A DNA stretch of 64,000 nt from Candidatus Cloacimonadales bacterium (GCA_963662655.2 CAXXTU010000002.1:1664001-1728000), one strand, 5' to 3'. Shown: positions 1 to 64,000, numbered from the stretch's first letter. Numbers and translations: made by a program. The notes: a model not told the origin generated them from the letters alone.

Positions 1-1185
1 GTAGATTCTCCGGATGATCACCTCGTTACGTTGCTGCTGCTCCTCTTCCGATTCGTAAACGATTTGCAGACGCTTCTCGTCTGCGTTGCGGGTCTTCTTC
101 GGGATAAAAACCCAGATACTCGCTTTGTTGACAGGCATTGACCGCGGCAAGGCGATCATATCGACGATGTTATCGAGCGTCAGGTTCCGTCGCAAACAGG
201 ATGAAACCTCTTCCGATCCGTTGGTCGTGACTTCCCGCAGGAGAATTCCGTAGATTTGACTCGCCTGCAAACCGTTCTCAGCGTCAAATCTTGTCGCGAG
301 AGGCGCATTCTTCGCTTTGATATCGATGAAGAAAACGCCGCCTGCCTGCAAGACCTTCTCTCTCGCAGCAAGCGACAACTCGGGCAATGCATTCTGATCA
401 ATCGTGAAGACACCGGCGCATGCTATTCCTTCCTGCGCATCCGGTTCCATCTGCCCGATGTCGTTAAATATAGCTTCGATATTCCCGTGAAAATCCGGCG
501 AGGTCTCGACGAAAAACGCGGGGGAGCCGCTTGCCTCGATCGCGCCATCGACCCACACATCCGTGTGTTCGGGATCGTTGGTCAGGATGTAATCGGCCGG
601 GAGGCCTACCTGCTTCACACTGAACAACCCCGGGGCGGCGAGGAAAAAGCCGAGATTCAGATTCGCCTGTTGCTGGCTGTTCGCCAGCGAGCCAAGGCCC
701 ATCGCGAACTTCAGCTCATTGAGCGTTATCTTCTCCGGCTGCCCCATGCTCTCTTCGTTCCACACGTCAAACCAGGATTCAGAGCTTGCGTCACGCACAA
801 GGCGGTAGCTTCTGCCTTCCTTGTCGAAAAGTTCTTCTTTGCCGCACGTTCGGCAAAGCGCGTCCATTGCTTCGTCCAGTGTCACGTAAACCGGAAACTG
901 GCTGGCGAATCCCGAGATTTCAAGAATCTTCATACAGGAGGCATCGACACCACACAAGGTTATTCCGCCTCCATTTTCCTTCATCGCACGTTCCGAAGTG
1001 AGAAGCGAGCGCAGTCCAGCGCTCGAAAGGAATTTCACCTGTGAGAAATCGAGTAACAGTGCGTTGTTCACAGACGCGAGCGGCAATATCTCTTCATCGA
1101 AAATCCCTGCGCCCAGGCTGTCGAAACGCCCCATCAAGCTTGCGACCAGTGTATCGCCAATTCGGTTGATAGCAATATTCAGCAT
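1..1185 (-). CDS. STAS (anti-sigma antagonist) domain fused to a long C-terminal region; partial, runs off the left edge
   Basis: Not in the ORF track because it has no stop in the window. Manual translation from ATG 1185 (SD AAAGGTGG upstream): MLNIAINRIGDTLVASLMGRFDSLGAGIFDEEIL...LLLDFSQVKFLSSAGLRSLL, a typical STAS motif. The segments I translated stay in frame to position 1 (...NEVIIRRIY). Confidence 0.85.
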   Translation of the reverse strand, partial: MLNIAINRIGDTLVASLMGRFDSLGAGIFDEEILPLASVNNALLLDFSQVKFLSSAGLRSLLTSERAMKENGGGITLCGVDASCMKILEISGFASQFPVYVTLDEAMDALCRTCGKEELFDKEGRSYRLVRDASSESWFDVWNEESMGQPEKITLNELKFAMGLGSLANSQQQANLNLGFFLAAPGLFSVKQVGLPADYILTNDPEHTDVWVDGAIEASGSPAFFVETSPDFHGNIEAIFNDIGQMEPDAQEGIACAGVFTIDQNALPELSLAAREKVLQAGGVFFIDIKAKNAPLATRFDAENGLQASQIYGILLREVTTNGSEEVSSCLRRNLTLDNIVDMIALPRSMPVNKASIWVFIPKKTRNADEKRLQIVYESEEEQQQRNEVIIRRIY

Positions 1186-1482
1186 GAGAAACCACCTTTA
1201 TCAATATTAGACTTTTCGGAATGCGGCACGCAAGTCCTACGTGAAATCAGAACAGATTCTGTATAAACATTATAATGCAAAATCAATGATATGAAAGCAC
1301 AAATGCACATATTGTCAAGCGTAGAACTCATGAGAAGATAACGATTTCCCGAATCGTTCAACAAATGAGTGTTCGAGCGGACAAAAAACGATCCAGTAGC
1401 TTCATTTTGTTGACAAAGTTAGAGAGCTTTTAAAGAGTGAGCGCATCGAACGTCTAATGTCGATGCTATGTAGGATGAAACT

Positions 1483-1869
1483 ATGAATACGCAAGTCAAG
1501 CTGTTTATGCTGATTGTTTTAGGGCTGATAAGCCTTTGGGACGCGTTTACATCGCTTTGGGTATGTCACATGATGGTGGAAGGGAATCCCGGGTACGCCC
1601 TGGGAGCAATTGTCGCCATCGTCTCGATGTTCATTCTCATGAGAACAAGCTCCATCGTTTTCGTCGGCATGGAGGATGTCCAGGGCTGTATGATGCTGCT
1701 CCTTTGGGCTGGAGCATTCCTGTTCGATATGTACTCGGCGTTTGTGGTCAACGAGATATACCTCATCAAACCACACGGCGAGACACATCTCTTCGTGGCA
1801 TTGGTTGCCGTAACCATTATCACCTCAATCGCTCCGGCAACCTTCTCCTTCATCAAAAAAGCGATCTGA
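1483..1869 (+). CDS. Hypothetical membrane protein (~4 TM helices)
   Basis: 128 aa ORF with four hydrophobic stretches; AGGA upstream; TTGACA at ~1410. Confidence 0.7.
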   Translation: MNTQVKLFMLIVLGLISLWDAFTSLWVCHMMVEGNPGYALGAIVAIVSMFILMRTSSIVFVGMEDVQGCMMLLLWAGAFLFDMYSAFVVNEIYLIKPHGETHLFVALVAVTIITSIAPATFSFIKKAI

Positions 1870-1875
1870 TATCGC

Positions 1876-2913
1876 TCACGATTTTATCATCCGCTTAACG
1901 GCGTCCAGTTCCAGGATTTCGTCAAAGCGTTCGATTTTAGCATCGGCCTTTTCGAGCTCTCCATCGAGCCCGAAGCCATAGCTACATCCGACGGTATAAC
2001 AATCGCATTCATTTCCCGAGTCCACATCGATGTAGCGGTCGCCCACCATAATCTTCGCGCGGGGTGCGAAGCGATCTTGCATCTCGCGGATCATATCCGA
2101 TTTCGTTTTCCCCGCTCGCTCGCCCAGGCATAGGATCGCCTTGAAAAATCTTCCCAATTGGAAGCGCTTCACAACGGAGTAGAAATACTCCGCCGGGCTG
2201 TTACTTACCAGCGCGAGCGTTATCCCGTGGTTCATCAAACGAAACAGCGTCGTCTCCACCTCGGGGAACAGCTCTCCGGCTCCCTGAGAAAGCAAACCCC
2301 GTATGTTCTTCCGCACGAGATTTCGCAGATCGTTTTCCCTGTTCTTCGATCCTTCCGGAAGAAAATGGTTGTAGACCGATCCCATCCCAAGCCCAAGGCG
2401 AGGAATGAGCTCTTCGTAGGCCGGGACGTCCCGCTCGATGTTTTCCTCTCTGTAAATCTGTTCGAATCCCATTCGCATCGCGTCGTAGGTGAAGCCGTCC
2501 GAGCGCACCACCGTTCCGTCCATGTCGAACAGCATCAAGAGCGGAACATTTTTACGGCAAGCTGATTGCACGAGGTATTTCTCCGCTGCAAGGATATCGG
2601 ACCGGGCATCGGGGATATGGACTCTGCGGATGATCTGCCTGCGAATGTATTCCTCGATCCTGTCCTGCGGAATGCAGTCCATGATCTCGGAGCCGTCGTC
2701 TTCCAAACCGACGACGGCAATTGCTGTCTGAGGAAAACGCAGCTTGGTCATCACGAAGTAGATGCGGTTCTCGAAATACCTGCCAGGATGAAGCAGGATA
2801 ATGCTTCGATCCGTCAGGTAATCTTCTATGGTCTTGCGCGATTCGCATACAACCACGCTCCACGGGGGCTCCAGTGGAGAGTACTCGACATCCCAGGTAA
2901 GTATCTGTGCCAT
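1876..2913 (-). CDS. HAD-superfamily phosphatase with ~120 aa N-terminal extension
   Basis: Motif I LFDMDGT, motif II VSNS, motif IV MVGDRYIDV, C-terminal YGFG. Confidence 0.85.
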   Translation of the reverse strand: MAQILTWDVEYSPLEPPWSVVVCESRKTIEDYLTDRSIILLHPGRYFENRIYFVMTKLRFPQTAIAVVGLEDDGSEIMDCIPQDRIEEYIRRQIIRRVHIPDARSDILAAEKYLVQSACRKNVPLLMLFDMDGTVVRSDGFTYDAMRMGFEQIYREENIERDVPAYEELIPRLGLGMGSVYNHFLPEGSKNRENDLRNLVRKNIRGLLSQGAGELFPEVETTLFRLMNHGITLALVSNSPAEYFYSVVKRFQLGRFFKAILCLGERAGKTKSDMIREMQDRFAPRAKIMVGDRYIDVDSGNECDCYTVGCSYGFGLDGELEKADAKIERFDEILELDAVKRMIKS

Positions 2914-2914
2914 A

Positions 2915-4576
2915 TCAGTACTTGAACACGCTGCCGAAAGTGAATTCTCTAAGGATCGAATTGGTGGGAACCTGGTTATCGGGAATATCCGCGAAGTGCT
3001 CCAGTATCCGCACCAGCCTTCTCGATTCGAGATAAACCGGAGAGTATTTTCCGACTCTCTTGAGCTGCGGTATGGCGTGTTTCTTGAGCACGCCCAGCTC
3101 GTACGTCAGAGAGCTGTTGAACATGACATCGGCGTTCTCCTGGAACGGGAAGATGTTCTGTTCTTCTCCCTCGCGGATCGAGAGCCAGCGCTTCAGCGTG
3201 TCTTCCGCGGAGTATCCACGGTACTTGCTGTCCCGCGTGATGCGCCGGATCTTGCGGCAGTCCGTTGTCGGGATTCGGTTGTGCTTGTCGATGTTCAACT
3301 GGTTCAGCGCGCTGATGTAGATTTTGAACTTGTTCTTCGCGTCGATGTGCGGAGTCAGTTCGTCGTTCAATCCGTGGATGCCTTCCAGCAGGAGAAGATC
3401 GTTCTTCCCGAGGGTTATTTTATGGTGGCTTCCGACGCGCTCACCCGTCTGGAAATCGTACTTGGGCAGCTCGACCTCTTCCCCGTCGAGAAGCTGCTTG
3501 AGATGCTGGTTCAGGAGTTCCACATCGATCGCCCGTACCGTCTCAAAATCGTACTCGCCATTCTCCTTGCGCGGGGTTTCGCTACGCGGAAGGAAGTAGT
3601 CGTCCATGCCAACCACGATGGGATTCAGCCCCACGACCCTCAACTGAACGGAAAGCCGCTTGGCAAAGGTTGTTTTCCCCGACGAGGAAGGCCCGGCGAT
3701 GAGGATGATCCGCGCGTCCGGTTTCTCACGGATCATATCCGCGATACGAACAATCTTCCGCTCGTGGAGCGCTTCTTCGACCTGGATCACATCCGTTATC
3801 TCGTATTTCCGTACATACCTGTTCAGGTCGTAAACGTTGTGCATGCGCAGTATGTTCAGCCATTTGTCGTGCTCCTGGTGAGCCGAGTAAAGCTGCCGCG
3901 GTATTTTGATCTGCGGCTTGATTTCCAGCTTGCCGCGATCCGGCAGGCGAAGGATCATCCCTGGGGAGTAGTAATCGATATCGAATACTCCAATCAAGCC
4001 GGTGCGATCGGCCAACTGGCGTATATAATAGTCGTGGTAACTTCCGCAGCGGAAAATGGAAATCGAGCTGTGCGGCCATGTTTTCAGGTTCTCCACGATG
4101 TCCTTGCGTCCCATCTTCGTGAAGATTTCGAGCGCTTTGGCAAGCTCGAACTTAGTCTTCTCGATCGTCAGATCGCGGTTGACGATGCGCTGCATCTCTT
4201 TCTTGAGCTTTTGCGCATCCTCTTCGCTGCATTCATGATCCCCGAAAACCTCGCAGTAGATGCCGTCCGATATCGAGTGCTCGACCACGAGCTCCGCCTT
4301 CTCACTGTAGAGGTTATGAAAAGCCTTCATCAGGATGAAGATGGCTGTGTCCTGGTAAAGCCGCATTCCGTCGAGCGAATCGTAGGTAATGCAATCCAAT
4401 TCCGTTGTCTTGTCGATCACGAAATCCTGGTTGACGTGCGTATTGTCCACCCTGTAAGCGAGGACATAACGTTCTTCGAGATCGCAGGACGCGATGATGT
4501 CGCGCACCTGAACGGGACCCTCGAACTCGACATTCTTGCAAAATTCACCATTTACTTTCAATCTTATTCTCAGCAA
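2915..4576 (-). CDS. Long-form nucleoside (uridine)/PRK-family kinase with N-terminal TGS/ThrRS-like domains
   Basis: P-loop AGPSSSGKTT, MDDYF, LEGIHGLN, PTTDxRxxRRI; ThrRS N-terminal-like region. Confidence 0.9.
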   Translation of the reverse strand: MLRIRLKVNGEFCKNVEFEGPVQVRDIIASCDLEERYVLAYRVDNTHVNQDFVIDKTTELDCITYDSLDGMRLYQDTAIFILMKAFHNLYSEKAELVVEHSISDGIYCEVFGDHECSEEDAQKLKKEMQRIVNRDLTIEKTKFELAKALEIFTKMGRKDIVENLKTWPHSSISIFRCGSYHDYYIRQLADRTGLIGVFDIDYYSPGMILRLPDRGKLEIKPQIKIPRQLYSAHQEHDKWLNILRMHNVYDLNRYVRKYEITDVIQVEEALHERKIVRIADMIREKPDARIILIAGPSSSGKTTFAKRLSVQLRVVGLNPIVVGMDDYFLPRSETPRKENGEYDFETVRAIDVELLNQHLKQLLDGEEVELPKYDFQTGERVGSHHKITLGKNDLLLLEGIHGLNDELTPHIDAKNKFKIYISALNQLNIDKHNRIPTTDCRKIRRITRDSKYRGYSAEDTLKRWLSIREGEEQNIFPFQENADVMFNSSLTYELGVLKKHAIPQLKRVGKYSPVYLESRRLVRILEHFADIPDNQVPTNSILREFTFGSVFKY

Positions 4577-4631
4577 AATTCCTCCATTCTATTCAATGCC
4601 CGTCCGTGACGTATCAATAATCATTCCACGT

Positions 4632-5030
4632 TTAAAGGTGGTAGTTCTCTTTCAGATGCTCCTTGCAGCACTTCTTGTATGCCTCGAGTTCATCCTGAAC
4701 CAACTCCAGACCCAGAACGAGTACCGCGAAATCGTCGAGGAATCCGAGTCCCGGTACCGTGTCCGCAATTCCATCCCTCGGATCGAGAAGGTACAAGAGA
4801 GAGTATGTGAGACCCGCGACCTTCTCCCAGGTGATTTCCTTGAAGATGCCCTCATGGTAGTCGCGCACCATGGAAATCGCAATTTTTATGTCCGGTTTCA
4901 GTTCATGCAGCTCTTCCACTTCTCCAACTTCATCGATGATGCCTTCCATATTATCCAGCATCCTCGCCACATTTTCCTTGCTAACTCCTTGCGATTGCTC
5001 GAGTAACCAAGCTTGATCGATCTGCTCCAT
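4632..5030 (-). CDS. YkvA/DUF1232-family protein
   Basis: LYLLDPRDGIADTVPGLGFLDD signature; GGGAGG SD. Confidence 0.85.
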   Translation of the reverse strand: MEQIDQAWLLEQSQGVSKENVARMLDNMEGIIDEVGEVEELHELKPDIKIAISMVRDYHEGIFKEITWEKVAGLTYSLLYLLDPRDGIADTVPGLGFLDDFAVLVLGLELVQDELEAYKKCCKEHLKENYHL

Positions 5031-5183
5031 AATACCTCCCTTGATTTGTGCTTACATCATGAATATAAAAAAAAGCACGCGGCTGTCAATTAATTTTGCT
5101 GGTTTGGGCCGGTTTGTGCATTATAGAGCGCTTGGATAAACTGAGGTCAATAACACTGAAACGAATGTAGAATTGGAGCTGAA

Positions 5184-5825
5184 ATGACCAAGACTGGAAA
5201 TGAACGGAACCTGAAGGCTGGAATGGAATATCTTTTCGCCGGTTTACTTGCTGCAAAAGCTGAAGTTGATGCTCTCACTGACGCACCTGTGAACGTTGAT
5301 GTTGTTTGTTGTTCTGCCACCCACTGCAGCGGCAAAAAAACTGAGCGAAACCTCAGTTTATCCTTTGACATTAGAGATTTTGATGCTATATTGTATCCAG
5401 AGAGTTTGAATGCATCATTTGTTTACAGTGACGCAATCAAGCGCTTTAGCACCTTGATAAGCGTAGATAATAGAGTGAATGCAACCATCGGTTACGATGT
5501 GTACCCTTTATTTACACATCGTTCCGTGTTGACGATATCACCTGCTTCCATCATTGCTGAGAACGAGCCCGGAATATTCAACTCAAACTCATCCTGTATT
5601 AATGAAAATTCAATTGATTGGAAGCAAGTCATTTCCCGGAAGCAACACACCGGTTATACCCTTGATTCCGACCAGATTCTCATTCGGGTTGAAAACGGTA
5701 ATTCTTTTACAAACGTGGATCACGATAGCCGCACGCACTTCATGCTTAGGAAGGTTGAAATAGAAACGGTACGTGTGTCCGCTTCCGGGGATTTTTATCC
5801 CGATTGTTTGAGAAAGGTTGGATAG
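5184..5825 (+). CDS. Hypothetical ORFan (possibly frameshifted near its 3' end) within a structured AT-richer segment
   Basis: 213 codons, GGAG SD upstream of ATG, protein-like composition, no recognisable motif. Confidence 0.45.
   Translation: MTKTGNERNLKAGMEYLFAGLLAAKAEVDALTDAPVNVDVVCCSATHCSGKKTERNLSLSFDIRDFDAILYPESLNASFVYSDAIKRFSTLISVDNRVNATIGYDVYPLFTHRSVLTISPASIIAENEPGIFNSNSSCINENSIDWKQVISRKQHTGYTLDSDQILIRVENGNSFTNVDHDSRTHFMLRKVEIETVRVSASGDFYPDCLRKVG
5365..5392 (+). promoter_or_regulatory. Sigma70-type promoter inside the ORFan
   Basis: TTGACA (5365-5370), 16 nt spacer, extended -10 TGcTATATT (5384-5392). Confidence 0.5.
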
Positions 5826-6137
5826 CCATGATGAACTCGGCACGGAATCGAATGAGTCAATTGAAGTTGCAGAACGCTCGCTGCACCTTGCTCTGCATGG
5901 CCGTGCATCATTCTCCAGCGGAATTTTACCATGCAGTTGATGAAACATTAACTTGGAATTTTTCAAATCTGAAATACATTTTCACAAGCGCAGTGTCCCG
6001 GAGACATAATCTTAATTCTTTATATCAGAATGAACAACGACATCATGTTGTGAATGAGAATCTTTGCGAGAAAAATAACTCCTTACGTATGCCAAACGAA
6101 ACGCAATAAGATAACTGATTGATATAAAAGAACAAAA

Positions 6138-6166
6138 TTGACATGTCTCCGGGATTTTTCTATTGT
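6138..6166 (+). promoter_or_regulatory. Sigma70-type promoter for the lipoprotein gene (probably a leaderless transcript)
   Basis: TTGACA-17-TATTGT; ATG 7 nt downstream; no SD. Confidence 0.55.
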
Positions 6167-6173
6167 TGATCCC

Positions 6174-6863
6174 ATGAAGAAGCTCTATATACTCTTGATG
6201 ATCATCATTTTCGCGATGTTAATCGCAGGATGCTCCGAGGACAGCACGAATCCGTCTGGCCAGCAAAGTTTCCAGGATGAGATCATCCCGCTTGCGGTCG
6301 GCAATCAATGGATATACTTGTATACCGATGAAACGACCGGCTTGCAGGACACGCTTTGCAAAGGCGTTTCAGGATCCGAGATGTTTGAATGCGAAGACCA
6401 TGAACTGCGTGAAGTTTTCCACTGGAACTGGTACAATCTGGATGAAGGCCACTACGAAGACCACAAATCGCTTTGCTACAACACGGAAGAGGGATTTCAC
6501 AAGGCCGGCGGGATCAGTTCAAGCGACTCGCTGTTTGCGGACTATCTAACGGTTAAGTACCCTGTCTCCGAAGGTGACAGCTGGATTTACACGGATATCG
6601 AGTACGATCCCGAGAACAGTCAATGGGTTTACACGGACACCCTGGAAGCCTTCTGCACGGCTGTCGATACGATGATTACCACCCCGGCAGGTTTCTTCAC
6701 GTGCATCGAGGTTACCCTGTGCCGGCTGGGAACAGAACCGGGAGGGCTCTTTGTCCAGAGATTCTACTATTCCCCTAACATCGGGTACATCGGATTCATC
6801 TTGTACAACAACGGAGTCATTCGATCGAAGCGGCTGTTGATGGACTATTCGATCAATGAATAA
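6174..6863 (+). CDS. Lipoprotein (IIPLAVGNQWIY-type beta-rich domain)
   Basis: Signal MKKLYILLMIIIFAMLIAG-C lipobox; motifs PLAVGNQW, ITTPAGFF, YYSPNIG. Confidence 0.85.
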   Translation: MKKLYILLMIIIFAMLIAGCSEDSTNPSGQQSFQDEIIPLAVGNQWIYLYTDETTGLQDTLCKGVSGSEMFECEDHELREVFHWNWYNLDEGHYEDHKSLCYNTEEGFHKAGGISSSDSLFADYLTVKYPVSEGDSWIYTDIEYDPENSQWVYTDTLEAFCTAVDTMITTPAGFFTCIEVTLCRLGTEPGGLFVQRFYYSPNIGYIGFILYNNGVIRSKRLLMDYSINE

Positions 6864-7143
6864 TCCTCAAACTGTAAAGCATGGGATCGATTGTAAAAAA
6901 AGGTTACACTCACGATCCATGATATCTATAATAGATTTCATCCCTTGATTCCCCATACCTCGGACAATGTCATGAGCCTCTCGTCGCCAAAGAATTAATG
7001 CTTTCTTCATTATGTAAAAAAAAAATCTTGATTTGCAAATCGCGGTAAATATTTTGTGTTCGATGTGCTTGAATCAGCGTCCAGACGAACCCCGTTCCAA
7101 GTCCGCCTGAGTCAAGCTGATGTAAGACAGGAGATTGAGAAAT

Positions 7144-7539
7144 ATGGCTGCCAAGACATTAAGCGATGAGAGATTGCAATATTACAAGTCCCTTCTCGAG
7201 CAGGAGAAATCGGACACCCTCGAAGTGATACGGGATATCGAGAGTTTTCAGAGGCGCGGAGCCAAGGAGAACTCGGGGAATCTCTCTTCTTATTCTCTGC
7301 ATCAGGCTGATTTAGGCTCGGATACCGAAAGCTCGGAGAAGGAAGTCTACCTTCTCGAAGAGGAGCAAACGAAGCTGCGTAAAATCAACGTTGCCTTGAA
7401 GCGCATCTATGAAAAGACATACGGAATTTGCGAAATGTGCGGAGAAGAGATCGGCGACAAACGCCTGAAAATCGTTCCCTACGCCTATCTCTGTATCGAT
7501 TGTCGCTCGCAGGAAGAAAAATCACGAAAAAGACGTTGA
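7144..7539 (+). CDS. TraR/DksA C4-type zinc-finger protein
   Basis: Coiled coil with HQADLGSD tip; TYGICEMCGEEI...RL...P...LCIDC. Confidence 0.9.
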   Translation: MAAKTLSDERLQYYKSLLEQEKSDTLEVIRDIESFQRRGAKENSGNLSSYSLHQADLGSDTESSEKEVYLLEEEQTKLRKINVALKRIYEKTYGICEMCGEEIGDKRLKIVPYAYLCIDCRSQEEKSRKRR

Positions 7540-7660
7540 CGATTTGACAGAATAGAATTACTTTTATAGTGGAAGAGTTTTTTTACGATTTCGAATAGCA
7601 TACTTGCCCGGATTGAACCGAATATCTCACTGGAAATTTAATTTACAAGGAGCCTGGCGG

Positions 7661-7969
7661 ATGAAGCCATTGAAGAATTACCACAAGAGCAGGCCACTGT
7701 GTAGTGTGACCTTCCATCTTCCCTGGCAGGCTGCTAAAGATGCGAAGCGAGTGCATATTGTCGGTGAATTCAACAACTGGGAAGAGAATTCACTGCCCAT
7801 GAATCGCGACTCGAACGGCGACTGGAGCATCACGCTGGATTTGGAGACAGGGAAAGAGTATCAGTATCGTTTTCTGATCAATGATAAAACATGGGAAAAC
7901 GATTGGGATGCAGATGGATATGTTCCTTCCCCGATCGGAGGATGCTACAACTCCGTTGTCGTAATCTGA
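7661..7969 (+). CDS. Isoamylase early-set/CBM48-like glycogen-binding protein
   Basis: VHIVGEFNNW...YQYRFLIN..W..D..AD...NSVV; AAGGAG SD. Confidence 0.9.
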   Translation: MKPLKNYHKSRPLCSVTFHLPWQAAKDAKRVHIVGEFNNWEENSLPMNRDSNGDWSITLDLETGKEYQYRFLINDKTWENDWDADGYVPSPIGGCYNSVVVI

Positions 7970-7993
7970 TTTATTGCTTGCCGGATAGATTTT

Positions 7994-8020
7994 AAGCGGA
8001 CGTCAAAGTCCGCTTTCTTT
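7994..8020 (+). terminator. Intrinsic terminator between convergent genes
   Basis: AAGCGGAC-gtcaaa-GTCCGCTT followed by a T-rich tract. Confidence 0.7.
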
Positions 8021-8028
8021 ATTACCTT

Positions 8029-8784
8029 CTATACCTCGAACAAGACAACCGTGCTGTTATCTTTTCCGCCGGCTTCATTGGCCGATTGAATCAGCGTGGA
8101 CGCCGACATCTCGAGGTCGGACGAATGCTTCAGTATTGTCTTGATTTCTCTGTCGCTCAGGAGATCGGTAAGGCCATCGCTGCAAAGGAGATAGATCGCG
8201 TTCTTCCGCACGGATGTCGTCTGGCTGAATATCGAGATATCCGAATCGATCCCTATGGCGCTTGTAACAAGGTGATTCAGCGGGTGCGAGCGCATCTCGT
8301 CTTTCGTGATAACGCCCTCCTCGTACAGTTCCCATACCTCCGAGTGATCCTTGCTGAGCTGGAATATCTGATCGTCGCAGAATTCATAGACACGGCTGTC
8401 TCCAACGGATACGATGTGCAGGGTGTCCTTCAAGACAAGCGTGCAGATAAACGTGGTTCCCATGCCGTGATACTCGGGGAATTTATGCGCGAAATCGCGT
8501 ATACGGTGGTTGATGTTCTCCAGAGTAATCCGCATGATTTCCAGGGGCGTCTTCGGAAGCTTCGGCATCGAGTACCATTCCGTGGCGAACCACTGCGTGG
8601 AAAACTTGCTGGCCACTTCTCCGGCCCGGTATCCGCCCAGGCCGTCCGCAACGATGAACAGATGCCCGAGTTTTTCTACGTTGTGGGATGGAAGCCCCGT
8701 CAGAAATGTGTGATCGGGAAGAAACAGGAAATCCTCGTTGTGTCCCCTGTACAGCCCTTTATCCGTTAAACCGTAGTATTGCAC
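8029..8784 (-). CDS. PP2C-family Ser/Thr protein phosphatase (Stp1/PrpC-like)
   Basis: RxxNED, VADGLGG, GMGTT, VGDSRVY, LCSDGL, GGKDN motifs. Confidence 0.93.
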   Translation of the reverse strand: MQYYGLTDKGLYRGHNEDFLFLPDHTFLTGLPSHNVEKLGHLFIVADGLGGYRAGEVASKFSTQWFATEWYSMPKLPKTPLEIMRITLENINHRIRDFAHKFPEYHGMGTTFICTLVLKDTLHIVSVGDSRVYEFCDDQIFQLSKDHSEVWELYEEGVITKDEMRSHPLNHLVTSAIGIDSDISIFSQTTSVRKNAIYLLCSDGLTDLLSDREIKTILKHSSDLEMSASTLIQSANEAGGKDNSTVVLFEV

Positions 8785-8796
8785 CGATTCTCCTGC

Positions 8797-10251
8797 TCAG
8801 CTTGCAGCATCTTTCCGCTTTATTAGTAGTTTGATTTCGCCGAGTATCTCACCCTTCGAAAGCTTCAACACGATCCCAAAATACAAAACAACGCTCAGTG
8901 TGGCAACAAGTAATCCCGCCAGCGTGCCCAGGCGCAATGAAATCAACAACGCCGCCGCGAGTAAAGCCACACACACCAGTATCATACCGGATCGCTTCCA
9001 AAAGGATATATAATCGAATCGCACCATATTGAAAACAATGCCGAGGAAAACGACGTGCGTGAGAAATTTCGCCACCACGAATCCCAGTATCGCGTGATAG
9101 AATCCGAACTGCGCACCGATGAAGAGCCCGGCGGAGGTCGATACGAGCGACGCTACTCGCCAGATGAACTCGATATGGGGCTTCCTAAACACGATCGGGA
9201 TAGAACTGAGCGGATTCATGATGAGCGTTGATAGAGCACTCAGCCCCATGATCACCATGATCACGGTCGTCTTGAGCCACTCGCCGCCCAGGAACAGCGG
9301 TATCAGCTTCGACGCAAGGATGATATAGAACATCAGCAGCGCCCACAGGGTGGATATCGTGAAATACAGGAAGCGCTGAATCTTGCCCTGAATTTCGTCC
9401 GGTCTCATCCGTGCGAAAGACGGAAAGAACACCTGAAGCGCTGAGTCTGTCAACAAAGTTACGGGGAGTGAAACAACGTTCCATGCCAGGAAGTATAAAC
9501 CGGTGTATTCAATTCCCCTCTCTGGGAAAGCAATCCCCAGCAGGAAAATGGGACCCGCTCCTACGAACGCACCCATCAGGTGCATCGCGGTGGTGGTCAG
9601 CAGGAACCCTTTGTTAGCCTTCAGCTGGGCGACCTTCTCACGGACGGGGACTTGAAACAGACTGTCCAAAACTCTGCTCGGGAAGCGGCTCTTCCTGCTG
9701 AAAAGAACCAGGAGCATCTCGATGATATCGCCACAGAAAAAGGCGATCAGCACGACCCACAGGCTCCTCCAGAAGAACAGGAACACGATGGCCGCAACCG
9801 AGTACGCAAGCACATTGACCGTCTCGAAAAGAGAGGTTTCCTTAAAGCGGAACTCCTTTTTCAAACTGACTTTCAGCACCTGCCGCAGAACGTAGACGAG
9901 CAAGATTGGGAACGTGTATAAAACGATGCGCTTCAGCTCGGGCGTTTCGTAGAGAGCAGCGATGAGTCCCGAGGTAAACGGCAGGGCGATGGTTGCGATC
10001 AGGCCGAGAAGGAGCGGCAGCGAGACAAACAGCGGGAACATGCGCTCGCTGTCTTTCTCAACGATGTAAAGGGCATCCATGCTGAAGACCGCGAAGGTCG
10101 TCAGGAGCGTGATGAATCGTGTGTAGGTACCGAAGAGGCCCAGCGCTTCGCTATCGATGACGCGAGCGATGTAGAGGAACAACAGAATGACCAGGGCACG
10201 CTTGAAAACCGTAGCGGACAGGGTCCAGCGAATGCTCCCCAGTGTGTTCAT
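8797..10251 (-). CDS. Polysaccharide flippase (Wzx/MOP family)
   Basis: About 12-14 TM segments, 484 aa, WzxC-like pattern. Confidence 0.85.
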   Translation of the reverse strand: MNTLGSIRWTLSATVFKRALVILLFLYIARVIDSEALGLFGTYTRFITLLTTFAVFSMDALYIVEKDSERMFPLFVSLPLLLGLIATIALPFTSGLIAALYETPELKRIVLYTFPILLVYVLRQVLKVSLKKEFRFKETSLFETVNVLAYSVAAIVFLFFWRSLWVVLIAFFCGDIIEMLLVLFSRKSRFPSRVLDSLFQVPVREKVAQLKANKGFLLTTTAMHLMGAFVGAGPIFLLGIAFPERGIEYTGLYFLAWNVVSLPVTLLTDSALQVFFPSFARMRPDEIQGKIQRFLYFTISTLWALLMFYIILASKLIPLFLGGEWLKTTVIMVIMGLSALSTLIMNPLSSIPIVFRKPHIEFIWRVASLVSTSAGLFIGAQFGFYHAILGFVVAKFLTHVVFLGIVFNMVRFDYISFWKRSGMILVCVALLAAALLISLRLGTLAGLLVATLSVVLYFGIVLKLSKGEILGEIKLLIKRKDAAS

Positions 10252-10252
10252 A

Positions 10253-11899
10253 TCACTCGATCCCCAGCATGGCTGGAAGGAAGGCGCAGCACATGATGCC
10301 GTTGGGCGACATCTGCGAAACCCGTTGTTTCCTCACCCAGCCAAGGTGGTCGGCGGACATTTTACATCGCTGATCCCGCAGAAAATCCTCCGCCGCAGCG
10401 AGATCGGGGAACAGCTCGTCGACTCTCGACTTCATGAAGCGCGTGAAGCCTCCCGTTCCGAAGTAGCTGTACGGCTCCCTCCAGGCAAACTCAGAAGGTA
10501 TCAACATCTTGCGGAACATGTTGTGCGGATCCGTTTTCCTGCGAGCGATCATCTTACCGGCTTTCACATGCTTCTGAATCTTCTCCTCATCGCTTCCCAG
10601 CAACTTTCCGTTTACCGGTATCTGCGCCAGCCCTTGTGGCGTGGTCTGTAAAAACTCGAGCGAAGCTCTGGTGTATGCGCGCTGCTTGTAGCGTTCCGCT
10701 ACTTTCAGGCACAGGAACGGCTCCACAACTTTCGACTGATAGAACGGGAAGAACACGGGAAATCCATTTCCCGCGTAGTTCGGGCCAGTATGGAACTTCC
10801 GTTTGGGGTTCTCCAGCGACCACCGTTCCGCGACGGCAGGGACGCTTTCGCCCCTCGTCTCGAGCAGGCTCTTACGCACCAGTTCCTCGATCAGCGCGGT
10901 GAAGTCCTTCGATGAATGCGCAGTGTTGTAAAACAGCTTCCAGGTGAAGTAGTCAGAGAGCTTTTCGGGGCTGTTGTGCTCCAGAACCTCGTTGGTGATG
11001 GCATTCCCGGCAATCCAGTTACCGCCATGCCCGGTGACGACGACCCGGTTCCCCTTCTCGAGATGATTGCTTGCGATCCAGCCGGATTCCTGGGGCACGT
11101 TGCGTCCCTGGAATCCACACTCGACAAGACGCTTGATGCGCGATTTGGAGAATCCGGTTTTCGCGGAGACCGAATCGAAGCTGTAGTTTCTGTGCAGGAT
11201 TCCCGCTTTCGAGCTCAAGCTCTGAGCGGTAAGCATGTCCGGCTCATCTTTGAGGCCGTACGTGAAAGTCTCCAAACCAAGACCCTTCCGCAACGCGTCC
11301 GCGAGCACGAGCCTCGAATCGAGACCGGCCGTAAGAGCGAGCTGATACACAGCCTCATGGTCTGCCAGTTGCGGCAGCAGATGCGTGAAAGGGGATGTGA
11401 CGGGCAGGGCGTCCTCGCTGTATTGGATATCGTTCGCCGACCACACGTGCGAAGTCAACTCGCGCTTCAGGCGATCGAAGCAATAGAGCGTTCCCGGGAG
11501 GCACTCGAAAACGCCGCGGTAAGCCGTGCTCTCGCCCAGTGTAATGCTTCCGGCAAGCAGTGTGCACATTGAGAACTCGTTCAGCTTGAGCTGATCGCGC
11601 TGCTTCCAGGGATCGATGAATATTTCGAGACGGTCGTCGAACCGATAGAACAGAGGCTTCAAGCCGTAACGATCCGAGCCGAAGAAAATCCGGTCGCCCT
11701 CGTCTTTCCAGATATAGTGGAACATGCCTTCGATGTTGGGTAACCACTTCAGAGGTTGTTCGTGCTTGAACTTCCAGTCGAACAGTTCCGAGGCCTTGTT
11801 TCCGTGATACAGCTTATTCTTCTCTACCAGCGTTCCGTCAAAAAAGCAAAAAGGTTCCGGCACATAGAGAGGAACTGCCTTTTCACTGGAATATATCAT
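10253..11899 (-). CDS. Asparagine synthase-related amidotransferase (divergent)
   Basis: DRYGLKPLFY, PP-loop variant LTAGLDSR, TGHGG; no N-terminal Ntn Cys; start chosen at the ATG with GGAG SD. Confidence 0.75.
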   Translation of the reverse strand: MIYSSEKAVPLYVPEPFCFFDGTLVEKNKLYHGNKASELFDWKFKHEQPLKWLPNIEGMFHYIWKDEGDRIFFGSDRYGLKPLFYRFDDRLEIFIDPWKQRDQLKLNEFSMCTLLAGSITLGESTAYRGVFECLPGTLYCFDRLKRELTSHVWSANDIQYSEDALPVTSPFTHLLPQLADHEAVYQLALTAGLDSRLVLADALRKGLGLETFTYGLKDEPDMLTAQSLSSKAGILHRNYSFDSVSAKTGFSKSRIKRLVECGFQGRNVPQESGWIASNHLEKGNRVVVTGHGGNWIAGNAITNEVLEHNSPEKLSDYFTWKLFYNTAHSSKDFTALIEELVRKSLLETRGESVPAVAERWSLENPKRKFHTGPNYAGNGFPVFFPFYQSKVVEPFLCLKVAERYKQRAYTRASLEFLQTTPQGLAQIPVNGKLLGSDEEKIQKHVKAGKMIARRKTDPHNMFRKMLIPSEFAWREPYSYFGTGGFTRFMKSRVDELFPDLAAAEDFLRDQRCKMSADHLGWVRKQRVSQMSPNGIMCCAFLPAMLGIE

Positions 11900-11914
11900 A
11901 TTTTCTCCATTATA

Positions 11915-11942
11915 AAAAAGGGTGAGTATCCCCACCCTTTTT
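11915..11942 (-). terminator. Intrinsic terminator after metK
   Basis: Minus strand GGGTGG-ggatac-TCACCC followed by T6. Confidence 0.65.
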
Positions 11943-11959
11943 CGAAACCTATATCATTC

Positions 11960-13135
11960 TTAGAACTTGCTTTGCAGCGCTTTGACTTTGTCCGTATTTT
12001 CCCATGCGAACTGCTTGATCTCGCGTCCGAAATGGCCATACGCAGCGGTAAGGCGATAGATGGGACGGCGCAGCTTGAGGTGCTCGATGATTCCTTCCGG
12101 GTTGAGCGGGAAGATTTCTCGAACCACTTTCACCAGTTGTTCGTCCGGCACTTTACCGGTATTGAAGGTGTTGATCATCACCGAGACGGGATCGGCGACA
12201 CCGATCGCGTAGGCGAGCTGCACTTCGCACTCTTCGGCGAGTTCGGCTGCCACGATGTTCTTGGCGATGTAACGTCCCATGTAAGACGCACTGCGATCCA
12301 CCTTGGTCGGATCCTTACCCGAGAACGCGCCGCCGCCGTGGCTTCCCTTGCCACCGTAAGTATCGACGATGATCTTGCGTCCGGTAAGTCCGGTATCGGC
12401 ATGAGGGCCGCCAAGCACAAAGCGCCCGGTAGGGTTGATGAAGAACTTCGTGTTCGCGTCGATCATCTCTGCCGGAATAATCGGCTTGATCACATGCTTG
12501 ATCATGTCTTCACGAATCTGTTCGTGCGTCGCTTCGGGATTGTGTTGTGTCGAGATGACAACTGCTTCCACGCGATGCGGCTTGTTGTTCATGTACTCGA
12601 TACTGACCTGGGATTTGCCGTCGGGACGAAGGTACTTCAATTCCGGTGGGCAATCCTTGCAGCCTTTGCGTACAAGAGCGAGCTGCTTGACGAGTTTGTG
12701 GGCAAGCATGATCGGCATGGGCATGAGTTCCGGCGTCTCACGGCAGGCATATCCGAACATCATACCCTGATCGCCTGCGCCCACCATGTTGTGTAATTCG
12801 GTTTTGTCCACGCCCATCGCGATGTCTGTCGACTGCTTATCGATGGTCGTAATCACCGCGCAAGTTTTATGATCGATCCCGTAATCGGCGTTATTGTAGC
12901 CAATCTCTTCGATGGTTTGACGAACGATATCCGGGATATGCACGTAACAATCGGTCGATATTTCACCGCCAACAAGTGCCATGCCTGTTGTCAGGAATGT
13001 TTCACAAGCGACCCTCGCGTAAGGGTCTTGCGAGAAAATCGCATCGAGGACGGCATCGGAAATCTGATCCGCCATCTTGTCCGGGTGCCCTTCGGTTACG
13101 GATTCCGAGGTGAAAAGGTGTTTTTCGTCCTTCAT
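11960..13135 (-). CDS. metK: S-adenosylmethionine synthase
   Basis: [28 protein letters not shown] motifs. Confidence 0.98.
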
Positions 13136-13145
13136 GGGTTTCTCC

Positions 13146-14192
13146 TTATATGTTGCTCTTCAGATAGTTGATGTAATTGATTCCGGTCGGATCCGTTCCG
13201 TCCAGAATTGCCAGATAAAAACTTATCATGTCGCCGAGGTAGATCAGCGAAAACATTTGCTCCAGCAAACTCTCCCCCTCGGTGTAGAAGACTTGCGAAG
13301 GTACGTTGTCCCTCGTAAATAGCGCTTGCATTGCTCTTATGCGCTTGAGGTAGTTTTCGTCCTCCTGCAGGTTCTGCAGGAAGATCGGGAACAGTTGCTT
13401 CCGAAGCTCCGGGTGCTCCCATCCCTCGATTTCATTATGATTCATCTCGGGAAGGGTGTGACTGAACGCGGGATACTTCGCGTTCTCGTTCAATTGGCAT
13501 TTCCAGCGATAGGCCACCGGCAGCAGTTCCGGCCGCGACGCATACACCACGGGGATTTTACCCTGAAGCTCTTTCGCCGAAAGCTTGGCGATGTTACGAT
13601 CTTCGGGGACGCTGTCGGCAATCGCTCCGGCTTTCTTGATCAGCATCGCGACGATTGCCTTCACGACATCCTGCTGAGATTCGATCATCTCGTATGTCTC
13701 CAGCAAACGTAGCGCGGAGAAGAACAGGTATCCGATGGCCGAGCGTGGCGGGAATCCTGCCGGGACTTCCACCCATACTTCGTTCGGCAACAGAGAATCC
13801 TTGAGCTTTCCGCCGGACGTGATGGCGGCGATGAACGCGCCTCTTCTTCGAGCCTCTTCCACGCAGGAGAGCGTCTCTTCCGTGTTTCCCGAATAACTGA
13901 TCGCGATGAGCAGGGTCTCGTTATCGACGTAGGGCGGTAAATAGTTTTTTACCACTTCGACGGGAAATTTTGCGCCAAATGCGGAAGCGGCGAGATCGCC
14001 GGAAATCGCCGATCCCCCCATGCCGCTGAACATGACTTTCTTTATCGTACCCGGAATCAGGAAATCCGCGGGAACATGGACAATCGCTTCGTTGTAGGCT
14101 TTCAATACCTGCTCGGGAAGATGGATGATCCTCTCGTACATTCCATCCACATCGAGCCTTTGAATTTCTTTGACGTTATCGAGAACTGTCAT
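13146..14192 (-). CDS. Bifunctional phosphoglucose/phosphomannose isomerase (SIS)
   Basis: [35 protein letters not shown]. Confidence 0.92.
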
Positions 14193-15556
14193 AAAATCTT
14201 TCCTTTCTTCGATTTATCTTTGAGAAACGCGTCGATTTCGCGCTTCCGATCTTCGAATCCCTTTTTCCCCATCATCGCGTAGGTTGCTATCTTCCCTGTT
14301 TCTACACCGGGCTGATCCAGCGGATTGATGTTCAGGAGCTTGCCTGCAAACACCGTCTGGACTTCATACAGGAAGATGAACTCGCCCAGATGGAAGGCGT
14401 CGAGCTTGGGGAACAAAATGGTGCAATTGGGACGTCCGGCGTCGGTGAGGGCGATCTCGGTAGCCTGGCGCTCCACATTGAGAAGCGTGCTGAGATTCTG
14501 CCCGTCGAGGTAGTTGACCTCGTCCCGCTCCGGATAAATCCCGGGAATCTCGTAGTCGCATCCGAACCGCTCCAGACCGAGGAAGGTGACCACCTTGTCA
14601 TTGGGGCCTTCCGCGTAGAGCTGTACCTGCGAATGCTGGTCCGTGGTTCCGAGCGCCTTCACGGGCGTCTGCCCCACGAAAATCTCTTTTCCATCGACAT
14701 CATACCGCTTGCCGAGGCTCTCCGCCCAAAGTTGGCGATACCAGTCCGCCATGTCGTAGAGCGGATTGGAGTAAGGCATCATCACGGAGATGTTCATCCC
14801 CTTTTCCATGAACAGCACGTGCAGAAGCGCGTTCAGGTAGGCGGGATTCTTCATGACATCGCCTTGCTCGCAGCGATCTCGCATTGAGGCAGCGCCCCGG
14901 AGCAACTCATCGATGTCAATCCCCACAAACGCCGAAGAAACCAGTCCAACGTCCGTCAGCACGGAAAATCGCCCGCCGACATTCCCCGGAACCTCGAAGT
15001 CCCGGTAGCCGTTCTGGTTGATCAACTGGCGCAGGAAACCTTTCTCGGCATCGGTGGTGACGACCACGTTCTTCTTGTAGTCCTCGCCGAGGGCTTCGCG
15101 AAGCATTTCGAGCGCGATCAAGTACGTGCTCATTGTTTCGGCCGTCGTGCCCGACTTGGTGATCACGTTGAACAGCGTGCGCGGGATGTCCACCTGATCC
15201 ATGATTTCCTTCATCAGGTAAGGATCGACGTTATCCGCGATGAACAGCTTTTTTTCGAGGCCCAGCTCCGTCTTGAGCGCGGAGTAGAGCGCGCGGTTTC
15301 CCAGGGCCGATCCTCCGATCCCGAGTACGACCATGCTATCGAAATCGTTCTTCACCTCTTCGACGAACGCCTTGATCTTCGTCGTATCGAAGTCGGGCAG
15401 TTCGAAGAAACCCAGGACGTCGTTCTTGCGATCGTCCAGGATCGCTCGATGGGCCTTCTCGCAGCGGATGATGCTTTTATCCAACTCTTCGGCTTTGATG
15501 CCGGAGGGAATTTTATCGGAATATAAAAGATTGGTGTAATCAAACTTTAATGCCAT
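14189..15556 (-). CDS. pgi: Glucose-6-phosphate isomerase
   Basis: GIGGSALG, TKSGTTAET, VGGRFSVL, QLWAESLGK, DQHSQVQ, DQPGVE.GK. Confidence 0.95.
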   Translation of the reverse strand: MALKFDYTNLLYSDKIPSGIKAEELDKSIIRCEKAHRAILDDRKNDVLGFFELPDFDTTKIKAFVEEVKNDFDSMVVLGIGGSALGNRALYSALKTELGLEKKLFIADNVDPYLMKEIMDQVDIPRTLFNVITKSGTTAETMSTYLIALEMLREALGEDYKKNVVVTTDAEKGFLRQLINQNGYRDFEVPGNVGGRFSVLTDVGLVSSAFVGIDIDELLRGAASMRDRCEQGDVMKNPAYLNALLHVLFMEKGMNISVMMPYSNPLYDMADWYRQLWAESLGKRYDVDGKEIFVGQTPVKALGTTDQHSQVQLYAEGPNDKVVTFLGLERFGCDYEIPGIYPERDEVNYLDGQNLSTLLNVERQATEIALTDAGRPNCTILFPKLDAFHLGEFIFLYEVQTVFAGKLLNINPLDQPGVETGKIATYAMMGKKGFEDRKREIDAFLKDKSKKGKIL

Positions 15557-17270
15557 ATTTATCTCTCCATCTGACAATGGTTTTCTGTACGTTTTTCGAG
15601 GTTATCTGATCGAGTATATCGAGCACCAGATCCACCAGGATGCTGGAATCGATTTTACTGATGAATTCCTTGATGATGAGGAGCGATCCCGGATTGACGC
15701 TGAGCTCCGTAATCCCGAGTCCCAGAAGGATCGGCACGAAATCCCGATCCGAGGCCATCTCTCCGCAAACGGACACGGGCAGATTGTACTTCCTCGCGTT
15801 CTGGACAATCAGCGTAATCAGGTGCATGATCGCCGGATGATAGGGATTGTAATAATCGGTTACGTTCTCGCTGGTACGGTCAACCGCCAGCGTGTATTGG
15901 ATCAGGTCGTTGGTCCCGATGCTGAAGAAATCGCAGTGCTGCGCCAGCGTATCGGAGATCATCGCTGCGGATGGTACTTCGATCATCACGCCCAGCTTGA
16001 TCTCTTCGTCGAAGGGAATCTCGTTCTTGCGCAGCTCGTTCATGCATTCGTTCATGTGCTGCTTGGCGCGCAGAAGCTCGTCCAGACTGGAAACCATCGG
16101 GAACATCACTTTGATGTTGCCGTAGTGGCTGGCTCGTAAAATCGCCTTCAATTGAGCATGAAACATCTCGGGATTTCTGAGCGAAAGCCGTATTCCCCGA
16201 CAACCCAGGTTCGGGTTTTCCTCGTGGCGCAGATTGATGGAAGCGTGCAGCTTGTCACCGCCGATATCGACCGTGCGGATGATCACCGGATTGGGCTTGA
16301 GCGCTTCCGCGATCATTTTATATTGTTCGAACTGCTCGTTCTCGCTCGGTAATTCCATATCGCCAATGTAGATGAATTCCGTGCGGAACAGCCCGATACC
16401 ATCCGCATTGATTCTCTTGACATGCGCCAGTTCGTCGGGAAGCTCGATGTTACAGCGAAGGTTTATCCGCACACCGTCCTTGGTTTTGGCAGGAAGATCG
16501 ACTAGCTTGAGAAGTTGCTCCGAGCGGTATCTTTCCTGCTCGATCATGTGCTTGTAAAGGGTAATGTTCTGTTGACTCGGTGAAAGGATGACCTCTCCGG
16601 CATAGCCATCGAGAATGAGCTCCTGATCGTTGCTGACACTTTTCAACAGGTTCTCCACCCCAACGACGGCCGGGATTCCCAGTGCACGCGCGACAATGGA
16701 ACTGTGCGATGTCCTGCTACCGATCTCGGCAACGACACCGGCTATCCCCTTCTTGGACACCTTTGTCAGGAGCGACACGGGAATCTCTTCGAGAACGAGA
16801 ATCGAATCGTTGTGGAGCTTGCTGAGGATATCGTCCTCGTAGCCCATCATGTGGCCCAACAGGCGATTGGCAACTTCACGGTAATCGGAGACACGCTCAG
16901 CGTAGTAGGCGTTGTCCATCTTCTCGAAAAGGTCGATGGCATAAGAGAAATGACGATGCACCGCATTCTCCAGCCCCACCATGTTCTCGTCGAGGATTCT
17001 GGATACATTTTTCCTGAGCTCGGGATCCTGAAGGATCAGCTTGTGAGAATGAAGTATCTCGCGGTCGACATCGGAGAACGCATACTCATCGATAAGATGA
17101 TCGATATCGGAAACAACCTTCTCAATCGCAGAATCAAGTCGCTCAAGCTCTCTGAGAATGCATTCCTTTTCAATACGCCGCTCGGGGATCGTCATCGGAT
17201 GGATTTCTTTCAAGACCGCCTTTCCGATGGAAATCCCATGAGAAACTCCAAGCCCCTTCAGTTTTTGCAT
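15540..17270 (-). CDS. ptsI: PTS enzyme I
   Basis: TSHSSI phospho-His, GIGLFRTEF, MIEVP, FSIGTNDL, VCGEMA. Confidence 0.96.
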   Translation of the reverse strand: MQKLKGLGVSHGISIGKAVLKEIHPMTIPERRIEKECILRELERLDSAIEKVVSDIDHLIDEYAFSDVDREILHSHKLILQDPELRKNVSRILDENMVGLENAVHRHFSYAIDLFEKMDNAYYAERVSDYREVANRLLGHMMGYEDDILSKLHNDSILVLEEIPVSLLTKVSKKGIAGVVAEIGSRTSHSSIVARALGIPAVVGVENLLKSVSNDQELILDGYAGEVILSPSQQNITLYKHMIEQERYRSEQLLKLVDLPAKTKDGVRINLRCNIELPDELAHVKRINADGIGLFRTEFIYIGDMELPSENEQFEQYKMIAEALKPNPVIIRTVDIGGDKLHASINLRHEENPNLGCRGIRLSLRNPEMFHAQLKAILRASHYGNIKVMFPMVSSLDELLRAKQHMNECMNELRKNEIPFDEEIKLGVMIEVPSAAMISDTLAQHCDFFSIGTNDLIQYTLAVDRTSENVTDYYNPYHPAIMHLITLIVQNARKYNLPVSVCGEMASDRDFVPILLGLGITELSVNPGSLLIIKEFISKIDSSILVDLVLDILDQITSKNVQKTIVRWRDKYGIKV

Positions 17271-17536
17271 CAGTCCTCGTCAAATTTGGTTACAAAAAGC
17301 TGTTCGATCTCCTGCATCAGGAACTCTTCATCGGGGCCATGAGCCCATAGCCTCAATTCCGTTCCCTGTGTCGCAGCGAGGGTCATAACCCCCATGATGC
17401 TTTTGCCGTTCACCTCGGTGTCGTCTTTGATTATTTTAAAATCCGAGCGAAACTTGTTCGCCGTTCTCACAATAAGCGTGCATGGTCTGGCATGCAAACC
17501 CAGTGTATTCTGAACAACCGTTGTTTTTTCAATCAT
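17270..17536 (-). CDS. ptsH: HPr phosphocarrier
   Basis: GLHARP (His15), NGKSIMGV (Ser46). Confidence 0.95.
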   Translation of the reverse strand: MIEKTTVVQNTLGLHARPCTLIVRTANKFRSDFKIIKDDTEVNGKSIMGVMTLAATQGTELRLWAHGPDEEFLMQEIEQLFVTKFDED

Positions 17537-17574
17537 TTTCTAATCTACTTTCGATCTTACAATAAGGTCAATAA

Positions 17575-18522
17575 TTATTTCCGGCTGGATAGCGTTTTTT
17601 GCCGGATTTCTTCCTGGAGGCGTCTCGTGTACGCTTCGGCGGCGTCGTATCCAAACGTTTTAAGGATGTGGTTCATTGCGATAACTTCAATAATAACAGA
17701 CACATTCTTCCCCGGTGAAACAGGGAGGTAGATCACGGGGATATTGATACCGTGATATCCCACGAAATTATTCTTCAGGCCGAGGCGCTCGTAGTCCATG
17801 CTGTCCCGCCAGGGCATGAGCTCGACCTGAATCTCGATCTGCTTGTTCTGGCGGACGACCTGAATCCCGAACATCCTTTCGATGTCGATGATTCCGACGC
17901 CGCGCACTTCCATGAACCAGCCTGCATCCTTGGCCGGCATTCCGATCAAGATGTCGTTTGAGAGGGCGATTTTGACAAGATCATCCGCGATCAGGCGGTG
18001 ACCGCGCTCCACGAGGTCAAGCGCGCACTCGCTCTTTCCGATACCGCTTGCGCCGGTGAGCATCACGCCCACGCCGAAGACATCGACCAACGTCGCGTGG
18101 ATCGCCTTCTTCGGTGCGAAGTGCTCGTTCAGATAGCGATTGAGATTGTTGAACAGCTTCTCGGTGGTCAGACGGCTGGACAGCAGCGCGATGTTCATCT
18201 CGTTGGCCAGATACTCCAGATGATGCGGAACGGTGAGTCCCTTGGTGACGATGATACAGGGAATGCTGTACTCGAAAACCGATTTGAGCCGCTCATACAG
18301 GGCGTCTTCGTTCAGCGTCTGCAAAAAACTGATTTCCGTCTCGCCCAGCACCTGAACCCGTTTGTACGCAAAGCGGTCGAGATAGCCGGCCAGGGCGAGT
18401 CCCGGGCGATTCAACTGGGAATCGGTAATGAGATTGTTCAACGATTTCTTACGACTGATCAGCGAAAGCGCGAGGTCTTTCTTTTTCTTTTCGAAAAGCT
18501 CTTTTACGGATAGATCTACCAT
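17575..18522 (-). CDS. hprK: HPr kinase/phosphorylase
   Basis: GASGIGKSECAL.LV.RGHRLIADD, EVRGVGII, PGKN. Confidence 0.96.
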   Translation of the reverse strand: MVDLSVKELFEKKKKDLALSLISRKKSLNNLITDSQLNRPGLALAGYLDRFAYKRVQVLGETEISFLQTLNEDALYERLKSVFEYSIPCIIVTKGLTVPHHLEYLANEMNIALLSSRLTTEKLFNNLNRYLNEHFAPKKAIHATLVDVFGVGVMLTGASGIGKSECALDLVERGHRLIADDLVKIALSNDILIGMPAKDAGWFMEVRGVGIIDIERMFGIQVVRQNKQIEIQVELMPWRDSMDYERLGLKNNFVGYHGINIPVIYLPVSPGKNVSVIIEVIAMNHILKTFGYDAAEAYTRRLQEEIRQKTLSSRK

Positions 18523-18541
18523 GATACCTCTCAAGGTGAAC

Positions 18542-18570
18542 GGGTAGCCGTCCACAAGGAACGGCCACCC
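18542..18570 (-). promoter_or_regulatory. mRNA hairpin between hpf and hprK (stabiliser or partial terminator)
   Basis: 12 bp stem GGGUGGCCGUUC/GGACGGCUACCC with two G-U pairs valid only on the minus strand; no U-tract. Confidence 0.55.
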
Positions 18571-18596
18571 ATGTATTTACTGTTGGAAACGATACA

Positions 18597-19130
18597 TCAA
18601 GGCATGAGAAGCTTGAAGTGCTCATCGTCCTTCTTGACCAGGACGTTGATGCGATCCGTCTCCACGTTTTTGAAGATTAAATAAGAATCCTTGGTCTTCT
18701 CGATCTGATTCATCGCCTCGTCGATGCTGTACGTCTCGGCGATAATTCGTTTCGTTTTCAGGCGTTTTCTCGGCTCATCACCTCCGTGACGTTCGAAGAG
18801 ATCAGCATAAACGAAATGCAAATCTTCCTTCAATCTTTTTTTCTGATGATCGGTAACTTTGTCTTTCAGCTTCTTGATCTGAGACTCCATTTTGTCGATC
18901 ACCGTGTCTACCGCCAAATACATATCATGGTCTTCGGCTTCGCTCTGAAGACTGAAATGAGATGCGTGAAGCGACATTTCAACGTGATTCCGGCTGCCCT
19001 CGAGAGATAAGGTCAAGTGAACATTGATAATGTGATCAAAGTACTTTTCCAGCTTTTCGCAAGCTTCTTCAACGTGGTCACGGATCGCGTTGGTTAGATC
19101 AAAGTGGCGTGCAGTGATTGTGATTTGCAT
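18597..19130 (-). CDS. hpf: Ribosome hibernation factor, long HPF/RaiA
   Basis: MQITITARHFDLT..., DMYLAVD, C-terminal S30AE-like domain. Confidence 0.93.
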   Translation of the reverse strand: MQITITARHFDLTNAIRDHVEEACEKLEKYFDHIINVHLTLSLEGSRNHVEMSLHASHFSLQSEAEDHDMYLAVDTVIDKMESQIKKLKDKVTDHQKKRLKEDLHFVYADLFERHGGDEPRKRLKTKRIIAETYSIDEAMNQIEKTKDSYLIFKNVETDRINVLVKKDDEHFKLLMP

Positions 19131-19150
19131 AGTGTTCCCCTTTCTTTGGT

Positions 19151-20092
19151 TTATTTCAAATTCACCACTAACGAATTACTCTTTTCATACCTCCTTTCTT
19201 CTACAGTATTAACGTTGTCTTTTTGCGATGTTTCAATATCTTCAAAGGCTTTTTCGGCCAGGTAGCTGCTGCGAACCAGCGGCGCGGAGCAGACCAGTCG
19301 GAAGCCCATGGCTTCGCCTTCTTCCTGATAAAATGCGAAATTTTCAGGCGTTACGTACTCTCTTACAGCGTAATGCCCGGGAGTGGGCTGCATGTACTGC
19401 CCGATGGTTACGATATCCACCTCATGCTCGCGCAGCTTCCCCATGAGTTCGACGACTTCCTCGCGCCTCTCTCCCAAACCGACCATGAAACCGCTCTTGG
19501 TCAGCATGGACGGCTGGATGGATTTGACGCGTTTCAGGAGGTCGAGGCTCCGCTGGAAGTCCGCCATGGGGCGCACCTGCGGGTATAGCCGCTGGATGGT
19601 TTCAACATTGTGGTTGAGGATGTCCGGCCCGGAAGCAACGACCTTTGCGAGCGCGTCCCGATCGCCTTGCAGATCGGAGATCAGCATTTCGATGGTCAAT
19701 CCCTCGATTTCGCGCAGGGCTCGCACAACTCTCGCGATGTGCTCCGCGCCGCCGTCGGGAAGGTCGTCCCGCGTTACCATGGTAACAACCACGTGTTTCA
19801 GCTTGAGAAGCCGCGCTGTCTCGGCCACCTTTTCCGGTTCCTGCGGATCGGGGGGCAGCAGATCGCTTCTCCCCTTCTCCACCGCGCAGAAGGTGCAGTT
19901 GCGCGTGCAGTGATCCCCCAGGATCATCAGCGTCGCGGTTCCGCGCTCGAAGCACTCGCCGCGATTGGGGCATTTCGCGCTTTCGCACACGGTATTCAGA
20001 TGCAGCCTGCGCAGCATCCGGGTAATCTCGCGCGTCTTGCGAGATCCCAGCGAATCGGCCTTCAGCCATTTTGGTTTTCGAAGTTTTTCCAT
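19151..20092 (-). CDS. lipA: Lipoyl synthase
   Basis: CESAKCPNRGEC, CTRNCTFC, VRSSY. Confidence 0.97.
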   Translation of the reverse strand: MEKLRKPKWLKADSLGSRKTREITRMLRRLHLNTVCESAKCPNRGECFERGTATLMILGDHCTRNCTFCAVEKGRSDLLPPDPQEPEKVAETARLLKLKHVVVTMVTRDDLPDGGAEHIARVVRALREIEGLTIEMLISDLQGDRDALAKVVASGPDILNHNVETIQRLYPQVRPMADFQRSLDLLKRVKSIQPSMLTKSGFMVGLGERREEVVELMGKLREHEVDIVTIGQYMQPTPGHYAVREYVTPENFAFYQEEGEAMGFRLVCSAPLVRSSYLAEKAFEDIETSQKDNVNTVEERRYEKSNSLVVNLK

Positions 20093-20115
20093 TTACATCA
20101 ACTCTGTCAAAAAAA

Positions 20116-21507
20116 CTAAGCCTTGTGCAGCGCCATTCCTTCAAGGTCTTCTACAGCCTCGGCGACGGCCTCCGAGAGTGTCGGATGCGCGTATACGATT
20201 TCCGAAGCCTGCTCGATGGTGAGTCCGGCCTGAATCAGGATTCCGCCCTCCGCGATCAGCTCCGTCGCGCCCGGCCCGATGATGTGCATCCCCACGATCT
20301 TGTGGCTCTCAGCGTCAGCGATCGTTTTCACGAAGCCGAACGACTGCCCCATGCTGAGCGCTTTTCCGTTCGCACTGAAGGGAAATTTGCCCACGAGGAT
20401 TTCGCCGAAGGTCTCCTTCGCCTGCTCCTCCGTGAGGCCGGCGGATCCCAATTCGGGATTGGTGAACGTACAGCGCGGGATGTCCATGTACCGGATCGGG
20501 GCACGCTCGATGTCGCTTCCTTCAATCCGGTCGCGCATATCGTCAACCGCCCGTAACCCTTGCTTGCTGGCCACGTGCGCAAGCTGCATCTTGCCGGTCA
20601 CGTCGCCGATTGCATAGAGGTTTGGCAGATTCGCCCGCATGTTCTCGTCGATAACGATCGCGTTCTTATCCATCTCCGGCTCGCAATCGATCATCTCGAT
20701 GCCCAGACGCGGTTTTCTCCCGACGCTCACGAGCACCTTGTCGGCGGAAATCTCCTTATTGCCGGTGAGTGTGAGGATCGCCTTTCCATCCTCGATGCGG
20801 CAAGCTTCCACCGCCTTCTTGAGATGAACCTTGATACCCTCTTTCTTGAACGCCATGGCAAGGCGTTTGGAGACCTCTTCGTCTTCCGTGCTCACGAGGC
20901 GCGGCAGAAATTCCACAATCTCAACCTCGACGCCGAACTGGTGCATCACCGACGCGAATTCGCAGCCGATCACACCACCGCCCACGACGATCAACCGCGC
21001 GGGGAGCTCTCGCATGGAGAGGATATCGTTCGAGGAACATACCACCTCGCCATCGAACTTCATGAAGGGAAGCTCGACCGGGACGGATCCTGTCGCGAGA
21101 ATGACGTATTCCGCCATGTATTCCTGGTCCGCGGCGATCACGTAGCCTTCCCCGGTCTTGCGGACGGAGGTCACTTCGTGATTCACCACCGGAATCTTTT
21201 TCTTTTTGTATATGAATTCGATACCGCCGACCAATTGATCGACGATCTGCTGCTTTCTCTCGAAGACTCTATCGAATCGAACCGTCGCGTTCTCAGCGTA
21301 CAGTCCGAAATCATCGGCATTTTGCATCTCATGCAGCAACTCGGCCGGCTTGACCATCGCCTTGGTGGGGATACAACCCCAGTTCAGGCAAACGCCGCCC
21401 AGACGTTCCTTCTCGAAAAGGACAACGTCGATCCCGTATCGCTCCAGCTTGAGCGCGGCCACATATCCACCCGGTCCACCACCTATAACAGCTACCGTAT
21501 GTTTCAT
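20116..21507 (-). CDS. lpdA: Dihydrolipoyl dehydrogenase
   Basis: GGGPGGY, GGVCLNWGCIPTK, HPTLSE. Confidence 0.96.
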   Translation of the reverse strand: MKHTVAVIGGGPGGYVAALKLERYGIDVVLFEKERLGGVCLNWGCIPTKAMVKPAELLHEMQNADDFGLYAENATVRFDRVFERKQQIVDQLVGGIEFIYKKKKIPVVNHEVTSVRKTGEGYVIAADQEYMAEYVILATGSVPVELPFMKFDGEVVCSSNDILSMRELPARLIVVGGGVIGCEFASVMHQFGVEVEIVEFLPRLVSTEDEEVSKRLAMAFKKEGIKVHLKKAVEACRIEDGKAILTLTGNKEISADKVLVSVGRKPRLGIEMIDCEPEMDKNAIVIDENMRANLPNLYAIGDVTGKMQLAHVASKQGLRAVDDMRDRIEGSDIERAPIRYMDIPRCTFTNPELGSAGLTEEQAKETFGEILVGKFPFSANGKALSMGQSFGFVKTIADAESHKIVGMHIIGPGATELIAEGGILIQAGLTIEQASEIVYAHPTLSEAVAEAVEDLEGMALHKA

Positions 21508-22988
21508 TATCCTTCCTTCCTCCTCAAACGACTATTCAGAATTCCCAATCCCTCGCGATACTTCGCGATCACGCGCCGCGAAACGCTGATGCCCTTTTCC
21601 TTGAGGATGTTGGCGATATCCTGATCGCTGATCGGTCTTCGCTTATCCTCTTCCTCGATCATCTCGCGGATGTTCCGCTCGACAAGCTGACGCGAAACGG
21701 CATCGTAGTTCTTGTCCTTGCCGGCTGTCGATGTGAAGAAGTCTTTCAGGCACATCACGCCGAAAGGCGTATCGGCATATTTGGATCGCACAACGCGGGA
21801 AATGGTTGATTCGTTCACCTGAAGCTCCGCCGCGATGGTGGAGTAGGTTAGCGGTTCGAGGATTCCGGTCTCGTTATAGAAAAATTGCCGCTGATGCTGA
21901 ATGATGGAGCGCATCACCCTCTCCAGGGTGCGGTTGCGCATGTACATCGATTTGATGAGAAACTTGGCCGAATTGATCTTGCTGCGCACGTAGTTGAGCG
22001 CGTCCCGATCCTTCCCCATGTTCTTGATGATGTCGCGATAGCGACGGCTGATGATGATATTGGGCATGAAGGAATCGTTCACGATCAATTCGTATTCGTT
22101 ATCGATCTTCTTGATGATGACGTCCGGAACCATGTAGTTCGTTTCGTTGGTAACGAGTCGCAGGCCGGGTTTGGGGTCCAGCAGCGCGATTTCGTCTTTG
22201 ATCTCCAGCACGGAATCTACGGAAATCCTGTATTTCGTGGCGATATTCTGATATCGCCGGTGGATCAGATCACAGAAATCCTCGCGGATAACACCCGCGA
22301 GAACTTCGTTTTCCAGCTGCTCGGGCGTCAACTGCGCGAGCAGGCACTCGGGGATATCCCGAGCCGTAATGCCGGATGGAATCAGGTGCAAAACAATCTG
22401 ATGGATTTCTTTGGCCCGATCGTGGTCTATACCATATTCAATCGCCAGATCGTCGATATCGAAATCGTCGGGTAAAAAGCCATGCGCGTTGCTGCTGTCG
22501 ATCAGCTCGGTTGCAAACTCGAACTCGTCTTCCGTAAGGTTGTGGCGGTCGAGTTGATCGTAAAACTCCTGCTTCTTGTCTTCCTGGAGTCGAAGCGTGT
22601 TCTCGTGGTCGATCTCCTCGGCGGATTCCCAGGTCGAGGATCGCTCGTCGGAGTGGTAATCGTTCCAGGTATCGAGGATTTCGCTGAGCTCTTTCGCTTC
22701 GTCGATGGTCTCTTTCAGGTCTTCCGTATTTCTCTCGGGTTCAATATCTATATCAATTTCGACTTCAGGTGATTCATGTTCATGTTCGTCTTTCTTGTCT
22801 GTTTCCGGTTCGCGCGAGTCGTCTTCCTCTTGCAGTTCCAGCATCGGATTCGTAATCAGCTCGTGTTTCATGTGCATTTCGAGCTCGAGAATCGGTAGTG
22901 ACAGCAAATGAAGTGATTGAAGCATCTTGGGCCTGAGTTCAAGCCTCTGCTCTTGCTTCTGCGATAGGATTTGTTGTATTCTTGCCAT
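21507..22988 (-). CDS. rpoN: RNA polymerase sigma-54 factor
   Basis: Q-rich region I, ESTISR, RpoN box SRRVIAKYRE. Confidence 0.97.
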   Translation of the reverse strand: MARIQQILSQKQEQRLELRPKMLQSLHLLSLPILELEMHMKHELITNPMLELQEEDDSREPETDKKDEHEHESPEVEIDIDIEPERNTEDLKETIDEAKELSEILDTWNDYHSDERSSTWESAEEIDHENTLRLQEDKKQEFYDQLDRHNLTEDEFEFATELIDSSNAHGFLPDDFDIDDLAIEYGIDHDRAKEIHQIVLHLIPSGITARDIPECLLAQLTPEQLENEVLAGVIREDFCDLIHRRYQNIATKYRISVDSVLEIKDEIALLDPKPGLRLVTNETNYMVPDVIIKKIDNEYELIVNDSFMPNIIISRRYRDIIKNMGKDRDALNYVRSKINSAKFLIKSMYMRNRTLERVMRSIIQHQRQFFYNETGILEPLTYSTIAAELQVNESTISRVVRSKYADTPFGVMCLKDFFTSTAGKDKNYDAVSRQLVERNIREMIEEEDKRRPISDQDIANILKEKGISVSRRVIAKYREGLGILNSRLRRKEG

Positions 22989-22995
22989 AATTACA

Positions 22996-23736
22996 TCATT
23001 CGAATATCGGGTTTAAAAAACGATCTCCAAGATAAACTTCTCTTGCTTTTTCGCTGTTGACCAGCTCTTTCGACGTTCCGGACAGTAAAATTTCGCCATT
23101 GAAGATAATATAAGCTCTCTGAGTGATTTTCAAAGTGTCAAGTACGTTGTGATCCGTGATTAATATGCCTATGCCCCGATCCTGCAACTTGATGATGATA
23201 TCCTGGATATCGGCAACGGCAAGCGGATCGACTCCGGCAAAGGGTTCATCCATAAGAATGAAGGACGGATTGGTTACCAGTGAGCGGGTTATTTCCAGCT
23301 TCCGGCGTTCGCCGCCGGATAGGGTGTAGGCCTTCTGCTTCGCGAGCTTCGTAAGGCCGAGTTCCGCCAGGTACTCCTCGCATTTGGAGCGGCGTTCCTT
23401 GCGGGGCATCTTCATCGTCTCGAGGATCGCCATGATGTTCTCTTCCACCGTAAGCTTGTGGAAGATCGACGGAGCCTGCGCAAGATAGCCGATCCCGAGC
23501 TGGGCCCGTTTGTACATAGGCTTGCGTGTGATGTCGATATCGTTAAAAAATATGGTTCCCGCATTGGCCTTCGCCAGGCCGAGGATGATGTAGAAAGTCG
23601 TGGACTTTCCCGCCCCGTTCGGCCCGAGGATACCGACGACCTCACCCTGTTCGATTTCCAGGGTGATCTCCTTCAGTACTCTGCGCTTCCCGTAGTATTT
23701 CTCCAGTTTATCGGCACGAATTCTATTTTTTTCCAT
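22996..23736 (-). CDS. lptB: LPS export ABC ATPase
   Basis: GPNGAGKST, LSGGERR, MDEPFAGVDP, ITDHNV. Confidence 0.95.
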   Translation of the reverse strand: MEKNRIRADKLEKYYGKRRVLKEITLEIEQGEVVGILGPNGAGKSTTFYIILGLAKANAGTIFFNDIDITRKPMYKRAQLGIGYLAQAPSIFHKLTVEENIMAILETMKMPRKERRSKCEEYLAELGLTKLAKQKAYTLSGGERRKLEITRSLVTNPSFILMDEPFAGVDPLAVADIQDIIIKLQDRGIGILITDHNVLDTLKITQRAYIIFNGEILLSGTSKELVNSEKAREVYLGDRFLNPIFE

Positions 23737-23826
23737 TTACATTCCGCTCAATTCTTCTTTCTAACGATTACGTTCTTTTACTTTGACTGTCAACCGATAT
23801 TTCGGAAAAGTACAAGATCGATCCTT

Positions 23827-24918
23827 TTAGATATCGCCATCGAACTTGTATGTCCCGAAAACTCCGTTCTTCATGACAATCGATTCTATTTTGTTCTCGT
23901 CGTCGATCGTGACCTTCATGATCTCCCCGACGGCCGAGTTCTCGAAAAAATCCTTTCCGTCTTCCTTCGTCTGCGAGACGTGGGAATGGATGTCGCCTTC
24001 CGCCTCGAAGCTTTCGATGCGGCTCTTGTCGTCGAACTTGAATCGCATGATATCGCTGGTGATGCGATTGCTCTTCTCCAGCCCCTCGCCCGAGCTGAAG
24101 AGGATTTTGCTCGAATCGATGAAAGAGGCCGATTTCAGTTCGTTCTCCTCGAAATACATATGGAACTCACGAGCGAAGCCGTCCGCTGATTCCGTGTGGA
24201 ATTCCGGTTCACCGGTGAATATCGCCTCTTCCTTCTCGGCATAGTATACAAGGAAATCGCTGTTGGCAACGTAATCCTTCGATTCCGTCACCACATCGAA
24301 CATCGCCACCAGCTTCTGCTGCTCCTGGTAGTATTCCATCTTCTGAGAGCTGATCCGCAGGGAATCCTTGCCCTCGCGATAGACAACCGGGTTCATGATC
24401 ATGTAACCGTAACCCGTATTGAGGTCGTACTCGATGCGCCCGGCTTCCGCGTGGAGGCTGTCACGAGTGTCCCATGCCTTCACGAACCCACTCGCATTCA
24501 CCTTGCCAATCTCGCGAAGCCAGTCGACGCGATCCGCGCGCACGACCTGACGGGTTTTATCCGAGCGATTTACCGTTAGTCGTACCCCGCCCTGCAATTC
24601 CAGCTTGTCGCTGGTACGATAGTACGTCACATAATCCGCCGTGAGCGTTAGGGTGTCCTCGACCACCGTGACGTCTTCCAGGAGGTACACGATCTTCTGT
24701 TCATCCAGGAAACGTGCGTTGGAAGAGTAGAATTCTGTGGTGCCGTAGAAGAAATGCACGTTGCCCTGAAGGTTCGTTACGTACTCTGTACCCTGCTTCA
24801 GCGCCAAGAGCGAATCGGCGTGTTCGAGTCTGTAGGGACGCGCCTCCGTAGTATCTTCGGCGACGAGCCATGAAATCGTCGAGAGTACCGCGACAAAAAG
24901 AACAAATGTCTTATTCAT
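23827..24918 (-). CDS. LptA/OstA-like beta-jellyroll protein
   Basis: Signal peptide, repeated beta strands (GNVHF, LTAD), located between lptC and lptB. Confidence 0.8.
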   Translation of the reverse strand: MNKTFVLFVAVLSTISWLVAEDTTEARPYRLEHADSLLALKQGTEYVTNLQGNVHFFYGTTEFYSSNARFLDEQKIVYLLEDVTVVEDTLTLTADYVTYYRTSDKLELQGGVRLTVNRSDKTRQVVRADRVDWLREIGKVNASGFVKAWDTRDSLHAEAGRIEYDLNTGYGYMIMNPVVYREGKDSLRISSQKMEYYQEQQKLVAMFDVVTESKDYVANSDFLVYYAEKEEAIFTGEPEFHTESADGFAREFHMYFEENELKSASFIDSSKILFSSGEGLEKSNRITSDIMRFKFDDKSRIESFEAEGDIHSHVSQTKEDGKDFFENSAVGEIMKVTIDDENKIESIVMKNGVFGTYKFDGDI

Positions 24919-25480
24919 CGTTCATGTCCTCTTTACCAATCCGTCCCGATCCCTGCACATCCGCCGAGCGGAGCTCTTTGAAGCTGGTATCCGTCCACAG
25001 GTTTCTGCCGTGGAAGATGTTCTCTCCCCGGATGATGGTTACCTGATCCTTCGCGTAAATCTCGTCGGTGTTGCGGTCCCACACCAGGTGCTCGGTTTTC
25101 AGGCTGTCGTTGGCGTCGTTCACGATCACCACGTTCTGCTCGGCGGTAAGCTGGTTCTTGATCTCGTCCATGATCGCCACATCACTGGTGAGAACCGACC
25201 GCAGCAGGCCGTTTTCATCGTATGATTCAACGCGAACGGTATCCGCGTGCAGTATTTTGCTTTTGTAGTAGCGCTGGATGTGCTTCGCGTTGAGGATATA
25301 CTCGAGGGTGTTGTTCTTCATGGAGACGATTCTCACCGAATCGCTCTGTTCGTCCGCGAGGCCGGCTTCCGGTTTGGTGTTATCCATCTCCTGCGCCTCA
25401 TGGCTGCAACCCGCAACGGCAATCAGCAGTACGCTACTGAGCCATAAAGCGATCAAGCAGCTTTTGAACAGCTTCTTCAT
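24911..25480 (-). CDS. lptC: LPS export periplasmic protein LptC
   Basis: LKTEHLVWD, N-terminal anchor, gene order kdsC-lptC-lptA-lptB. Confidence 0.85.
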   Translation of the reverse strand: MKKLFKSCLIALWLSSVLLIAVAGCSHEAQEMDNTKPEAGLADEQSDSVRIVSMKNNTLEYILNAKHIQRYYKSKILHADTVRVESYDENGLLRSVLTSDVAIMDEIKNQLTAEQNVVIVNDANDSLKTEHLVWDRNTDEIYAKDQVTIIRGENIFHGRNLWTDTSFKELRSADVQGSGRIGKEDMNDE

Positions 25481-25961
25481 AGCAACCCTGTTCTTTGAGT
25501 ATCCATTCGATTAGTTCGCGAACTGCGCCTTTGCCGCCTTCACGCTCCATCACCAGATCGACGCGGGACTTTATATCGGGGAAGGCGTCCGAGGGAGTGG
25601 AGGAGATACCGGCCTTCTCGAGCATGGGCATGTCGTTCCAGTCGTCGCCCATAATCGCGGTGTTTTCCCACGTGAGGCCCAGCTTCTCCAGCAGCTCTTC
25701 CGTAGCCTTGAATTTATGCCTGATACTCTGGTAAAGGTGCGTAATACGGAGGTCGCTGCACCTTTGGGCAAGGAGCTCGGAGCTTCTGCCGGTGATAATG
25801 GCAACTTCGATGCCCCACTCCATCGCCATTCGGATACCCAGGCCGTCTTTGGCGTTAAAATGTTTCGATTCAACGCGTTGTTCGTTGTATATAATCGCGC
25901 CGTCGGTCAGGACGCCGTCGCAATCCAGGATGATCAGTTTAATATCTTTTGCATCTACCAT
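25434..25961 (-). CDS. kdsC: KDO 8-phosphate phosphatase
   Basis: LDCDGVLTDG, F..KDG.GI, IITGR, MGDD.ND, GGKGAVRE. Confidence 0.93.
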   Translation of the reverse strand: MVDAKDIKLIILDCDGVLTDGAIIYNEQRVESKHFNAKDGLGIRMAMEWGIEVAIITGRSSELLAQRCSDLRITHLYQSIRHKFKATEELLEKLGLTWENTAIMGDDWNDMPMLEKAGISSTPSDAFPDIKSRVDLVMEREGGKGAVRELIEWILKEQGCYEEAVQKLLDRFMAQ

Positions 25962-26185
25962 TACATAATTCCTTTGGCACCGATAATGCATCGTTTAAAA
26001 TTAGCGTCAATCTTTTTCCTGCACAATATTCACCACATACCGCTACATCTGTGGCATTTGATTTAAACGCCGACAAATCCACCGCAAATTATAAATCTTT
26101 TTTTCTCTTTCAGGGAATGAAACTTGCTTCATGCTATCGATAGTTCATGATATTAAATATCTAGAAATAAGTCTCGGAGGTTGAC

Positions 26186-28261
26186 ATGAGAAAATTATCC
26201 TTTTTGCTTTTGTTCATTGGCATCGTTTATTTTGCCCGGGCTCAGGAATACTTGAGAACGGACTTCAGCGACGACTGTCCGCCCAATGGCTGGACGATCA
26301 GCGCCAACTCTGCTAACTGGTCTGCGCAAGGCACCTCAAACGCGGGTGGCGTAGCTCCTGAAGCGCGCTTCAACTGGAGCCCCGAATTCAGCGGCAGCAG
26401 CTACCTGATCTCGCCTGAGCTGGATCTTTCGGGTGTCACCTACCTGATGTTCGAGATGAAGCACATGGTCGATCACTACAGCGGCGCTTACACGCTTGGC
26501 GTTGCAACACGCTCGGGGGGCGGAACCTGGAACCCGGTATGGACGCTTTCGCCCAGCGCGAGCATCGAAGGTACAACCGTCATCGAGCCGATCAGCACGA
26601 CGGACGTCGGAGCATCCGACTTCCAGATCGCGATATATTTCAGCGGAAATTCCTACAACATCAACTACTGGTACATTGACGATTTCAGGGTATTCACCCC
26701 CTTCCAGTACGACCCGATAGTTCGTAGTGTTGTGACGGGCGACCAATACACAGCGGGGCAATCATACACTCCCACGGCCGTTGTCATGAACTTCGGTCTC
26801 GACAACGTCACCTTCGACGCTTTGTGTGAAATCCAGACTTCGGATGGAACTTCGATTTATGGCGACAACGTTGATGGTATCAATCTCGATTTCGGTGAAA
26901 CGGAGACCATAACCTTTGGTTCTTTTATAATTGAAGAAGCAAATGAACTATACAAGGTTACTGTAATCGTCGAGTACGAACAGGATATGGACGAGAGCAA
27001 CAACACCGGCATCGGCTATTTCGACACCAACACAGCTCCCCGCATTGTTCTTTGGGAGCAATTCACGAACACGAGTTGCGATCCCTGCGCCAATGCGAAT
27101 CCGACAATCGAGGAAGTTCTGAACGATTTCGGCGACACGCAGGTACTGCCGATCTGGTACCATGTATGGTGGCCGGGAAACAATGATCCGTTCTATCAGG
27201 CAAACACGGCTGACAATACGACACGTACTCAGTACTATGGCTGTTCCGCAGTTCCGGATTCTTACACCGATGGTGTCCTGGAGCCTTCCCCCGGCAACGA
27301 ATCGTCCATGACTTCTGCGATTAACGCGCGTCTGAACAAATATAGCGCTTTCGAACTGACTGCTTACCACAATGAGTACGGTCAGAACATGACAATGGAC
27401 GTGAACATCAATACGGTTGGCGGAGTTATCCCCGGGGACTTGCGGTTGTTCGTCGTTGCCACAGAAAGCAACCTCGAATATAACGCAGCCAACGGCGAAG
27501 ACCTTTTCCATTGGGTCATGCGCGACATGTATCCGGATGCTGAGGGAACCGTTCTCGATCTCGAAGGAGGCGACCGCGAAGTCGTATCCGTTGACATGAC
27601 AATCGACACGGATTGGGTCGAAGCCAACGTGGATTTCATCGTGTTTATCCAGAACTACGGAACCGGCGAGATTCTTCAGGCGACGCGAGGAACGATCGTT
27701 CCCATGCTCCCACCAATCAATCTCACCGGCCAGCAAGTCGATAGCGACGTACAACTGAGTTGGGAAACGCAGGCGAGCACACAGACCGGCTTCAAGGTTT
27801 ACAGAGACTATATGGAAATCGCCAACATCGAGGACGCAATGACCACAGGATACACCGATGAGGAAGTCTCTGGCGGAAGTCACCTGTACTACGTCACCGC
27901 AATCTATGAGACCGGTGAGTCCAATCCTTCGAACCAACTATTGATAAACGTTGTCAGCAACGATCAGGGAGCCGATATTCCTGCCGTGACGAAACTGATT
28001 GGCAACCATCCAAACCCATTCAATCCATCGACCCGGATATCGTTCTCGCTTCGCGAAGCGGGTATGGTTCAGCTCGAGATATTCAACCTTCTCGGTCAGA
28101 AAGTTAAAACACTCGTGAATGAGCCTTATCAGGCTGGAAACCACGATGTTACCTGGAATGGTCAGGACGATATGGGGCGCGACGTCGGTAGCGGACTGTA
28201 CCTATATAAGCTTAAAACCGGCAGATACACATCTACGAAGAAAATGCTTCTGCTGAAATAA
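26186..28261 (+). CDS. Secreted multidomain protein: beta-sandwich + Ig-like + Omp28-like (CxxC) + FN3 + FlgD-type C-terminal sorting domain
   Basis: Signal peptide; EQFTNTSCDPC, WYH.WWP...DPF; C-terminus NHPNPFNPST...WNG.D..G..V.SG.Y.YKL...KKMLLLK. Confidence 0.85.
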   Translation: MRKLSFLLLFIGIVYFARAQEYLRTDFSDDCPPNGWTISANSANWSAQGTSNAGGVAPEARFNWSPEFSGSSYLISPELDLSGVTYLMFEMKHMVDHYSGAYTLGVATRSGGGTWNPVWTLSPSASIEGTTVIEPISTTDVGASDFQIAIYFSGNSYNINYWYIDDFRVFTPFQYDPIVRSVVTGDQYTAGQSYTPTAVVMNFGLDNVTFDALCEIQTSDGTSIYGDNVDGINLDFGETETITFGSFIIEEANELYKVTVIVEYEQDMDESNNTGIGYFDTNTAPRIVLWEQFTNTSCDPCANANPTIEEVLNDFGDTQVLPIWYHVWWPGNNDPFYQANTADNTTRTQYYGCSAVPDSYTDGVLEPSPGNESSMTSAINARLNKYSAFELTAYHNEYGQNMTMDVNINTVGGVIPGDLRLFVVATESNLEYNAANGEDLFHWVMRDMYPDAEGTVLDLEGGDREVVSVDMTIDTDWVEANVDFIVFIQNYGTGEILQATRGTIVPMLPPINLTGQQVDSDVQLSWETQASTQTGFKVYRDYMEIANIEDAMTTGYTDEEVSGGSHLYYVTAIYETGESNPSNQLLINVVSNDQGADIPAVTKLIGNHPNPFNPSTRISFSLREAGMVQLEIFNLLGQKVKTLVNEPYQAGNHDVTWNGQDDMGRDVGSGLYLYKLKTGRYTSTKKMLLLK

Positions 28262-28279
28262 CTCTCTCATTGGCTTTTT

Positions 28280-28313
28280 AAAGGCTGAAAGCGTGTACCG
28301 CTTTCAGCCTTTT
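28280..28313 (+). terminator. Intrinsic terminator
   Basis: 14 bp stem AAAGGCTGAAAGCG/CGCTTTCAGCCTTT, T-rich downstream. Confidence 0.8.
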
Positions 28314-28349
28314 CATTTCCTCGAACCAACTGATTGCCCGAAGTTGCTC

Positions 28350-28550
28350 ACCAACCAGCGCGGCGGGGCGGCGCGTGCGCTTCGCGCACAAAAGCATGGG
28401 GAAGCTGTTAGCGAAAAACAGCTTACCCATGCTTTTACCGAAACCTTTATGAAATCCGGCGCACATTCACGTTCATCGGCTAATCCGTGTTGTTCCCGGG
28501 AATGTGGGTCGGATGAATGGTTTCGGGCGCCGCCCCACCGTGCGGTCGGT
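28350..28550. other. Four-way-junction structured element (unknown ncRNA or ssDNA-folding repeat/MITE)
   Basis: P1 28358-28374/28527-28543, P2 28375-28389, P3 28390-28436, P4 28438-28526; helices abut with 0-1 unpaired nt. Confidence 0.65.
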
Positions 28551-28567
28551 TCGCAAATCCAGAATTG

Positions 28568-29311
28568 TTATTTACTCAAAATGGGTAGATGAGAAAGCAG
28601 GACATTCGTTTGAGCCGCCATGAGACTCCCTTTGATCTCGGGGTAACACTGCGTCAGTTCTTCGATGAGTTCCTTCATCTTCGTTCGCTCTCCCCGGTCA
28701 GAGAATCTGCACGAGCTGTGAATGATGGGCAAATCCGTTTGCTTGACGAAGACCGATATCTCTTCTTCCGCACAGAAAGCGAGCGGTCGAATCACCTCAA
28801 CCGGCTGCCCTTCGATCTGGTACGACACGGGCATACTCGAAAGCGTCCCCGAGAAGAACAGATTCATCAGGAGGGTCTCGTTGAAGTCCTCGCGGTGGTG
28901 CCCGAGAGCGATCTTGTTGAAGCCGTTTTTCGTTGCGTAAGTAGTGAGGAATCCCCTGCGAAGTCGAGCGCAGAAAGCGCAGTGCGATTTGTTGCGATTG
29001 AGGTTGTCAGCTATTATTTCCCCAATATCCGTTTCGAGCAAGACAAACTCCGGAAGAATATCCCGGCACGCCTCCTCGATGATGCGGTTTTCTACGCGCC
29101 CATGAGGGTAATCCACTTTCACGGCGCAAAGCTCGAAAAGAACCGGCGCTTTCTTCTGAAGCTCAACCAGGGCATGCAGCAGCGTCCAGGAATCTTTGCC
29201 ACCCGAAACTCCCACCACGATCCGGTCGTTATCCTTGATCAACCCGTAATCGATAATGGTTTTACCCGCTTTGCGGAGTATTGGTTTGAGGGCGTGAGAG
29301 ACATCCTTCAT
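28568..29311 (-). CDS. ttcA: tRNA 2-thiocytidine biosynthesis TtcA-family protein
   Basis: SGGKDS PP-loop, CAFCARLRRG, IALGHHRED, IRPL. Confidence 0.88.
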   Translation of the reverse strand: MKDVSHALKPILRKAGKTIIDYGLIKDNDRIVVGVSGGKDSWTLLHALVELQKKAPVLFELCAVKVDYPHGRVENRIIEEACRDILPEFVLLETDIGEIIADNLNRNKSHCAFCARLRRGFLTTYATKNGFNKIALGHHREDFNETLLMNLFFSGTLSSMPVSYQIEGQPVEVIRPLAFCAEEEISVFVKQTDLPIIHSSCRFSDRGERTKMKELIEELTQCYPEIKGSLMAAQTNVLLSHLPILSK

Positions 29312-29315
29312 CTGC

Positions 29316-30380
29316 TTACTTGGCCAGGCTTTCTTTAATCTCGATTATACTGCTCTTCACATCGAAAAAGAGCTCGACCAGGGACGGATCGAAATGGTAT
29401 CCGGAACTTCCCCTGAAGTAACTGTCGATATCCGGCTCATTGAACGCTTCCTTGTAAACTCGCCTGAACGAGAGCGCATCATACACATCCGCCATCGCCA
29501 CAATCCGGGCTTCGAGTGGTATCTCTTTACCCTTCAGTCGCTTGACATAGCCCTTGCCGTCCCAGCGCTCATGATGGTACAAGACAATATTCTTCGCCAT
29601 TTCGTCAACAGCAGGCGTGTTCAACATCTCGAATCCATACACGACATGCTGCTCGATTACCTTGAATTCCTCTCTCGTGAGGGGACCGGGCTTCTTCAGT
29701 ACCTGATCGGGGATACCGATCTTCCCAACATCGTGCAGGGATGCGTAATGCTCGATGCGGTTCACGAAATCGTGCTCGCAACCAAACTCTCGAGCCAGTA
29801 GCGACGAATACAAACTCACCCTCCGAATATGGTTCCCCGTATCGATGTCGTTGTAGTGATTGGCGTTCTCCAGCGCTGAAACCATTGCCATGGTTATCTG
29901 CTGGTTCTTACGGGTCTTCTCCTCCACGAGCGCGGCGAGGTGCAACTCGCGATCATGCAGAAGTGTGTTCTTGTACTTGAGTTCGTCCTGCGTTCGTTTC
30001 AGGGTTAGCTGCGCCCTCACTCGCTCCAGCATGACCTTGATGTTCATCGGCTTGGTGACATAATCGATACCGCCAAGAGAGAAAGCCTTCACCATGAACT
30101 GCTCGTCGGCGATTCCGGTCATGAATATGATGGGAATGTGCTTGAATTTGTCATCGCCTTTGATGATTTCGGCGACTTCGAATCCATCCATGATCGGCAT
30201 CATGATATCGAGCAGGATAAGGTCGACATCGTTGTTTCTGATTCGATCGAGCGCTTCTTCGCCGTTTGTTGCGATGATTATCTCGTAGTTGGTTCTAATG
30301 TGGAAAATTTCGCTCAATAGCTCGACAATGTCTTCATTGTCCTCTGCGATCAAGACCTTGCAGTTCGTCAAATCTACCAT
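29316..30380 (-). CDS. Response regulator with HD-GYP domain (RpfG-like)
   Basis: REC ILLDIMMP...KP; LHDVGKIG, HHERWDGKGY, ADVYDAL. Confidence 0.92.
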   Translation of the reverse strand: MVDLTNCKVLIAEDNEDIVELLSEIFHIRTNYEIIIATNGEEALDRIRNNDVDLILLDIMMPIMDGFEVAEIIKGDDKFKHIPIIFMTGIADEQFMVKAFSLGGIDYVTKPMNIKVMLERVRAQLTLKRTQDELKYKNTLLHDRELHLAALVEEKTRKNQQITMAMVSALENANHYNDIDTGNHIRRVSLYSSLLAREFGCEHDFVNRIEHYASLHDVGKIGIPDQVLKKPGPLTREEFKVIEQHVVYGFEMLNTPAVDEMAKNIVLYHHERWDGKGYVKRLKGKEIPLEARIVAMADVYDALSFRRVYKEAFNEPDIDSYFRGSSGYHFDPSLVELFFDVKSSIIEIKESLAK

Positions 30381-30440
30381 CTGTTCTCCATTCCCGTACA
30401 CCACAATCCCGGAAAACAATTCAAATCTCAATTACCGATA

Positions 30441-31400
30441 TCAATAAACCTCGTCGTATCTCAGTTTGGTAATCCCATTGCTTTGAGCAAGGTATATATA
30501 ATTATAATCTACATCCAGCGACCATGCGTAGCCGGACGTATAATAGGAATCGATCAGAGAGGGAGAAGCCGGATCCGAAACATCGATCGCCTGCACACCA
30601 TAATCTCCAGCCGCAACAAACAAATGTCTGCTTCTCACGCAAATGTCCATAACTTCGGAGAATGTGTTATAATACCCGACTTCCTGAGGATTCTCGATAT
30701 CCGTCACATCGAGAATCGTAATCCCTGTTTCACCAGCCACATAGACGTAGTGATCCTCCACGGCTATCGCATTGGAAGCAAGTAGAGAATGATCGGTTAC
30801 AAGCCACGGAAAGCTGGGATCCGAAACATCCATGATCCATATACCACTTGAATATACCCCAAACAGATAAGGCCACTTTAACGCGATTTGGTAGGTCTCG
30901 TCGCTCCAGAACTGGCTGCCTGTTTGTTGAATTCTGTTTGGATTACTCACGTCGAGAACCCGCAGACCGAAGTACTTATCCATCACAAACGCATAATTGC
31001 TTTGCACAATAACATCGTTGAAATAAGTTCCGCTAAACTCGTCAACGGAATGGATATCGTCGTAAATGCTCATGTCCGCAACATCGATCCCATCTCCGGC
31101 GAGAAAAACGTAATCTCCGGAGATATCGAAATCGGATGCGACGTTTGTATAATAACCTAAAAGCTCTAAATCATCCGTCAATAGTTGATCGAATACCATA
31201 AATCCATATTCGCTGTTCAGGGTATAGATGTTTCCAGAATCCTCGTTGATTCGATAGGTATAACCTTCGACCTGATAATCGGCGATCAGCTCCAGAAAAC
31301 CGGCCATTCCTGTTCCTGTACCCGTGGTAGAATCACAAGATGCAAGGAGAATCAGTAGCGGTAACGTGGCCAAGTAAAGGAGCGATCGTTTTTGTTTCAT
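30441..31400 (-). CDS. LVIVD-repeat lipoprotein
   Basis: Lipobox LLASC; repeated GL.V.DVS.P..P units. Confidence 0.88.
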   Translation of the reverse strand: MKQKRSLLYLATLPLLILLASCDSTTGTGTGMAGFLELIADYQVEGYTYRINEDSGNIYTLNSEYGFMVFDQLLTDDLELLGYYTNVASDFDISGDYVFLAGDGIDVADMSIYDDIHSVDEFSGTYFNDVIVQSNYAFVMDKYFGLRVLDVSNPNRIQQTGSQFWSDETYQIALKWPYLFGVYSSGIWIMDVSDPSFPWLVTDHSLLASNAIAVEDHYVYVAGETGITILDVTDIENPQEVGYYNTFSEVMDICVRSRHLFVAAGDYGVQAIDVSDPASPSLIDSYYTSGYAWSLDVDYNYIYLAQSNGITKLRYDEVY

Positions 31401-31404
31401 CTCG

Positions 31405-31872
31405 TTACTCGGATGGATAGAAGAACGTTAATCCCGAGTAGTTCTCAACGATGAACAACCGGATGAAGTTTGCTGCATTGTCGTCATTGACCACTTCGAA
31501 GTTTTCAGGATCGAATTTCCTGTACTTCTTTCCCTGCTCGATGTCAGCATCCGTGATCCTCTTGAAGGCGTAGTATCCATCCTTTTTCAGCTCAACAAGA
31601 TCGCCGGACTTCAATTCGAGGTAATCGTCTCCCAGCTCGTCCGTCGCATCGATGAGCTTAAGATATCCGCCTTTCTCGGTCTCCCCTATCAACGTTTGAT
31701 TGTAAAACACTTCGATCTGATCCAGGTTGGAATCGTAAGTATTACCGGTTTGACCACTGGAAACCTGTATGTGAAATTGTGGTTTGGGCGAGTTGTACAT
31801 CCAGTTGGCACACCCCAACATAAGCACGAGAATGGCCGTAATGGTGAAGAATATCGAAATTCGTTTTGTCAT
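31405..31872 (-). CDS. Hypothetical lipoprotein
   Basis: Lipobox LMLGC; AGGAG SD. Confidence 0.75.
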   Translation of the reverse strand: MTKRISIFFTITAILVLMLGCANWMYNSPKPQFHIQVSSGQTGNTYDSNLDQIEVFYNQTLIGETEKGGYLKLIDATDELGDDYLELKSGDLVELKKDGYYAFKRITDADIEQGKKYRKFDPENFEVVNDDNAANFIRLFIVENYSGLTFFYPSE

Positions 31873-32179
31873 TCATTGATCTCCTGAAACAGTTTGGAAA
31901 ACAAACGCAGATAACATGTTTGCTGTCAACGTTTATTTCTTTTCCTAGTTCATACATTATAGCGGATTCTCACCCGTTTCGTTACACCTTCTTACCAACA
32001 ACTTCGAAATCCGTCTCTACTTATAAAGCATCGAGCGATCCAGTCTCCGTGGAATTTCGACTTCATTGAACAAATAAAGTATCCTGAAACGCCCGAAAGC
32101 CTTTCTGGCAGAGGAATACCTTGACAAATTCGTTATAACCATTATTCTATATTCATATCAATATTGAAGGAAATCGTTG

Positions 32180-32641
32180 ATGAAAATCTCGAAGAAAACG
32201 GATTATGCACTGAGAGCGCTCGTCTACCTGGCGATCGATACGGACAAGCTGCACTCTATTCGTCATATCGCGAAAGAGAACGATATCCCGAAGCGCTTCC
32301 TCGAACACATCATGCTCGATCTGAAGGACGCCGGCTGGGTCAAGGGGGTTCCCGGCAGGGACGGCGGGTACCGGATTCTAGTCGATCCCGCAAAGCTAAC
32401 CATCGGTCGTGTCGTCCGTTACTACGACAGCATGCTCGCTCCGATCGCGTGTGTCTCAAGTTGCGAGTACGAGGAATGCTCACAGGAAAGCGCATGCCGC
32501 TTCAGGCGCTTGTTTCTCAATATTCGCAACCACATCGCTCACATGCTCGACAACGTAACCATCAAGGATCTCGCGAATTTCGATCCTGTTTTACAAGAAG
32601 AATTAAAGGAATCGATCACGGTTGACGATAATAGTGCATAG
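32180..32641 (+). CDS. Rrf2-family transcriptional regulator with Cys cluster
   Basis: KTDYALRAL, IP..FLEHI..L, G..GGY, CVSSCEYEECSQESAC; TTGACA at 32121. Confidence 0.92.
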   Translation: MKISKKTDYALRALVYLAIDTDKLHSIRHIAKENDIPKRFLEHIMLDLKDAGWVKGVPGRDGGYRILVDPAKLTIGRVVRYYDSMLAPIACVSSCEYEECSQESACRFRRLFLNIRNHIAHMLDNVTIKDLANFDPVLQEELKESITVDDNSA

Positions 32642-32696
32642 GTCTTTTTTTTAAGCCATAAACTTACACCGATACAGTCGTGATTTATACGGGAGA

Positions 32697-33779
32697 ATGA
32701 TTATGAAATTGTTACTCAGAATTTTTTTTATTGGATTACTGGCCGCTGCGGCCCTGACAGGCTGCTCGGACCAGACGAAATCATCGGATTTGACACTGCT
32801 GAATGTGTCGTACGATCCCACGCGGGAATTCTACAAGGAGTTCAACCAGGCCTTTTGCGAGCACTGGAAGAACCTGCACGGCATAACGCCGACCATCCAG
32901 CAATCGCACGGTGGCGCGGGGAAACAGGCGCGCAGCGTGATCGACGGCCTCCCCGCCGATGTTGTAACGCTCGCACTGGCATACGACATCGACGCCATCA
33001 GCGAGAAGACGGGGCTCTTCCCGGCCGATTGGCAAAAGAGGCTACCAAACAACTCCTGCCCCTACACATCCACGATCGTATTTCTCGTTCGAAAGGGAAA
33101 TCCGAAGGGGATTCGCGATTGGGACGACCTCCTGAAATCGGACGTCGAAGTAATCACGCCCAATCCCAAAACTTCCGGCGGCGCACGCTGGAACTACCTG
33201 GCAGCCTGGGGATACTTCCTGAGAAAGGAGCTCGACAACTTCAGCAAGCTCAAGAATCCGGCTTACCTGAGTAAAGTTCGCGCCGCCCAGGACATCGCCA
33301 GAGCGAAAGTCGCGGAACTCTATCGCCACGTTCCCGTGCTCGACACCGGAGCGAGAGGCTCCACCACGACTTTCATCCAGCGCGGAATCGGCGATGTCCT
33401 TCTCGCGTGGGAAAACGAGGCGTACCTCACCATCAACGAGTTCGATCCCGATCAGTTCGAGATTGTGATCCCGTCCATCAGCATCCAGGCAGAACCTCCC
33501 GTGACGCTTGTCGATAAAAACGCCGAGTCGCATGGTGTCCGTGAACTCGCGGAAGCGTACCTCGCGTTCCTCTACTCCCCAACCGGTCAGCGTCTGGTGG
33601 CACGGCACTACTATCGTCCGCTCCACCCGGAATTCGCCGATCCCGTCGACAACAACCGCTTCGAATATGTTATTACCTTCAAAATCGAAGAAGTCTTCGA
33701 AGGCTGGCAGCAAGCGCAGCGGAAACATTTTGCGGATGGCGGAATCTTCGATCAAATCTATCTCGTCCAGCAGCAGTAA
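32697..33779 (+). CDS. sbp: Sulfate/thiosulfate ABC substrate-binding protein (lipoprotein-type signal)
   Basis: [41 protein letters not shown]. Confidence 0.95.
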
Positions 33780-33789
33780 GGATTATGCC

Positions 33790-34620
33790 ATGAAACTCAA
33801 GCACCACAGCGTCCTGCCCGGGTTCGGGATGAGCCTCGGCTACACGCTGCTCTATCTGGGACTTATCGTCCTGCTGCCTCTCGCCGCACTAACCGTCAAC
33901 AGCAGTAAGATCGGCTGGAGCGGATTCTGGAATGTCATGACCGACGCCCGTGTTGTAGCATCTTTCAAACTCACCTTCACAACCGCTTTGGCGGCAGCGA
34001 CGGTCAATGCCGTGTTCGGGCTTCTCATCGCATGGTTTCTGGTCCGGGTGCAGTTTCCCGGGAAGAGGATTATCGACGCCCTCATCGACCTGCCTTTCGC
34101 ACTACCCACTGCTGTCAGTGGAATCGCGCTGACAGCGATCTACGCACCCAATGGGTGGATCGGCAAGCCGCTTCTCGACGCGGGGATACGAATCGCCTTC
34201 ACGCCGGTCGGGATCACCATTGCCATGATTTTCATCGGTCTTCCGTTCGTGGTTCGAACCGTGCAGCCGGCAATCGAAGAGCTAGATCAGGAGGTGGAAG
34301 AGGCTTCTCTTTGCCTGGGAGCTTCCCGCTTCAGAACCTTCCGCTGCGTGATCCTCCCGCTGATACTCCCCTCACTTCTGACCGGCTTCGCGATGGCCCT
34401 CGCAAGAGCGCTGGGCGAGTACGGTTCGGTCGTTTTCATCGCGGGTAACATGCCGATGAAAACCGAGATCGCCTCGCTGCTGATCATCACCAAGCTGGAG
34501 CAGTACGATTATACCGGGGCTACCGCAATCGCTCTGGGAATGCTGATCATTTCGTTCGTGCTGCTGCTTTCGATCAACCTGCTCCAATCCTGGAGCGGCA
34601 ACCGTCTGAAAGAGGTATGA
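33790..34620 (+). CDS. cysT: Sulfate ABC permease CysT
   Basis: [26 protein letters not shown]. Confidence 0.93.
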
Positions 34621-34621
34621 C

Positions 34622-35461
34622 ATGAACCGTGTAACACTACGCCCCGGGCTGCGATCGTCTAAGGCGGTCGAAATCGCGATAACCGCAGCGACGCTGCTTT
34701 TTCTGGGAGCTTTTCTATTGCTGCCGCTAGCGATCGTGTTCGGGGAGGCATTCCGGCAGGGAGTGCGCGTGTGGATGGAGAGCATCGTCAATCCCGAAGC
34801 GCTCTCGGCCATCCGCATGACGTTGCTCGTAACCGCGATCTCCGTACCGCTCAATATCGTGTTCGGAATTGCTGCCGCGTGGTCGCTATCCAAGTTTCGG
34901 TTCAGGGGCAGAAACCTGGTCATCACGCTGATCGATCTGCCGTTCGCGGTCTCGCCGGTGATCTCCGGTCTGATCTTCGTGCTTCTCTTCGGTGCGCATG
35001 GATGGCTGGGCCCCTGGCTTGGCGAACACAATATTCGCATCATCTTCGCGGTGCCCGGAATCGTGCTTGCAACGCTTTTTGTGACATTCCCATACGTGGC
35101 CAGGGAGTTGATCCCCCTGATGACCGAGCAGGGAACGCAAGAGGAGCAGGCCGCCCTCACGCTGGGGGCAAGCGGCTGGAAAACATTTTGGAAGGTTACG
35201 ATTCCCAATATCAAGTGGGGATTGATCTACGGCGTTATCTTGTGCAACGCGCGTGCGATGGGTGAATTCGGTGCGGTTTCCGTTGTGTCGGGACACATAC
35301 GCGGACACACCAACACCCTTCCGTTGCAAACCGAGATTTTATACAATGAATATCACTTCACCGCCGCGTTCGCAGTCGCTTCGCTCCTGGCGATGCTGGC
35401 TCTGCTGACAATCGTTCTCAAATCGGTGGTCGAGTGGAAGACAAAGGAGTGTCGCTCATGA
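34622..35461 (+). CDS. cysW: Sulfate ABC permease CysW
   Basis: [24 protein letters not shown]. Confidence 0.93.
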
Positions 35462-36525
35462 GTATTACATTGCAGAACATCACCAAAAGTTTCGATCATT
35501 TCCAGGCGATTAAGGATATTTCGCTGACCTTCAAGGATGGCGAGTTGACTGCGCTACTCGGGCCTTCAGGCTCGGGTAAAACCACCCTGCTGCGACTGGT
35601 TGCGGGACTCGAGCTTCCGGACGAGAATCCCGAATCGAGAATCCTTTTCAACGATGCGGATGTCGCCCGGAAACCGGCGAGTCAGCGCAATGTCGGCTTT
35701 GTTTTCCAGCACTACGCGCTGTTCCGCCACATGACGGTTTTCGAGAACATCGCCTTCGGCCTGCGCGTGATGAAACGCTCACAGCGACCACCCAAGGCTG
35801 AAATCCGGGATCGCGTCAACGAGCTGCTGAAGCTGATACAGCTCGGTGCGATGGCCAACAGAATGCCCTCCCAGCTCTCTGGCGGACAACGTCAGCGGGT
35901 AGCGCTCGCGAGAGCGCTCGCGATTCGCCCGAAAGTTCTTCTGCTCGACGAACCCTTCGGTGCGCTGGACGCCAAGGTTCGAACGGAGCTCCGGCGCTGG
36001 CTGCGCGAGCTCCACGATCAATTGCACATCACCAGCATCTTCGTCACGCACGATCAGGAGGAAGCGCTCGAAGTGGCCGACCGGATCGTCGTGATGAACC
36101 AGGGAGCCATCGAGCAAACCGGAACACCCGACGAGGTGTTCCACCACCCGGCCAGCGAGTTCGTCCTGCAATTCCTGGGCGACGTAAACGTTTTCCACGG
36201 CAGGTTCAACGGCTCGTCATCGCGGTTTCACCGCATCGATACCGATCATCCTTCCCGCATGCTGGTGCGTCCGCATGAAATCGAAGTTCTGCTCAATCCC
36301 CTTGGGAATCCGGACGCAATCCCCGTGCAGACGCATCGGGTTCTCACAGCGGGAGCCGTCGTGAAGCTGGAATTCATCGATTCCCTGCATCAAAGCATTC
36401 AGGTCCACCTCTCGCATGCAGATTATACACGTACCCCCGTTCACCCGGGCATGAAGGTGTACCTCCGCCCGAGAAGCCAGTATAATCCATTTGTGCGAAG
36501 TGCGGCCAACGGCTACGGGCATTAG
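35458..36525 (+). CDS. cysA: Sulfate ABC ATPase CysA
   Basis: [42 protein letters not shown]. Confidence 0.93.
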
Positions 36526-36642
36526 TATTTTTTACACCAAAGGAAGCCGACCGAGGAAAGATCATAAATTCCTTGCCGTATTCTCCCTGTGTGATTGTAT
36601 TTTGTTTCGAAAGTATTAAATCGATAACTGAATGGGGAGTGT

Positions 36643-37374
36643 ATGGGTTTTCTGAAGAATATTTTCAGCAGCAGCGAAGAAGTGCCGGAAGAAGCAACAC
36701 AGCTGTTTGAAGAAGGCAAGTCTCTTTTTAAGAAAAAGGCCTACGACGAAGCCATCAACACACTGAAGAAGGGATTGGCAATTTACAAGAAGGACGCGGA
36801 AGCGAATTACCTCCTTGGGCGGCTCTATCTCGCCATGAACAATCCTACCGAAGCGAAGCTGCATCTCCTCAAGGCAACCGAATACGATAAGAACTATTTC
36901 CAGGCTTTCTACGAGCTGGGGAATATCTATCTTCGGGAGAAGGACTACCCCAAGGCGATCGAAGCCTTTAAAAGGGAAATCGAGATCGAGCCCAACCCCG
37001 AGAGAACCATCGCGGTGGCGAGAGAGATTCGCCGGATCGAGCGAGACTCGGCTGCGGCGGACTTCCTGCAGAAATCACTCCATTCCGTATCCAAGATCAA
37101 ACGCAATTTCAAACCCTCCATGACAGCGATGGCCTACTACGAGCTGGGCGATATCTTCCTGGAGATGGCCAAGTACGAAGAAGCGTACGACCAGCTTTCC
37201 AAAGCCGTTAAAATGTACCCTCGTCATGCGAACGCTCACTATAAACTCAGCCAGATTCTCGCCCGGAAGGGAGAATCGAAGAAGTCGATCGAGCACATGA
37301 AGGAGGCAGCCAAGCTCGGGCACAAAGAGTGCCAGAGCAAGCTTCTGAAATGGAAAATCGGCTGGAAGGATTGA
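36643..37374 (+). CDS. TPR-repeat protein
   Basis: Multiple TPR consensus units (A.Y.LG..Y...). Confidence 0.85.
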   Translation: MGFLKNIFSSSEEVPEEATQLFEEGKSLFKKKAYDEAINTLKKGLAIYKKDAEANYLLGRLYLAMNNPTEAKLHLLKATEYDKNYFQAFYELGNIYLREKDYPKAIEAFKREIEIEPNPERTIAVAREIRRIERDSAAADFLQKSLHSVSKIKRNFKPSMTAMAYYELGDIFLEMAKYEEAYDQLSKAVKMYPRHANAHYKLSQILARKGESKKSIEHMKEAAKLGHKECQSKLLKWKIGWKD

Positions 37375-37410
37375 TCTCCGGCAGATGATAAACCAAGAAA
37401 CGACGCCAGC

Positions 37411-38286
37411 ATGAAAGAAGAATTCAGACGCATTACAAGCAACGAAAAAGAAGCCATCCTTAAGATGACTGAAAACATCTGGGATGGCGAAGACTATACC
37501 AAAATCGTGTTCGACGAGTGGGTCGAGAACACGCGAAATCCATTTATCGCGCTCTGGCTCGACGACGAGCTTTCCGGCATCGGACGATTGAGCTGGGTTA
37601 CCGAGAGCGACGCCTGGCTGGAAGGACTCAAGAAGCATCCCGCGTGCGAGCATCGTGGCGTTGGGAGTAAATTCCTCGAGCACTTCCTCGACATGATACG
37701 CAGCCGCGATCGGGTCGATTCCATCCGGTTTTCCACCTATTTCCCGAATGTCGAATCGATCGCCCTGAACACCAGGCGCGGTTTTTACCATAAGTATTCG
37801 TATTCTCATCTCGTTTACGAGATATCCGGCGAGGAGAAGCCTGCTGAAGGCGTTGTTGAAATAGCCAAGAGCAAGGAAGATTTCCTGCCGCTTTTCATAA
37901 ACTCCGGCTTCAATCGCGACATGAAAGAACTTATCGCGTTCGGCTGGGTGTTCTATCCGGCTGCCCCGGAGAATTTCCAGCGATTCATCGAAAAGGGTTA
38001 CATTCTCGCCACCGGAGGTGGTAGCCTCGATGGCGCGATCCTCCTGATTCATTCTCCCAAAGAGAAGTCCATGAACATTTTAGCGATTCACGCGGAATGT
38101 AGCGATGTAATGGATCGCCTGCTCACGGCTGCGAAGCATTGCGCACTCCAGAGAAATATTCCCCGGATCACCCTCATGGCTCCCGACGATGCGGAGACTT
38201 TGCGTCGTTTCCGTACGAATGGATTCACAAGCTGGGAGAAAGAAAACGACGTCTACCTCTTCGAGCTTCCGCTCGATCGTCTCTGA
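37411..38286 (+). CDS. GNAT-family acetyltransferase (tandem fold)
   Basis: AWLEGL..HP....GVG, N..SIAL....GF. Confidence 0.75.
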   Translation: MKEEFRRITSNEKEAILKMTENIWDGEDYTKIVFDEWVENTRNPFIALWLDDELSGIGRLSWVTESDAWLEGLKKHPACEHRGVGSKFLEHFLDMIRSRDRVDSIRFSTYFPNVESIALNTRRGFYHKYSYSHLVYEISGEEKPAEGVVEIAKSKEDFLPLFINSGFNRDMKELIAFGWVFYPAAPENFQRFIEKGYILATGGGSLDGAILLIHSPKEKSMNILAIHAECSDVMDRLLTAAKHCALQRNIPRITLMAPDDAETLRRFRTNGFTSWEKENDVYLFELPLDRL

Positions 38287-38502
38287 CAAGCGCGACCATG
38301 TGTTCAGAACAATAGCATGAATAAAGCAAAAATAAATTAATTATTAACGATAGGCCATTCAACATGCCGACCGCCATTACCCCATCAATATAGCTTTACA
38401 AGCGGTTCATCGGGGTTTCAAACTTCCAGATACGGAACGACAATTTGTTGATTTTCTTGACATGGAAATGAATGTGATTTGATTTTTACCGATGGAGGAT
38501 TC

Positions 38503-38895
38503 ATGAAGAAAATAGTTTTTTTCTTTTTATCCCTAATCATCCTTGCAGCATGCAGCGCTACCAAAACTCTCGAGGAAAGAGAACTCGCCACCAATCGATA
38601 TCAAGCAGGCGTCCTCAAGAGAAGCTGTGTGGAACAAAACATCTCAAACGCACTTACCACCGAGGCTGATTCCCTGTATCTGGTCGGCACTGAATTCGAG
38701 CGAACCTTTCGCCCAGAAAAAGCCATCGCTGCGATGGATCGAGCCATCGTCATCTACAGCCTCGCTCTTGCACAGCGAGACATGGACGAGAGCCAGCAAA
38801 GACACCATAATCAGGTTGAATCGCTCGAAATGGCGAAAAAGCAGCTCGAGTTCACCAAACGTATGCTGGACGAGATGAAAGGAGGCACGGAATGA
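38503..38895 (+). CDS. Helical lipoprotein
   Basis: Lipobox LAAC; GGAGG SD. Confidence 0.8.
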   Translation: MKKIVFFFLSLIILAACSATKTLEERELATNRYQAGVLKRSCVEQNISNALTTEADSLYLVGTEFERTFRPEKAIAAMDRAIVIYSLALAQRDMDESQQRHHNQVESLEMAKKQLEFTKRMLDEMKGGTE

Positions 38896-39776
38896 TGAAG
38901 AAACTTATGATCGTTTCGTTGCTGGCGCTTCTCCTGTTCCCGGCACTGGTTTTCGCCTCGAACGGCAGCGACTCGCTAATGACAAAGCTCGTTAAAACCA
39001 AGGATTTGCTGTACCAGCGATACAAAGAATACATCGATTCGGGGGTGGTACGCGAGGTGTATCTATACCCTCTCGCGCTCGCTCGTATCGATGAAGCGCT
39101 CGACCTCTACAAATCGTCCCCGAAAGCCAGCAATACGCGGCAGCAAATCGAGCTCGCGGATATGCTCGCCGAGGCGGCGCTGAACCAGATGACCGCTGCC
39201 ATGAACTATTCCATGGCCTTCCGGCTTCAGGAAGAGACGGAAAAGACCTTCCGGCAGATCGCGACAATGCGCGAGGAAATCAACACGCTTCAGCAAAACC
39301 AGGCGGTTGAAGAGGCGCACAAACTGCAAATGCAGATCGCCATGCAACAGCAAGAGATCGAAAGGCAGCGCGAGGAAGCGCAGCAGCGTTTCGATCAACT
39401 CAAGAGCGAGCTGATCAGCGTGAGGCAGGATGCTCGCGGAACGATCATCAGTATGTCGGACATCCTTTTCGATGTGAATCAGGCAACGCTGACGTCAGAC
39501 CTGAAGATCAACCTCGCCAAGATAACCGGAATCTTGCTGGTTTACAAAGACCTGAATATTACGATCGAGGGGCATACCGATAACACGGGAAGCAGGGATT
39601 ACAACCAGACCCTCTCGGAGAATCGCGCCGAAAACGTATTGACTTTCCTGACGGAACAGGGAGTTTCGCCCACAAGATTATCTTCGACCGGCTATGGATT
39701 CGACAAGCCTGTTGCCGATAATAACACAGCGGAAGGAAGACGGAAGAATCGACGAGTTGATTTGGTAATCCGATAA
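38892..39776 (+). CDS. OmpA-family peptidoglycan-binding protein with coiled coil
   Basis: DILFD, IEGHTDNTGS..YN..LS..RA, NRRVD. Confidence 0.92.
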   Translation: MMKKLMIVSLLALLLFPALVFASNGSDSLMTKLVKTKDLLYQRYKEYIDSGVVREVYLYPLALARIDEALDLYKSSPKASNTRQQIELADMLAEAALNQMTAAMNYSMAFRLQEETEKTFRQIATMREEINTLQQNQAVEEAHKLQMQIAMQQQEIERQREEAQQRFDQLKSELISVRQDARGTIISMSDILFDVNQATLTSDLKINLAKITGILLVYKDLNITIEGHTDNTGSRDYNQTLSENRAENVLTFLTEQGVSPTRLSSTGYGFDKPVADNNTAEGRRKNRRVDLVIR

Positions 39777-39781
39777 GCGAT

Positions 39782-40993
39782 ATGGATCGAAAAATACTTG
39801 TTTTTGATGAAGACGCGTTTCGTCTGAAGGACTTGCGCTACAAGTTCCAGCCTCTGGCGGAGGAATTCAGGTTTGAGTATATCGAGGATCGCTCGAAGCT
39901 GATAACCGTTTTGGAAGATGAATTCGACGTTTTCCTGTGCAAAACAGCGTTCTACGACCATGAGACCATCAATATATTGAACACGATCGGTGAGAGCTTT
40001 CCCGAAGTAATCCGCATCGTCATCACGGATTCGGAGCAGCAGCTTCACCGCCTTCAATCATCCACAAGCGCCCACCGGTATTTCGGGCACGATCATGAGA
40101 TCGATGACTTACGGCATGCCATCAATCACTTCTTCCACCTCAATGAAATCGTGCAGAATCCCAAAATGCGGCAGATTGTCAACAACATGCATTCGCTGCC
40201 CACTTTGCCGTACATCTATACCGAAATCATGCGCAAATTGAAGGATCCGGACAGCTCGCCGCGAGATATCGGCATTCTGATCGAGAAAGACCTGAGCCTC
40301 ACTGCCGAGGTTCTGCGCATCGTCAATTCTTCGTATTACGCCATTCGCAACAAGATATCCAATCCCACGCAGGCCGTTGTGATGCTGGGGATGGGAACCG
40401 TACGCGACATCGTGCTGTCGCTGTTCCTGTATAATCATTTCAAGGTCCGCAGCTTCAAAGGCATATCCTTCAAGAGCATCTGGAATCATTCGCTTTCAAC
40501 GGCAGGTTTCGCCCGGCAAATTGCCTTGACCGACAGGAAGCTTCTGGTCAATTCGGGCGAGGCGTTCATCTCGGGGCTTTTGAACTGCATCGGTACATTG
40601 TTCATGGCGCAGGAGTTTCCCGAGGATTATTTCCAGGTGGTGATGAAGGCCGAGAAGGATAAAATCCATCTGCAGGAAGCCGAAGAGAGTATCTTCGAAT
40701 TCAACCACAACGAGATCGGCGCATACCTCATGGGATTCTGGGGGCTTTCCGATTCGATCGTGGAAGCAATCGCATACAGCGATAACATCGAGATCGTTTG
40801 CCAGCCTGACATAACGAACGCTCTTGTGATCTATCTGGCAAAGCGGGTCGATTTCGCTCGCCATCCGAACTGGTGCCTGGGGAAATTACCTGAAATCGAT
40901 ATAGGACGAATGAAGGAACTGCCTTTCTGGGGAGATGTTGAACCCTGCCTGGAAACGCTTTTGAAAACTGGATTCGAAGAGGATGTGGAATGA
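39782..40993 (+). CDS. Pseudo-receiver + HDOD domain protein
   Basis: LPTLP, D.SLTA.VLRIVNS, W.HSL, GLLNCIG (HD replaced by NC). Confidence 0.85.
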   Translation: MDRKILVFDEDAFRLKDLRYKFQPLAEEFRFEYIEDRSKLITVLEDEFDVFLCKTAFYDHETINILNTIGESFPEVIRIVITDSEQQLHRLQSSTSAHRYFGHDHEIDDLRHAINHFFHLNEIVQNPKMRQIVNNMHSLPTLPYIYTEIMRKLKDPDSSPRDIGILIEKDLSLTAEVLRIVNSSYYAIRNKISNPTQAVVMLGMGTVRDIVLSLFLYNHFKVRSFKGISFKSIWNHSLSTAGFARQIALTDRKLLVNSGEAFISGLLNCIGTLFMAQEFPEDYFQVVMKAEKDKIHLQEAEESIFEFNHNEIGAYLMGFWGLSDSIVEAIAYSDNIEIVCQPDITNALVIYLAKRVDFARHPNWCLGKLPEIDIGRMKELPFWGDVEPCLETLLKTGFEEDVE

Positions 40994-42384
40994 AGAAACT
41001 TAAAGTCAAGATCATTGATCAGGATGCAAACACAGCCGAATACACGCAATACCTTCTGCAAAACTTGGGGTATACACCGATTATCGGAACATCGACCAAA
41101 CGCGTGGACATACTGGCGGAGAAGCCGGACATCATCCTGATGAACCTGGATATCTCCAAGAAGAATGGAGACTTTCTCTTCAGTGCTGAATCCATGCGCT
41201 CCGAGTTCAACATTCCATTGATCTATCTTCTCGACTATCTCGATGACGAGGACATCTACCGAGCCACGGAGACAAGTCCATACGGATTCTTGATGAAACC
41301 GTTCGAGAAGCTCGAGCTGCATATCGCCATCCAGGCAGCCATACAGAATTTCCGAAACGAGCAAGCGTTGAGAGCCAGCGAAGAGCGGCATCGCATGCTC
41401 ACGATGAACTCCTCGGATATCACCGAGATTCTCGGCGAGGATGGAATCATCCTGTTCGAAAGCGCTGCCGTGGAAAGGATTCTCGGCTATAACGCCGGTA
41501 CACGACTGGGGGAAAAGCTTCTTGATTACGTACATCCGGACGATCGGCACCAGCTCCACAAGATGTTCATGGAACTGCTCTCGTTGAGCTCTCCGAAGGT
41601 GAAAGCCGAATTCCGGGTCAGACACGTGCAGGGCCACTGGCTGGTTTTCGAAAGCATCGGTTGCAATCTCGTGCACGATCCCGCGATACGGGGGCTTGTC
41701 CTGAATACGCGGGATATCACCGAGCGCAAGAAAGCCGAAGAGGAGATCAGGCGAATCGGTAAGGCCGTGGACGGAGCCAGCGACGCAATTTGCATTCTGG
41801 ACCCCGACGGCAAAATGATCTATCAGAATCAGGCTTTCGAAGACCTTTTCGGATACACCCTGGACGAGATGAACCAGGAAAACCGGCTCGAATCGCTGTA
41901 CAGCAACCCCGACACCATCCTGTCCATCCTCGAGACGGCCGGCTTGCGGCAATCGTGGGTGACGGAGACCCCGATGCGAAATCGTGATAACGAGCGGCTC
42001 ATTGTATCGCTGAGAGCCGATGTCATCCGCTCGGATCAAGATCAGATAGAGGGAATTGTGTGCATCCACACCAACACGACAGACCAACGGGCCATCGAGA
42101 AGGAGATCGCCGAGCTGGAGAAACGCAACTCCGTGCTGGCCATGGCGGTAACGGCGAATCATGAGATCAATCAGCCTCTGATGGTTATCAACGCGAATAT
42201 CGAGATGCTCCACTCGAATCTGCCGGACGATGTAAAGAAAAGCAATCGCCGCTACTTCGACCGCGCGACCATTGCCATTGAGCGCATCAGGAACATCCTC
42301 GACAGCTATAAGCAATTACAATCGATCAATTTCGACGAGTATACGACCGGAACGCAAATGGTGAAGTACGGGAACGAAGACTAG
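40990..42384 (+). CDS. Pseudo-receiver + 2 PAS + HisKA-only protein (no HATPase domain)
   Basis: PDIILMNL, YGFLMKPF, VHPDD...RDITERK, TANHEINQPL; stop ~60 aa later. Confidence 0.85.
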   Translation: MKKLKVKIIDQDANTAEYTQYLLQNLGYTPIIGTSTKRVDILAEKPDIILMNLDISKKNGDFLFSAESMRSEFNIPLIYLLDYLDDEDIYRATETSPYGFLMKPFEKLELHIAIQAAIQNFRNEQALRASEERHRMLTMNSSDITEILGEDGIILFESAAVERILGYNAGTRLGEKLLDYVHPDDRHQLHKMFMELLSLSSPKVKAEFRVRHVQGHWLVFESIGCNLVHDPAIRGLVLNTRDITERKKAEEEIRRIGKAVDGASDAICILDPDGKMIYQNQAFEDLFGYTLDEMNQENRLESLYSNPDTILSILETAGLRQSWVTETPMRNRDNERLIVSLRADVIRSDQDQIEGIVCIHTNTTDQRAIEKEIAELEKRNSVLAMAVTANHEINQPLMVINANIEMLHSNLPDDVKKSNRRYFDRATIAIERIRNILDSYKQLQSINFDEYTTGTQMVKYGNED

Positions 42385-42415
42385 CGAGGTTATCGCTTCG
42401 TTGCATCTTCGCCCG

Positions 42416-42506
42416 TTTCGCTCTCCAGCGTGTATATAACACGTTTGCGTTTTCAAAGGTAAAAGATAAATCACTCCAACGTGTAACAACACGCCTGCGA
42501 GCGAAA
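42416..42506. repeat. REPIN-like inverted doublet
   Basis: TTTCGCTC..CGTGT-N5-ACACGTT and an inverted copy AACGTGT-N4-ACACG..GAGCGAAA between convergent genes. Confidence 0.55.
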
Positions 42507-42528
42507 TCAAACGAATCTGCTGCCGATC

Positions 42529-44268
42529 TTACAATTTGGTATCGATACCGAAGTGAATGAAGCCGTTCTGGGGCTCCGTCCACTTACCTTGCGAATAGCT
42601 AAGCGCGTAATCGAGCTGCAACTGCCCGATCGCCGTTTCAACGCGCAATCCCAGCCCGTAGCCGAAAAGATCGTCCAGTCGCTCGACCTCATCCCCATTG
42701 TGGAACTCCACGTAACCGTAATCGACGAACACGAAGAGCCTCGAGAGACGCGAGAGCAATTGCCGGACTTCGAGATTGATCCATCCGAGCCTGTGGCCGT
42801 GGAACTGGTTTTCGCGAAAACCGCGAAGACTCTGGCTTCCTCCCATCTCGAAGCTTTCGTAATCCTCCAGATCGGTCTTTTCCTTCTCCTTCGCGTTGAT
42901 GGACGTCGCGAGCACAAGCCTTTTGTAGAGCTTCTTATAGTGACTCCAGCCAAGCTCGGTTGTATAGTAATCGTGGTATTCCCCTTCGATCTGCTGGAAG
43001 GTGTGGTAGTACCGGATGTTGAAATCGTCCCCGGACGAGGGATTTCGTTCGTAATCGACGTCGTTGTAATTCCAGAAAACGCCGGCCTTGCGGAAGGAGG
43101 TTTTCTCGACAACGGCAGGCCGCATCGAACCAGGGTAGACATCCTCCACGCCGAGGTATATGCCGAATTTCTGGTAGAGCGTGTAGTAATACACCTCCAG
43201 GTCCACCGCCGACTGGATGTAGATCGAATCGACCTCTTGCCGGTAGAAATCGATGTCGGCGGCGATGGGGATATCGCCAAATCCTGATTCATGGTAGCCC
43301 AGCTTCACGTAGCTGCGCGACTTGCTGTAACGCTGCCACTTGAGCGAAAGCGCGCGGTCGGTGCCGAACAGATTGAGAAAATCGAGATTGATGTAGCCTG
43401 TAAACTCGTCGCCGGAGTCGCCAGTATTGTTATAACCCACGATACCCGTGAGGTTGATCATCTTGTCCTCGGTAATGCGGAACAACACGGTTCTGGCGTC
43501 GGTGGGAACGATCTCACACTCGCGAATGTATGACTTCTTGCTCAGATTCTCGGTAATTCGATTGATCGTTGAGAGCGTCAGCAGATCGACCTGCCGGATG
43601 CGTGAAATCCTGAGCAGGGTTTCCTCCGTCGTGACCTTGTTTCCTTCGAACCGGTATTTCTCGGCGTAGCAGCGGGGACCTTCGGAGACACCGAGGTACG
43701 CGTTGTATCCCTCATCGATGTAAACGATGGAATCCAGCCAAGCCTCAGCGAAGAGGAAGCCCATCTCCCCATAGATGCTGGGAATCTGATAAATCGCGGC
43801 GGATAGCTCCTCCAGCGAAACAGGCTGATCCTGGGGCATCCCCGTGAACTCACGCAGCTTGAAATCGGAGAATAGCCGATTTCCCCGGAAGATTACCTCC
43901 CCCGCCTTAACATCGGCGTTCTCGTGGATGGTGAAGAAGACATCAACCCAGCCGGCATCGACGATTTCAATGCGCGGATACTCCACGGTGACGTGGTACT
44001 TACCGTATCGCTGATAATACTCCATGATGTCTTTGCAATCCGCGTTCGCACGATCCTGATCGTACCATTCCTCCACCTCGAGATGAACGACCGAGAGGAG
44101 TTGCCTGTCCGTGAAGAACGCATTGCCCTGGAAACGTATGGAACGCACTCGCAACCTGTTCTCTTGCGCATTCGACGCAAGGGATAGCATCAGAAAAATG
44201 AATACGACGATCCACTTGAGATGGTTGATATTATGGCGCTTCAAGATTGGTTTGGAGCGTTCGCTCAT
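42529..44268 (-). CDS. Omp85/BamA-TamA-family outer membrane protein with POTRA domains
   Basis: I.F.GN POTRA repeats, NLFGTDR, GG.QSLRGF, G.GLR...GQLQLDYA. Confidence 0.88.
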   Translation of the reverse strand: MSERSKPILKRHNINHLKWIVVFIFLMLSLASNAQENRLRVRSIRFQGNAFFTDRQLLSVVHLEVEEWYDQDRANADCKDIMEYYQRYGKYHVTVEYPRIEIVDAGWVDVFFTIHENADVKAGEVIFRGNRLFSDFKLREFTGMPQDQPVSLEELSAAIYQIPSIYGEMGFLFAEAWLDSIVYIDEGYNAYLGVSEGPRCYAEKYRFEGNKVTTEETLLRISRIRQVDLLTLSTINRITENLSKKSYIRECEIVPTDARTVLFRITEDKMINLTGIVGYNNTGDSGDEFTGYINLDFLNLFGTDRALSLKWQRYSKSRSYVKLGYHESGFGDIPIAADIDFYRQEVDSIYIQSAVDLEVYYYTLYQKFGIYLGVEDVYPGSMRPAVVEKTSFRKAGVFWNYNDVDYERNPSSGDDFNIRYYHTFQQIEGEYHDYYTTELGWSHYKKLYKRLVLATSINAKEKEKTDLEDYESFEMGGSQSLRGFRENQFHGHRLGWINLEVRQLLSRLSRLFVFVDYGYVEFHNGDEVERLDDLFGYGLGLRVETAIGQLQLDYALSYSQGKWTEPQNGFIHFGIDTKL

Positions 44269-45332
44269 CGGCCTGGGAAATCCTCGCGAATCACGGCAAG
44301 CAGGGTTTCGATCAACCGGTCTTCGGGGACTTTCGTGACAATTTCGCCCTTGCGGAATACAAGCCCCTCGCCGATGCCGCCGGCGATTCCGTAGTCCGCT
44401 TCCCGGGCCTCACCCGGGCCATTCACTACGCAACCCATCACCGCAACGGTAATGGGGATTTCTCGCATGTGATCGAGGCTCTTCTCGACGTTCTGCGCCA
44501 GCGTCACCAGATCGATGCGGGTTCTGCCGCAGGTCGGGCAGGATACGATATGAAGCCCCTGACGCAAGTCCAGCGCTTTGAGAATCTCGAATCCCACGTA
44601 AACCTCTTTCACCGGATCGGCTGTCAAGGATACGCGAATCGTATCGCCGATTCCCTGAGAAAGCAACGTACCGATCCCCACCGACGAACGGATGGTTCCG
44701 GTGTACTCCGTACCGGCCTCGGTCACACCGAGATGCAGGGGATAATCGACACGATCGCTCAGGATGCGGTAGGCCTCGATCATCATGGGAACCGAGGACG
44801 CCTTGACGGATATCTTCATCTCTTGATAACCGCACTTCTCCAGGATAGCGACGTGCTTGAGAGCGCTCTCAACCAAGGCGAGAGGCGTCACGCCGTATTT
44901 CTCCAGAAGCTCCTTCTCTACCGAGCCGCTGTTCACGCCGATACGGATCGGAATCCGTTTCTCGCGCGCGGCATCGACAACCTTCATCACGTTTGCCTCG
45001 GAACCGATGTTACCGGGATTGAGCCGCAATCCGTCGATCCCGTGCTTGAGCGCTTCCAGCGCCAGGCGGTAGTTGAAATGGATGTCGGCGATCAGGGGCG
45101 AGTCCGTGGCCTTGCGGATTTCCGCAAGCGCGACGGCAGCCTCCATATCGGGGACGGCGAGCCGTATGACCTGGCACCCCGCCGATTCCAGCGCACGGAT
45201 CTGCCCGAGAGTCTTTGTGACATCTTCCGTGGGAGTACTGGTCATGCTTTGCACGGAGACGGGATTGTCTCCGCCGATGTATAAGTCGCGCAGCTTGAGG
45301 ACGCGCGTCTTTCTGCGTTGAATGGGTTCCAC
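44265..45332 (-). CDS. ispG: HMBPP synthase
   Basis: VQSMT, ADIHF, NPGNI, IGVNSGS, GDTIRVSL, SCPTCGR, MGCVVNGPGE. Confidence 0.97.
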   Translation of the reverse strand: MEPIQRRKTRVLKLRDLYIGGDNPVSVQSMTSTPTEDVTKTLGQIRALESAGCQVIRLAVPDMEAAVALAEIRKATDSPLIADIHFNYRLALEALKHGIDGLRLNPGNIGSEANVMKVVDAAREKRIPIRIGVNSGSVEKELLEKYGVTPLALVESALKHVAILEKCGYQEMKISVKASSVPMMIEAYRILSDRVDYPLHLGVTEAGTEYTGTIRSSVGIGTLLSQGIGDTIRVSLTADPVKEVYVGFEILKALDLRQGLHIVSCPTCGRTRIDLVTLAQNVEKSLDHMREIPITVAVMGCVVNGPGEAREADYGIAGGIGEGLVFRKGEIVTKVPEDRLIETLLAVIREDFPGR

Positions 45333-45333
45333 C

Positions 45334-45975
45334 TTACACTCCTTCCCGATCCGGGTCCCAGATTATGCGATGCAACTGCAATTGCAGCCTAACGGGTGGC
45401 TTCTCATCGATGATCCATCCCGCCAGCTCTTCCGGATCGAGCTCTCCCAGGATTGGAGAAAGCAGATTCGTGTAGTTCGCCAGACTGTACTTGTGGATGA
45501 ACTCGATCGCGAACTCGTAGTCGAAGCGATCCGTGAGAACGAACTTGATCTCGTCGCGGTCGGGCTTGAGGTAGGAGAGGTTGTCGAGGAGAAACGATTC
45601 CTGCTCCCAGCTCCCCGGGCACTTGACATCCATGATGATGCGCACCTCGTCCGGGATATCCTTCAGCAGGATGGAGCCGTTTGTTTCGAGCAGAACCGTG
45701 TACTCGAGTTCGACCAATCGCTCCATGAGCGGGATAACCTCTTCCTGGCATAGGGGTTCTCCGCCGGTGATTTCCACGAGTTTTACCGGCTCGTACTCCG
45801 CGATGCGCTCGACGATATCGTCGATTTCGAGCGCGAACTCCGGCTCGAAGGCGTATTCGGTGTCGCAATACCTGCAACGCAGGTTGCAGCCGGATAGTCT
45901 GATGAAAACACAGGGCAAACCGGCGTAGGTCGATTCACCCTGAATGCTGTTGTATATTTCGTATAGTTGTATCAT
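45334..45975 (-). CDS. queE: 7-carboxy-7-deazaguanine synthase (radical SAM)
   Basis: SIQGE, FIRLSGCNLRCRYCDT, ITGGEP, ETNG, LQLH. Confidence 0.88.
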   Translation of the reverse strand: MIQLYEIYNSIQGESTYAGLPCVFIRLSGCNLRCRYCDTEYAFEPEFALEIDDIVERIAEYEPVKLVEITGGEPLCQEEVIPLMERLVELEYTVLLETNGSILLKDIPDEVRIIMDVKCPGSWEQESFLLDNLSYLKPDRDEIKFVLTDRFDYEFAIEFIHKYSLANYTNLLSPILGELDPEELAGWIIDEKPPVRLQLQLHRIIWDPDREGV

Positions 45976-47174
45976 TCTACAGGCATGTATGGGAATGTTT
46001 TCCGGTAGCCGAGATATGATTCGATCTCGTCGAGGATTTTTGCGGGATTGCCAAAGACGAATTTCTCGCGGTTGCCGATCTTGAAGATGGAGTACTGGGC
46101 TTCGTCCAGTTTGCATGCCTCGAGATACTCGATGTCCCCGTACAGGATGTGATTGTTCACGACAAATACCCGAATGTTTTCCGTGTTGGAAAGCAGGATA
46201 TTCTCGAACGGATCCTCGTCCAACTGATCCATCACCAGCAGATTGCCGGAGAGGTCGTTGAGTCGCCCGTACTTGAGTGGCTTGAGCAGCGCGTACGCGG
46301 CGTTCACCGTCACCATGCGATAGAGTTCCTTGGCGGGGATGAGCGGCTTGAGTTCGTGCGCCTTGCGGATTTCGCTGAACAGATTCACGGTTCCGGACAT
46401 GGTCGAGTCCGTTCCCAGCACGACGTTAACGCCGCGCTGCAGGCATTCCTCGATGTCCGCCGTCCGATCCAGCAGGTATTCGTTCGAGCCCGGGCACCAG
46501 CAGATGGACGCGCCGGCCTCTCCCACCCGGGCGATCTCCTCTTTCGTGAAGGAAACCGCGTGAATCATGAGCGTGTTGCGGCGAAGCAGTCCACGCTCCA
46601 TCAGCAGGGCGAACTCGCCCCGGGTTCTTTCGTCAAGGCCCTCGCCGACATGAATGATGAACGGGCGGGTTCCGCCCGTGGCTTCCATCTCTTCCTCGGC
46701 TTTCTTACCACCCCACCAGTTCCCCAGCGTGAGAGAATGGCATTGCCAGTACTCTTCGAGGACTTCGATCGGGCGGTTTTTGTAATAAAGCGGGATTTGT
46801 CTGGGCGCGTGATCCTGCACGAGGCCCACACCGGAAAAAAGGTTTTTGTATACTCCAAGATTAACCAGGATTTTTGCATTTCCCTCGGTCAAATTGAACG
46901 AGCCATCGTTGAGCCATACCTTGTCGCGTTCGCGATAGGAATTCGCCTCTTTCATGTCCTCGACCCATATATGCGAATTCACATAGGGTCTGTTGTTGCC
47001 GGCTCTCGGGTACCAATTGCCCACCAGATGATCGTGCGAATTGATCAACGGCGGATAAGCAATCGAATTCCGTATCTCACGAATCGTTGTGTTCGAGAAT
47101 CCTCCCAGACGGATTTCGGTGTTCTTCAAAACCCGGTCTGGACTTTCAACCGCACAAGGGAGATAAAAAATCAT
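45972..47174 (-). CDS. Metal-dependent amidohydrolase/deaminase
   Basis: INSHDHL, IHVGEG, IHAV, LGTDS; start set at MIFYLP. Confidence 0.85.
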   Translation of the reverse strand: MIFYLPCAVESPDRVLKNTEIRLGGFSNTTIREIRNSIAYPPLINSHDHLVGNWYPRAGNNRPYVNSHIWVEDMKEANSYRERDKVWLNDGSFNLTEGNAKILVNLGVYKNLFSGVGLVQDHAPRQIPLYYKNRPIEVLEEYWQCHSLTLGNWWGGKKAEEEMEATGGTRPFIIHVGEGLDERTRGEFALLMERGLLRRNTLMIHAVSFTKEEIARVGEAGASICWCPGSNEYLLDRTADIEECLQRGVNVVLGTDSTMSGTVNLFSEIRKAHELKPLIPAKELYRMVTVNAAYALLKPLKYGRLNDLSGNLLVMDQLDEDPFENILLSNTENIRVFVVNNHILYGDIEYLEACKLDEAQYSIFKIGNREKFVFGNPAKILDEIESYLGYRKTFPYMPVE

Positions 47175-47176
47175 GC

Positions 47177-48355
47177 TCAGTCCTTGAATTTCTTGTTCAG
47201 AAGCGGTAATACTTCGAAGACGTCTCCTACGATTCCCAGGTCGGCCACTTTGAATATCGGCGCGTCGGGATCCTTGTTTATTGCGATGATATAGTCGGAC
47301 GAAGACATACCGGCAAGGTGTTGGATCGCGCCGGAGATACCGCAAGCGATGTAAATCTTCGGTTTGATGGTCTTGCCCGTCTGCCCCACCTGGTGAGGAT
47401 AAGGAATCCACTCGGCATCGACGGCCGCCCTGGAAGCGCCCACGGCGCCGCCGAGGTGTTTCGCGAGCTCGTGGAGCATCTCGAAATTCTTGGGCTCCTT
47501 CATGCCGCGTCCGCCGGAAACGACGAAGTTCGCTTCGGAGATGTTCACGGTCTGCGTATCGTCTTTTACGCGCTCCAGAAGGAAGGTCTCCATGTCGTCG
47601 AAATCGACCTGCTCGCTCACGACGGTTCCCGAGCGCTCCATATCCTTTTCGAGAGGTGTCATCACCTTGTGGCGCACGGTTGCCATCTGCGGGCGGTGAT
47701 CCGGCGTAAGGATGGTCGCCATGATGTTACCGCCGAAAGCCGGACGGGTCTGCAGGAGGTTTCCGCTTTCAATATCGATGTCGAGCCCTGTGCAATCGGC
47801 TGTGAGCCCCGTATGGAGCTTGACCGCCACACGCGGAATGAACGATCTTCCGATGTTCGTCGCACCGGCGAGAATGATCTCCGGTTTGTATTGTTCTGCG
47901 AGCTTGGTCATCGCGAGGGTGAAAGGCAAGTCGTCGAATTGCTCCAGAAGCGGATGATCCACGGTGATTACCTTGTCTGCGCCGTAGGCGATCAGTTCCT
48001 CGGCGAGGGCTTCCACCTCGTTCCCGAAGAGGATGGCGGTAAGTTCGCACTCACGCTGGTCGGCGAGCTCGCGTCCCTTGCCCAGAAGTTCGAGCGAGAC
48101 CGGAGCGACCTCTTTGCCGTCGTGAAGTTCGGAAAATACCCAGACGCCTTTATACTGGCTCTTGTCGACATCGACTTTCCCGCGTTTGCGGATGATGATT
48201 GCATCGAATTTGCACTCGCTGACACACGCCCCGCAGAGAACGCATTTGTCCGCATCGATCTCCGCAAGTTTATCTTTTATTTCGATTGCGTCGTAAGCGC
48301 AAGCCCTCAGGCAAGCGCCGCAACCCACACATTTTTCAACGATTACTTCAATCAT
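47177..48355 (-). CDS. etfA: Electron transfer flavoprotein alpha subunit with N-terminal 2x[4Fe-4S] ferredoxin
   Basis: CVGCGACLRAC, CVLCGACVSEC; GLTADCT, SGGRG, QVGQTG, GISGAIQH. Confidence 0.93.
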   Translation of the reverse strand: MIEVIVEKCVGCGACLRACAYDAIEIKDKLAEIDADKCVLCGACVSECKFDAIIIRKRGKVDVDKSQYKGVWVFSELHDGKEVAPVSLELLGKGRELADQRECELTAILFGNEVEALAEELIAYGADKVITVDHPLLEQFDDLPFTLAMTKLAEQYKPEIILAGATNIGRSFIPRVAVKLHTGLTADCTGLDIDIESGNLLQTRPAFGGNIMATILTPDHRPQMATVRHKVMTPLEKDMERSGTVVSEQVDFDDMETFLLERVKDDTQTVNISEANFVVSGGRGMKEPKNFEMLHELAKHLGGAVGASRAAVDAEWIPYPHQVGQTGKTIKPKIYIACGISGAIQHLAGMSSSDYIIAINKDPDAPIFKVADLGIVGDVFEVLPLLNKKFKD

Positions 48356-48664
48356 TTAAACTCCCATGGTAAATTTTGATAAACAAAGAATTACTTCCGG
48401 AAACGGATGCCCTGTCAAGCATATTTTGTAAAAATACTGATATTTTCGCGAAGCAAACAGGCTGTATATCTACTTTCATCTCCGAATTTTGCCCCGGCAT
48501 CCACGTACGGTATTCAGAAACAGAAGCCTTGACCAAACAATCGCGGTTTGATAATTGTGATCGAATAGCTAATTTCTATACGAAAATGCAACAACAGGTT
48601 GCTCCATTGCGCATGGAAAGCTTGCTGGAAACATAAAGTAAAAAACAAAGAGATTCACCCATAC

Positions 48665-49063
48665 ATGAAGAAGCAAAAAGTACCGCAAGATCAAACCTCG
48701 CTGGATTACATCCGCGAAATCTGCTACGCAGTCGACGAAAACGGGAAATATACGAAGGTTCAGAGCTCCGGTTGGGAAGCGAAAGACACCGCGCTCAATC
48801 TCGCTTGGGACGTCCTGAACGAGCATTTGCAGGATACCATCCGCAAAGTTAAAGAAGGAGAGCTGAGTCCGCTGGCCTATTTCATGGAGAAGAACCAGTT
48901 GGACGCACACATGCTCTCCGGCTATACGGGGATATCCTCCCGAAAAATCAAGAAGCACCTCCACCCCGGGCATTTCGGAAAACTCGACGACCGAACGATA
49001 CAGCGCTACGCGGAGTTCTTCCGAATCTCACCGGCGGAATTCGTCAACCCGGAGTTGCCATGA
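48665..49063 (+). CDS. Conserved small protein of dialkylresorcinol/aryl-polyene-type clusters
   Basis: VPQD...YAVDENGKY..V.S.GWE...SPL.YFM...MD pattern, recalled from Bacteroidota flexirubin-type loci. Confidence 0.7.
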   Translation: MKKQKVPQDQTSLDYIREICYAVDENGKYTKVQSSGWEAKDTALNLAWDVLNEHLQDTIRKVKEGELSPLAYFMEKNQLDAHMLSGYTGISSRKIKKHLHPGHFGKLDDRTIQRYAEFFRISPAEFVNPELP

Positions 49064-50061
49064 AGACCAATTTCAATCACTATCAGGCAGCCCATTGCGA
49101 AAGCGGCGTAACCACGGCCCTGCTCCGAAACATGGGGCTCGACATCGAGGAACCTCTGGTCTTCGGGATCGGAAGCGGATTGTTCTTCTGCTATCTTCCG
49201 TTCATCAAGGTCTACGGCATCCCCATGAGCACGTTCCGCTACCTGCCGGGAACCATTTTTAAATCTTGCTGCAAGCGACTCGGCGTGAAGTACACCGTGC
49301 GGACATACCGCAAGCCGCAGGACGGCATGGCGGATATGGATCGTCACCTGGAAAAAGGGCATCCCGTTGCCGTACAGACCAGCGTATACTGGCTCTCGTA
49401 CCTGCCGGAAAAACTCCGGTTCCATTTCAACGCTCATAACATCATCGTCATCGGAAAAGATAAGGGAGGCTACCTCGTTAGCGACCCGATCCTGCAGGAG
49501 CCTGTTTTCTGCAGCGCGGACGACCTGCAAAGAGCGAGGTTCGCGCAGGGAATCATGGCGCCGAAGGGCCGGCTGTACTATCCGTCCTTCGTGCCTGAGA
49601 ATATCGATTATACAAAGCCAATCGCACAGGGGCTGAAGAAGGTGTGCAAGCGCATGACGGGGAATCCGTTACCGTTTTTCGGAGTACGCGGAATTCGCTT
49701 CCTCGCAAAACAGATGAGGACATGGCCCGAGAAGCTCGGAGACCGCAAGGCCGCCCTCTACCTGGCGCAGCTCATCCGCATGCAGGAAGAGATCGGCACC
49801 GGCGGCGCGGGATTCCGCTTCATGTTCGCATCCTTCCTGCAAACGGCGTCCGAGCGCCTCAAGAATCCGGTTCTGATGGACTGCTCGACGAAAATGACCG
49901 CCGCGGGAGACCTCTGGCGGGAATTCGCACTCCTGGCTGCCCGGAACTGCAAGGGCAGGGCAAAGCCGGAAGAATCGTACGACCACCTCGCGGAGACCAT
50001 CATCCGGTGCGCCGACCGCGAAGAAGAAATTTACAGACAAATTATGGGAACACTCGGCTGA
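49060..50061 (+). CDS. BtrH N-terminal/DUF4872 papain-like protein
   Basis: H.QAAHCESG (Cys), FGIGSG, RFHFNAHN (His), QEEIGTGGAGFRF. Confidence 0.85.
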   Translation: MKTNFNHYQAAHCESGVTTALLRNMGLDIEEPLVFGIGSGLFFCYLPFIKVYGIPMSTFRYLPGTIFKSCCKRLGVKYTVRTYRKPQDGMADMDRHLEKGHPVAVQTSVYWLSYLPEKLRFHFNAHNIIVIGKDKGGYLVSDPILQEPVFCSADDLQRARFAQGIMAPKGRLYYPSFVPENIDYTKPIAQGLKKVCKRMTGNPLPFFGVRGIRFLAKQMRTWPEKLGDRKAALYLAQLIRMQEEIGTGGAGFRFMFASFLQTASERLKNPVLMDCSTKMTAAGDLWREFALLAARNCKGRAKPEESYDHLAETIIRCADREEEIYRQIMGTLG

Positions 50062-50804
50062 TGAACGGCATCCACATCGAGAATATCGTCAAGACCTATC
50101 GCAAGGCGACGGTTCCGGCCGTGAACAGGCTTTCGCTTCATATTCGCGAGCACGAGATTTACGGGCTCCTCGGACCGAACGGAGCGGGGAAAACCACTAC
50201 GCTTTCCATGCTTAGCGGGCTCCTCCGGCACGATGAAGGGCAATTCTATTACCAAAACGGCGATCGCAAGACCGACATCGCGAAGATGCGCGAAAAGCTG
50301 GGAGTCGTTCCGCAAAACATCGCGCTCTACCCCACGCTGACCGCCCGGGAGAACCTTTGGTTCTTCGGCTCGATGCACGGTGTTGAGCCAGGTGAACTTC
50401 GCCGGAGGATCGATGGGCTCCTCGAACTCATGGGGCTTGCATCCGTCGCTGAGAAACCGATGCGAACCTTCTCAGGAGGGATGAAGCGACGCCTCAACCT
50501 GATCGCGGGACTCTTGCACAATCCTGAGATATTGCTTCTGGACGAGCCGACTGCAGGTGTGGACGTGCAGTCGCGAAACGTGATCCTGGAATTCCTCGCC
50601 GGATTGAAGAAGCAGGGGACCACGGTGATTTACACGTCGCACTACCTCGATGAAGCGGAGAGGCTCTGCGATCACATTTGCATCATCGATCAGGGAAGAA
50701 GTATCGCAACGGGCTCCCCGAAGGAACTGCTCGCGGCAAACGCCGATTGCAGCGATCTCTACGACATCTTCCTGAAGATCACCGGCAAGGAATTGAGGGA
50801 CTGA
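50061..50804 (+). CDS. ABC exporter ATP-binding protein
   Basis: GPNGAGKTT, FSGGMKRR, LDEPTAGVD. Confidence 0.92.
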   Translation: MNGIHIENIVKTYRKATVPAVNRLSLHIREHEIYGLLGPNGAGKTTTLSMLSGLLRHDEGQFYYQNGDRKTDIAKMREKLGVVPQNIALYPTLTARENLWFFGSMHGVEPGELRRRIDGLLELMGLASVAEKPMRTFSGGMKRRLNLIAGLLHNPEILLLDEPTAGVDVQSRNVILEFLAGLKKQGTTVIYTSHYLDEAERLCDHICIIDQGRSIATGSPKELLAANADCSDLYDIFLKITGKELRD

Positions 50805-50805
50805 C

Positions 50806-52041
50806 ATGAGAAGGCTGCTCGAATCCACCCGTAAAGAACTTCTGATCCTGCTGAGAGACCCCGTGGGGATGCTGGTCATTTTCATCATGCCGCTTCTGTT
50901 TCTGCTCGTGATCACCCTGCTGCAAGACAACACCTTGAAATCGTTCCGCGAGACGAAGTTCAGCGCCGCGATCGTAAACCTGGATTCCGATTCCATTGGC
51001 GAGAAGCTTCATTGCGCCATGCGGAATTCGCGCTATTTCGAGATCGATTGCGATCATGGCCTCGCAGACGGACAAGCGTTACGGCAAGCGGTTCTCGACG
51101 AGAAATACAAGGTCGGTGTGATCATCCCCAAGGGATTCGACGACGCCATTCGCGCAAGGACGGAGGGAATCTTTCAGGATGCCGGCAATACCGTGGAAAT
51201 TCCGGAGATACAGATTGTCATCGATCCCATGATTTGGACATCGTTCCGCTACATCATCGAGCTCTCCATCGACAGGCTGGTGATGGAGATCGAGCGGGAA
51301 TCCATGCTTTCCGCTTCCACCGACATCCTCAGGCAAGTCGCCCCCGACGCGAAGATCGAGCTACCGGAGCCTGTACCGCTCTACAGCATCGGCTACGCGT
51401 CGCCCAATCCGGATATTCCGCCCAATTCCAGTCAGCAGAACGTACCTGCCTGGACGCTTTTCGCCATGTTCTTCATCGCGCTTCCCCTGGCGGGGAACCT
51501 TATCCGGGAACGCTCGGACGGTTGCTTCCAGCGGCTTCTGATCATCCCGGGAAGCATGACGTATTACCTTGGCGGCAAGTTCATCGTGTATATTGGCGTG
51601 TGTGTTGTTCAGTTCTGCCTGATGGCGCTCGTCGGGCTGTATCTGTTGCCCGTTCTCGGCGCTGGAGCGATTCACCTGGGGACACACCCCCTGGCGTTGA
51701 TTGTCACGATCGTCTCCGCGGCTGCCGCTGCCACGGCTTTCGGAATGCTTATCGGCGTGTTTGCCCGGACCTTCGAGCAGGCCTCCCTCGCCGGGGCTTT
51801 TTCCGTGGTGATTCTTTCAGCAATCGGCGGTATCATCGTCCCGGTTTACGCGATGCCGTCCTTCTTCCGCAAGATCGCTTTCCTCTCCCCGCTGAACTGG
51901 GGGCAGGAAGCTTTTCTCGCGATCTTCATTCGGGACGCTGGATTCCAACTGCTTCTACCGCAGTTCATTCCCCTGTGGATATTCTTCGGAATCGTATTCG
52001 CGGTATCGCTGTACAGGCTTCACCATACGAGAAATGATTGA
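50806..52041 (+). CDS. ABC-2 type permease
   Basis: KELLIL.RD, QNVPAWTLFAMFFI, GGI.VP...MP. Confidence 0.9.
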   Translation: MRRLLESTRKELLILLRDPVGMLVIFIMPLLFLLVITLLQDNTLKSFRETKFSAAIVNLDSDSIGEKLHCAMRNSRYFEIDCDHGLADGQALRQAVLDEKYKVGVIIPKGFDDAIRARTEGIFQDAGNTVEIPEIQIVIDPMIWTSFRYIIELSIDRLVMEIERESMLSASTDILRQVAPDAKIELPEPVPLYSIGYASPNPDIPPNSSQQNVPAWTLFAMFFIALPLAGNLIRERSDGCFQRLLIIPGSMTYYLGGKFIVYIGVCVVQFCLMALVGLYLLPVLGAGAIHLGTHPLALIVTIVSAAAAATAFGMLIGVFARTFEQASLAGAFSVVILSAIGGIIVPVYAMPSFFRKIAFLSPLNWGQEAFLAIFIRDAGFQLLLPQFIPLWIFFGIVFAVSLYRLHHTRND

Positions 52042-52085
52042 CGAACGTTTCATCACTTGTATAGTTGACATTCGGAGAAAAAAAC

Positions 52086-52358
52086 ATGAATAAAGATACC
52101 TTGATCCAAGAATTGAAAGAGATGATCGTCGAGGTGTGCAACCTCGTTGAAGTGGGTGTCGATGTCGATTCGATCGGCAACGACGACATCTTAATCGATC
52201 CCAACGGCGCGATCGGCCTGGATTCCCTCGACGCGGTGGAAATCGTTGCAGCAGTCGAGAAACGTTACGGCGTGAGAGTCTCCAACACGAACACATCCCT
52301 GAAAGTATTGCAATCCGTTAGCACCCTGGCGGATTATATCCTGGAGAACGGTAAGTAA
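52086..52358 (+). CDS. Acyl carrier protein (DarC-like)
   Basis: GLDSLDAVEI phosphopantetheine site; acidic, 90 aa. Confidence 0.9.
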   Translation: MNKDTLIQELKEMIVEVCNLVEVGVDVDSIGNDDILIDPNGAIGLDSLDAVEIVAAVEKRYGVRVSNTNTSLKVLQSVSTLADYILENGK

Positions 52359-52382
52359 TTCCCTTTTTATATTCGATAATAT

Positions 52383-52415
52383 GGGCATACTCAAACCGAT
52401 ATGCCCTTTTTCTTT
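52383..52415 (+). terminator. Intrinsic terminator after the ACP gene
   Basis: GGGCATA...TATGCCC followed by TTTTTCTTT. Confidence 0.7.
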
Positions 52416-52565
52416 GTGACCGCACGGGTTCGTCCTTGCACTTCCCTCCCCCCAATTCCATCTTCCTCGCTATCGCACCACGGAATATAGATTTTCATCC
52501 TTCACTTGACAAGAGATGACTTGAAAGCTCGAATGTAGTTTGAATAAATGTTTTCGGGAGGTCTT

Positions 52566-55500
52566 ATGATTATCGATTCCCGCTATGAGGTAATCGAACG
52601 AATGGGCACCGGACTTTGGGCAACCGTATACAAAGTTCAGGATATCAGAACAGGCAACATTTACGCGTTGAAACTCTTCCACAAACTCGATTCGGAGAGC
52701 TTTTACGAGCGGTTCTCGGCCGAAGATATGCACCACATCACCAAGCTGGAGCATCCCAACCTGCTTCAGGTGGTCAATTTCGGCAACATGGGCAAGCATA
52801 TCTACTACCTGAGCGAGTTTTGCGGCGGAAGATCGCTCAGCACATTCAAGTTCAAGAAATACAACATCGAGCTGCTGTACGACATCATCGTGCAGATATG
52901 CTACGCATTGAACGCGCTCCACCTTCAGGACATTGTACATAAGGATCTCAAGCCCGAAAACATCATGTACAATATCGTCCGCAACAAGCCTGTCGTGAAG
53001 GTGCTCGACTTCGGTTTCGCCAAGATCGATTTCCAGAAAAGCCAGCAGACCATCAGCGGCAGCCTTCCCTACGTGGCTCCGGAAATATACCTCGGAAAGG
53101 GCGCGCAGTTCGCCAGCGATTATTATTCTCTCGGCGTTACGCTGTATAAAATTACTACGGGAATGCACCCGTTCTCCGTGGAGCAGATCACCAACCTCAT
53201 TCAGGGCAATCAACAGACTTTCATCCCGAAGTTCCCGCGCGAACTCAACCGCGACATCCCGCCACAGCTCGAGAAATTTATTCTCACGCTTCTCGAAAAA
53301 AATCCCAGCGACCGTTACCCCGATATCGAGAGCATTATCTCGTACATCAACCGCATCCAGTTGAAGACCTATCCCTTCTCGCAGCGGCGATCCGCGGTGA
53401 CCATGCTCAAATTCCGCAGCTACTTCGTTCGCGAAACCCATGCGCATCAGCTTCTGGACTACATTCCGCTCATCTCGGCAGGCAACGGGAAACTCGTCGT
53501 TGTGATCGGCGGCGACGGCATTGGAAAAAATAACATGCTTTCCCTTTTCCGGTATCACCTGCTCACCGACGACTTTTTTATCTTCGATTACGAATGCAGC
53601 GCCACCAACAAGGATCCATTCTTCGCGCTGGTGAAGGAATTCTACTTCTCCATGACAACCAACGAGAAGCTTTCAGCCGACCTCAAGAACATCTCCGAGA
53701 AGATGAGAAAATACCTCTTCGAGTCCGAGGAATCAGCCGAAAACGTTTCCGAAAACAAGGACGAGCTCAAGATCGATTTCAACTCGACCCGTAATTTCCT
53801 CTTCCACCTCTCGGAAGAGAAACCGCTCATCTACATCATTCGGGCAGGACAGTTCCTCACACGTGAGACCATAGATTTCGTTAATTCCATCTCCAAGGAC
53901 ATGATCGAACGCAAAATCCTGTTCATCATCAGCGTCGACGATCCCAGCAAGGTCAATGGGCTCATACACTCCATTCAGTTCCGCATCGAGCCTTTCTCGA
54001 AGCAGCAAACGATCGAGTATGTACAGAAGCTGGTTCAGACAAAGGTTCCGGAAGACTTCGCGGAGTTTATCTGGAAGCGAACCAGCGGTATTCCGGTCTT
54101 CATTCGCGATATCCTGATCGACCTCACAGAGAAAAAGGACATCTGGAAACGCGGAAAATTCCATTTGGATCAAGTCTCCCAGGATTACGAACTACCGAAA
54201 CACCTGCTTCACTCGGTTTTCAACCGCATGGGACACCTGACGCAGGAGGTCTATTCGTATCTGCAGAAGCTCTCCGTGCTCCAGACTCCCATATCGAAGC
54301 CCCTCGCCCAGATGATTCTGGACATCGACGAGAAGACATTCTTCTTCATGATCCACGACGCCCTGAACAACGAAGTCCTGGTCGTTCGCGACGAGTACTA
54401 CTACTTTGCGTTCGATGAATCGCAGAAGAGACTTCGCGAGGAATGCGACAAGAAGACGGTCAAAGCAATATCCAAAAAAGTGTTGGAGTTTTTCGACGAC
54501 AAAGAGATTACGCAAGTAAGTATATGCCGTGGAGTTATCAAGAACGCCATCCTGGCGGACAACTACAGCGCGGTTCGCAAATACAAGCTCCGCCTGATCA
54601 AGATATACAATCGATACTACATGCAAGACGAGGCGTTCAACGAAATCAGCGAAGTGATTTCCATCGATTTCTCGGAGAAAGTCAAGCTTAGCCGGAAAGA
54701 CATCATGCACGACCTCTCCGTATTCTCCGAAAAGGCGGAACTCACCGGCTTGATCCAGAAAGCGCTCGAGAGGATCGAATCGATCGACGATCTGCCGGAT
54801 ATCTTCGAGAAGTACTACATTCGCGGCAGCTTCTACGTGGCGCTGGACAAATACCAATCGGCGCGCGAGCAATTCGAGATCGCGCTGAACAAGTCCATCA
54901 CCGGCAAGCAAAGGATGATGGCGGTGATCGGCATTATCTGGAGCTCGTTCCGCCTGAGCGACCTCGAGACATCCACCCAGTACCTGCAGATGTACGACAG
55001 CGTCTTCATGACACCCGACCTGCGTGTGTGGTTCATGGACAGGAAAGCGCTTGTCATGGGATCCTCCGGCCGCCCGAACGAGGCAATCACGATGGTGGAG
55101 GAATTCATCTCCAGCCTGGAAATGAACGACGACACTAACTTCCTGGTACGGCTCGGTTCGCTGTACAACAACCTCGCCTTCCTCTACATCAGCCAGAAAT
55201 CCATCGAGGAGGCGAACAAGAATTTCCACAAGGCGCGAGAGATATGGGAAAAGGTTAACTACGTCCGCTCGCTCGGCCTTGTCTATAACAACATCGGCGA
55301 CCTCGCGCTTCGACAAGGCGACACCCAGACAGCCTTCGAGTACTTCACGCAAGCGCTCGATATCTGCGAGAAAGTTGATCAGAAGCGCGGCCAGGTCCTC
55401 GCGTTCGTCAATTTCGGCGAGGCGTACATCAAGATCGGCGAGTTCCAGAAAGCCGAGGCTTCCCTGAACCGCGCAAAGAAAATCAACGCGGAGATCGAGA

Positions 55501-58043
55501 GTGTTGAGTACACCGACTCCATCAATAACAACCTCGCACTCGCCAAGAGCAAGATCAAGGGATTCGGGCATTTTTACAGATTCATCGAGCATACCTGCCC
55601 CGAATTGATCGAAGGAAAAATCGAAAACTTCAATCCGCTGGTAAAGTCCTATTTCTACTATCTCTATCAAATAGGCAACGTCAGCCATATCAACCAGATA
55701 ATTCAAAACAACACGTTTCTGGACTTCGAGAAGCTGCATGAGGAGGAATTCCAGTACCACCTGATCGGACTTCGCTTCATGATCGTAGGCAACTGGAAGG
55801 AAGCCCTTGTCAACCTCCACAAGGCGAAATCGTACTCCGAGCGCAACAAGAGCGCATTTGCCCAGGCGATCCTCAACATCCGCGAAGCCGAGTGCTACAT
55901 TGGCCTCAAGATGGCCGAAGACGCCTCCAACGCGCTCGACAGAGCCCAGGTGATGGCTGAGAAGCACTCCTTTAGCTATTGGCAAAACGCAGTTGACGTT
56001 TTCCGCTGCGATGTCGATCTCCTGATCAGCAGCATACCGCTCCGCAAGGTCTTGAGAAACTTGCTGTTGCTGCTGGAAAAGGCGAGAGGACGCGAATTGT
56101 TCCTGATGGAGATCGCCATCCTGAAGCGTCTTTGCAAAATATACGCGGAACTCAAGGCGGAGAGCAGGACCAGAGATTACCTCAAGCAACTGCATGAAGC
56201 CGTCAACAATGCCGTTGACGGTCTCCCGGAAGGAGACGCACGCCTTTTCCATTTGAACACGTTTTCAGACCAGAAAGAGGATGGCGAAGTCAAATCAGTT
56301 TACATCGAATCCAGGAAGAGATTTTTCAAAGACGGATGGCAGGAGATGCTTTACGACCTCTTCAAGCTGAACGAGATCGACCGGATGAAGTTCTTCATCG
56401 ACAAAACCATCACGAATCTGCTCGCCCCGGCATCGTACGCGATCGTCCTCTCCGAGGACTGGCAGAACCGCGGGAAACCTTTCCTCTCCTACAACATGGA
56501 CGAAGAATACCTGTTCGGTACCGACCTCGATCCTATCGTCGATAAGGCCGTTGCCGAGAACCGCATCATCAGTCGCTTCATCAACGGCGCGCACACGGTA
56601 ATCGTACCGCTCAGAATCAGGTCGACCCACGTTGGCTGTTTCATCATCGCGGATGAAGGCGAAATGGAATTCAAGGGTATAGAGATGCGGATGGTCAAAG
56701 CGCTGAAGCTTCATCTTACCTCCATTCTCATGCGCATCAAGGAGTACGGCGAACTGAGCCAGAAGATGAGCATGCTCCAGCAATTGATGCAGGTGGAGCA
56801 GGAACTGTTCTCGATATACGACATCAACAAGCTCGAAACGGAGATCGTGTCGTTCGCAATCAATTTCACGCGGTACAGTCGCGGATTCCTGATAAAGAAG
56901 GACGAGTACGGAAACTACGTCTATCAGGTCGCGATGGACGATAAAAACCAGATTCTATCGGAGTGGGTGAACATCAGTAAAACGCTGCTCAGCGAAGTCC
57001 AGATGACCAAGGAACCCATATTCACCATCAACGCGATGGTGGACAACACCTTCAAGAACTCCATCAGCGTTCAGGACTACCAGCTCCACTCCATATACTG
57101 CGCCCCAATCTACGTCGACAACGAGCTCCACGGATTCCTCTATCTGGACAACTACAATTCCTCGCGCAAGGAGTTGCCGCTCAACAAGGATTTCATGCGG
57201 ATCCTTTTGATCCAGATATCGATCGCGCTGAAGAACGCCAAACAGTACGACGCGCTCATGAAGAAAAACCTGGAGCTCCACACGCTCGACACGGTGAAGG
57301 ATAACTTCATAGCCATCGTTTCTCACGAGCTCAATACGCCGCTCGTCTCGCTACAGGGTTACGTGAACAGGTTGCGCAAGGAGATCGACTGGAAGGACGA
57401 CGAGCAAAGTAAAAACCTCTCTCGCGTCGAGGACAGCGTTCACAAGCTCCTCTCCACCACCAAGGACATCGTCACGCTGAACAAATACAGCATGATCTCC
57501 TCCATTCCGAAGGAACCCACGGAAATCAAGCCTCTGATGGAAGAAATCGCGAAGAAAGCGGAACTCGTCTCCATCAAGCGTCACATGAACATCCAGCTCG
57601 AGATTCCCGAGGACCTTCCGCGCGTGGAACTCAACTGGGAAGCTTGCGACTTGATGGTCTACAATCTCGTTCTGAATTCGATACGCTTCACGAAAGACTT
57701 CGGAAAGATCGTGATCGGCGCACGGCACTCGGCTTTCCCAAGAGAGAAGATCGACGACAGGCCCTCCATCGTGTTCTACGTGCAGGATAATGGAATGGGG
57801 ATACCCGCTCACGAGCAGGAGAACATCTTCAAGAAATTTTACGAGGTCAACGACCTGTGGTCGCACAAATCGGGATTTGTCGAGTATCGCTCCAGCGGCT
57901 TGGGATTGGGACTCGCCACCACGAAGAGGATTTCCGAGCTTCACGATGGCAAAATATGGCTGAAGAGCAAGGAAGGGGAAGGAACTACCGTTTTTATCGC
58001 CATTCCGCTCGCAGGAAGTAAGAGAATCGTAAAAGGGAAATAA
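52566..58043 (+). CDS. Hybrid Ser/Thr kinase - STAND-like ATPase - TPR - GAF - histidine kinase
   Basis: YALK, HKDLKPEN, DFG, YVAPE; GGDGIGKN; TPRs (YNNLA/YNNIG); GAF (SIYCAPI); SHELNTPL, DNGMGI, GLGLGL. Confidence 0.92.
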   Translation: MIIDSRYEVIERMGTGLWATVYKVQDIRTGNIYALKLFHKLDSESFYERFSAEDMHHITKLEHPNLLQVVNFGNMGKHIYYLSEFCGGRSLSTFKFKKYNIELLYDIIVQICYALNALHLQDIVHKDLKPENIMYNIVRNKPVVKVLDFGFAKIDFQKSQQTISGSLPYVAPEIYLGKGAQFASDYYSLGVTLYKITTGMHPFSVEQITNLIQGNQQTFIPKFPRELNRDIPPQLEKFILTLLEKNPSDRYPDIESIISYINRIQLKTYPFSQRRSAVTMLKFRSYFVRETHAHQLLDYIPLISAGNGKLVVVIGGDGIGKNNMLSLFRYHLLTDDFFIFDYECSATNKDPFFALVKEFYFSMTTNEKLSADLKNISEKMRKYLFESEESAENVSENKDELKIDFNSTRNFLFHLSEEKPLIYIIRAGQFLTRETIDFVNSISKDMIERKILFIISVDDPSKVNGLIHSIQFRIEPFSKQQTIEYVQKLVQTKVPEDFAEFIWKRTSGIPVFIRDILIDLTEKKDIWKRGKFHLDQVSQDYELPKHLLHSVFNRMGHLTQEVYSYLQKLSVLQTPISKPLAQMILDIDEKTFFFMIHDALNNEVLVVRDEYYYFAFDESQKRLREECDKKTVKAISKKVLEFFDDKEITQVSICRGVIKNAILADNYSAVRKYKLRLIKIYNRYYMQDEAFNEISEVISIDFSEKVKLSRKDIMHDLSVFSEKAELTGLIQKALERIESIDDLPDIFEKYYIRGSFYVALDKYQSAREQFEIALNKSITGKQRMMAVIGIIWSSFRLSDLETSTQYLQMYDSVFMTPDLRVWFMDRKALVMGSSGRPNEAITMVEEFISSLEMNDDTNFLVRLGSLYNNLAFLYISQKSIEEANKNFHKAREIWEKVNYVRSLGLVYNNIGDLALRQGDTQTAFEYFTQALDICEKVDQKRGQVLAFVNFGEAYIKIGEFQKAEASLNRAKKINAEIESVEYTDSINNNLALAKSKIKGFGHFYRFIEHTCPELIEGKIENFNPLVKSYFYYLYQIGNVSHINQIIQNNTFLDFEKLHEEEFQYHLIGLRFMIVGNWKEALVNLHKAKSYSERNKSAFAQAILNIREAECYIGLKMAEDASNALDRAQVMAEKHSFSYWQNAVDVFRCDVDLLISSIPLRKVLRNLLLLLEKARGRELFLMEIAILKRLCKIYAELKAESRTRDYLKQLHEAVNNAVDGLPEGDARLFHLNTFSDQKEDGEVKSVYIESRKRFFKDGWQEMLYDLFKLNEIDRMKFFIDKTITNLLAPASYAIVLSEDWQNRGKPFLSYNMDEEYLFGTDLDPIVDKAVAENRIISRFINGAHTVIVPLRIRSTHVGCFIIADEGEMEFKGIEMRMVKALKLHLTSILMRIKEYGELSQKMSMLQQLMQVEQELFSIYDINKLETEIVSFAINFTRYSRGFLIKKDEYGNYVYQVAMDDKNQILSEWVNISKTLLSEVQMTKEPIFTINAMVDNTFKNSISVQDYQLHSIYCAPIYVDNELHGFLYLDNYNSSRKELPLNKDFMRILLIQISIALKNAKQYDALMKKNLELHTLDTVKDNFIAIVSHELNTPLVSLQGYVNRLRKEIDWKDDEQSKNLSRVEDSVHKLLSTTKDIVTLNKYSMISSIPKEPTEIKPLMEEIAKKAELVSIKRHMNIQLEIPEDLPRVELNWEACDLMVYNLVLNSIRFTKDFGKIVIGARHSAFPREKIDDRPSIVFYVQDNGMGIPAHEQENIFKKFYEVNDLWSHKSGFVEYRSSGLGLGLATTKRISELHDGKIWLKSKEGEGTTVFIAIPLAGSKRIVKGK

Positions 58044-58050
58044 ATTTCAG

Positions 58051-58659
58051 CTATTCCGGCAGAGCGATGTATCCCTGGATATGGTGGTCCATCGCTCTTT
58101 CTTTGAGCTCCGTCCGCCTCCCGCTCGCGCCGTCGGACAGCGTGAACACCACATTGCCTTCTGCCGAGAATAGAACGTTCTTCGCGAAATTCACCTCAAC
58201 TACCACCCCGATATGGCAGAAATCCTTCTGTCCCTCGAGAAGCTGTCGGAACACCACCAGATCCCCCGCGACTGGCCGATAAGCTTTTGCATCGCGCCAA
58301 AACAGGTTTCCGGGCAGAATCGCCCAATCGTACCACGCACGAACAAGCGCGAGGGTTGGATGATTCGGGATCGGTTGATAGGGAATTGCGTACCCTGCCT
58401 GTCGGGTACAATAGTGGACAAACACCCCGCACCAGGCAAAGCCACTTTCACAATTGCTGAATTGCTCTGTATTGCCGTTCCTGTTCAGCAATACCCTGAA
58501 CGGAGCAAGATACTTCTCGATCGCTTCACCATAGTTGCCCGGCATGATCGCCTGATAATTTTGCATGGCTTCATGTCGTGCGATTTCTATTAACCTTTTC
58601 CTCATACCCGCCAAAAGTCTTTCGCGCTGACCTGTGTCAAGACGTTTACAAGCTTCCAT
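58051..58659 (-). CDS. CHAP/NlpC-P60-like amidase; start adjoins an IS insertion
   Basis: AWCGVFV (Cys), P..GDLVVF, HIGVV (His), EGN. Confidence 0.8.
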   Translation of the reverse strand: MEACKRLDTGQRERLLAGMRKRLIEIARHEAMQNYQAIMPGNYGEAIEKYLAPFRVLLNRNGNTEQFSNCESGFAWCGVFVHYCTRQAGYAIPYQPIPNHPTLALVRAWYDWAILPGNLFWRDAKAYRPVAGDLVVFRQLLEGQKDFCHIGVVVEVNFAKNVLFSAEGNVVFTLSDGASGRRTELKERAMDHHIQGYIALPE

Positions 58660-58731
58660 AGGAGAGATAACCCCAAATCGGGAGCGAGCGTCCGTTCTGC
58701 CAAAGGGGTGTCATTTTATACCCCCAATTTT

Positions 58732-60021
58732 TCATACGAACCTGACCTTGAGCTGTAAATGCTCTTTCCACCTTCCTTTATCGGGCTTTATCCAGTACCA
58801 GTCAAACCATCGGAAACACTCCGAAATGACGTAGGTTAACCTGTAGTAAATGAAGTAACCTCGGCGCTTCCAGTCACTTTTCCGTTCGATAAACGCCGAC
58901 ATCATAATCGATTGTAATCCGGGCACATCCGTAATCATCGAGTAAAGAAAACATACAGCGAGCCAGAAGATCGCATTCAGATTTTTCAGCCTGTGGTACT
59001 GCAAAAGGCGAATTTGCTCCCATCCGAAATCTTGCTTGAGTTGCCGGTGCATTTCTTCGACTTTCCATCTCGCACGGTAACTTGTGAGGGTGAACTCGAC
59101 GATCTTTCTTGCGTCCCAGTCACGTCCCGGAAAGTCGCACAAACAGTAAAAGAAACCGCCCTCTTCTCCATCGTGGTATCGCGCGACTACAAGCCACCCT
59201 TCCACCGTCTCCGGATTCTTTACAGGATGAGGATTCAGACGTATCTTGACGCGCTTCAGCCCAGCACGGAAATGATGTCCCGCATTCCAAAAATCCATGG
59301 TCAATTTCACTGACTTGCAGACACGCAGAAAGTCTTTTTCTTCAGCATCCTCGTCTATCAAATTGCGCGTACCTTTACTGCGAATAATGAACGAGTTTCC
59401 ATTGGCGTGGAAATGTCCGATCAACGAACGAATATCGTACCATCGATCCAACACGAAAACGCCACGATTGTTGCTATGGATCGTTATTTCATCGATTTGA
59501 TCACGTGTAACCGTTGAACGGGTATCATGCTCGATTTTGCTACTGTATATCTTGCTGCAAAGCGGAACGATCGAATGATTTGAAGGCGTCCCGACCAGGG
59601 CGACAGCATTGATCAAATGATAGCCTGACTCTGTTTTGTTGGCACTGGCGTCTCGTATCTTTTCCAGGCCTTCCATACGAGTTGCGTAAGGCTTGACGAT
59701 ATCGCTTTCGTCGATAAAGATCAGGCTGTCTCGTTCGAGCCGACGACTTTGCGAAGCTAACAGAATATCATGGATATCCGATGCTAAATCTTCTTGATCG
59801 AGATGTCGGTATAAGCGTCCACTGGTCTTGCGTAATGGGATTTGTTCATGTAGCGAACGGGCTGCCTGGCGTACGATTACGCTTTGACTGGCGAGAATAC
59901 CTTTCGTCATTTGTTTCAAGAAGTTGAAGCGTGGAACACTGAGTTCCGCCTTGTACTTGCGCATGAAATTGTGAAATTTTCCTTGCATCTGGTGGAACTG
60001 CTGCTTAAGTTGACCTTGCAT
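58732..60021 (-). CDS. DDE transposase (IS4-like)
   Basis: IDESDIVKP, VLDRWYD, YRARWKVEEMHRQLK = Y-x2-R-x3-E-x6-K signature. Confidence 0.92.
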   Translation of the reverse strand: MQGQLKQQFHQMQGKFHNFMRKYKAELSVPRFNFLKQMTKGILASQSVIVRQAARSLHEQIPLRKTSGRLYRHLDQEDLASDIHDILLASQSRRLERDSLIFIDESDIVKPYATRMEGLEKIRDASANKTESGYHLINAVALVGTPSNHSIVPLCSKIYSSKIEHDTRSTVTRDQIDEITIHSNNRGVFVLDRWYDIRSLIGHFHANGNSFIIRSKGTRNLIDEDAEEKDFLRVCKSVKLTMDFWNAGHHFRAGLKRVKIRLNPHPVKNPETVEGWLVVARYHDGEEGGFFYCLCDFPGRDWDARKIVEFTLTSYRARWKVEEMHRQLKQDFGWEQIRLLQYHRLKNLNAIFWLAVCFLYSMITDVPGLQSIMMSAFIERKSDWKRRGYFIYYRLTYVISECFRWFDWYWIKPDKGRWKEHLQLKVRFV

Positions 60022-60024
60022 ATT

Positions 60025-60071
60025 GGCTCCTTTGTTAGTTTTTTGGTCGAAACTATTTTGGCAAAGGAGCC
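60025..60071 (-). promoter_or_regulatory. Hairpin sequestering the transposase SD
   Basis: GGCTCCTTTG/CAAAGGAGCC 10 bp inverted repeat; its 3' arm contains AAGGAG a few nt before the ATG. Confidence 0.7.
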
Positions 60072-60207
60072 TTTTTTCACAATCTATTTCTTCTCAAATC
60101 CGCTAATAATAACATGTCTCCAGCTTTTGCCTAAATCTTTTTGGGGGTATTCCTGGTTTACAAGCTTCCATAGCAAATCCCGGCCTCGAGGCGTGAGCAA
60201 ATTCGTT

Positions 60208-60301
60208 CGATCCATTTACCGCGTGGTGTTTCACGGTGGAAGATTTCTTCTAACTACTCTCATTTACGGAACCGTGGTATATCCACGGGGTAAATGGATC
60301 G
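60208..60301. repeat. REPIN-like inverted doublet
   Basis: CGATCCATTTACCgCGTGGtgtttCACGGT and an inverted copy ACCGTGGtatatCCACGgGGTAAATGGATCG. Confidence 0.65.
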
Positions 60302-60340
60302 GGCGAAGATGCCACGCCGGTTGGCCATTACCGGATAACT

Positions 60341-63300
60341 TTACTTCTTCCTCGTATTCTTGCGGGATGTATCCGCTTTTCGCTGAGGCTGAACGCTCTC
60401 GGTTTGCACTTCAACCCGGTTCACTTCTTCCATTATCCCATGATTCACGCTTGTCATTACTGGGAGCGCCCATCGCACTTCATCTGTAGATGCGACAACA
60501 TGGAAATACTGCCTGCTCTGTGTTACAGGAAGATCCCAAGCTGTTCCGGCAATGATCGCCGCTGGACTGCCCCAATCTCCCACATAAGGATCGGATGAGG
60601 TGAATATCTTGTACGAACTCGCGCCCGGAACGGCATTCCAGGTCAGATGGAAAGCGCCTTCGGAATACTCGATCGCCAGATTCTGCGGAGCAGCCAAAGC
60701 ACCGCTTTGCCACGGATCGAATAGCACGGCTCCGTAACTTCCATTGTTCTCATCATCAAAAATATGCGAATCGATCGTCAGTGAATCCGGGTAGTCCCAC
60801 ACATTGTAAAACGCGTTGATGTCGTATGCGCTATAGTTTGCCACCTGCCACACGCCGCCATCGTTATCGTGGATATGGTTGTTGCCAATATCCTCGACGT
60901 TCTGATTGCCCAGATTCGGCTGGCAATTACCCTGAATCAGTACGCCATACGATTGATTGTACCGGACAATGGAGTTCCTCACCATAGGATTGGAGTTGTT
61001 GATATCCACCCCGTACTGAGCGCTATACTCGATCAGACATCCATCCAGCATGCACGCGCCGGTATCGATTAATTGAATCCCGCTGTCGATTCCGTTTGTG
61101 TTACCTGCATAACATACATATAGATTCTCCATCGATGCTTCGCCGATCAATGCCCCGCTTCCACTGACACGGATACCGTACCAGTCTCCCACCGATGGCG
61201 AGCTTGCCGTTCCATCCGAGTTCGTGTCCCCATAGATGGAGTCGTCCTTCAGCGATGTCATCACAACCGGCTCAATAGCCGTTCCGGCCACATTCAAGGT
61301 TCCAGTAACATACAAATACCCATCGGCGCTGTTTTTAAAAACGCTGCCAGGCTCGATATTCAAGACACCTGTATCCAATACATTCAACGCATTCCCAGGG
61401 ATAAACGGAAATCCATCCTCCGAATCGATCGTTACATCGCTATCGACATTACATCGTAGAAACATTCCGTTGATCTGGTTGCCGGATCCGGTATTCCCGT
61501 TCATACTTTGCAAGATACCCTCGATGTACCTCAAGCCATATTCACCGTTGTCGATGAAGCTATTATTCTGAATCACGGGCGCTGATGTAGAACCGTAGAT
61601 CAATATTCCGGAAAACGCGTTCCCCTCGAACGTCGATTCCGTAAATTCGGGAGAGCTGCTCTCGATCCTGATGCCCTCTCGCTGGCTGAATGACGACTCG
61701 CTATTGCTGAATCTGCACGATTCATCCGCGCTCAGGAACTTAAGGTTTGCATCGATGCTATTGCTGTTTCCCCCGTAAAGAATCCGGCAGTGATCGAATT
61801 GCCCGATTCCTTCATTGGTTCCCGTGCCGTTGATCTGGATTCCGTACCAGTCACCGCCGGCAGGCTCGGACGCGTCCAGATCGTGGTTGGTGTCTCCGCC
61901 GATCTCATCGTCCTTGATCGAGGTGATGTATATTTCATTTCCGTAATTTCCAGAAGCAATCAAGCTTCCCTGCACGTTAAGGAGCGACGATGGCTGTCCC
62001 TTCACTCGGACACCCGGTAGGAACTCCAGACTTGCCCCAGATTGCACGAAAACTGTCCCAGATAGAATGAATGGAAACGTTGAAGAACCGCATTCCCAAA
62101 CAGCGTTCCCGGAAACGGTTCCCCGTACGCCGAAACCGTTATAACCGTTGTCGCTCCCCGCGTTGCCGCTGTAGGAACTAATGATCGTGTCCTCCAGGAG
62201 CACTCCGTACGAACCGTTCGATGTAAACACGTTGTTATTGATTACAGGATTGGAAGTCGTTGTCTGACCATAAATTCCATTCAGAACGTTATGGCTGAAC
62301 ACTGAGTTCACGATTTCCGGACTCGAGTACTGAATATGAATCCCGTGCTGAGCGCTGTATTCGCAAAGACTGTTCGAGAACCACGAGCTCTCCGCCTCAT
62401 AGAAACGCAGGCTTGCATCCAGGCCATTCAAATTGCCGCCATAGGCGAATATGCAGTTGTCGAACTGGCCGACTCCGTCGTTATCGCTAGAGCCGTAAAT
62501 ATAAATGGCATCCCAGTCTCCCGGTACTGCATCCCCGTTATCGCCATCGGTATCACCCGATCGTGCATCGTCTTTTATCGAAGTGAACACGACCGGTGAC
62601 TCACTCGTCCCGTTCGCGTCCAGCGTCCCGAAAACGGTCATTCTTCGTTGCCAGCCTGATTTGATCGTCGTTCCGGCAGAAAGCGTCAATACGACATCGT
62701 CATTGACCGTGATCGCTTCGTACATGATGAATGGAAAATTCGGGTCCGTGTTATGCGACCATACCGCGTCCGCTGTGACCGTTCCGCCCAGTCCGAACCC
62801 GTTGTAAACATTCCCGCTGCCGGAATTATCCGAATACGAACACAATGTGCATCCGCTCAGATATACGCCGAAAAACCCGTTATCATTGAACGTGCAGGCG
62901 TCGATTGTAGGCATGGAGGCAGCGCTGTTGGCGTAGATACCACTGCTCAAGTTGTTGTTGAACTGTGAACCGGAGATTTCCACGCTGCAATTGTATATGC
63001 GAATTCCGTAAACGTGGCTGAAGTTGCACTCGCTGTTACGGAACCACCCGTGCGAGTTATTGAAATAAAGGTTTGCATCGAAATTCGAAGTGTCTCCGCC
63101 ATAGCGAATACTCACATGATCGTACTTGCCCCAACTGTCGTTGGTGTGCCGGATACCATGCCAGTCACCCGGTTGAGGCGTCGTGCTCGTCGAATCGCTG
63201 TTGGTATCTCCGCCGATGCTATCGTCTTTGAGGGAGGTAAACACAATCTGATCGCGCGCGGTGCTTTCCGCATTCATGGTACCTTCGATGTAGACCGCGC

Positions 63301-64000
63301 TTCCGCCCACTGCCTTGAAGACCGTCCCCGGGACAATGGTAAGCGTATCGCCGGAGTAAACGGTTATCGCACCGGTAATAATGTACGGGAAAGACGGAGC
63401 GGCTCCCGACCATGTGACGACATCGTCGGTAACGCCGTTGATACCGAAGCCGTTGTAACCGTTACCCGATCCGGTATTGCCTTCATACGAGTTGAGCAGG
63501 ATATTGTACAGATGTGCCCCGTAACCGACGTTGCCGTAAAACGTATTGTTGTTGATCGTCGCCAGCGTTGCCGTCCCGGTTCCCTTGATCCCATTTTCGA
63601 GATTGTCGGCAAGAACGCAATTGTGTATCTGCGCCGAGGAGTTGTAGAGGTAAATCCCATCTCTGGCACTTTTCTCGAAAGTGCAATTGGTGATCATCGA
63701 GCCGAAATCCGCATGAAGATAGAGGTTGGCATCGCTTGTTCCGGCCGAATTCCCGCCGTACCGGAAGATACAGTTTTCAAGCACAGCAAATCCATCGCTT
63801 TCGCTCCCCACGATCCAATAGCCAAACCAGTCGCCAGGCTGGGCGGGATCCGTGGAATCGTTCGTATCACCGCCGTATTCATCGTCTCGGAAGCTGGTGA
63901 ACACGATCGGATGCAGCGAATCCGCCACTGCGTTCAGGCACCCATTGATGTAGTGCTCCACGCCACTCGACTTCACAATGGAGCCTGGAGCCAGATCGAG
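60341..64000 (-). CDS. Large parallel beta-helix repeat surface protein with C-terminal FN3-like domain; partial, start beyond the right edge
   Basis: Frame open to 64000; five copies of FTS.KDD..GGDTN.D....P..GDW.GI and Asn/Gly ladder repeats. Confidence 0.88.
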   Translation of the reverse strand, partial: LDLAPGSIVKSSGVEHYINGCLNAVADSLHPIVFTSFRDDEYGGDTNDSTDPAQPGDWFGYWIVGSESDGFAVLENCIFRYGGNSAGTSDANLYLHADFGSMITNCTFEKSARDGIYLYNSSAQIHNCVLADNLENGIKGTGTATLATINNNTFYGNVGYGAHLYNILLNSYEGNTGSGNGYNGFGINGVTDDVVTWSGAAPSFPYIITGAITVYSGDTLTIVPGTVFKAVGGSAVYIEGTMNAESTARDQIVFTSLKDDSIGGDTNSDSTSTTPQPGDWHGIRHTNDSWGKYDHVSIRYGGDTSNFDANLYFNNSHGWFRNSECNFSHVYGIRIYNCSVEISGSQFNNNLSSGIYANSAASMPTIDACTFNDNGFFGVYLSGCTLCSYSDNSGSGNVYNGFGLGGTVTADAVWSHNTDPNFPFIMYEAITVNDDVVLTLSAGTTIKSGWQRRMTVFGTLDANGTSESPVVFTSIKDDARSGDTDGDNGDAVPGDWDAIYIYGSSDNDGVGQFDNCIFAYGGNLNGLDASLRFYEAESSWFSNSLCEYSAQHGIHIQYSSPEIVNSVFSHNVLNGIYGQTTTSNPVINNNVFTSNGSYGVLLEDTIISSYSGNAGSDNGYNGFGVRGTVSGNAVWECGSSTFPFILSGTVFVQSGASLEFLPGVRVKGQPSSLLNVQGSLIASGNYGNEIYITSIKDDEIGGDTNHDLDASEPAGGDWYGIQINGTGTNEGIGQFDHCRILYGGNSNSIDANLKFLSADESCRFSNSESSFSQREGIRIESSSPEFTESTFEGNAFSGILIYGSTSAPVIQNNSFIDNGEYGLRYIEGILQSMNGNTGSGNQINGMFLRCNVDSDVTIDSEDGFPFIPGNALNVLDTGVLNIEPGSVFKNSADGYLYVTGTLNVAGTAIEPVVMTSLKDDSIYGDTNSDGTASSPSVGDWYGIRVSGSGALIGEASMENLYVCYAGNTNGIDSGIQLIDTGACMLDGCLIEYSAQYGVDINNSNPMVRNSIVRYNQSYGVLIQGNCQPNLGNQNVEDIGNNHIHDNDGGVWQVANYSAYDINAFYNVWDYPDSLTIDSHIFDDENNGSYGAVLFDPWQSGALAAPQNLAIEYSEGAFHLTWNAVPGASSYKIFTSSDPYVGDWGSPAAIIAGTAWDLPVTQSRQYFHVVASTDEVRWALPVMTSVNHGIMEEVNRVEVQTESVQPQRKADTSRKNTRKK

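Follow-up and report, generated by a model that had tools for sequence, protein, structure and literature searches.

The window analysed here, a 64,000-nucleotide stretch of a Candidatus Cloacimonadales genome (G000), holds on its plus strand an element of about 0.9–1.0 kb that forms a single-copy locus between a divergent DUF1232 gene (4632..5030, minus strand, with its own conserved TTGACA promoter at 5089–5062) and a lipoprotein-like gene of no Pfam family (6174..6863, plus strand). Within the element lie folded domains, numbered D1 to D5 as in the preliminary description, and two open reading frames on the plus strand, ORF1 (5184..5825, 213 aa) and ORF2 (5828..6109, 93 aa). The locus had been picked out as AT-richer, and its GC content is indeed 0.40–0.44 compared with about 0.5–0.55 in the surroundings. 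Collecting homologues from related genomes yielded three syntenic congener copies, and the element, 889–1021 nt long, is thus syntenic in 4/4 genomes of one Cloacimonadales genus. Across the four copies, 370 of 1021 positions are invariant, and the fourfold sites of the neighbouring genes are near saturation (0.37–0.47 identity). The distance from D5 to the start of the lipoprotein-like gene varies among the genomes; a cis-acting leader for this gene was rejected because the spacing is not conserved. Further downstream, the 280-nt gap between the lipoprotein-like gene and dksA (6863–7143) is AT-rich and carries several promoter-like sites.

How far does the element extend beyond this genus? 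A blastn search of 61 genomes recovered it only in the source genome and its three congeners, with 0/57 genomes outside the genus and no phage records matched, and none was found in 228 other genomes of the phylum. Outside the genus, an ORF2 profile gave 0/199 and a covariance model of D5 gave 0/147. An ORF1 profile gave six weak matches in the 228 genomes (E 5e-4 to 4e-3, four of them with stops), none with a D5. Motif scans returned 6 viral, 0 viral, 47 metagenome and 1 non-genus genome loci, all of them motif-only; one of these scans missed G002, although G002 holds the motif. A viral peptide-pattern search gave 42 matches, 0 of which were confirmed. At the protein level, ORF2 had no relatives in the search, ORF1 matched its four copies plus two very long proteins, one of them an unrelated repeat protein, and the best Atlas match of ORF1 (0.81) led to no relatives by that route. 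Synteny is broken outside the genus, with different dksA neighbours in four genomes (the four of five with upstream sequence). Two metagenome contigs hold five tandem copies of a 16-nt motif in a low-complexity repeat that is unrelated to the element. The literature covered (mostly open papers, exclusive of the supplementary motif tables of the large ncRNA screens) held no description of the element, and our search on the phylum turned up no regulatory-RNA paper. The locus is a candidate, judged from its sequence, for an undescribed, genus-restricted regulatory RNA.

The preliminary description had proposed five long-range-closed domains tiling the element. Comparison of the four copies leaves three conserved closed domains, D1, the core of D3 and D5, with covariation in D1 and D5. 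D1 (5134..5363) is closed by an invariant stem of 13–14 bp, the repeat originally noted, of which all 14 pairs are present and 14, 13 and 14 of 14 are kept in the three homologues; it contains a covarying inner helix at about 5233–5254/5324–5349 and encloses the start of ORF1. The D3 core (5633..5791) has a conserved closing stem of 10–11 bp and an inner helix at 5651–5657/5725–5731. The two nested helices described there were borne out (11/11 and 6/6 pairs), and the 11-bp helix keeps 9 of 11 pairs in each homologue. Between the arms, the single-stranded motif at 5747–5757 is invariant.

The other closing stems fared less well. That of D2 can be drawn with 8/8 pairs but keeps none of the eight in any homologue, and the D2 inner hairpin (5494..5522), complete with 10/10 pairs, has a partly conserved core (8, 7 and 6 of 10). 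The outer closing of D3 is present in full (11/11, one G-U) but falls to 6, 5 and 1 of 11 in the homologues. The D4 closing is weaker than claimed, with 8 of 11 ungapped pairs (six contiguous), and is not kept (6, 5 and 6 of 11), alongside an inner helix with all eight of its pairs. The covariation expected among homologues was found in D1 and D5, whereas the closing stems of D2, outer D3 and D4 were lost.

D5 (5996..6154) is a rod with a closing stem, two covarying helices, a side hairpin and an apical stem (6060–6068/6102–6112) bearing a 33-nt loop, and we predict that it is the regulatory module of the element. Its length is constant at 158–159 nt and its folding z is −4.1 to −5.8 in 4/4 genomes. 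All 12 closing pairs are present, with 9 of 12 kept in each homologue, and the second helix proposed at 6016–6027/6120–6132 is weaker than stated in that it requires a bulge. Positions 9–33 of D5 show two-sided changes in 11 columns, and 17 columns are paired in at least three genomes, counted from single-sequence folds whose registers differ by a bulge. When strands of the variable arms of D5 and D1 were exchanged among genomes, the cognate strands were the most stable in 8/8 rows, although G002 and G003 are close. Because the comparison comprises four genomes, all of one genus, the independent changes are few and the covariation carries no R-scape-type statistics. An invariant block (5980..5995) precedes D5, and a T-rich tail (6155..6159) follows it as the likely 3' end, which is not a standard short-loop terminator and was not called by a terminator scan. 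A switch by arm swapping between D3 and D5 was rejected (alternative pairing probability at most 0.10).

Is the element then structured throughout? The folding-energy check suggested at the outset went against this, as the whole 997-nt fold has a z of −0.66 relative to dinucleotide shuffles, 5/20 of which fold as well. The hand-bounded domains gave z values of −1.9, −5.2, −1.3, −2.3 and −4.4, and the linkers between domains fold differently among the genomes. Long-loop inverted repeats of at least 14 bp occurred in 2/600 random 1027-nt genome windows, two such repeats of at least 12 bp in 0/600, and one of at least 12 bp in 0/300 shuffles. The 14-bp and 12-bp repeats of the element thus exceed chance expectation. 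As for the strand, in 4/4 genomes the minus-strand D5 duplex roughly matches or exceeds the plus-strand one in stability, and D5 alone leaves the strand unsettled; the plus strand claimed in the preliminary description is favoured by the inner arms of D1 and by a duplex with a target mRNA, the site-B duplex described below, which is more stable on the transcribed strands (4/4 genomes each). In the window, Rfam gave 0 matches at the gathering score and four at E 1.3–7.3, all to unrelated eukaryotic families. The central claim, an undescribed plus-strand structured RNA locus, hence stands, with no Rfam match and with covariation in D1 and D5.

The two promoter-like sites proposed earlier are not shared by the homologues. 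TTGACA-16-TATATT ahead of D2 is present but not conserved, and TTGCTG-17-CATTAT ahead of D1 fails at its −10 element, which the homologues do not keep. Sigma-54 promoters follow the spacing rule GG-N10-GC, and a site of this type (TGG-N10-GC-W, 5105..5120, plus strand; GG at 5106–5107 and GC at 5118–5119) is conserved in 4/4 genomes, with a predicted start at about 5131, about 3 nt 5' of D1. It remains a candidate because its first element departs from the TGGCA form, reading TGGGC or TGGGT, with non-canonical bases at the two positions that follow TGG; G000 holds 29 intergenic TGGCA-N7-TGC sites. The gene rpoN is present in 4/4 genomes, with 18–24 activator-domain matches per genome, a few of them weak. 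In the window, rpoN lies at 21507–22988 on the minus strand, about 15 kb from the element and near PTS and HPr-kinase-like genes. Directly 5' of D5, no conserved promoter was seen.

Could the exposed apical loop of D5 act on an mRNA? The loop contains CUCCUU, the complement of AAGGAG, the commonest Shine-Dalgarno (SD) hexamer of the genome. Its invariant segment at 6079..6093 (site A) is a perfect 15-nt complement of the SD region of one gene (−21..−7; G000:C2:3066143-3066157), 1.39 Mb from the element. A second segment, site B (6098..6117), is predicted to form 19–20 bp with codons 4–11 of the same gene, with one bulge and G-U pairs. The site-A duplex has an energy of −29.1 kcal/mol, compared with −22.7 for the next gene and −17.9 to −22.1 for the best duplexes of 12 shuffled loops; site B alone reaches −27.3, compared with −19.0 for the next gene and −16.6 to −24.4 for the best of 15 shuffles. 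Each site independently ranks this target first of 2959 crude gene calls, and the summed energy is −56.4 for the target vs −33.3 among these calls. Each of the four genomes holds exactly two copies of the site-A 15-mer, one in the element and one at the target ribosome-binding site (RBS), and G004 holds none. Site A is also accessible, with an unpaired probability of 0.66–0.79 and an opening cost of 0.7–1.5 kcal/mol.

Both sites are conserved on the element and target sides in 4/4 genomes. Since site A is invariant on both partners, it offers conservation and not covariation. Two shorter conserved helices could add to the contact: the segment at 5760–5768 in D3 can pair 9 bp with target codons 9–12, and 5988–5995, in the block preceding D5, can pair 6–8 bp with the target leader at about −75..−68. 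In site B and in 5760–5768, the departures from perfect complementarity are G-U compatible or bulge-shifting; the one exception is a terminal pair that G002 has lost. Around the target start, 61 nt in a row are invariant and 12/12 third positions are fixed, whereas such runs reach at most 11 in five control genes (the udk, ORF2 and lipoprotein rows, which had wrong orthologues, were left out). A genome-wide scan for exact complements, which misses G-U-rich partners, found ten chance 15-nt perfect complements in G000 for the 1021-nt query, and only that of site A lies wholly in invariant sequence. No conserved partner emerged from the same scan for D1 or for the D3 and linker motifs, and the only perfect trans match to the D3 motif in 4/4 genomes was the element itself. 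We consider it highly probable, on these sequence comparisons, that the element pairs with the target mRNA.

The target gene (G000:C2:3061733-3066136) encodes 1467 aa that begin like a signal peptide and include beta-helix, MAM, Ig-like and NIDO domains. It belongs to a cluster that encodes large exported proteins, two of them with FlgD/T9SS-like tails. Its N-terminus was found in 4/232 genomes of the phylum, the same four that hold the element. A crude codon-bias index ranks the gene 505 of 2959, which is unremarkable. Residues 1 to 70–80 are conserved, while the later domains vary from genome to genome, which suggests that domains have been exchanged; in G002 the gene appears frameshifted, perhaps through assembly errors. 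The target leader, roughly 270 nt long (G000:C2 about 3066170-3066306, minus), has a conserved GGGGAG followed by an upstream ORF with a TTG start, which has 44–45 codons and ends 32–33 nt before the target start in 3/4 genomes and has 31 codons in G001, its amino acids being unconserved. A conserved, single-stranded linker motif of the element (5447..5459, plus strand, core ACCTTGA) recurs as a same-sense 13-nt copy in this leader (G000:C2 about 3066300-3066313). A pattern made from both copies had no other match in G000, and they may share a protein or RNA partner.

Two neighbours in the cluster also carry complements of site A. The upstream paralogue-like gene (1376 aa, G000:C2:3066561-3070689, minus) has a near-copy of the complement before its SD, kept in 4/4 genomes (−16.6 to −18.5). 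The gene that follows the target encodes 215 aa of no Pfam family, with Atlas look-alikes in Cloacimonadota at 0.96 and a relative of 46% identity on a short contig. It keeps a 9-bp complement at its SD, with a site-B value of −7.4 in G002, and its start region is invariant over a 52-nt run (n = 3). This gene has its own terminator–promoter pair and a near-invariant leader and start of about 100 nt (G000:C2 about 3061560-3061690, minus). Because it is near-invariant and the element explains this only weakly, invariance alone does not prove pairing, and because its invariant start is explained only in part, the gene may have a second regulator.

The reading that we favour, with reasonable rather than strong confidence, is that the element is a single translated RNA of about 1 kb that acts in trans as a repressor and would block translation of the target mRNA. 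Transcription would start near 5131, possibly from the sigma-54 promoter, and end near 6158. The exposed loop of site A would dock first on the target SD, and site B would then capture codons 4–11. In 3/4 minimum-free-energy (MFE) folds, the target SD is predicted to pair with codons 4–11 in a start hairpin, and the two sites would invade both strands of this hairpin. Initiation is expected to be blocked because site A would mask the SD and the site-B contact begins within the five-codon window, in which binding represses according to PMC9486967. The long duplex might then be cut by RNase III, and Hfq would not be needed. RNase III is present in 4/4 genomes and Rho_N in 3/4, and Hfq (PF17209) was found in 0/4, with a positive control in 5/14. 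Both neighbours in the surface-protein cluster would be weaker targets of site A. As sites A and B occur in the same order on both RNAs, we infer that full winding of both helices is possibly limited by topology.

Pairing at the start hairpin could also have the opposite sign. Site B matches the strand of codons 4–11 that pairs with the SD, and by binding this coding strand the element might free the SD and activate or stabilize the mRNA. In G001, sequestration of the strand raises the openness of the SD from 0.30 to 0.67, but no rise was seen in the other genomes (0.28 to 0.15, 0.31 to 0.28 and 0.36 to 0.33). Furthermore, site A, the more exposed of the two, lies over the SD itself, and the site-B contact starts in the very window for which PMC9486967 describes repression. 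Activation is therefore an unlikely outcome of the pairing.

What, then, are the two open frames for? The possibility raised earlier that the element carries its own ORF was confirmed twice over, as two frames are open in 4/4 genomes. ORF1 has a conserved GGAG SD (5175–5178) and an ATG, keeps its frame, and gene calling picks it up in each of the four genomes. Both ORFs start behind SD-like sequences, and neither belongs to a Pfam family. The lengths in the four genomes are 213, 179, 190 and 166 codons for ORF1, with stop positions that vary by up to 47 codons, and 93, 86, 82 and 81 codons for ORF2. Frames of the length of ORF1 were open in 0/5000 shuffles for each genome, and those of the length of ORF2 in 9, 35, 73 and 63 of 5000. 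Among codons differing by one base, 59/204 (0.29) are synonymous in ORF1 and 34/87 (0.39, a mild excess) in ORF2, compared with a neutral expectation of 0.26; the synonymous share is 0.61–0.93 in three control genes (two sequences each). Fourfold-site identity is 0.74 in both ORFs, compared with 0.37–0.47 in six neighbours, in a measure that favours conserved blocks and from which the PP2C row was dropped for want of an orthologue in the loci. The predicted structure of the ORF1 protein has a pLDDT of 31.5 and no confident fold, and D1 and D3 are conserved at the nucleotide level within the frame. By these sequence measures, the frame and nucleotides of ORF1 are under selection and its amino acids hardly so (near-neutral), although its protein may have a sequence-tolerant function. 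The SecM arrest motif served for comparison with a look-alike in the element, and a SecM-like arrest peptide was rejected because the look-alike lies in a frame that is not open in all four genomes.

These frames may serve mainly as tracks for ribosomes, which would shield the RNA from Rho or from decay. ORF2 crosses site A, and its stop codon falls within site B or right at the end of that site; translation of ORF2 should for this reason compete with pairing. Passing ribosomes would open D5 and hide it, thereby gating the contact with the target. That such gating is the main purpose of the ORFs, with sequence-indifferent tracks and an antisense clamp controlled by translation, is a tentative proposal that we regard as possible but doubtful.

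Alternatively, ORF1 and ORF2 might be two ordinary, fast-evolving small-protein genes, with D5 processed or separately transcribed as a 160-nt sRNA and no translational gating. The gene calls for ORF1, the SD-like starts, the mild synonymous excess of ORF2 and the self-contained, constant-length fold of D5 would all suit this. However, the near-neutral amino acids of ORF1, its shifting stops, its lack of a confident fold or relatives, the nucleotide conservation of D1 and D3 inside it and the missing conserved promoter directly before D5 make such an arrangement improbable.

Since the complementarity is symmetric, the target leader or a fragment of the target mRNA might instead regulate the element, opening D5 and thereby affecting the stability of the element, ORF2 termination or read-through into the lipoprotein-like gene. 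The ORF2 stop lies in site B, the 3' arm of D5 is 6–34 nt before the lipoprotein start, and the target leader has conserved features of its own. On the other hand, the pairing covers the SD on the target but an exposed loop on the element, two further genes have site-A complements, and the spacing to the lipoprotein start is not conserved. Regulation in this reverse direction is thus quite improbable, and trans repression by the element remains the preferred reading.

The preliminary description had placed the element in the size class of OLE, ROOL, GOLLD and HEARO, and on this reading it would be an ornate non-coding RNA acting as an RNA-only scaffold, with the complementarity to the target incidental. 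Rfam 15 includes the OLE, ROOL, GOLLD and HEARO families, and no covariance model of any of them matched in the window. The size of the element (889–1021 nt), its long-range closed domains and its unexplained invariant loops, one with a 6-nt palindrome, do recall this class. However, covarying structure is confined to D1 and D5 among four sequences instead of extending over the whole length, the whole fold is no better than that of shuffles, the linkers fold variably, and there is no phage or tRNA context. Two frames, open in 4/4 genomes, cover the element, so that it is putatively translated rather than non-coding, and the sequence that it conserves most strongly is explained by pairing in trans with one mRNA, to which two sites point independently. 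In PMC12286853, OLE, ROOL and GOLLD are described as ornate throughout and self-assembling. The five-domain ornate reading is accordingly given up as very unlikely. Lastly, one transcription factor might bind the 15-mer as a DNA operator at each of the two loci, or the match might be due to chance, but despite the palindromic core of the 15-mer and the ten chance complements genome-wide this is similarly remote, since the G-U-containing second site suits RNA pairing better than DNA identity, the motif in the element falls within ORF2 and occupies the loop of a fold that covaries, and both sites are conserved in 4/4 genomes.

The closest functional parallel is RNAIII of Staphylococcus aureus, which PMC9266662 describes as a 514-nt RNA with one ORF and C-rich loops that act on target RBSs. 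On coa mRNA, RNAIII forms an SD duplex plus a coding-region contact, with cleavage by RNase III (PMC2837412). Likewise, the element would be a long RNA of several domains, with an ORF towards its 5' end and a C-rich loop facing a G-rich RBS; it has a second, coding-region site by predicted pairing, would be directed at a surface or secreted protein, and occurs in genomes with RNase III. It differs in being about twice as long, in having two ORFs of 81–213 codons instead of one 26-aa peptide, in the unconserved amino acids of ORF1, in having its pairing sites inside or at the end of ORF2, in its predicted pairing, which joins 15 perfect bp to a further stretch of about 20 bp on a single main target, and in being flanked by DUF1232 and lipoprotein-like genes. 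With no Rfam match and no delta-haemolysin ORF (no Pfam family in ORF1 or ORF2), the element would, by analogy, work like RNAIII without being a member of that family.

Dual-function sRNAs (AzuCR, SgrS/SgrT, SR1, VcdRP and Spot 42) similarly combine coding and pairing in one transcript. The ten tabulated in PMC12310071 are 109–514 nt long and encode peptides of 14–53 aa with their own functions, and translation of AzuCR competes with its base pairing (PMC8915982). The ORF and the pairing region of AzuCR overlap, as they do in the element, where translation could therefore compete with pairing. Unlike these sRNAs, whose small proteins are usually under 50 aa, the element has far longer ORFs (81–213 aa), of which ORF1 is seemingly indifferent to sequence, and its host lacks Hfq, placing it outside the class of Hfq-dependent trans sRNAs (0/4 genomes).

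Other RNAs resemble parts of the element. CyaR and RsaE are sRNAs with an exposed anti-SD loop, and the CUCCUU loop is alike, but the seed of the element sits in a 160-nt rod of a 1-kb RNA and makes 15 perfect pairs. In plasmid antisense systems of the CopA/CopT type, loop-initiated pairing invades the strands of a target hairpin; the element, in contrast, is encoded in trans, 1.39 Mb from its target, and is not an antisense copy of it, as sites A and B have the same order on both RNAs. A 6S RNA (RF00013) was rejected because the 6S gene of this genome lies elsewhere (62.8 bits) and none was matched at the element. CsrA is present in 4/4 genomes; a CsrB/RsmZ-type sponge was rejected because the element has only five invariant GGA, three in closing stems and one being the ORF1 SD.

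Here, sequence alone has led to the prediction of a regulatory RNA and its specific target, in a lineage that is uncultured and lacks Hfq. If the proposal is correct, the size of dual-function RNAs would be roughly doubled (at most 514 nt among the ten listed in PMC12310071), and selection would maintain 170–210 codons without a stop and yet disregard the protein sequence. Such stop-free, protein-indifferent frames would bear on the origin of "hypothetical" orphan ORFs and on the translational control of RNA regulators. If gating also holds, the clamp would be a ribosome-sensing trans regulator that shuts down a cluster of giant surface proteins. For the genus itself, the element points to post-transcriptional control of its large, variable surface proteins.
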